A stretch of 63,629 bases of DNA, filler included, from Olpidium bornovanus S191 (Eukaryota > Fungi > Olpidiomycota), in NCBI GenBank assembly GCA_017911155.1. It is 31 parts of 31 records of this genome, joined end to end, with 100 filler letters (N's around TTAATTAATTAA, not from the genome) between each part and the next. Parts side by side here need not be neighbours in the genome. Positions count along the whole stretch, not along the records: positions 39,280 to 43,102 come from JAEFCI010001608.1; 30 more parts are not named here. One strand, given 5' to 3'. Below the pieces are notes generated by a model that did not search any database, was not told where the DNA came from, and saw nothing but the letters and a program-made list of their open reading frames with translations. A program made the translations under genes and the position numbers. Positions 1 to 63,629 of this stretch are shown one piece after another; the first letter of the stretch is position 1; every line of letters starts with the position of its first letter.

Positions 1-12495: not shown

Positions 12496-14771
12496 CGCCA
12501 AAAAAAAACAAACCGGGAATTTACCAGCTCGTGGCTCAAGGACGCCGGCGGCCACACAAAGGTTGAGCGCTTCGAGCGCGATCGCCCGTCCGACCTTTGA
12601 CAGGCAGATGTACTGCAAAGACGACACCAAAAGGGGCACGAGCTGGTCGCCGTGTTCCGCAGCTTTGCTCACGCAGATATCTCTAAAAAAAAAAAAAAAA
12701 AAAAAAAACGTCGACGAAAATGTTACAGCGGTGTCAGAGACGCGCCCGACTCATAAGCTGGCCGACGTTTAACTTCCGATAACGGACCCGGCGATGCCGC
12801 ACCTCATGGCCGTGACCGCAGCGATCTCGGCCGCCACGCCGCTCTTACCGAGGGGCGAAAGCTTCCTGCGCTCGTGTCCCGAGTCCCGCGCTTTTCGTTG
12901 TCGGACCCAACCGGTGAGGCATTCCCGGAGCGCAGGCCAGGCGCGCGGCTGCAACTTCCATATGCCCACCAGCGCCCTGGTGCCTGCGGACGCGAGGCCG
13001 GCGGCAGGCTTTTTCGTCAGCTCGACGGCGATGGGGACCACCCTGCTGCCCGAAAACGCGTCGGCCGCCCCGACGGCCGGCAGCCCTTTTGTCAACACCG
13101 CGAGCCTGATCGCCGGAGCAGCGTCGCGGCGCAGCACCCGAAGGAGGACGGGGAGGACCCTCATGGCCTCCTGGTCCGGATCTCCCAAGTGTCCGAAAAG
13201 CGCCGTCAGCGCGCGCGTTCTCGTTGACTCCACCGTGTCCAGGAGGAGGGCGGAATTAAATAGTTGCCGCCACGATGGAGACAGTCGGGATAGCGCGTCC
13301 GGCACTTGAGTGATATCTTCGTCTCTGAGGCGAACGATGTGCGCTGCGGTTGTTGCTAACGATGACAGGGTTCCCGGTGTGCCGTTTGGCTGACCCTGTT
13401 ACCAAACCCGGAAAAAAAAAAAAGGCACAAAACGCCCGCGCAATTAGAAAACGCCTGCCGTTTGGCCGCAGGCGAGCGTATCCACGCCGCGAATCATCGA
13501 GGCTAGTTTACCGCGCAAGCAGCCGGTTTCGACGCGGCCTCCTCAATTGCCACTAGAGTTTCGGCAACGACCTCGTCCCTGAGCTCCGGCAACGCGCTCA
13601 GTACCGGCAGGTACGCCAGCGCCGCATAATATCCGGTCACGCCGGATTGCCGCACGACTTGCCCGAGCAGCCCGGTGATTATCCGGGACTCGCCCGCGGA
13701 GCATGACGTCCAAAGCAGGAAGGACAAGCCGACGACCGCCGTTTCGGCCGCGCCGTTCGGGATGCCCGCGGGCTTCGCGGCGTCCTGCGCGCCGTCCTGC
13801 GCGCCGCCCGCGCCCCACGCGCGGTGCAGCTCGGCGAGCAGTTCTAAACATCGCGACAGGACGCCGCCTTGGGCGCGGACGTCGCACGCGACGCTCAGGA
13901 CGTCCGTGAACAAAACCGGGGCGTACGCCAGCAACGGCGAACCGGGCGACCGGCTGTCCACCACGGCGCGGACAAGGCTGTCCGCAGTGAGGTACGTCCA
14001 CCGCTCCCCGACGCCGCCGGACGTCAACGGCGCCTTGCGCAGGGCGCTCCAGGCGGACTCAAACAGGTATTTGGCCGTGGCGTGGTCTCCCGTCGAGTCC
14101 CGTTTCCGGGCCTGGTGGAGCAGCGCGTGGACCAACTCCCTGAGCCAGAGGAAAGTCGCGTCGACAGAAACGAGCGGGTTCTCCGGAGTGGGGAGCAAGA
14201 CGCTCCCGATGAACGGCTCGAGCATAACCCGCACGGCCGCCGCGTCCGGTGCTGCGGCAAGCAGCCGCTTGACCTCGGAAATGAGGGGCGTCCAGGCGCC
14301 CTCCTGCGCTGCGGCAACGAAGAACGGGTGGGGCCTCGCCGAACGCGGACCGCCGAACGGCGGCGGCTCGTGGAGAGCCTCGCTCAGGCCGGAAGCGCGC
14401 GCGGCGGCCAGGGCCTCCAGCAGCCGGCCGACAGCGTTCACGGCCAGCTCCAGCCGGGCGGCGTCCGTCGCGGCGCGGAGCAGCCCGGCCAGATCGGTGG
14501 CGGCGTCGTCCCAACCGTATCCCTGCTGCTGCGCCGCCGGAACGGCCCGCGCGCGCGGCGCGAACACCCGAGGCAACCCCTCCGCGCAGGCCGAGGCGAC
14601 CAGCGGGCTTCCCGAGGCGATCGACTCGGCCAGGAGCGACCGCAGCGGGGGGCGGTCGCCCGGCGGCGACGCGGCCAGCGACGCGAGCAGCTTCCCGGCG
14701 GCTGCCAGGCACGTTGCGCGGTGCCTGGACCGCAGCCTGCGGCCGAGGTCCGCCACGTCGACGGCCGGCAT
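12418..14771 (-). CDS. FOCAD: Focadhesin / RST1 / DUF3730 ARM-repeat protein, 5' part
   Basis: Helical ARM-like exons (ORFs 13503-15089, 12769-13305, 12427-12672) with LVGIWKLQPRAWPALRECL, EIAAVTAMR, EHGDQLVPLL and ALEALNLCVAAGVLEPRA, matching focadhesin DUF3730 motifs. Confidence 0.7.
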
Positions 14772-16840
14772 GGCGAGCGACGGGAGCGGGGCCAGTGCCC
14801 GCAGCAGAGCGTCTGTGTTGCGGGGCGGAGGTGGCGTTTGGCCGGCGTTGTCTGTCTGCGTGCGCGCGCGCGCTTTTTCACCGTTGCTGCGCTCCGCTTG
14901 TCCCTTCCCCCCCTTCCTCCCCCCCGCCGAACCCGCCACCCCGCGCGGGGAAGTCCCGTTTGCGAACAACCAACCCTCCCGTTCCAGGGCAGCGCTTCGT
15001 CTGGAATTCGGAACGCCGCCCGCAATGTGCAAACCACCAAACAAAAAAAAAAAAAAAAAAAAAAAAAAACCCGCGACACACCCCGGCACGCCCCGGGGGC
15101 CCCCGGCGGCGCNNNNNNNNNNNNNNNNNNNNNNNNNNNNNNNNNNNNNNNNNNNNTTAATTAATTAANNNNNNNNNNNNNNNNNNNNNNNNNNNNNNNN
15201 NNNNNNNNNNNNCATGACGCACAGACTGACATCTTGCTGCCAGCACCGATAGGTACTAGTTTTTCCTTTCGTTCGCTCGCTTCACCTAACTGTGGAAATC
15301 TTGTTGCCAGATACGTTCGATTTAACGCATTTCCTGGCTCCACCGCAGAATCCCCGCGGAGTAATGACGCTGGCATCGACCAGTTCCAGCAGCTGGTGGA
15401 CACAGTCCTGCACTTGGAAAAGGGTCCGTAGAGAGAGCTCGGAGCCAGGTATCAGTTGAAGAACATTTACCGTTATGACTTGAACGGCGGCGCCGTTTCG
15501 CACGCTTTCGAGTTTGCGCATCCCCAGCTGGCGCCGACGTTTTTGCGACATCCGGTCGACTCCGGCGTAGAATTTTCGAGGAAATCTCCGGGAAGGGCAC
15601 CAAGCTTGCTCGTCCACGGTATTTCCGTTTTCTCGACAAATGGCATTTCAAGCGAAGCTCCGCAGTTGTCTCCCCTCTTTTCCACGGGCCATCCGCCGTC
15701 CATGTATTTGGGCGAGGCTCGAAGCAAACCCATCTTGACTTCTCCCATTTTGTGCTGCGGCTGATTTCGGAGTCCACGAAACGTTTGAATCATAAGCATA
15801 CTGCACACGGGAAAAAGGCGGACGGGATAAAGGCGGACCCGCGTCCTTCCACGGGCCAGAGGTTGCGGCGTGGAGCTTGGCGAACATATTTGGGGATCAT
15901 GGGAAGGGGTAGCAGATCCTTCCGATAGGTGGAGGAGTCCTCCCCCTACCCCCTTGTCCAACCTGTTGCTGATCGACGTGTGTGTGTGTGGGGGGATTTC
16001 ACAGGCTTCGGCAGCGTGCAAGCGGTCTAACGTTGCCTGGAGATGATGAAAATGCTCTTCATGCGCTTTGGAAAAAGCGCGAATATCATCAAGATATGCA
16101 CGGACACCACCGGCATGGGCGCATTACACGGCTGGTGTACGGAAAAAACGCACAGTGGTTATTTTCGGGAAAAGCTTGTGGAGGCGTTTACTTGTGCAAA
16201 CCCGCGGATTCGCTTTTCTTCAGAGGCGCAACGGACCTTGCTTTCCGAACGGAAGCGAACGAAGAAAATAAAAAAGGATGTTCGATCAGGGGCGCCCTCG
16301 TCGTCGTCGTCCTCGTCCGCGAGTACGTCGCCGACGATGCCGCCAGTTCTGTGCGGTCTCTCTGACTCAGTCAGGCGGCCGTGAAAGACCCAGCAAAGAC
16401 AACAACCCCCTTTCTTCCCCTCCAAAAAAAAAAAAAAAAAAAGGAGCCCGCAACACCCCACCCGCCCCGCACCCCCTTTTCCCTGTCCCGGCGGCACGTT
16501 GCGCGGTCCCACGCCGCCCGCCCCGTTGCCCTCGCGTCCGTCGCATACGCTTGATGTGCTGCCCCGGCCCTGCGTCGTCCACGGAAAAATCATGGTGCGC
16601 TTTTTGAGAACACGCGGCCCTCCTTCTTCTCCCCTCCTTCCCGTCGTGTAGGCCGGCCGCGCTTCCTGTTGATCCTGCCGCGTCTTTTCTGATCCCGCCG
16701 CGCCCGTCGTTCCTTCTTTCTACAGTCGAGCAAGATCTTTGCGGGCTTGGAGAGCGTAAGCGTCGTTTGACTGGAAACTTTAATGCCGGCGTTTTTTCCG
16801 ACGTGCGGTCAACTCACGAGGTCTCCCGGGGGGTGGGGGG

Positions 16841-19327
16841 GTGGGGAATGGCGGTGGAAACCCGTACTTCCAGTCGGCCCGCGAGGCGATATTTCGCAAC
16901 GACTCGGACCCACCGACCCGTTCGCAGCAGCTTTCTTCCAACAGCTTCGGCACCGAATGGCCCGGGCTTTTGGGCCACTTTAACAATTATCTCCAGCCCA
17001 ATTCACCGAAGCTAGGCGACCGCATGAACGCGAAGTGCTTGACCGGAGACATTTCTCCATCGTTTTTTGCCCTCGACTGCCCGGATTCCCGCAAGGACCC
17101 GGTTACCGCCGCCGCCGGGGATGAGCACGGCAGCCGGGATGGGACTGTCGGGTTTCCCTTATTCTGCACGGAATCGTACGGCCCAAATAAGGTACCCAGC
17201 GTGGCCTTCTTTGACGTCGGCTGGGTTCCGTTCCGTCAATTCATTTACATTACCGTTGACAGACAGACCAGTTTTCCGGCGCTTTCGAGATGCCGGAACC
17301 GGGGGAAGGATTGAAGCGAGCTACTATGGTCAATACGGATTTGCTGCTGGGGGTCGATGCCGAAGCGCCCAAACCCATCCCAGGAACTTTTCATGGCGGC
17401 GCCTCGGACAGGCCAACGGTGCGTCGCCGTTTGTCGCAATGCCACCAGGATCCGTGCATGATCGCAAAGAAAACAAGCTTCACAGAACAAGAGGGAAAAC
17501 GAGTTTGAAAGGCGAGGAAAAGAAACATTGATGCATCGCTCGGTTTGCCGGTTGCAGGTTACCTCTATTGCGGGACAGAAGTCGGACTGTGCGCGAACCT
17601 CCATCCGCATGAATGGTTCAAGTCATGTAGATGTCGCTAACAAGGAAAACATTCAACCGGGTAGTGTCTCGAACTTCCGTTATGGTACCGCGTCCGGGGA
17701 TCGCATCAGGTAAGAATCGGTCATGATATGTTGTTTTAATTTTTTTCCTGCCATGAATCTCATCACAGCATGTTCAGCGCCCGCAAGCCCACCGGACGGC
17801 TGGCCTGGGGACCACCAGAACGAATTCCAGTCTCCGAAGATGGCGTCGGAGCGTCATCACCGGATGTATTGGGAACCGATGGCAAACAGCTTTCAGGTAC
17901 GTATGTGTGTGCTTTGAATTGTTGCCTCTCTATACTACAAATATCTCGCTGCCATAGTTACAATTAGCGGAATTGGATCCGAATAACCCTCCATCTACTG
18001 ATTTTGGCTCCACTAGGCGAAATTGTCAAAGTGGCGGTGAGCAAGGCGCCGCTTGCTGTGACGTTGTCAACGCTAGGCAACGACCCTGACACGCCGCCGT
18101 CTCGGAATCTCAATCCCGAACTGTAGTCGCGAGGCGAAAAAGAGAGTCCGTCGGACAGAGGCGAGCCGCACATTTCGAGAGCTACCATCTTCGCACGCAC
18201 GGACATTGATGGGATTCGTGGGCTCGGAGTCTCCAACTCTGTGACTTCCTTTTCGACCTCCGCGGCGGTACGATCGCCACCTCCAGACACGCTTCCTAAA
18301 ACGGGCAACTCGAGTTTATCGGTTTTAGGAGCGCAGATCGCACCAAGCAGTGCGTGCGAGGCGGATAAATCCGCACGCTTGTATGTGCCGCATCGCCGAC
18401 CGATGATGCCGACTGAGGAATCGAGGCCGAAGACATCACAAGCTGACAAGGAGATTGGATGGGAAGGCAGAGCTGGAACCGGACGCTCGATGTCGCTCTC
18501 CGGACGGTTAGGAGCAGAGCGTGCATCGGCGGTTGCCGTCACTGAAGCAACTGGTCCTGGTGCAGAGTCGCTGAAATCTGGCGGGGCCGCGAAAGTGGCT
18601 GCATACGCGGGCCCCGGTCCCGCACAACTTGGTTCTCTCTCGAAAGCAAGACCAGCCGAGCATCGTCTCAGTACCACCGCGCAGTATGTCGCACCTCCAT
18701 TAGCCTCGCATCAGTTCAGTTCTGCCGCTCCGCGTCTTGTGTCTCCTCCAGTCGTGCAGCCCTCCCGACCAGAGCCAGCAAAGCCTCCTCCGCCCGTTCC
18801 TCCTCCTACAGTATGTCCGACACCGGAAAGTTGTGGCGGCGTTGCGAAACAGCCCGTGCCCGCATATCTTGGTGCTCTCTCGAATGCAGGACCAGCTGCG
18901 AATCGGTTCAGTACCAACGTTCAGTATGTCGCACCTACACCAACCTCGCGTCTGCTCAGTCCCCCCGCTCCGCATCTCGTATCTCTTCCAGCCGTGCAGT
19001 CCTCCCAACCAGAGCCAGCAGTGCCTCCTCCGTCTGTGCGTCCTCCTGCAGTACCTTCGCCGCCGGAAATTTGCGCCGGTGTTGCGACGCAGCTTGTGCC
19101 CGCACATCCTGGTGCTATCTCGAAAGCAGCGCCAGCCGTGCATCGGTTCGGTACCACCACTCCTTATGTCACACCAGCCTCACGGCAGTTCAGTTCTGCG
19201 GCTAAGCATGTCACACCGCCGACAGCCGTGCAACCCTGCCAACTAGAGCCAGCAATACCTACTCCGCCACCGCCAGCGCCTCCTCCGCCAGTACCTCCGC
19301 CGTCGGAAGTTTGCGCCGCCGTCGCAA
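16841..19327 (+). CDS. Hypothetical multi-exon Pro/Ser-rich protein with 80-aa tandem repeats, 3' open
   Basis: GT-AG bounded exons at about 17560-17709, 17768-17896, 18017-18036 and 18127-19327. Upstream exons (16841-17500) uncertain. Low-complexity product. Confidence 0.45.
18619..19327 (+). repeat. Coding tandem repeat, 240-nt (80-aa) unit, about 3 copies
   Basis: Units start CCCGCA at 18619, 18859 and 19099, exactly 240 nt apart, and share PA..G..S.A.PA..R..T...YV.P...Q.EPA.P.P...P...E.C..VA. Confidence 0.9.
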
Positions 19328-19433
19328 NNNNNNNNNNNNNNNNNNNNNNNNNNNNNNNNNNNNNNNNNNNNTTAATTAATTAANNNNNNNNNNNNNNNNN
19401 NNNNNNNNNNNNNNNNNNNNNNNNNNNCAACCA

Positions 19434-19486
<53 letters not shown>

Positions 19487-19750
19487 AACCACCCCCCCCC
19501 CCCCCCCCCCCCCCTTGGGAAAAAAAAAAAAAAAAAAAAAAAAAACACAAAAAACGTCACATCCCCCGCACTCCCCTCCCTCCCGTTTCCAGCTTTCCCC
19601 CCGCTTCCCTCCCCCTTCCCCCCTTCCCCCTAGCGCTCCGTAGATTTCTTCCCCCCGCAACGGCGCCCCCCTCCGGTCCGCGATCGAAGATCCATCAGGG
19701 TCAACCACACTCCCCTCCCCACACAAACAGCCCACCCGACGACGGAGCAG

Positions 19751-21847
19751 TTGAAGGAAAGACTTCCCCCGCGGATGCTTTCGAGACCGAAGCGCCGGAG
19801 CGCCGGACCGTCGCCGTCGCCGCCGCCGCCGCGCGCGGCCGGCCCCGTCGGCGGCAGAGGGGGAAGAGGCGGGGCCCAGAGCCGGAACTCGGCGCCGCCG
19901 GCGTTACAGGCGCAGCGTTCCGACGCCCGCGGGCCGCGGAAGCAGGAATTCGGCGCCTGCGGGTGCTGGTGCTGCGCGGACGGGCGAAACCGCGCCGCCG
20001 CCGAGGACGCCGTCGCCGCGCGGCGCCCGCGGCCGGCCGCGCAGCCCGTCTACCGCGGGAGGGTCGCGTGCCTGGACTCGAGGCAGCGGTGGAAGCGCCG
20101 CGAGCTGCGGTGCGACGGCCGGCTGCTGGTCGCGCTGCGGTCGCAGCGCGTGGCGTTCCCGGGCGGTTCCGCGCCGCCCGTGAGGTACCTCGGCCGGCGG
20201 CCGCCCGCCGACATCCGCTCGTTCGATCCCGCCCTGGCCCGCCGGCTCGCCCGGTCCGCACCGGAGTGGCGGTGCTCGCTCGACGGCCTGGCGTCGGTGG
20301 TCGACGCGGGGCGTCCGGGCGAACCGCAGCGCCCGCCGCTGGGCGTGCCGCCGGTCACCCACCCGCTGTTCGCCACCCCCGTCGAAGACGTCGTCCTGCC
20401 GGACGGCGGGCTCGCCGTGCGCTACTTCCAGGACGCGAGCTGGGCGCTGCCGGTCTCCAGCATCACGGCCGTGACCCGGCTGGCCCGGTTCAGCGGCGAG
20501 AGGATCTGCGGCGCGTTCGCGGTGCACACGGGCGGCGCCCGGAAGCACGTGTTCCGCGCCGCGGACGACGCGGAAGCCGCGCTGTGGATCGGCCTCCTGA
20601 TCATGGCCAAAGCGGCGGTCGCGGAGGAGGGAGCCGCGCCTCCCGACGGCAGCCCGGCGTTCTCGGCAAGCCGGACGCCCGTTCCGCGCGGTTTCCCAAA
20701 ACTGCGTTTCGGGGGGGAGCAGAGCAGCAGGAGCTCGAGACACTCTTTCCCCTGCTGCCACTGCAGATGCGCAGGATACGGCCGGCAACGGCGCGAGTGC
20801 CGGCGTCGGGAGCTGGCGACACCCCCGCGGACGGACAGCCTGCTGCACAGCAGCGCGTTCGAATGGCCGGACCCCGCGCCGGCCGACCAATCGGAGGCGC
20901 GTAGCCTCGGCATCCGGTCGGCCCGTGCGTCGCGTTTCGGAGCCGAGCGCGCCGGGGCCGACGATCACCGCAGTTCGGCCCCGCCTGCGCTGCGGACGGA
21001 CTGGCCGTTTCCGGAAAGTCTGACCGAGCGGCTGTTTCCGGAAAGTCATGGCGAACCGCTCGCGCCTGCCGCCGAAGAAGAGTTCTTGCCGCCGCCCCCG
21101 CGGCCGCACCCCGTCCCCGCCCTGCACCTGGGGTCGCTCCTGGCCGGCTCGCCGCGGCGCACGGCCACCGTGACGACCGTGCGCCGGCCGGCGGAGCACG
21201 AGGCTCTGCTGCAGCTCCTTCCCCTGACCGACCCGCCCGACGGCGCCGACCAATACGCGGGCGCCGGCTTTCCGGCCGAGGCGGCGGCGTCGGCCTCCTC
21301 CGGCTCGCCGCCGCCTCCGGGAGACGGCCTTCCAGGCCCGCCCGAACTCGTCGCCGTCGACGTCGTCCGCCGGGAGATCGTTTCCCGCGCCAAGTACCTT
21401 CTCAGGGAGATCCGCTGCGCCTCCGGTTTCATCCCCGTCCCGTCGGCGTCCACGGGCCCGGCGCTCCCGGACGACGGCGACGACGGCGACCCCCGCCGCC
21501 GCTGCGCCGTCGGCGCGCTGTCCCGCCGCCAGCGCGATCCCGCCGCGGCCGTGCGGGTTTCGCGGATCCCGGTCGTCGTCGCGCTCGAGCACCTCGAGGA
21601 CGTCGTCCACGGCTTCCTCCTCTCCGGCGACTTCGGGGCGGCGGCCGCCGCGGCGTCGGCGAACCGGGGGGACGCCGCCGGTCGCCTAATCGCCGAGGCC
21701 ATGCGCCGCGCGCACGACGACGTCATGAAGATCGTCGGGGACGGGGGGAACCTCGCCGGCCGTCGCGTTTTCGAAACGGCCGTCGCTTCCGTCGAGCTCC
21801 TCGTGCTGCTGCTGCTGTCCGCCGACGGCCTGCCGGCGCTGAATTGA
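19751..21847 (+). CDS. Intronless PH-domain-containing protein
   Basis: 698-aa ORF with PH-like segments VYRGRVACLDSRQRWKRRELRCDGRLL and WALPVSSITAV...AFAVHTGGARKHVFRAADDAEAALWIGLL, plus a helical C-terminus. Start uncertain. Confidence 0.65.
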   Translation: MKERLPPRMLSRPKRRSAGPSPSPPPPRAAGPVGGRGGRGGAQSRNSAPPALQAQRSDARGPRKQEFGACGCWCCADGRNRAAAEDAVAARRPRPAAQPVYRGRVACLDSRQRWKRRELRCDGRLLVALRSQRVAFPGGSAPPVRYLGRRPPADIRSFDPALARRLARSAPEWRCSLDGLASVVDAGRPGEPQRPPLGVPPVTHPLFATPVEDVVLPDGGLAVRYFQDASWALPVSSITAVTRLARFSGERICGAFAVHTGGARKHVFRAADDAEAALWIGLLIMAKAAVAEEGAAPPDGSPAFSASRTPVPRGFPKLRFGGEQSSRSSRHSFPCCHCRCAGYGRQRRECRRRELATPPRTDSLLHSSAFEWPDPAPADQSEARSLGIRSARASRFGAERAGADDHRSSAPPALRTDWPFPESLTERLFPESHGEPLAPAAEEEFLPPPPRPHPVPALHLGSLLAGSPRRTATVTTVRRPAEHEALLQLLPLTDPPDGADQYAGAGFPAEAAASASSGSPPPPGDGLPGPPELVAVDVVRREIVSRAKYLLREIRCASGFIPVPSASTGPALPDDGDDGDPRRRCAVGALSRRQRDPAAAVRVSRIPVVVALEHLEDVVHGFLLSGDFGAAAAAASANRGDAAGRLIAEAMRRAHDDVMKIVGDGGNLAGRRVFETAVASVELLVLLLLSADGLPALN

Positions 21848-22000
21848 AAGCCGGGCGCGGCACGCACGCAGAGAGAATTTTCTCGTGCCTGTAGAATAGA
21901 ATATGCGGGAAATCTGAACTCCACGCCCTAGCCTGTAAACCGCTCCGCGCAAAAGTTTTTTGGGGGGCTCGAAAACGGCCCCGCGTGCGGACGGACGAAC

Positions 22001-22032
<32 letters not shown>

Positions 22033-22135
22033 CGGTGGGGGGGGGGGGGGGAAAGGAAGGGAAGGGCGAGAGGGGGTTGAGTTGACTCGTCCCTGACGAG
22101 AAAGCCCCTTGAGTCCCCTTTGATGACACCGAATA

Positions 22136-22983
22136 CAGTAGAACCTGTCTGAACAAATACTGCCGGGACCGGGGAAGTTTATTACTTTAGAGAGGTTATT
22201 TTTTTTTTAGGCAGGGAGCGTCTTTTTATTCTTTTTTTATTTTTGTAGCAACGGAGGGCTTGCAGGTCGAAAATCAAAACAAACCGCCCCCTTCCACCCC
22301 CTTCCACCTTTTTCCGCACACCACCAAAATGCCCAGGAGTGGAGCACGGCATACAAACAATGTCGGACAAGGTCCGCATCGCCCTCTTTGTGCGCACAAG
22401 AAAAAACACCCTTCCCTCACACAAAATGAACTCAAAGAGTGGCTGGTAACAGAACATAAAATTGCCGTTAGCCAGTCTGCCATCTCCAACACCCTAAAAC
22501 GTTCACATGAGTTGCTGGCAAAAGCCAACGATGTCAATCTTTCCGGCAAACGCCGTCCGCAGGGTGAAACACCCACAAATGGAGCAAGCTCTGGCGGAGT
22601 GGTTCATGGCAAGCCAGGATCGAGTCAAACATGAGCGGTGATCTGCTCAAGGAGAATGCAGCAACATTTTGGATCGCCTTTATCCGGACCACGACCCGTT
22701 CGAATTCTCAAACAGATGGCTTGAAGCTCTCAAGCTGCGACATGAAATCCGCTCTTTCCGCCGCTTTGGTGAGAGCGGGTCCGTCGACACCGCCTTTGTC
22801 GAGGAGCAGCGCCAAAAAATTAAGGATGTTATCGACAAGTTTGAGTGGCGCGACATCTACAACATGGATGAGACAGGATTATTCTACCGAATGCAGGTTG
22901 GTGGCGTTCCAATGGAACTTAAAATTTACTTGACGTTCATTCACCAAATCTTCTTTAGGCAGACATCTCTCTTGCGACCAAGC
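22136..22983 (+). mobile_element. Degenerate pogo/Tc5 (Tigger, CENP-B-like) DNA transposon, left end plus transposase 5' part
   Basis: TA at 22134-22135 followed by TIR-like CAGTAGAACC. Transposase from ATG 22329: HTH (HPSLTQNELKEWL...VSQSAISNTLK), VKHPQMEQALAEWF, FEFSNRWLEALKLRH, GESGSVD and DIYNMDETGLFYRMQ (first DDE aspartate). About 4-5 frameshifts; intron at 22897-22958. Confidence 0.9.
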
Positions 22984-23092
22984 NNNNNNNNNNNNNNNNN
23001 NNNNNNNNNNNNNNNNNNNNNNNNNNNTTAATTAATTAANNNNNNNNNNNNNNNNNNNNNNNNNNNNNNNNNNNNNNNNNNNNAGGGAGAAG

Positions 23093-23148
<56 letters not shown>

Positions 23149-23254
23149 AATCAGGCCCCGGTTGGCCCGCCCGATCAGGTCCGGTCCGAAAATATAGCGG
23201 GCCGGAACCTCCCGAGGTGCACAAAAAAAAAAAAAAACGGGGGTTCGGACGACA

Positions 23255-35539: not shown

Positions 35540-36690
35540 GTGGAAGGAGGCGAAAGGTTTGCGGATATCCGGTCAGTGATAACGAGATCACCAACATAAA
35601 TTGCCATTAAAGCTGAGATCGTAAATGGCCTTGTGAAGTAGCCAAACTTGATCCTTTTTAGCTCTCATTCCTTCTGGTGGTTCCATGAACACCCGATGCT
35701 TCAGTGGTGCTTGAAGGTAGGCCGTTGCAATGTCATGCCCTTGGAGTATCCACTTGTGTGCAGTTGAGTATGCGATCAGCAAACGCAGGGCAGGATGGAA
35801 AACAACCGATGCAAATGTTTCGTCGATGCCTTCAGGTTGGGTGAATCCTCTGGCCACTAGATACGCCTTGAACTTGTCAGTTGTCGTATTAGTCCGTAAC
35901 TTTCGGAAAAACCCATTTGCAAGAACAAATCTGATGATGTGGCCTTTCAACCAATGAGTAAGTGCCGTAATGTTGAAGACTCTCCAATTCCCTGTCCATG
36001 GCCTGACGCCACTGCTCAGCATGTGGTGAATTAAGGGCTTGGTGAACCGTTGTTGTGTCAGTCCTTGTGGTTAAAGGTGATGACATGGCAGGCGATGCCT
36101 TTAGAAGACCAAAAGGTACGGGGCGTTTTTGCCGTCGCAATACTGCCTAACGAGCTTGTCACAAGACAAATTCTCAGCGGGTTCCCAGGTGTTATAGGAA
36201 GAATCGTATCCTTTCCACTTGACAAAAAACTGGATGTTGTTTTTTTCATCCTGACGATCTTGCAGTAAACGCTCAACAAGGTAGCTTTCTCCCTCAGAAT
36301 CTTCAAGAAGTCCAAATGACAGGATGTTTTGCGCAGTGATTTCTTCTCTTTCGTCTTTGTAAATGACTGTCCCGTCAAAGGCAACATCACACCTTTTAAC
36401 CACGGTGCCATCCTTTGGGTTCCAGATCCGGTATCCCTTAGAGACTTCTGAATATTTAACGAGGTATCCGATGGCTGCAGCATCTTCCAGTTTTAATGAG
36501 CGCTCCTCCTGAAGCAAATGGTAGTATGCCTTGCAGCCGAGATTTCGAAGGTATTGATGGAAATCAATGCTCTGGTGAGTATTTCGGTACTTGCAGATTG
36601 GGTAGTCGCCCTTGAGGAAACGATGAGGGGATCAGGTGTAGATATGAACCGTAGCTTGCCAAATTCATCCCAAAAATCAATGGGCAAACG
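35540..36690 (-). mobile_element. Degenerate Ty1/copia LTR retrotransposon pol: integrase, chromodomain, reverse transcriptase
   Basis: Copia domain order: LPIDFWDE, LRNLGCKAY..KLED..IGYLVKYSEVSKGYRIWNPKDGTVVKRCDVAFD (integrase SH3-like tail), chromodomain in the same frame, then QALNSPHAEQWRQAMDRELESL, CKWVF, FKAYLVARGFTQPEGID, DIATAYLQAPL..VFMEPPEG and IYVGDLVIT (YVDD variant). Frameshifts and a deletion are present. Confidence 0.92.
36138..36289 (-). other. Chromodomain within the copia pol
   Basis: ESYLVERLLQDRQDEKNNIQFFVKWKGYDSSYNTWEPAENLSCDKLVRQY; canonical Y-x-VE, VKW, KGY and TWEP residues present. Confidence 0.92.
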
Positions 36691-37665
36691 TTTGAGGGTT
36701 TTGGGGGTTTTTGTACTGCGGCAAGGTTCAAATCTCTTTATTGCGACGTCAGGTCCGGGTGCTATGGGTATGGTGACGCGCTAGCAAGTAAGGAAGAATA
36801 ACTATGAGCTGGGGAGGTGGGGGTCGGTGAGCGGGTGGAGCTACGGAGCGAGACGCGTGGTATTTGTGCCCTACGAGACCGATCGGGGCAGGACGTTGTC
36901 CGAGTCGGTCCTTGCTCGTCCGCCAACGCGGTTGCTTCTCCGCACGGTCGTGGTCTCCACGCGGGGCTCCGTGCCCGCACGCAGTTGCACGCGAGGGCAG
37001 TATCTCTTACCAGGGGGGTGGTGTGGTTGGCGGTGGGTTCCCGCATGTGGCGTTATTGTGGGAAGGGGGGCTCTTCTATTAGCGGGCTCTGAGGGGGGGG
37101 ACTATCCCATTGGTCAGGCCCCGGGCCGTCTTGTCCCCGCCTTCGCCTCCCGCCTGCCGCTACCTTCTGTGGTTTCCTCCTCGGCGTAGGGCGATGGTCG
37201 GGGCTAGGGCCGTGCCACAGCACACCCCCCGTACTTTCCGTCTGCGGAAAGTCTTGACGCTCGGCGTGCCATCCCCTGCCCCCTGGGCCGCCGGCCGCTC
37301 GGCGCCTGAAGTACTTTGTCACGGAGCGCGCTCCGGTGGCGTCAAACCCCTCTCGGGCCATGTCAAGTCCTTATCGAGGACAACCCGCCAAACAGCCAGC
37401 CAAGAAAGTCACGTGACCTTGAAATTGCCGAGATCANNNNNNNNNNNNNNNNNNNNNNNNNNNNNNNNNNNNNNNNNNNNTTAATTAATTAANNNNNNNN
37501 NNNNNNNNNNNNNNNNNNNNNNNNNNNNNNNNNNNNCAGGGGCTGGTGTGCGTAGTGTGCCCGCTGCGCAGCGTCTTCCTTTATTTTTGCCCCTTTATTC
37601 CAACACTCGCGAGGGCGGGAAAAAGTTTTTCTTTTGCCGCGGGGCGTGGGGGGGGGGGGGGGGGG

Positions 37666-37720
<55 letters not shown>

Positions 37721-37743
37721 CTTTTTTTTTTGTTTTCCGCGCG

Positions 37744-39179
37744 ATGGGCGGGGAGTACCCGGAGGACGCGGACGACGACGAGCGGCCGATCGGGGAGATG
37801 CACGCCGCCGCGGCCCCCCACGCGCGGCGCTCGCGCTCGATGAAGTTCCCGAAACCCCAAGCGAAGCGCCCGTTCAACCGGCGGCACTCTTCGGGGTCCA
37901 GCTTTGCCGACGGCGGCGCGGCCGGCCACTACCGCCCTTCGCGGCTGCGGAGCAGCTCGACCGACGTTTTCGCGCAGGGCGGCGCCGAGGGCGGCGAGGA
38001 GGGCGACGGCGACGAGAGCGGCGACTGGGAGACCAGCGGGGCGGAGACGCCTAGCGACGCCGATGACGATGACGACGGCGGCGGCGGGCCCGCGCAGGTC
38101 GACGTGGGGCCGGCAGCTCGGAGGCCGACCTGCGCGGACGGCGCCATGCCCACGCTTAGCGACATCCAGACGCTGACGAGCGCTCATGCGGGGCTCCGGA
38201 GGCGCCATTCCGCTCCGGGCAGGTCGGCGTTACTGCAGCCGCTGCTGCTGGGACCCGAGGCCCGCAGTTACACCATCGCGGACCTGCACGACCTCTGCGC
38301 GCAAAAGCTGAGGAATCCGCCGCCACGGCTGGGGCTGCACGGACAGCTCCTCCTGTACCGGCTCAGCCGGCATCTAATGGCGGAGGAAGCCGCTCACGGT
38401 AACCACCACCCCCACCATCGGAGGGCTTCCAGGAGGCGGAGCAAGATGCCTGCGAAGCCTCTCATCGACTTCGGTTCGTCGCCGCCCCTGTCGATCCCGC
38501 TCGTCGACTGCGCGCGCCGCCCGGCGTCGGCGCCCGCGCAGGGGCCGCCAAACGCGGCCGACGGCGGCGGCGGCGGCGGAGACACCTCGCAAGACAGGAA
38601 GGGAGAAAAGAAAGCGAAAAAAAAGCGGCGAAAAAAGAGCAAGAGGTCGGCGGCCGCCGCGGGAGGAGACCGCGGATCGCCCCCCGCCGCGAGATCCGCC
38701 GCCGACGACGCCGTCACGCAGGGGTTCCGGAAGACTCTGAGGCTGTTCACCATGCTGGACGTCATACCGAGCCGCAAGTCGTCCATTTTGCGGCGCTCGT
38801 CGCGCCCGAAACCGGTTGACCCTGGGCCGCCGCACAAAGCGGCGCTCGACAATCCTGTCGCCCCCGCTGCCGTCGACTATGAAAACCCGGCGGGAGGTAG
38901 GCCGATCTCGGAGCAAGCGGAGAATGCCGTTTCTGCCGCCGGCGAGCGGGCCGCCGAATCGGACGACACCGGTCAGAAAACGCCGCCGCCCAAACCTGTC
39001 TCCCGGCAGCCTGCGGGCGCATGTCAGTTGACGAGGTCGGCGAGGGTCAAGCCGTTCCGCATGGGAAAACCGGAAGACACTTGGGCTTCGAAGGGGGCTT
39101 CCCGCAGGCGACGGCAGTCGGATTTGGCAGCGACGGCCAGAAAGACGCTCCCGGAGTCGAACCCCCCGCGTCGGTTTTC
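37744..39179 (+). CDS. Hypothetical low-complexity protein, 3' open, with a basic NLS-like tract and a possible Zds_C-like motif
   Basis: Open frame of about 480 codons from ATG 37744; KKAKKKRRKKSKR; IADLHDLCAQKLRNPPPRLGLHGQLLLYRL. Confidence 0.55.
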
Positions 39180-40195
39180 NNNNNNNNNNNNNNNNNNNNN
39201 NNNNNNNNNNNNNNNNNNNNNNNTTAATTAATTAANNNNNNNNNNNNNNNNNNNNNNNNNNNNNNNNNNNNNNNNNNNNAATGTGCTCCGTGTGTCTGAA
39301 TGACCTGGTTCATTCATTACGCCCGGAATTTTGCACCGTACACGAAGCTGGTGACACGGAAGCACGCGTCACCCTTCTTCAGTGAGTCCGGGTTATCATG
39401 ACTAGCTCCTCCTCAGACTTGTTCCGTCAGCGCACCCTCCGTGGCTCATTCCCGTTCCACTTTAGGCTGCGTCGGTCTATCACCCAAGCTTTTCTTTGTG
39501 TCATGAATTGGCCGCCCATATTTTGGCTACCCTCAGTCTTCTCAATTTGAAATTCCTGTTTCTCCCATCAGATACGCAGTACTGCGGTCCAAACGGTTGT
39601 CGTGATTAAAACTATGACTCTCAGCCGGCCCCGGTCGCCAATGACAAGTTATAGTGAAGTCCGTGCGCTCATCTGTTCAATCTCCCTGCCCCAACCAGAC
39701 ATGGAGCTTTCTGACGACACCCCATGCTGGTGTCGCCTTGTGCTCGCGAATCGGGGTTCCCGGCGCCTCGTCAGAACGCCGCAAGAGGGCCCGAAAAGAC
39801 CTTGGTGTCATGGCCGCTTGATAACTCCGTCGACCAAACTGGTTTCAAGGCCCCCGGAAAATGGTCCGTGAGAGTCGGCAAAGATGTGGACGCCCTTGGC
39901 GTGTAACCGTGTCGGGCACTGGGTGTGGGAACATTTTTTTCTGCCGGCCCTAGCAGGCCCAGCTTCATAGCAAGGTCCTCCTCCAGCGCGGATGGGGCGA
40001 GTCCTTTTCTGGGGGGATTTAGGCGGTGCGAGACCGCGACGAAAAGCGAATGGAATGGGCCGCTGCTGCCGCCGCGTTGGGAAAATGTCTCCCTGCGCTG
40101 CATCGGGGGGAGGGGGAGAAAAAGGGGGGATGGGGATTTCTCACACGCACGCGCCTCCCCCAAACGGAAGGAATGAAAAGGAAAAGGAAAAAACC

Positions 40196-40226
<31 letters not shown>

Positions 40227-40235
40227 AAAGAAAAA

Positions 40236-42110
40236 ATGGCTCCAACTCTGGACCCTTACCTCCACGACGTGCGGTCGGTGACCAACCTCGTCGAGGACCA
40301 CCGCCGGCTAGTGATTCTCCTGTCCGCCATCGGGGGGTCGATCCTGCTGCAAACCGCGGTGTACGCCGTCCTACGGGGCATAGCCCGCAACACGGAATGG
40401 ACGTTCGACGAGACGCTGGTCGCGGAGAGGTGCGCGAGGGGGATGCTACGACCTGACTCCCGTGCGGCCGCCGGGCTACGACCTGACTCCCGTGCGGCCG
40501 CCGGTTCGCATCTCTTGTCGGCTCGCATAAGTGCTTTTGGGGCACCTGTGGCCCCGAAGTGCCGTCCCTTCGCTGCGTAGCCGGCCGGCTGAGCACGTTC
40601 ACTCCACCCCCGCTTCCCCCTCCTGCCCACTGCCCCCCGCGCCTTCCCGCCGATTACGGCAGTAAGTGGCCCACTTTTGTCCTCTTCCCAACGTTGGGAG
40701 CCAAGATCGCCTGGCGGCACGCGAGTTACGTCGATGACGACGAGACGAGAGAGCTCGTCCAGCGGATCCTCACCGTCCTATTGCTGCTGGAGCTCGCCTG
40801 GCTTACGGTGCGGGTGACGCAAGCGGAGCTTTCCGTGCTGGCCAAGCAGAACGAGTGGGCCGCCGACCAGGGCAGCGAGACGTGGAAGAAGCGGAGGGCA
40901 GCCACGCAGATCTCTGCGCTCAGGAATATGTGCAACTTCTTCGTCGTTTTCGGCGCCCTGTGCGCGGTCATGTTCACATTCCCCACCGCCTGGCAATTCG
41001 GGCTGAGCATGATGGCCAGCGCAGGTGCGTGAGGAGAAACCCCGGCGGCGTCGCGGGCGCAGCCCGACCGCAGTCACCTCGGGGTTGACCCTCGTCTCGT
41101 CCGCCGACGCACCGGACCGCCCGTGCCGCACGACAAAGGCGCGGCGGGAGTGGTGCTCGGCCTTGCGGCCAGGCCCGGCCTTCAGAACGTGATTTCGGCG
41201 CTGATCATTGGTGAGATCACGTTTCCCCGAGTTGCAAGGAAAATGAGGAAGGGGGGAAACTACGACGCCTCCCCCTTTTCCCCCGTAGGCTCGCCGCTGC
41301 TGACCGCCTGCCAAGCCGTTCCCCGACAGCCTGCAGCCACGGCATGACGCTGGACGACGAGCTCGTGGTCGAAAACGAGTTTGGCCGCGTGGAAGACATC
41401 AAGTCGCAATACGTGGGTGGGTCGGCCGGCTGCCCCGAAACGCCCTCTCGTTTTGGGGAAGTCCCGGATAAAAGAAAAGAAAAGAAAAAAAGAAGAAAAA
41501 AAAAAATTTGCTCACGCGTCGCCGTCGAAACCGGACCTTCCGCCCGCTTCCCCGCCCTCTGCGGCCGCCCCTTTTCCCCCCCACACACGCAGTGTTCCGC
41601 ATATGGGACGGCCGGCGGATGATCCTCCCGCTCTCCTACTTCACCGCGAAGCCCTTCCAGAACTGGACAAAGACGTCGACGTGGAAGATCGGCACCGTGT
41701 TCTTCTACTTCGCCCCGCTGATCCTCTCCCGGATGGGCCAGCTGCGCGAGCAGGTGGTCAGGCTGCTGACCACCAACGACGACGCGCGCCGCCTGTGGGA
41801 CGGCAAGGTCTTCTCCACACAGGTGACCAACGTGATGCAGGACGGCGGAGTCGTCGAGGTCCGCGTGCTGGCCAGCGCGGCCAAGGGAGGCGACGCCTTC
41901 GACCTCCGGTGTCTGGTCCGCGAGCACGTCATCGCCTTCGTCGTCGACAAGTGGCCAGACGTCCTCGTCCGCTCCAGGAACGAGGCGAGGATGTTTGCCG
42001 ACGAAGCCAACGTGTGGGACGTCGGCGATTCCGTTGACGACGACGCCGACGCGGGGAACAGCAAGGCGGTCGTGGAGAAGGAGGTTTTCGAGCACGCCAA
42101 AGGCGAGTGA
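40236..42110 (+). CDS. Small-conductance mechanosensitive channel (MscS family, bacterial-type), 5 exons, complete
   Basis: Exons 40236-40429, 40663-41024, 41139-41210, about 41330-41417 and about 41593-42110, all GT-AG. Product includes RRAATQISALRNM...MFTFPTAWQFGLSMMASAGAAGVVLGLAARPGLQNVISALII and LDDELVVENEFGRVEDIKSQYVVFRIWDGRRMILPLSYFTAKPFQNWTK...VEVRVLASA..GGDAFDLRCLVREHVIAF. Confidence 0.92.
40445..40504. repeat. Perfect 30-bp tandem duplication in MscS intron 1
   Basis: GCTACGACCTGACTCCCGTGCGGCCGCCGG x2. Confidence 0.95.
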
Positions 42111-43337
42111 CCAGCACGGTTCCCCGGAGAGGGGGGAAGGGGGGGAGACGGGAAGGGGAGGAGGAAGTGGCCGGGGGGAACAGATCCGTCGACTGTAGCG
42201 CGCTGCGCACGCGCTCGTCGAAAACGCAGAAAACCGTTCGCGTTTGTCCCTGCCCGATCCCTGCCGACGCCCCTCACATCATTGCGGGCGCGAGGAAAGG
42301 AAGAAACCCCGACGGGGCCCTTGTTCCGTCGAACAGGAAAGCCCTGACCGCAGAAGTTGCGTGCGCCCGGGGAGGGACGCACCTCACTTTCACGAGCTGA
42401 AGACCGTTAAATCTTCCTTTTCAAGAGCTGAAGGCCGCGTGCCGGAATGAGTCGCCGCAGAAAGCCGGCCGCAGAGTAGTGGGCTTCCGGGAACGTCCGG
42501 CGCACTTCTCTCGCAATGTGAAACACACACCTGTCGCGGTGGAGCCGAAACTGCGGGACGAACGAACGGCGGATTGCGAAGGGGCGGAAGGTCGTGATAT
42601 TTGGAGGTCCAGTGTCCCCTCGAGGGATAGGGGGATGGGAAAGGGGAGGGCGGAACACGACGTCGGTGCTGTGCCGAGGAACGTTTTGCCGGAAAAATGA
42701 CGGCAACCGAGGCCGCGGGAAGGTTCTTTTCCGCGAGCCAAGGTGGACCGGAGCAGCGAACGACGCCCGGCGAGGGCCACAGGGGCGGGACCTGTGTGCG
42801 AGTGGTCAGCGAGGCGAGATCTGCGCATTATGCGAGCGAGCACGTGTAGGTTTTACGTGCAGGCCACGTTGGAGACCTGGAAGGTCGACTTCCGCGACAG
42901 CGCACGCGGCCGGGCGTTCGACCGTTTTGGTCACGTAACACAAGGTTTCTTAGGGAGTCCAACGACAGTCCTATTGCCCGGGATGGCCTTACCAGCGGGA
43001 AGCCCATCGCACTGTTCGGGGAGAGATCGTGCCCTTCCCCCCCCCCCCCCCCCCCCCTCTCCCCGGGGCCCCCACCAGACACGCGGGGGACGGGACCAGA
43101 ATNNNNNNNNNNNNNNNNNNNNNNNNNNNNNNNNNNNNNNNNNNNNTTAATTAATTAANNNNNNNNNNNNNNNNNNNNNNNNNNNNNNNNNNNNNNNNNN
43201 NNCATGTAAAAAAAAAAAAACCAGGAAAAAGGTAGAAAAGAACGGGAGGAAGAAAAACAGTTGAAAAGGGAAATAAAGGAAAAGGGAGGGAAAACAAATT
43301 CGGGCTAGGCGTCTCGCGGCTTGAATCTCGTGACGAC

Positions 43338-44692
43338 AGTGGGGCCCTCTTGAGGTACTTGACGTTCAGGTTGGGAACGGAGTCAGCACGACGCCAAGTG
43401 CTTGGCAATGACGTTCGAAATCCGGACGTGCGAGGCCTTTCGTGAAGATGTCGGCTTGGTTCTCGCGGGAAGAGACTGCTTGCGGGGCGACCTTGCCTTG
43501 CTCGGCGGCTTCTCCTACGTAAAGGTACCGGATGTCGATATGTTTGCTTCTCTTGTTGATGCGTCGCGTGTCTCGGCTGATTTCGAGAGCTCCGTGGTTG
43601 TCCATAAAAAGGGGAATGGGATCCACGTCTCCGAGTACGTCTTCGACGATGTGCCGGAACCAGGAGATCTCGCGACACGCTTCCTACGCGGCGATGACTT
43701 CAGCTTCGGTTGAAGAGTTGGCGATACACGATTGCTTTCCGGACCTCCAAATGATGGTGGCGTGCAGAGCCGGGTGGTTTTCGGGGAGTTGCTTCGGTTT
43801 GACCTGAAGCAGGTAACCCGTGATGGATTTGCGGTCAGCAACAGCGCATGCCCAGTCGCTATCAGAGTATGCGACAATTTGGAGGGGCACATGGAGGCCG
43901 AAGCCGATGGTGGCCGGAAGCTGGGGGCCGAAGCCGGTGGCGGCCGGAAGCCGGAGGCCGAAGCCGGGGGCGGCCGGAAGCCGGAGGCCGGAGCCGGTGG
44001 TCCCGCAGAGGTACCGAAGAACCCGTTTTAGCGCGCTCCAGTGCGCAGGTGACGGGTTGGCCATAAACCGGAAGAGAAAGGAAATCGCGAGAGCGATGTC
44101 GGGTCTTGTTCGGGTGCTTAAGTAGTTGAGTGACCCGAGGAGCTCACTGTAGCGCGCCTTTTCAGCGGCAGGGGCGGTGTCATCTCGGGGAACGAGGCTG
44201 GCGATTGCCGATGGATCCAGAGGAATTGCCTCCGCGTGGCAGGTCGTATGGTTGAACTTCTCGAGGACTTTCTCCGTGTAGTGCCTTTGCACGAGGTGGA
44301 GATCGCCGTTCTCTGCTCGTATGACTTGGACTCCAAGGGTGTGAGTTAAGGCCCCACCGTCTGTCAACGAGGATCGCGCGTTGAGGGCCTGCGTGATGTT
44401 ATCGAGAACAGTGTTATCGGGGCCAGTAAGTATGATATCATCTACCCAAGTCGCAAAAATGGCGATTATAGAAGAAAAGGGTTTGAGGTTCTTATGATTG
44501 TGTAGTTCGGTGTCTTCGTTCGTTTGCAGTTTGGCGTCTTCGTCCCCAGCGTCTTCGTCCCCTCTGAGCGGGGCGGTCTGTTCCCCGCCGGGCGCCGAAG
44601 TGCGGAGATTGGGGTTCCGAAGGAGGTAGAGGCACGGCTTTGCGCGGACGGGGAGAAACCCGAGGTGCCAAAGGGAGGTGTCCAGATCATGG
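43338..44692 (-). mobile_element. Ty1/copia retrotransposon RT-RNase H 3' part with one nonsense codon
   Basis: GFLPVRAKPCLY...IFATWVDDIILTG...YSELLGSLNYLSTRTRPDIALA...HWSALKRVLRYLCGT...AYSDSDWA...DRKSITGY...IWRSGKQSCIANSSTEAEVIAA*...DNHGAL...RSKHIDIRYLYV...ENQADIFTKGL, ending at 43366. A weak purine tract and TG (43338) may mark the 3' LTR start. Confidence 0.95.
43891..44000 (-). repeat. In-frame 30-nt (10-aa) tandem repeat, about 3.7 copies, inside the copia pol
   Basis: GLRLPAAPGF/GLRLPAATGF/GPQLPATIGF/GLH; plus-strand units start at 43891, 43921, 43951 and 43981. Confidence 0.9.
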
Positions 44693-44851
44693 NNNNNNNN
44701 NNNNNNNNNNNNNNNNNNNNNNNNNNNNNNNNNNNNTTAATTAATTAANNNNNNNNNNNNNNNNNNNNNNNNNNNNNNNNNNNNNNNNNNNNCATGGATG
44801 ACACGTCGTGCTTCTCATTTGGAAATGCAGTTTTGACGACACTGCGGATTC

Positions 44852-45844
44852 TCAGCAAGCCTGGCCAATCCAGGTGGAAAACTCCAGACCGTCCTTCACA
44901 TCGGTCGTGTACTGCAAATGTGCTTCACGCGTGACGGTGGAACTGTATAACTTCTTGTCCCCAACGTGCTTGGAATAGTTTGTGACATTCTCTTTGTTTA
45001 CTGGGTCGAGAGGGCTGCATTGAGAACTGCAAATTTTCAAAGAACAGAACGCGGAGGGAGCAGGCCCTGGCACTCACCTATGACGTTGTCGGCGACCACG
45101 AGGGCACCAGGCCGAAGCAAGCCCAGCTTTTCAATCAGCTGGAGGTCGCTCAGGTAGCTGCATCCGCCCGCAGCCGGCGACGATCAGATTTAGCAGGTGC
45201 GAATCCGCGAGGGGGGCACCTGACCAAATGTCGAAGCCGATGAGGGGCGTGGGAAGAGGAACTCACCAGTCCTTTTGGTGGTCAATAAAGACGCAGTCGA
45301 CCTTGCCCCTCAGTTCCTCGCGGGCGGAAAGTTCAGGAAGGGCTTCGGCCGCAGTGCCGGGCACGAACTCCACCTTGTCGGCAAGACCGGCGAACGCCAC
45401 CACCTCCTTCGCCACAGTGTTGGTCCGCTCCACATCCGGGTCGATCGTGTAGAGTTTCCCGCCGGGGGGAAGGAGGCGCGCGATACGGACGGCCGAGTAC
45501 CCGACGAACGTCCCGAGTTCGACGACGTTCATCAGCGAGTCGACTTTCCGCAGGGCCTCGTCCAGGATGACGCCCTTCTCGTCGCCGAGGCTGCGCAACG
45601 GCCGCGCGAACGGGCGACGCGTCGGAACCATCATCTCAGCCGCGCGGACGGACGCGCGCGAACAGGGGGGGGAGAGGTGGCGCGTTGGCGGCGCGCCGGA
45701 TGCTGCCTTCGCTCACCTCATGTGCCAAGCTTTGGCCCAGCCAAACTCGTCCAAGGCGGCGAGGACAGCGTCAGGGTCGCGCGGGCGCGCGGTCTCCTTG
45801 ACGAACGCGAGCGCTGCGGCGGGGGAGAAGTCCGCTTTCGTCAT
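44852..45844 (-). CDS. COMT: Catechol O-methyltransferase family SAM-dependent methyltransferase, multi-exon
   Basis: PRDPDAVLAALDEFGW..WHM|SLGDEKGVILD...VVELGTFVGYSAVRIAR...LYTID...VDCVFIDHQKD|YLSDLQLIEKLGLLRPGALVVADNVI|...DGLEFSTW. Confidence 0.92.
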
Positions 45845-46705
45845 TTGGGTCGCGGGGCGGCGGTTATCGGGGCGCGTCCGAGGGATAGGCTTCGTTACGA
45901 ATTTTTTTTTTTTAATCGGCGATAGGTTTTGAGGGCGGGTGAGGGAGAAGGAGGCAGGCGCGTTTTCGGGAGGCAAAGGGGACAGCGTGTGTGCTTGTGG
46001 GGGGGAGAAGCGCCACAATTGAAGAACGCATGTCGTCGTCGGAATCTACAAAATCGTAGACGAGAATTCGAGCGACCGGGGCACCAACCTGCTCGATCTC
46101 TCCGGTCAGCCATTTTCTCAACGTGTTTGCTGTTGAGCGCCAACCGGTAGGAAACCCCGCAACCCCATCGAAAACACGAACGAATGCATAATCCATAAAA
46201 GTACTAGTGGTCGCAACAAATTTTGGAATGTACATTTAGAAGACAGCTAATGCAATACATGGNNNNNNNNNNNNNNNNNNNNNNNNNNNNNNNNNNNNNN
46301 NNNNNNTTAATTAATTAANNNNNNNNNNNNNNNNNNNNNNNNNNNNNNNNNNNNNNNNNNNNGGAAGTCCTCAGAATAGGATTCCGTATTGGACGTAAAA
46401 CGATGATGAACTTGCCGTCTGGCGTTGACGTTGATTCGGATCCAGCGACTAAAGATCCCCTGATATGACGGGGTCACCATGCCTGGATCTGCCTGACCGG
46501 TGGATTTGGACACAATTTGGTGTGCAGCGGGCCAAAATTGAGGCACTGGTCACGTGACTGCTTTGCGCGCCCCGCCCAACGAGAATTTGTTGTTCGGGAT
46601 CGTATTGAGATTTCCGATCGGCCTCGGAAATTAGTCGCGACAACGCAACGGCCGACCTGCTCCGCCGGTCCCTCAGCGGCCGTGGGAAGCAGACGCAAAC
46701 ACTGA

Positions 46706-47100
46706 ATGGCCAGGCAGGACAGGGCACGATCCGCGGGCAGCGCTGCAGACTTTCGGTCGAACCCAGCTTCCGCCGGCCCCGCCGCGCAGCCACCGACGCC
46801 ACTCGTGCGCGGGCCCGCCGTTCACCCGTCCCCCGCTTACGCCCCGCGGAAGCCGGGCCTGTTCGCGCAGGCGGCGACCACTGCTTTGGGAATCGCGGGA
46901 ATTAGTGGCTTTTTCGGCGGCGGCAACATATCTTCCGCCGACCCTGCTCCGCATCAGCAGCAGCAGCCGGAAACCACTCAACCACAGCAACCATACCTTG
47001 GAGAATTTGAGCTGCGAAGCAGACGCCCCGTGCGTTTACAGAATGATTGGAGCAGTACAACCGGGACGTAAAGATGTGCGAAATAAGAAATCACTATGGC
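46706..47100 (+). pseudogene. MIX17: MIX17/CHCHD2-like mitochondrial CX9C protein, disabled copy
   Basis: MARQ..R N-terminus, PGLFAQAATTALG and Gln-rich linker, then SCEADA(R)AFTE*LEQYNRDVKMCE. Two frameshifts, TGA at 47044 in place of the second Cys, and loss of the conserved GSAVGH segment. Confidence 0.7.
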
Positions 47101-49078
47101 GGAATTCGTCCACATGCAGTTCCAAAACGCCAAGCACTCGTATTATTTTTTTTTTTTTGGCTGCGGTCGGACTTGGTGACCCGAAATGAGACAGGCTTTT
47201 TGACTCCTGCGCCTCGACGCCTTGTCCGCGTCTAGTGGTATCTAAAAACGCTCATGGAATGCCAGAACCAGGTCCGTCAACGGAAACTGAGCAGCTTGTA
47301 ATCCCGAGCGTCGCGAAAGCTATTAGAAAGCTTTGAAACGTTTAATTCTGTATGCTGCAAAATACGAGCGCGCGTGGCCGCGTGATGTACCTCTTGAAAT
47401 GATCTGTATAGGGACGAACTGCAGTCCTCGTCGCATCTAATTATATCTGACATCGCTGTTGATATTTTACGTCTATTGATATTTTGATGTCCGTGCCGCG
47501 CAAGTCAACCGAGCCGGACTGCATCGTCAGTGATGCTCGTGATATCAACGCCAACGCTGGTGATGTCTTGTTTCTCCCCATCGTTGACCTCAACGGTGAT
47601 GTCATACAGCGATCTTTGCGAAGTCCCGGGCACTCGTGATGTGCATCGCTGGATGCTCAAACGGTTCTCCACTCTTTGTTTTGATGGTGCGTCACATCCC
47701 GGAAACGACTGATGGATAAAGAGTGGTGGCTTTGCAATGCAGGTTGCCGCTCTGGCAACAGCTGCGTTATAGGCTCGGAAACCGCCCCAGTAGCCTGCGC
47801 CCGGGGGGATGGCATTAGGCTTTACCATGGGCGGGTAAATGCTAACGCTTCCCACGGAAGGTGTCCTCCCAATGAAGTGCGTTGCTCCCCGGGGAAGACA
47901 TCAAAATTGGCGGCGCCGACATGCTACCTGTCCTTATTTGGTGCAAACAGCGCCGGCCGCACGGCGGTTGGCCGTCAAAGGTCGCCATAGTCGTGGTCTC
48001 AGAGCCCATCTTGCCGCTTTCGTATGTACCGGCGCGGGCGCGGCCACGCACTCGCTCTTTGCTGCGTGCACTCAGAACTTTTCGCATTCTCCCGCGGCGG
48101 TGTGACATATCACCGCCACAGCCGCGGGCGCCAGCCATGGGCCCCGTGAGCTTCAGTGCCCGCGTGCGCTCCCGCGTCACCCGCGTCATGGCGGCTGTCA
48201 CAGGATTGAAAAAATAAAACCAAAAAAAAGCGGAGAAGGCAACGGCCGTTGTATAACTGAGCTGCGCACGGGCAGGGAGAGGTGATGCGCAAGCGGCCGG
48301 CTGTGGTCCCAGGAAAAATCGTTCGATTTCTCACGACTTTGTTGTCGGGCGGTCGTCGTGTTAGACTCTGCTGGAGGTTGGGTTCGCAGCATCCCCCCGA
48401 GAGTTATGAACGTCTTTGACTCCCTGCCGGGTGGCGAAAGCAGCACCCGCTGCGTGCCGCCCTGTGCCAGGGAATTGAATGATGGAGGATGCAGCCGCGG
48501 CTCGTTGGCAGCTTGCACCCGCTGCCGTGCTTTGAAACGCGGTCCCTGCCTTTGATACGCCCAAAAAGGTCTTCGAGTACAGGTGCGTTCGTTTGTCTTC
48601 CGCGGGAAAATGTCAGCTTCTGCAAATTCATCTTGTTGCGTTCCTGCAGTTGCTGCCTATTCATGTGGCCCTCGCAGATCAAGCCAACGTTATAGTACAA
48701 ACCCAACGTCGCCGCGGTACAGTGATGGAAAACAATGAGTGGAAATATCCAGCAACGACCAGAGTCAACATCCTAAGGTCCCNNNNNNNNNNNNNNNNNN
48801 NNNNNNNNNNNNNNNNNNNNNNNNNNTTAATTAATTAANNNNNNNNNNNNNNNNNNNNNNNNNNNNNNNNNNNNNNNNNNNNACTTCTTTGCGGCACCGC
48901 TTTCCCTTGCCGTGTTTTTATCGGCCGCAAAATCAGGTTCGGATTAGGGCATTAAAAAGCGGGGTCGTCCAAGCGGCAGATCGCCGCTACAAAAGTGCAA
49001 TGACAACTTGAGGTGTGTTGCGTTCGCAATAATCCGAAACCTTGCCGAGAGTTGTACGACCTACGTCGTCAGTTCTCT

Positions 49079-49533
49079 TGTTCACCCGGGTGGAGGAACC
49101 GGAACTAAGGCAGGGACTCTCATCGGGACACATCCCGGGCGCCCCGTCTGCGCCATACGGTACCGTCCTCCTGAACCCGGAATCGGCGGACGGCGCGAAG
49201 TTTCGGGTCCCGCGAGACATCGAGCGCGTGTTCAAGAAAAGCGGGGTTGACATGAGCAAGCCGGAGATCACGTCTTGCGGTGAGCGTCGTTGTCGCACCA
49301 TTTTTTTCAAGGCGGCTGCGCTGACGTCGGCTCTGTCCTTTGTGCCGGGCACATTGATATTTTCTTTTTTCTTTTTTTTTTTTTCGGGGACGCCCTAGGC
49401 TCCGGCATCACCGCATCTGTCTTGTTATGTGGCGCTTGAGCTCGCGGGGGCCAAGGGCCCTTGTTTCCGGTTTTACGACGGGTCGTGGACAGAGGATGCC
49501 GGAATGCCGGGAAGCGCTATCGCTAAGACGTGA
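49079..49533 (+). pseudogene. TUM1: 3-mercaptopyruvate/thiosulfate sulfurtransferase (MPST/TUM1), 3' part with a frameshift
   Basis: EPELRQGLSSGHIPG...FKKSGVDMSKPEITSCG|SGITASVL, then a +1 shift to YVALELAG...FYDGSWTE. The unshifted frame stops at 49437. Could be an assembly error. Confidence 0.65.
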
Positions 49534-50497
49534 AAGTGGCCAGCCGGGCAAGTGAAGGCTTGTTTTGTTTTCCAGAACGGCACGGACAGCCGCTTCTAAG
49601 CAAATAAAAAAGAGTCGTGCTTTTCAGAGTGGTACGTTTTCCGTTTGTCGCGTCTGGAGTATAGTGGCGTCCCGGAATTTCGCTGTGGTCCCCGGCACCG
49701 AATGATGTCTCGCAAATGCACTGTACACTTTCATTTCTGATATAGTCTGGGCGCTGACGATGTCACTGGATGAGGCGAACTGGGAGGCTTTTAAAGTCGG
49801 TGGGGGGAGGGCGCCGGAGAGGCTGGCGGGTGTTAACGTGACAGGAGAGAGCAGGTGATTGCCGCGCGTCAGGTATAGACGAGGTGTGTGGGGGGGAAGG
49901 TGCGGCTGAGCAAGGACGCGAGGAATCCTCTCCCTTCCCCCCCCCGCCGCCGCACACAGCCTCGTCCTCCCCCGCCCTCGCTGCGCGCGCACTCTCGTGT
50001 TCAACATCCTTTTATTTCACTATCTCTTTTTTTTTCTTCTTCTTCTTCTGAGGCGTGCTCTGGTGCCCAGGGTATGATCCAGAGTGTGATCAGAAGAGAG
50101 GTTCCACGGACGGGCTCGCAAGCCCGGCCCCGAATCGGGAACGTGGTAACGGTGACACGGGGAAGTGTCCGTTCATTCTGGGGGAAGCAGGAGCCGACTG
50201 CTGCTGAGGTGCACCAGCAATAAAAGATTACTGTACTGTACTGCATACTGCGACGGCAAACGAACAATTTTTTTTTGATCTGCTGCATCCCCCTCTCCCA
50301 CCCCCGCCCGCCCGTTTCGTCAGGTGCGAGAAACGTCAAAAAAAAAAAAAAAAAAAAAAAACAAAAAGGGGGGGAAAANNNNNNNNNNNNNNNNNNNNNN
50401 NNNNNNNNNNNNNNNNNNNNNNTTAATTAATTAANNNNNNNNNNNNNNNNNNNNNNNNNNNNNNNNNNNNNNNNNNNNAAAAAAAAAAAACCCCCCC

Positions 50498-50558
<61 letters not shown>

Positions 50559-50657
50559 CCTTTGCAAGCAACGTGAGAGATGGTGAGTTTTTGAGTTTTC
50601 GCTTCTCGAAAGATCCGCGCGTCTCCATCGGCGGGCGAGGAGAGGGAAAAAGGGGGG

Positions 50658-50693
<36 letters not shown>

Positions 50694-50776
50694 CTTTTTT
50701 TTCCCCCGGGCCCTCCCCACCCGCGCTTGCGGCGTCGCGTGCCGTTTGCGCGGTTTTGCTTATTTCCGGACCACAG

Positions 50777-51783
50777 CAAGCGCAATGACCTTCAGCACGC
50801 GAACGAGTACGTTCGGGCCACCGCCCTGCGCTTCCTCTGCAAGCTGAGATAACCCGAGTTATTCGAGCAACTTCACCCGTCAGTGCGCCAGTGTTTGGTA
50901 AAGTGTTTTGCCACCTTCAGAAGCCAGGCAGCGACGCCGAGAATTTTTGGCACGAGCCGGCGCTGGTTTTTTTTTTTATCCGAGGAGAGCGTGCCTTTCC
51001 TCTTCCTTCGTCTTTTTCCTCTGGCACATTCTGATGGCGATTTGTTACCTTTACACCAGGACCATCGCCATTCATACGTCCGCAAAAATGCCGTGTTTGC
51101 TATCTTTTCCATATACAAGTATTTCCAGCACATAGTGCCCGACGCACCAAACGTGATTTATGACTTCCTTGTCAAGGTGTTTGCTGTGACCACGCGCCAC
51201 ATTCAGCTGAACGTTGATAGGAGATTTTGCTAAATCTTGCCGCCGTCATTTACGAAATTAAGGAAGCGGACCAAACATGCAAGAGGAATGCATTTGTCAA
51301 TCTTTGCTCGACGGAGCAGTCGCTTGCGGTTGAGTACTTCTCGTCAGTGTTTCACGAAGTTCCTCAGTTCGATGAACTGTTGCAGTGAACTGTTGTGGAA
51401 TTGATTTTGCAAAGGCGATAGCCCGCACAAGGTATCCGGATAGTGTTGTCGTCGCTGTTGCCATTTGCGACGTTGGCCCCGTATCAACAGCCTGCCGTTC
51501 CTTTTTAGGTGGCAGGCCAAGTACATCAGCTGCATATTTGAACTCCTCAACTTGCCGTCTCCCTCTGTGAAATACGAGACGGCGCCGACGCTCGTTGCGC
51601 TAGTACGTCCCAAGACGGCCGTGACCGGTACGTGCGTCGCAGCGTGGACGGAAATACGCCGCTGTGGCAATGTGCCTGATGACATTTCCCCTCCAACAAA
51701 CTGCCGCCCAAAACTTGCGGAACTGCGGCTTCTTGCTATATCTCGTTGGTCCTTTCGGTACCGGACAACAACGTGAAGCTGAG
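50777..51783 (+). pseudogene. SEC26: Coatomer subunit beta (COPB1/SEC26), intron-retaining disabled copy
   Basis: RNDLQHANEYVRATALRFLCKLR*PEL...VRQCL|[19 protein letters not shown]...PDAP|..TCKRNAF...FDELLQ*TVVELI(frameshift)|AKYISCIFELL...VKYE...|DNNVKL. TAA at 50850, TGA at 51386. Confidence 0.88.
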
Positions 51784-52100
51784 CTGCACGAGAAATACGC
51801 GTCAGACCGTATCTGACTTCGTATCCTACTTGTTTCTAGATTATATCTCCTGTATTGTATCTGACCGTATCCTACTTGTTTTTAGATTATATGGGAGGAA
51901 TACCAGCCGAAAACCACGCATAAGGAAGCAGCCGAGAATGGATCTAGCTTCTCCACCGGATTTTGGAAGCTGCAAAAAATGGCGCCTAAAAGCTCCCATG
52001 NNNNNNNNNNNNNNNNNNNNNNNNNNNNNNNNNNNNNNNNNNNNTTAATTAATTAANNNNNNNNNNNNNNNNNNNNNNNNNNNNNNNNNNNNNNNNNNNN

Positions 52101-52594
52101 CATGACCCACGAAGAACGCAGCGGAATGGCGTGCACCTTGTTTGTCGTATACGCGTCCCACACGATGAGCTTGCCATCCTGCGACGCTGAGACGAGATGA
52201 CGCTTGTCCGACGCCCAGTGCATCGCGTAGATCTTGGCAAGGTGGCCTTTCAGCGTCCGCCGGACCTTCATCACGATGCGCGGCAGGGCTTCCAGCTCCG
52301 CAGAAACGGATTTGACTGCGCAGGAGTTTCAATGGTCATCCGCGACACTCGAAATCTTGGAAAAAAAAACGAAGATCGCATTGACGCGGAACGGCAAGCC
52401 TGGCCACGGAGACGCCGCATATTCGGGGCTAATGGTACCGCAAGACGCTCCATCCATCCGTTGTGAGGTTGGATAGCGAGACGCCAACACCTACGGGTTG
52501 TATCCGCTAGTGAGTCCTTCTTGACTTTTATCTTCTCTTTGAGAGCGTCAGCCTCCTTGCGGGCCGCCGCTATTCTTTCCGGAATGTCACTCAT
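52101..52594 (-). CDS. GNB1: Heterotrimeric G-protein beta subunit, 5' part, 2 exons
   Basis: [33 protein letters not shown]|LKSV...[57 protein letters not shown]. Confidence 0.98.
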
Positions 52595-53334
52595 TGCAGC
52601 GGCTATTGCGGCAGCAAAATTGGTTGTTGAAGGTTCGATAAAGGAAGTCGACCCAAAAACGAACATGGCTAGATAAAGTGCGCGAGCTAATCAAAGCACG
52701 ATTACCCTTCGCATGCTGGCAAGGATAAACCGCCCGTAATTCGTACTTGGTAACCGTGACGAGGCCAAGACATCAGCACGGAGTCCAATACTCGAGAAAA
52801 TTCCGTTCTTGGGAAATAGCTCCCCGCCGCTCACCCCCTCCTGCCGTTTCGGCGCCGTTGCAGGTCTTCAGCCGAACTGCTTGTAGGCCGTATTCTTTCC
52901 TTCTTTTTCTCAACCCGATAGCTGCTCGCGAAAAAATAAGAAACAAACGATCGAAATGAAAGTTGTGATAATGAGCAACAAAAACCAGGCGACTAACACC
53001 GTCCGACGACCTCCGTGGGATGGCATGGGGGCCGTGGTTGGGGGGGTACGCGGTTGAGGGTCCGACGGTGCTTCTCGGAGGCGAGAGTTTTTGAGGACAG
53101 GAGGAGGTATGCGTTATCGTAAGCAGTCTCCGCACCTCTCGTCAACCAACACCAGCGCCCTCCTTTGCTTCCGGGGGTCAGGAGCGGCAACGGCCCTAGG
53201 CAGGAAAACCGACAACACGCTTTGCCAAGGCCGGGGAGGGGGGGCTTCTTTCGCTGCGTGAAAAAATGGCGGCCGTCCAGCCGGTTTTGTGAGTTGGCGG
53301 CTTGAAAGTGGGGGAAAAGGAAGACTGCAGAAGT

Positions 53335-53343
53335 TCACGTGAC
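53335..53343. promoter_or_regulatory. E-box TCACGTGAC upstream of the G-beta gene
   Basis: Same motif class as at 3125, 37408 and 46549; about 740 nt upstream of the ATG. Confidence 0.25.
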
Positions 53344-54110
53344 TTGTCTTGCAGGATTGCCCACTTCCCCCCTCCCTCTACTCCCCCTTGTGCCTGCCGC
53401 AAACGCGTCGCCCCGCCAACGCCCCTGGCCCCTGACCTCACCTGCCGCTCTCCGCGCTCGCGCGCATGCACATGGGCACGTACACACCGGGCCCCGTGCC
53501 CTGCTCTGCATCGCGGTACCGACGGTCCATCACGCGCGAGCTCCTTGTGTGTTGTCCTTTCTCTTTCTGTGAGGCGATCGCGAAAAACCGCGATCCGCGG
53601 CGTGCGCAGGTAAATGTCCTGCCACCGACCATCGCCGTTATCTACCCCCGCATAGCAGCTTGCAGATTGTTGTACTCCGGCGTGACCTGCAAAGAGAGGG
53701 GACCAACAACACAAGGGAAAATGTGATGAGAATGCACGACTTATGGAGCACGGTCCTATAAAAACTACTCTTGCCGGCCAAGTGAAACTAGGGCCGGAGA
53801 CAAGGAAGAGAGTAAGAAAGCAATTTGAAAATTTGGCTAAATCGCCCTTGGGATGAATCAAGGTCCGTTCTGCACTTTCAGCTTGTCCCAGAATTTTGGC
53901 TGTGTTGCACGCGCTAGATCCCTGCGGGTGCACCACTCCATCCCGCGGAAATTGACGTACGAAGCGGGGATAGGATAGATTGACGTCCATCATGCCNNNN
54001 NNNNNNNNNNNNNNNNNNNNNNNNNNNNNNNNNNNNNNNNTTAATTAATTAANNNNNNNNNNNNNNNNNNNNNNNNNNNNNNNNNNNNNNNNNNNNCCGC
54101 GCCCGGGGGG

Positions 54111-54148
<38 letters not shown>

Positions 54149-54149
<1 letters not shown>

Positions 54150-55031
54150 TCGTCGCCTCGATGCGCGATAAGATCCAGAGCCTGAACGAGGAGACATCGA
54201 ACCTACGGTCGCATTCCCAGCATCTGAGCGCACAGGTCGACGACCTGCAGGTCCAGCTGAACGCCGCCGCCGCGCGCAACTGCGAGATGCAGGATCGGGC
54301 GGAGAAATCAGAGAGGGCAATGGTCGCGGCGGAGAGGGACCACGAGTTGATCAGGTGCGGGCAGGGGAACGTCGAGAGACGAGAAATGCCGTTGGGGGGA
54401 ATCTTCCGGGAGAGGAGACATGACAAGTTTGAAAGGAGTTTCTTCCTTTCCGGAGATCTAAAAACGGCACGACCGCCGACCGTCTTGCTGAGATGAGCCT
54501 TTTTTTGTTTTTTTTTTTTTTTTTTGAACGCGTGCACCGCCGTTTTGCGCGGCTTAGAGAGCAGAGCGCGGCTCTCGAAGCAAACGTGAGGCATATCCAG
54601 CAGGAACTTGCGGACGCGCACGATGCGCTGTACAGGGAACGGAAAGCACACCGGAAACACCTGGAGGCGATACGTGTGCGTCTCCTCCGGGTTTCCTTCT
54701 CTCGTCTCCGTTTTTCCTCAGTCGGGCTCACGACTTTGAGATTTTTGCGGCAGGACGCGTCAGAAGAGGAGAAGCGCAAAAGGCATCTCCTCGAGGTGGA
54801 CAGATCGCAGCTTACGGACTTGTACGAGCAGGTAACGACGATATAACCACGTGTTCTGGGGGGAGGACTTCGTACTGCCGTTGATCGATTTTTTTTTGGG
54901 GGGGCGGGGTGGGGTGTGTGTGGTCTCAAGACGAAAGAGAAGGGGAAAAAAGAACTCGCCGCCGCCGAGAAGGAGTTGAAGGCGCTCGACGCAGAGTGCG
55001 AGAAACTTAAGTCGGAGAACCTTTCGCTGAA
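54149..55031 (+). CDS. Coiled-coil protein, internal exons
   Basis: Four GT-AG bounded heptad-rich exons (IVASMRDKIQSLNEETSNLR..., ...ELKALDAECEKLKSENLSL); family not recognised. Confidence 0.65.
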
Positions 55032-55080
55032 GTGGGTTGGTGGGGGCCCCCGCACGGGGTCGGCGTGAGAATTTCTTTTT

Positions 55081-55120
<40 letters not shown>

Positions 55121-55260
55121 CGCNNNNNNNNNNNNNNNNNNNNNNNNNNNNNNNNNNNNNNNNNNNNTTAATTAATTAANNNNNNNNNNNNNNNNNNNNN
55201 NNNNNNNNNNNNNNNNNNNNNNNGCATGCCGAACCTAAGGGGTCGTCCGATCTCCTTCAG

Positions 55261-56042
55261 TTGACGGGAGGCATCACGGCATACGGCCGTTTCCTCGTGC
55301 AGAACCCAGAGGTGTCGTCGCTATACAAGGGAAAAAATTTCACGTAATTATTTAGTGCGCCGACGGCACGTTTGCGGGTTGCCGCACCTGTTCGAGCGAG
55401 ACGTGCTCACTGTTCTCCAAAGATTTGATGACAGACTTGGAGAGCCCGTCACGGATCACGTGTTGACTCAATGCCATTCGTGTCCTCCGAATGGCCACGA
55501 CGGCAAGAGCGCACCGCAACCGTGCGACCGTTACGTGAATTGCGCCAATACCCATTGCGACCTGTTCCTTCTCCAGGTACGGTCCAGCTTTACTCGCGTG
55601 TTTCGATTCGTGTGCCGGCGTTGTCTCTCGGGTGTTCTCGCCGCTGCCACCGTTTTTTAAAAGCCGGAATGTCGCTTCTCTCCCCATTTTCAACTGGGGG
55701 TGGGGATATTTCTCGAACAAGTGCGACACGTGCCAGGAGAAGTACGGCGGCACCTGCGGCAGTGAGGCGTGCCTCGCCGCGCTCGCCGAGGCGCGCAAGC
55801 TGAATCCGCTGGCGGGGACGCGGACGCCGTCGATCGAGACGGTCGACGGGAAGCCTGGAAGCGTCGCGGGACGTCGCTCGGGACGTTATGTCGTTTTCTC
55901 AGCGAAAGGCGTCGTCGAGCAGCCGGGCAGCCGGAGGCGCGCGCCCCCCCCTTCTCGCGCGCTGATGGAGGACGGAAGCTTGAGGGGACGCGGAGCCTTG
56001 GCGCAAGAAGAAGAAAACGGAGAAGTTGTAGCGCACGGCTGA
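55261..56042 (+). CDS. Rhodanese-domain tRNA U34 hydroxylase TrhO/YceA (TSTD2 family), 3' part, 3 exons
   Basis: LTGGITAY...LYKGKNFT|FDDRLGEPVTDHVLTQCHSC...PCDRYVNCANTHCDLFLLQ|CDTCQEKYGGTCGSEAC, the Cys-rich rhodanese C-terminal domain. Confidence 0.85.
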
Positions 56043-56394
56043 TCACATCAAAGAGTGCGGCGTTTTCCGATAGATTGACCACTCCGCCTGTGTGTATGTT
56101 TGCTTGACTGCATATACTTGAGGACGGGCCCGTAGCCTTGTAGTCACGTGTTTCATGCATGTACCCCTAAATCTGCAGTAATCCATCTGTTTAACGCTGT
56201 CATATTGGAACAGAATGTTCAGTGCCGTGTTTGTTTGTTTTTTTTTTTTCATAAAAAAAATGGCGCGCGGGGGGGANNNNNNNNNNNNNNNNNNNNNNNN
56301 NNNNNNNNNNNNNNNNNNNNTTAATTAATTAANNNNNNNNNNNNNNNNNNNNNNNNNNNNNNNNNNNNNNNNNNNNGGGGGGGCGCGGGGGGGT

Positions 56395-56470
<76 letters not shown>

Positions 56471-57554
56471 CGGAAGCCGGCAAACGCAGGAAGGGCGGAT
56501 CTCTTTTCTCCGGGGCCACGGCGGCCGTCGGCCGGCAAGCGGGCGTGCCGGGCGGGTGCGCGCGGAAACGCGTAGCCGCTGTTCCTGTCCCTTTCCCGCC
56601 GCGCCTCTCCCGGCTAGGCCGCTCCTACCGCGTCCCCGCGCCGCGTGCGCCGGGCGCTGTGGAAGAAGGGGGCGCAGCGGGGCAGGAGCGCCGGCGCAGA
56701 CAAGGTAAGCGGGAGGCTGCGCGGCGCGGCAGGCCGCGGGGGACCTGGGCGTGTCCTTTCTTCGGTCGCTCGCGTGGAACCACCGATCGCGCGCGTTTTT
56801 GCCCCCGGTCCGCCGTGCCTTGGGCGCGGGCGGCGGAAAAGGGGGAAAGCCGGTCGTTGCCCTTTTTCCCTCAAATCGGGGGGGAAAAAAAATGAAAATA
56901 AACCAAAATAAAAAAACCGCCTCTGACAAATCTGTCGGCGCGGCACTTTGGCCCCACCGCATCCCCCCCCATTCCCCCATTCCCGCCCGCCGCGCCCGGC
57001 CGCGCTGGTCACTCCCGCGAAAGAGGCGCAGCGGCGAAGTTGCGCGAGGCTTTTTGGCTAAAATCAGGCGAGAACCATGTCGTGTCTCTCTTCATCTGTC
57101 TCTCTCTCTTTTTCTCTCTCTCTTTCTCTTTCTCTCTCTCTCCCTCTTCCCTTCTCTATCCCTATCTCTCTCCCTCTCCCTCTGCGCCCAGAGCGTTTCC
57201 ACCCAAGCGTCCGCGCCCGCTGCGTCGCCCGCAACACGTACGTTTGTTCGCCCAGGCTGAGCTCACCAGAAGGCTCTGCTGAGGAAGACGGCAGGATGGC
57301 TTGGGCGCCCGGACGAGGAGCGCTCGCCGCCCCCGACCAACTCTGGCGAATTCGTTCAGGGGCCGGCTTACTCTTCCCGTCCCCACACAGCAGACAGGGG
57401 ACCACGTTGCACAAGTCACGGAGCATATACCGGGCGAGGGCCCGAGATCCATGANNNNNNNNNNNNNNNNNNNNNNNNNNNNNNNNNNNNNNNNNNNNTT
57501 AATTAATTAANNNNNNNNNNNNNNNNNNNNNNNNNNNNNNNNNNNNNNNNNNNN

Positions 57555-58389
57555 CATGGGGAGCCTGTTTGTTCCCGAGGGAGAAAGGCAGAGAGAGGTA
57601 GCTCTTAAGTTGTGGTACCTTCCCGATAGCAGCAAGGACAACCTTGTCAAGCTCCTTCTGGTCAGCCTTGCGCTCAGGAGAAACCGGCTTCTTCTCCTAG
57701 ACGTCGAACAAGGATACTGCGCATCAGGAACCCAAAGCGGGCAAGAACAACCAAAAGGCCCGTCGACGTAAACAACCAAAAGGCCCATCAACGTACATCC
57801 TTCTTTCCAAAGAACTCGTCCGCCCCCTTCTTCTTCACAACCTTCTCCTTGCGGAAGTACTGGTCATTGTACTTACGCGGGACCTGCGCTCCCCGGGAAA
57901 AGGGGAAATGGACGGATCAAAACGATGAAAGAGCGCGTAATGCAAGAGCCGGCTTTCAGCAACGGGGTTACGCACCTTGAAGCCGCCAAGGTCAACCTTG
58001 GTAGAAGTGGCGATGACGAAAGCCTGGTTAACGCGACGGACGGCGACGCCGTTGACCTTGTACGGCCCTGTGACGAGGAGCAGACCGGACTTCAACTGCT
58101 TCAGGAACACGACCCGCTTGCCGGCATGGTGCCCGGCGAGAATGATAAGCACAGTGCCAGGTGTGATGGAAGCGCGGAGCTTGGTGGGCCGCTGGGTTTT
58201 GCGGCACTTGATGGGCTTGGACACATCCTCGGCCGGGTAGAAGCGCGGGGCTTTTTCCACCGGCTTTTCGACAGCGGGCTTGGCCGCCGCGGCCTTCCTC
58301 TTTTCGGGGTCGAAGGCGCTGCGCTTGCGGTACATGCGCGACCGCGTGAACTTGCGAATGCCCTTCGCGAGCACAGGGTTACGGGCCAT
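57555..58389 (-). CDS. RPL6: 60S ribosomal protein L6 (eL6), 3 exons, last codons missing
   Basis: [17 protein letters not shown]...RFYPAEDV...[59 protein letters not shown]|...|[10 protein letters not shown]...[11 protein letters not shown]. Confidence 0.98.
57746..57795. repeat. 25-bp tandem duplication at the 5' end of an RPL6 intron
   Basis: AACAACCAAAAGGCCCGTCGACGTA / AACAACCAAAAGGCCCATCAACGTA. Confidence 0.9.
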
Positions 58390-59270
58390 CTTGGAGCTGT
58401 CAGACCGCGAACACAAGCGTGGACAGGCCCGACTGCAACGTTAGTCTGATGCAGACGCCAGTGTTGGCAGACCAGTCGCTTTCCCGTCAACTGCCGCGTT
58501 ATCTGCGAGTACGGGCGCGGCCGCGGCGAGCCGGCCACCAAACACCCTCCGGGCGTTTCAGCGACAGAACCCGTCGAAGGCGGGCAAAGGGCGCAGCCGC
58601 CTTCGCCAAGTCGGACCGGCAGCCAATCAACGCGGAGGATTTCCTCCTGGCTGCTCTTCCTCCGGCGCTGTTTCTGCAACTCCGCCGTTAGGTCAGCAGT
58701 CCACTTCCGAGCGGCGGGCACCATGCTGCCAAACAACCCGCCGTAAAACCATTCTGTCGACAGGTGTGGAACACCACGGCGCTCTGCGGGGGCAACACCG
58801 GCGACAGGGCAAACGCCGCAGGGAAACGCGCAGCGGCGTTCCTCGCGCGCCCGGGTCCGGCAAAAAGCCGCTCGCCAAAAAGCGGGGTTGCCCAGGCCGG
58901 ACCGCGGTTCGCAGAGTTCGCTGCGAGCGAGCGGGATGGCGCCGCAGAGGGTCGCGGCGGGAAACGGGAGGCGCGAAGGGCGGCGGCCGCGTAGGAACGG
59001 CGGGAAGGATGGGATGGGATGGGAAGGGGCCCGCGAAGCAGCGCACACTCACATTATCCCGCGTGTTATATTTAACGGCGAGGTTTTTTTTTTTTTTTTT
59101 TCCTTTGGGAACGGGGGTGATTGGGGCGGGGAGTGGGCGGGTGCTGCTGGTGGGCAGGGGCGAAAAACGCTAAGGGGGAAAAAAGGGGTTGGGGCGAAGC
59201 TCGCACTGCTAGAAAATAAACGGAGAAGTGGGGGGCCGAGGGCTGCCTGCTCTGCAGGTGTCACTTCCCG

Positions 59271-59322
<52 letters not shown>

Positions 59323-60843
59323 CCCCCCCCCGCCGCCCCCCCCCCCCCCCNNNNNNNNNNNNNNNNNNNNNNNNNNNNNNNNNNNNNNNNNNNNTTAATT
59401 AATTAANNNNNNNNNNNNNNNNNNNNNNNNNNNNNNNNNNNNNNNNNNNNCCATGGGAAGCCGGCAGGAACGCAGCGGCGCGCAGCGCTCAAGAGCCGTA
59501 GGCGTAAACGGAAAGTGTTTTTCAGGGCGTTCCGGGGCCATCTATTCCAGATCTCTTTTATAGAGCAGGCAACCAGGGACCTTGCGGTGGGACCGAATAG
59601 GGGCCAGTAAGCGGGGTGCGGAAAAGGGTCCTCTTTCCTTCTGCAGGATGCGCGTGCCCATTCCGCTCCACCGTTTGCGTATCGGGCGAAAGCGCAAACA
59701 AAGGAGTTCGGCAAATTTTGCTTCCCCAACCCCCCTGACCGCCCCCCCGAGCCGACGGCGGGAACGCGGGCGCGCCCGCGGCGCATCGGACGCCTCTTCG
59801 CGCGTATCCATGGACATTCCTGGGTTTTTATCCTGTGTGGCCGTACCACGTCTGCGACGTTTTGACTCTGTAAACGCGTAATCACACTCGAACTCGCCGT
59901 TTACCCCAGCACGGCCTCCCCCCAAACCGCCAACGTGCGCATTTTCCCTAAGCCAGCGTAATTCTTGGCGCTTAAAATCTCCGCAAACTAATGCTGACAG
60001 CCTGCAGAAAGGGTTTTATAGGGGTGGGGTGGGCGGGGTGGGGTGGTGCAATCCCTATCTCGAATCTTCAGGGGGGGAAGGGGGGGCAACAGCTTAGGGA
60101 TGCCGATCCCGTCGAAATAAATTTTTCTGCATTTTTTTCGGAAAGTGGTGAGGGGGTGGGAAGAAAGGTGAAGATGGTGATGGGAACCGGACGTCCAATC
60201 GCGTGATTTTCTTTTGTTTACTGCGCGGCCACGTTTTCGGCAATGACATCTTACGGGGCGCGGGGCCAAGGAAGGCGCCAAAAACGATGCCGGTGTCCCA
60301 CGTCCCGTGTGACAAAGCCGCTTCATGTTCAATAAATGTGAGTATCATTTTGACAGGGCAATGAAGGCGGCGGTGCGGCGGTAAGGGTGGGGGGTGGGTG
60401 GTGGTGAAGGGTGGTGGGTAAGGGTGGTGGTGGTTGTTAATTTGCAGGGGAGAAGGGGGAAGCGGGGTCGAAAAAGTAAGATTTGGTGGCCTTGTACAGC
60501 TTACTTCTGGCGAAACGCTTTCGGCAAGAAAAAAAAATATTATGAGTTGCGTGTGAGACTGTGTCGAGTGTGCCAAGGGAGAGAAGGGCGGGAGCGAGTG
60601 GGAGTGGTGGGTTCATTCACTACATGCTCCAGCAGCCGGATCAAAATTTAAGATGACGAGGAGGGCGGGAAGCGAAAAGTCTTTATTTTTTAATTATTTT
60701 TTTCTCTTTGTCTCTCTCTTTTTTTACTTCACTTGTTCGGCTCNNNNNNNNNNNNNNNNNNNNNNNNNNNNNNNNNNNNNNNNNNNNTTAATTAATTAAN
60801 NNNNNNNNNNNNNNNNNNNNNNNNNNNNNNNNNNNNNNNNNNN

Positions 60844-62335
60844 AAGGGAAAGCTTTGAGCATTTGCTGGTTGAGCAGGTCAGTGTTGCATCACGTGTTGG
60901 ACGCCCCTTGTGTGATTGACGGAGAGGCACGCGCTTCACACTGTTTTTGCAGTTTTTGGCCATGATTTTTGCACAGTTGGAGCATCACGAATCTAGTTAT
61001 CAAGTGTACAAGTCGGTGAAGACACATGTTCAACAATTGCAATACAAGCTGTCCGAAGTATGCATGAGCAATTGATGACAGACCCCTCCCCCCTCCCTCG
61101 CTCTCTGCGCGACGCCAATTATTGAAAGCAAATGTGCTTTATAATCTCAGAGCCGGGCGACGTATGATTACAAACTGGGAAAGCTTCAAAAATTGAAGAA
61201 GTCATTGGAGGATGTATGCGGCCACTTTTGTTTTCTTTTTCCCCCTGATATGCCTACCGCCATTGTGCGTTTGCGTAACGCTGGTACGAACCGACCCTGC
61301 AGGAGGCGATTCATTCTGCTCGGCCGAACACCCTCCTGCAAGCGTATTTTCCGTCTGCCGGTCAATCGCCCTACTACAATCCGAACATTTCCATTACTTT
61401 CCCTTCCATCGACGACAATAAACCCGAGAAGGAGGGATATCTGTTTGAACGAAGCGCGTCAAAGACGCCGCTAGCGCCGGACACGTGGTCGCGCCGGTGG
61501 TTCTGGTTTCGTGGCGGCAAGTTTGGCTATTTGACAACGTCGTCAACGGGCAAACTGCGCGGGCACGTGGCCAGCTGCACCCCGCTGCAGGTCCTCCTTT
61601 GCGAAGCACGGCCGCGGATGTCCGAGGTGGGAGATCGCCGCTTTTGTTTCGAGGTGGTCTCCAGCAGGAGGAGCTTCGTACTGCAGGCAGAGTCAGAAGA
61701 AGAGATGAACGAATGGTTGACGGTGTTCGCTAAGTCGAAGCAAAAGGAGATGGCGTCGGCCAGCTCTGAAGTCATCGCGTCAATGGCATACAACTCGCTG
61801 CCAGTCGCACCTTCGCCGCCGGCTTCCGCCGCCAAACGCGCTTCACCTACGTCTTCAGCAAATATTTCTAACTTAACTCCCTCACCGCCATCCCGAAGCA
61901 ATGCGCAATCAGAGACACTTCCCGCGCAGCCTACGAATGCTCAGCATGAATATTCTAACCCGACGCCGGCGGCGACAGCGGCGGCGCCGCTTAAGTCGCC
62001 CACCTCTTGGTCTGCGCCGCCTTCGTCAGCGAGTTTCTCCGAGGGCCTCCGACTCTCCGACTTTGGTGACAGCGACACCTGTCACTTAGTGGTGGCGGAC
62101 GACCCGTCGTCTGCCCGCGTCCCTGAATCGCCGGCGCCGGCATTATCCTCGACCGTTGCCACGGATAGCACTGCGGGGACCGTCGCACTTGCGGACAGCG
62201 GTGGCCTTCCCGCACGCGCAGCTTTGACAACGGGGCACGGGACGTGTAAAGACCTCTCGCGGCGAACAAATAGCACCGTCGGCGAGAAGTTCATATCTCT
62301 CTTATCCGGCGGCGCTCCTGCGGCCAGTACCCATG
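60844..62335 (+). CDS. BAR-PH domain protein (Sip3/Lam1 or ACAP-like), internal part
   Basis: Helical exons, then PH domain KEGYLFER...WSRRWFWFRGGKFGY...QVLLCEARP...DRRFCFEVVS.RRSFVLQAESEEEMNEWL, followed by a Ser/Pro-rich region. Confidence 0.75.
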
Positions 62336-62435
62336 NNNNNNNNNNNNNNNNNNNNNNNNNNNNNNNNNNNNNNNNNNNNTTAATTAATTAANNNNNNNNN
62401 NNNNNNNNNNNNNNNNNNNNNNNNNNNNNNNNNNN

Positions 62436-62550
62436 AATCCTTGACCAGCGGCATTCCTGAATATATGCGCATTACCGGTTCCGCCCACTTTTGCGAGGAC
62501 TGTGTGTTTGCCAAACACACCCGTTCCTCGCATCCATCTAAACTCCACTC
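62436..62550 (+). mobile_element. Ty1/copia GAG-pre-integrase remnant
   Basis: TGSAHFCEDCVFAKHTRSSHP, the CxxCxxxK half of the copia integrase zinc finger; degenerates downstream. Confidence 0.6.
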
Positions 62551-62918
62551 GTCATGGTTTCGGTGTTTCCGATTTTGGTCCGCTACAATACAAAATCAGT
62601 CTCAAAATTGACATCTGCTTTCTCTGTCAAACTCGGGCGAACTCAAATCCGTTCCATATACCCCACTAAATCTCTGATAATTATCGATCTAATAAACCAT
62701 TCAATCAACTCGCATATCGTGTTACTTATTCTTTGTAAATCTAGTCATCCCTTCATTTTGAATTTTAAAAAAAAAATGCAGAAGTCTTGCTTGTCTGAAG
62801 AGGTATAGTTGGCGTGCGGGCGAAAAGACGTTGAGTTTAATCTGGTAACCTTCTTTATATGGGGACTCCATAACCCCTTTATCGGAGGAGCGCCCGAGCG
62901 GTGCTGCGCTCACCCGAC

Positions 62919-62961
<43 letters not shown>

Positions 62962-63268
62962 CCCCCCCCCCCTCTCCCCCCTCCCCATCGCCCCCAGCCA
63001 AAACGCTTCCTCCCTTCGCCCGCAGTGCGAAACTCACGACAATCATTTCCGCCGCCAAAACCTGCCGCAAAAATGCAATCAAAGCGTCACGTGGTATTTC
63101 TCCCACGTCCGCAAATCGTCCTGTCATTTTTCAGCAGCCGTAGGCAGAACCAAAATGCCACAGTTTTGCCCAGGCTTCAAAAGCCCAGGAAATAATCCTC
63201 GACGGACAAAAAAAAAAAAAAAAAAAAAAAAAAGGTTCGAACCCCCCCCCAAAGGAAAAACAAATATA

Positions 63269-63629
63269 TTAAGTCCCCTCCTCGATCGCGGCGGCCATTT
63301 CCCTCCGCGCTGCTTCGAGTTCCTCCGCCACGGACCGCTCCATCTCGGCGATCCCTTGTTCCGCGCGGAACTTAAAGGCTACCAGCTCGTCCAGAATCTG
63401 TAGAAACTCCTTGGACGCGCTGTCCATCATTTCCTGCGACTTCTGGACAAGGTTGTCGTGCCTTTGCAAGCAAGAAAAAAAAAAATGCGAACGGTTTGCG
63501 AATGCGAAACGAGCAGGAAGTCGGCGAAAGTCACGCACGCACTCCATTGTCATATTCTGCTTCCGCTGTTTGGCCGTGATAAGGTCGCCAAAGCCCTCCC
63601 TCTTCATAACGCTAAGTTTATCCTCCATG
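63269..63629 (-). CDS. NDC80: Kinetochore protein Ndc80, C-terminal 2 exons
   Basis: MEDKLSVMKREG..DLITAKQRKQNMTME|HDNLVQKSQEMMDSASKEFLQILDELVAFKFRAEQGIAEMERSVAEEL, paralleling the fungal Ndc80 tail (LNDVIKFKVHIQ-like). Confidence 0.75.
   Translation of the reverse strand, partial: MEDKLSVMKREGFGDLITAKQRKQNMTMECVRDFRRLPARFAFANRSHFFFSCLQRHDNLVQKSQEMMDSASKEFLQILDELVAFKFRAEQGIAEMERSVAEELEAARREMAAAIEEGT

Follow-up and report, generated by a model that had tools for sequence, protein, structure and literature searches.

A transcribed, intron-bearing MscS-superfamily gene of Olpidium bornovanus and its fungal orthologues among bacterial relatives

Introduction

Olpidium bornovanus is a root-parasitic zoosporic fungus. 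One contig of its metagenome-derived assembly (GCA_017911155.1) carries a gene whose product resembles a bacterial subfamily of MscS channels, raising the question of whether such a gene is a contaminant, a recent acquisition by this fungus or a long-standing fungal gene, and in the last case from where it was derived. The initial annotation, made from the sequence alone, had proposed a candidate for horizontal transfer. The window analyzed comprises 63,629 nucleotides, filler included, joined from 31 parts of the assembly; the piece in question (positions 39,280 to 43,102; JAEFCI010001608.1) is an entire 3,823-bp contig, i.e., the record of KAG5462791.1.

Gene structure and transcripts

Reading of three frames yielded a five-exon gene on the plus strand (40236-42110), interrupted by four GT-AG introns and encoding a 410-aa protein of the MscS family (Table 1). 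The exons sum up to 1,233 nt, corresponding to 410 codons plus the stop codon (TGA, 42108-42110). We infer the start codon to be the ATG at 40236; the frame is open upstream through the poly-A tract, at which the reads are cut. Residue 279 is Asp in the RNA. Intron 1 harbours a perfect 30-bp tandem duplication (40445-40504). The deposited protein model KAG5462791.1 (526 aa) is wrong in its N-terminal ~300 residues, and the five-exon model is right.

Table 1 Features of the MscS-superfamily gene of O. bornovanus (positions in the window; joints given as last/first exon nucleotide)
Feature	Position	Strand	Description and evidence
A-tract	40188..40235	+	abuts start codon; 5' UTR or promoter region; tandem-repeat scan
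Exon 1	40236..40429	+	ATG at 40236, first TM helix; residues 1-64 and 2 nt of codon 65
Intron 1	40430..40662	+	233 nt, GT..AG, phase 2; joint 40429/40663 in X4
Exon 2	40663..41024	+	more TM helices, start of pore-lining helix (FPTAWQFGLSMMASAG); translation and hydrophobicity
Intron 2	41025..41138	+	114 nt, GT..AG, phase 1; joint 41024/41139 in X1
Exon 3	41139..41210	+	pore-lining helix TM3 (AAGVVLGLAARPGLQNVISALII); aligned with E. coli MscS residues 101-124 and relatives
Intron 3	41211..41329	+	119 nt, GT..AG, phase 1; joint 41210/41330 in X1
Exon 4	41330..41416	+	first half of beta-domain (PF00924); L007 residues 195-223 by tblastn
Intron 4	41417..41592	+	176 nt, GT..AG, phase 1; joint 41416/41593 in X1
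Exon 5	41593..42110	+	remaining beta-domain, C-terminal alpha/beta domain, tail, stop codon

Evidence at the RNA level was obtained from Logan contigs of two runs belonging to independent public studies (X1, study P1; X4, study P2), which were aligned to the piece. All four frame-restoring introns predicted in the initial annotation are borne out, since each joint is found at its exact position in spliced contigs with plus-strand GT..AG borders, that of intron 1 in X4 and the other three in X1. The joint of intron 4 lies within a 639-nt contig with 87 nt on its shorter side. Exon 1 is covered by an X4 contig (40240-40429) and exon 2 by an X1 contig (40665-41025).

The two runs also carry two unproductive variants as well as unspliced contigs. 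Intron 2 is retained in contigs of both X1 (40996-41166) and X4 (40925-41199). Use of an alternative acceptor of intron 1, located 4 nt downstream (40429/40667), shifts the frame; this is the only contig of X1 to span an intron 1 junction, indicating that part of the transcripts is unproductive. An alternative acceptor of intron 3 (41210/41289) lengthens the following exon by 41 nt and leads into a stop. The raw RNA runs X17 and X23, tied to the contig-holding runs by species label only, yielded no reads at a sampling of ~6 %, a result that carries no weight against expression.

The gene is thus nuclear, intron-bearing and transcribed in O. bornovanus. Bacterial contamination is ruled out by the presence of introns, by spliced RNA and by the fungal orthologues described below; the initial annotation had already taken the introns as a sign of integration into the nuclear genome. 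Another organism in a non-axenic preparation, conceivable for a contig of 3.8 kb, is disfavoured, since the sequence forms a fungal lineage of its own, separate from the chytrids, and occurs in spliced form in independent runs.

Protein family, domains and fold

The joined deposited exons 4 and 5 (P0001:326-526) match PF00924 (MS_channel_2nd) with 26.3 bits (cut-off 20.2; E 8e-6), covering positions 18-68 of the 68-position profile, of which positions 1-17 fall in exon 3. Scans of single exons against Pfam and NCBIfam gave no match because this sole family domain is divided among exons 3, 4 and 5; these empty scans are therefore no evidence against membership in the MscS family. A phmmer search of the PDB with exon 5 likewise yielded no match.

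The pore helix (GAAGVVLGLAARPGLQNVISALII) is rich in Gly and Ala, immediately precedes the beta-domain and aligns without gaps with G101-L124 of E. coli MscS. Residues at the gate positions of this alignment remain hydrophobic (Val at 105, Leu at 109), whereas Pro stands in place of the Gly113 hinge and Ala in place of Gly121. The helix is followed by His-Gly in Olpidium, at a site where relatives have a conserved Arg/Gln-Pro. The number of TM helices is about five, as in YnaI, compared to three in MscS.

The fold was examined on the Spizellomyces orthologue, for which an AlphaFold model is available (mean pLDDT 71.8). Its top Foldseek matches are all members of the MscS family (YnaI/MscS, MSL10 and Flycatcher1, with a probability of 1.0 and E-values as low as 2.5e-12), and E. 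coli MscS, YnaI, YbdG, MscM and MscK share the fold of this model, the beta-domain of which is also present in the Olpidium protein. At the sequence level the relation to the E. coli channels is weak (profile E-values 1e-7 to 1e-4). None of the NCBIfam equivalogs MscS, MscM, MscK and PRK11465 applies: with cut-offs of 321-991 bits, the orthologue and the bacterial relatives reach no more than 16-43 bits, and exons 4 and 5 of Olpidium give no match to these equivalogs.

The fold places Msy1/Msy2-type channels and plant MSL proteins in the same superfamily, with MSL1, MSL10 and Flycatcher1 recovered in the fold search with the orthologue model, but a profile of the fungal sequences does not match any solved plant channel at the sequence level (E <= 1e-3), and no Msy-type protein is among the relatives listed. 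The proposed distinction from the Msy1/2-type channels of fungi holds: the Pfam scan detected no EF-hand family in any exon, and a long N-terminus is absent, the first hydrophobic helix (residues 24-46, exon 1) beginning at residue 24 of the 410-aa protein.

As judged from its sequence, the Olpidium protein is a subunit, 410 aa long, of an MscS-superfamily channel, with a predicted layout of four to five N-terminal TM helices followed by the Gly/Ala-rich pore helix, the beta-domain and, at the C-terminus, an alpha/beta domain. To judge from solved channels of the MscS family, a heptamer is its most likely assembly. Such a channel would open on rising membrane tension and release solutes under hypo-osmotic stress. 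The initial annotation had suggested the osmotic shock of wall-less zoospores as the context of this function; this rationale is weakened by Calcarisporiella, which lacks zoospores and yet retains an orthologue.

Bacterial relatives

An initial word search with P0003 returned 21 matches dominated by low-complexity words. For exon 5, an extensive HMMER search retrieved 1,408 relatives. Exon 5 matches 203 bacterial or archaeal loci at 40-48 % identity, and bacterial proteins are matched in tblastn with E-values of 5e-30 to 2e-31. Among the matches listed, all named non-fungal relatives are bacterial or archaeal, and no non-fungal eukaryote is found among the best 120-150 matches of each search. 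The nearest non-fungal sequences in the trees are located in bacterial gene neighbourhoods.

The closest bacterial and archaeal proteins form a subfamily of ~350-380 aa that is collinear with the Olpidium protein over the full length, e.g., those of Kriegella aquimaris (L007 2326-3402), Asticcacaulis (P0203), Pontibacter (P0250) and a metagenomic sequence (P0183). Collinearity was found by tblastn for exons 2, 4 and 5 (exon 2 corresponding to residues 79-171 of L007); exon 3 fits between them in the alignment without a gap and shares 65 % identity with P0183 (blastp). No indel occurs across the exon junctions, and all members carry PF00924. Core identity to the ~360-aa bacterial proteins amounts to 45-53 %, with the maximum for P0183. 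The following motifs are common to Olpidium and the subfamily: (i) ASAG..G...G.AA, (ii) DD..V.E.E.G..E.I...Y...R.WD.RR...P..YF..KPFQNW, and (iii) FDLRC.VRE. The motifs listed in the initial annotation are likewise present. Together with the PF00924 match, these motifs and the collinearity confirm the assignment to a bacterial MscS subfamily made in the initial annotation. In contrast to the bacterial subfamily, the Olpidium gene is interrupted by four spliceosomal introns and has a GC3 of 0.88, and its product has an N-terminal extension, a fungal-type C-terminal tail, and the motifs S.W[KR]IG and FPTAW, which are limited to fungal sequences.

Fungal orthologues and phylogeny

In trees, the Olpidium sequence groups with 13 other fungal sequences from Spizellomycetales, Rhizophlyctidales, two Logan assemblies and Calcarisporiella thermophila. 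This fungal clade is supported (i) in the IQ-TREE analysis under LG+C20 PMSF (92 rows; UFBoot 99 / SH-aLRT 98), (ii) in a core tree under the same model including Calcarisporiella (105 rows; UFBoot 99 / SH-aLRT 92), and (iii) in a separate tree of the non-overlapping N-terminal region encoded by exon 2 (SH-aLRT 92). Olpidium was represented by residues 285-484 of the deposited protein (P0001), in which a 16-aa intron-derived insert fell into dropped columns. The N-terminal exons point in the same direction: the nine best blastp matches of exon 1 are all N-termini of chytrid proteins, and the ten best of exon 2 are all fungal, with 58-72 bits versus <=48 for bacteria.

The orthologues, recovered in the same clade in two trees, include SPPG_02582 of Spizellomyces punctatus, HK097_001470 of Rhizophlyctis rosea, VTP21DRAFT_5152 of Calcarisporiella thermophila and proteins of Gaertneriomyces, Powellomyces and Geranomyces. 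They have the N-terminal helices, the fungal-only motifs and a C-terminal tail motif in common with Olpidium. The phase-2 intron 1 interrupts homologous codons of four fungi from three phyla (codon 65 in Olpidium, 49 in Spizellomyces, 47 in Rhizophlyctis, 48 in Calcarisporiella), preceding a [KR]WP motif, and its conservation shows the family to be old. It is not present in Gaertneriomyces, where it was lost or the gene model differs. Introns 2 to 4 of Olpidium are not shared with the orthologues. By the trees and the shared intron, the Olpidium gene belongs to an orthologue group that is small and fungal, with members in Olpidium, Spizellomycetales, Rhizophlyctidales and Calcarisporiella.

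In the core, however, Olpidium is closer in identity to bacteria (49-53 %) than to its chytrid and Calcarisporiella orthologues (only 41-47 %), and it retains the bacterial KPFQNWTKTS, whereas chytrids have a diverged form, e.g., S[ST]FENWSRRS. Moreover, the AU test did not formally reject a grouping of Olpidium with P0183, the most similar bacterial sequence (p = 0.056 on 175 columns). When the E. coli channels MscS, YnaI and YbdG serve as outgroup, the fungi come to lie as a clade 13 nodes inside the bacterial rows, with a root that is rough owing to the extremely long outgroup branches. Within the clade, the chytrid part follows taxonomy, but the order (Calcarisporiella,(Olpidium,chytrids)) is at odds with the species tree; this internal order is unreliable given the long branches.

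Evolutionary origin

The position of the fungal clade inside bacterial diversity, together with the failure to find any other eukaryote among the matches listed, makes a single ancient transfer followed by losses the best reading. A transcribed nuclear MscS-superfamily gene of an old fungal group, stemming from one such bacterial transfer, is in our judgement quite probably the correct explanation of the whole. Transfer from a bacterium to an early fungus, with subsequent gain of introns and many losses, would be the most economical history, and one ancestral fungal gene with an intron would have given rise to the entire orthologue group. We lean, somewhat less firmly, towards the more specific scenario that the gene was captured by a fungal ancestor before Chytridiomycota, Olpidiomycota and Mucoromycota diverged, acquired a phase-2 intron that has been conserved since, and persisted only in a few soil and root lineages; it would then constitute an undescribed ion channel family of early fungi, ancient and derived by transfer, apart from Msy1/2 and microsporidian MscS2. 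Of the horizontal transfer originally proposed, the bacterial affinity stands, but an Olpidium-specific or recent event is not supported: the grouping with fungal orthologues and the common position and phase of intron 1 date any bacterial transfer before the divergence of these fungal phyla. Such a recent transfer, with the chytrid grouping reflecting a long-branch artefact or parallel transfers from similar donors, could draw on the peak in core identity with P0183, the bacterial form of KPFQNWTKTS and the AU result. It is nevertheless highly improbable in view of the support for the fungal clade under the mixture model and again from the separate N-terminal region, the exclusively fungal best matches of exons 1 and 2, the intron position common to four fungi, the shared fungal motifs and tail, and a GC3 and four introns that suggest the gene has long resided in this genome.

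If the gene had been inherited vertically from an early eukaryote (e.g., via the mitochondrial ancestor or from LECA) and lost nearly everywhere, no separate transfer from a bacterium to a fungus would be needed. An unrooted tree with one fungal clade permits a root on the fungal stem, the occurrence in three phyla with a common intron implies great age, and an organellar origin is assumed for other eukaryotic MscS-like lines, such as plant MSL1 to MSL3. We regard this history as unlikely, since no non-fungal eukaryote appears among the matches listed, outgroup rooting sets the fungi deep within bacterial rows, 45-53 % identity to bacteria is high for so old a split, and profile searches reveal no sequence link to plant MSL1/MSL10 or other solved eukaryotic channels. 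The group is also not part of a broadly distributed eukaryotic MSL clade; it is small, exclusively fungal and surrounded by bacterial sequences. The distribution is very patchy: among the matches listed, members come from two chytrid orders that are sisters, from Olpidium and from only one mucoromycote. This could be explained without many losses if a bacterial gene had entered one fungal lineage, gained the intron there and then spread among soil and root fungi, and the mismatch between gene tree and species tree would agree with this. Yet such spreading appears very unlikely, as the branches between lineages are as long as expected for ancient divergence, the gene tree within chytrids follows taxonomy, introns other than the first differ among lineages, and the mismatched internal order is itself unreliable.

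Implications

A suspected contaminant or recently transferred gene of a metagenome-derived assembly thus turns out to be a genuine fungal gene, and the public gene model is corrected, the deposited 526-aa protein being devoid of the real transmembrane half. Together with its orthologues, it constitutes a small family of bacterial-type MscS channels in fungi that apparently has not been described; literature searches yielded no paper dealing with MscS in Olpidium or the chytrids. Spizellomyces punctatus, one of the fungi with an orthologue, is transformable and offers a route to testing the role of such a channel in a zoosporic fungus.

A precedent exists in microsporidia, where MscS2, a bacterially derived MscS gained by horizontal transfer, has become fixed in a fungus-related lineage beside MscS-like genes of the eukaryotic type (PMC11262690). 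MscS2 is extremely compact; most of its transmembrane helices have been lost, as has part of the vestibule (PMC11262690). The Olpidium protein, by contrast, is full length, a distinction drawn from the description of MscS2. The Olpidium gene and its orthologues would represent the second case, after microsporidian MscS2, of bacterial-type MscS genes retained in the fungal lineage.

Gene structure and splicing

Reading of the three forward frames of segment 39280–43102 (GC content 51–67 % in 300-nt windows) resolved an MscS-family channel gene of five exons totalling 1,233 nt (410 residues), identical to the exons proposed in the initial annotation. Translation presumably starts at 40236, with the upstream frame open through an adjoining A-tract of 49 nt (40188–40236). 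Intron 1 contains a perfect 30-bp tandem duplication (40445–40504), and a long C-run (43037–43058) is located close to the contig end.

Exons and RNA-derived exon joints of the Olpidium bornovanus MscS-family gene
Feature	Position	Strand	Intron length (nt)	Intron phase	Evidence
Exon 1	40236–40429	+			frame reading
Intron 1 joint	40429/40663	+	233	2	X4 contig, GT..AG
Exon 2	40663–41024	+			frame reading
Intron 2 joint	41024/41139	+	114	1	X1 contig, GT..AG
Exon 3	41139–41210	+			frame reading
Intron 3 joint	41210/41330	+	119	1	X1 contig, GT..AG
Exon 4	41330–41416	+			frame reading
Intron 4 joint	41416/41593	+	176	1	X1 contig of 639 nt, GT..AG
Exon 5	41593–42110 (TGA stop 42108–42110)	+			frame reading

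The stretch is present in runs of three studies. Contigs of runs X1 (study P1) and X4 (study P2), aligned to the segment at an identity of at least 99 %, contain all four joints; thus, the four GT-AG introns previously claimed are each removed in RNA, as evident from two independent studies. The sole intron-1 junction contig in X1 uses an alternative acceptor 4 nt downstream (40429/40667), shifting the frame into a stop, and an alternative acceptor of intron 3 (41210/41289), 41 nt upstream of 41330, adds 41 nt followed by a stop. Together with unspliced contigs across introns 1 and 2, these alternative 3′ splice sites may reflect regulated unproductive splicing or just noise. Since the intron 1 position is homologous in other fungi, the in-frame acceptor at 40663 is the coding one. 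Raw reads of two RNA runs (about 6 % of each sampled; sharing only the species label with the runs holding the stretch) yielded none on the segment.

At 41713, X1 and X4 contigs read A versus C in the assembly (GCC to GAC, Ala279 to Asp), which is due either to differing strains or to an error in the assembly; Asp279 restores an aspartate conserved throughout the subfamily (LY.D). Just 3′ of the stop codon, X1 contigs skip 103 nt (42428–42530) with CT..AC ends, i.e., a minus-strand GT-AG intron, which would indicate a neighbour transcribed convergently, or antisense transcription; the region showed no recognisable conserved ORF.

The deposited protein

Among 1,408 relatives retrieved by a HMMER search with exon 5, only one exceeded 50 % identity: KAG5462791.1 (A0A8H8A0K7, [quoted passage not shown]), which is encoded on the segment itself. 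Compared with the frame translations, this 526-residue model (39724–42110) is correct only in about its last 225 residues. It starts at 39724, reads exon 1 in frame 2 and exon 2 in frame 1, and takes in part of intron 1 plus 16 residues from intron 3; accordingly, it includes none of the real transmembrane helices. Statements on the whole Olpidium protein are made from exon-wise results, the deposited partial sequence and orthologues.

Family assignment and predicted structure

Exon-by-exon family scans gave no match in any exon, because the sole Pfam domain is split over exons 3–5; exons 4 and 5 combined, taken from the deposited protein, score 26.3 bits against PF00924 (cut-off 20.2). Exon 5 matches 203 bacterial loci at 40–48 % identity, mostly of Bacteroidota. 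The bacterial relatives are proteins of about 360–380 residues with PF00924 at residues 185–250, collinear with exons 2, 4 and 5 in tblastn, and exon 3 aligns between exons 2 and 4 without gap. Some gammaproteobacterial members (P0020, P0048, P0051, P0073, P0116) have about 1,080–1,100 residues with the homologous core C-terminal, an MscK/MscM-like size within an otherwise ~360-residue subfamily.

Among solved structures, a profile of the fungal group matches only bacterial MscM, MscS, YnaI and MscK, and these weakly (E 1e-7 to 1e-4), and no NCBIfam equivalog cut-off is approached, so the proteins form a distinct, unnamed MscS subfamily. The Spizellomyces orthologue was predicted by AlphaFold (mean pLDDT 71.8) to have four helices at its N-terminus, as well as a long pore helix and both a beta- and an alpha/beta domain; in the PDB, the model matches only MscS-family channels. 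In Olpidium, hydropathy indicates helices at residues 24–46, 96–117 and 153–175 besides the pore helix; no EF-hand was found in any exon, in agreement with the initial annotation. Aligned to E. coli MscS, the pore helix carries hydrophobic Val and Leu at positions 105 and 109, Pro at 113 (likewise in other fungi and the nearest bacteria) and Ala in place of Gly at 121. The Arg-Pro following the E. coli pore helix is His-Gly in Olpidium, whereas the relatives keep Arg/Gln-Pro.

Fungal relatives and phylogeny

The O. bornovanus genome originates from non-axenic zoospores washed off the roots of cucumber, and a metagenome approach served to sort it (PMC7865070), so contamination was a fair worry. 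Relatives are described from the best 120–150 matches of each large search. After self, exon 5 best matches the chytrids Borealophlyctis and Gaertneriomyces, and a word search from the latter led to Spizellomyces, Powellomyces, Thoreauomyces, Fimicolochytrium, Geranomyces and Rhizophlyctis. In the profile search, chytrids scored at least 484 bits and the next match, a bacterial one, 345 bits; one further fungus was added, Calcarisporiella thermophila, whose intron-bearing orthologue resides in a nuclear context. This orthologue (VTP21DRAFT_5152, 4001–5425 of locus L087 from MU987584.1; 385 residues, four introns) forms a long branch. All other named relatives among the matches listed are bacterial or archaeal, and the nearest non-fungal sequences lie in bacterial gene neighbourhoods.

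From a core alignment of 175 columns, spanning the pore helix to the C-terminal domain (Olpidium row: residues 285–484 of the deposited protein), FastTree (349 rows) recovered the 13 fungal rows as one clade (SH-like 99), as did IQ-TREE under LG+C20+F+G4 PMSF with 92 rows (UFBoot 99, SH-aLRT 98), with the branching (Olpidium,(Rhizophlyctidales,Spizellomycetales)). Inclusion of Calcarisporiella under the same model (105 rows) kept the 14 fungal rows together (99/92), with the bootstrap short of full convergence. Two results call for caution: raw core identity of Olpidium is 49–53 % to bacteria versus 41–47 % to chytrids; constraining Olpidium with the most similar bacterial sequence (metagenomic P0183) lowered the log-likelihood by 47.8, which falls short of formal rejection (AU test, p = 0.056).

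Several further lines of evidence support the fungal clade independently. Exons 1 and 2, outside the core tree, have exclusively fungal best matches, collinear with chytrid residues 2–50 and 50–167, respectively, and the exon-2 region (125 columns) likewise yields one fungal clade in a tree of its own (SH-aLRT 92). The motifs S.W[KR]IG and FPTAW occur in fungal rows only among 381 sequences, and a C-terminal tail motif is common to Olpidium (EKEVFEHAKGE) and chytrids (K/E-D-Y-F-x-G-L-A-R/S-G). Introns of four orthologues were mapped onto their own loci: intron 1 of Olpidium (codon 65, phase 2, immediately 5′ of KWP) corresponds in homologous codon and phase to introns at codon 49 in Spizellomyces, 47 in Rhizophlyctis and 48 in Calcarisporiella, and is absent from this position in Gaertneriomyces; the remaining introns are lineage-specific in the mapped orthologues.

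Origin and functional context

This is a genuine nuclear gene of a fungus, from an old group of fungal orthologues that was intron-bearing before the Olpidium, chytrid and Calcarisporiella lineages diverged. A recent transfer into Olpidium, as the initial annotation could be read, is not supported. In a quick tree of 108 rows with E. coli MscS, YnaI and YbdG as outgroup, the fungal clade lies 13 nodes within bacterial rows, the root being rough owing to very long outgroup branches. Outside the fungi the subfamily is prokaryotic, and the fungal clade sits inside it; the best reading, and a reasonably probable one, is therefore one ancient transfer from a bacterium to a fungus, followed by later losses. 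The competing readings are that the gene descends vertically from an early eukaryote, which entails massive loss, or that it spread between fungi. A bacterial-derived MscS2 in microsporidia provides a precedent in the fungal lineage (PMC11262690); a literature search found no paper on the chytrid/Olpidium MscS family.

Judged from family membership, the channel would function as a tension-gated osmotic release valve. The link to osmotic shock of wall-less zoospores, suggested earlier as its context, is weakened by the orthologue in Calcarisporiella thermophila, a non-flagellated mucoromycote.
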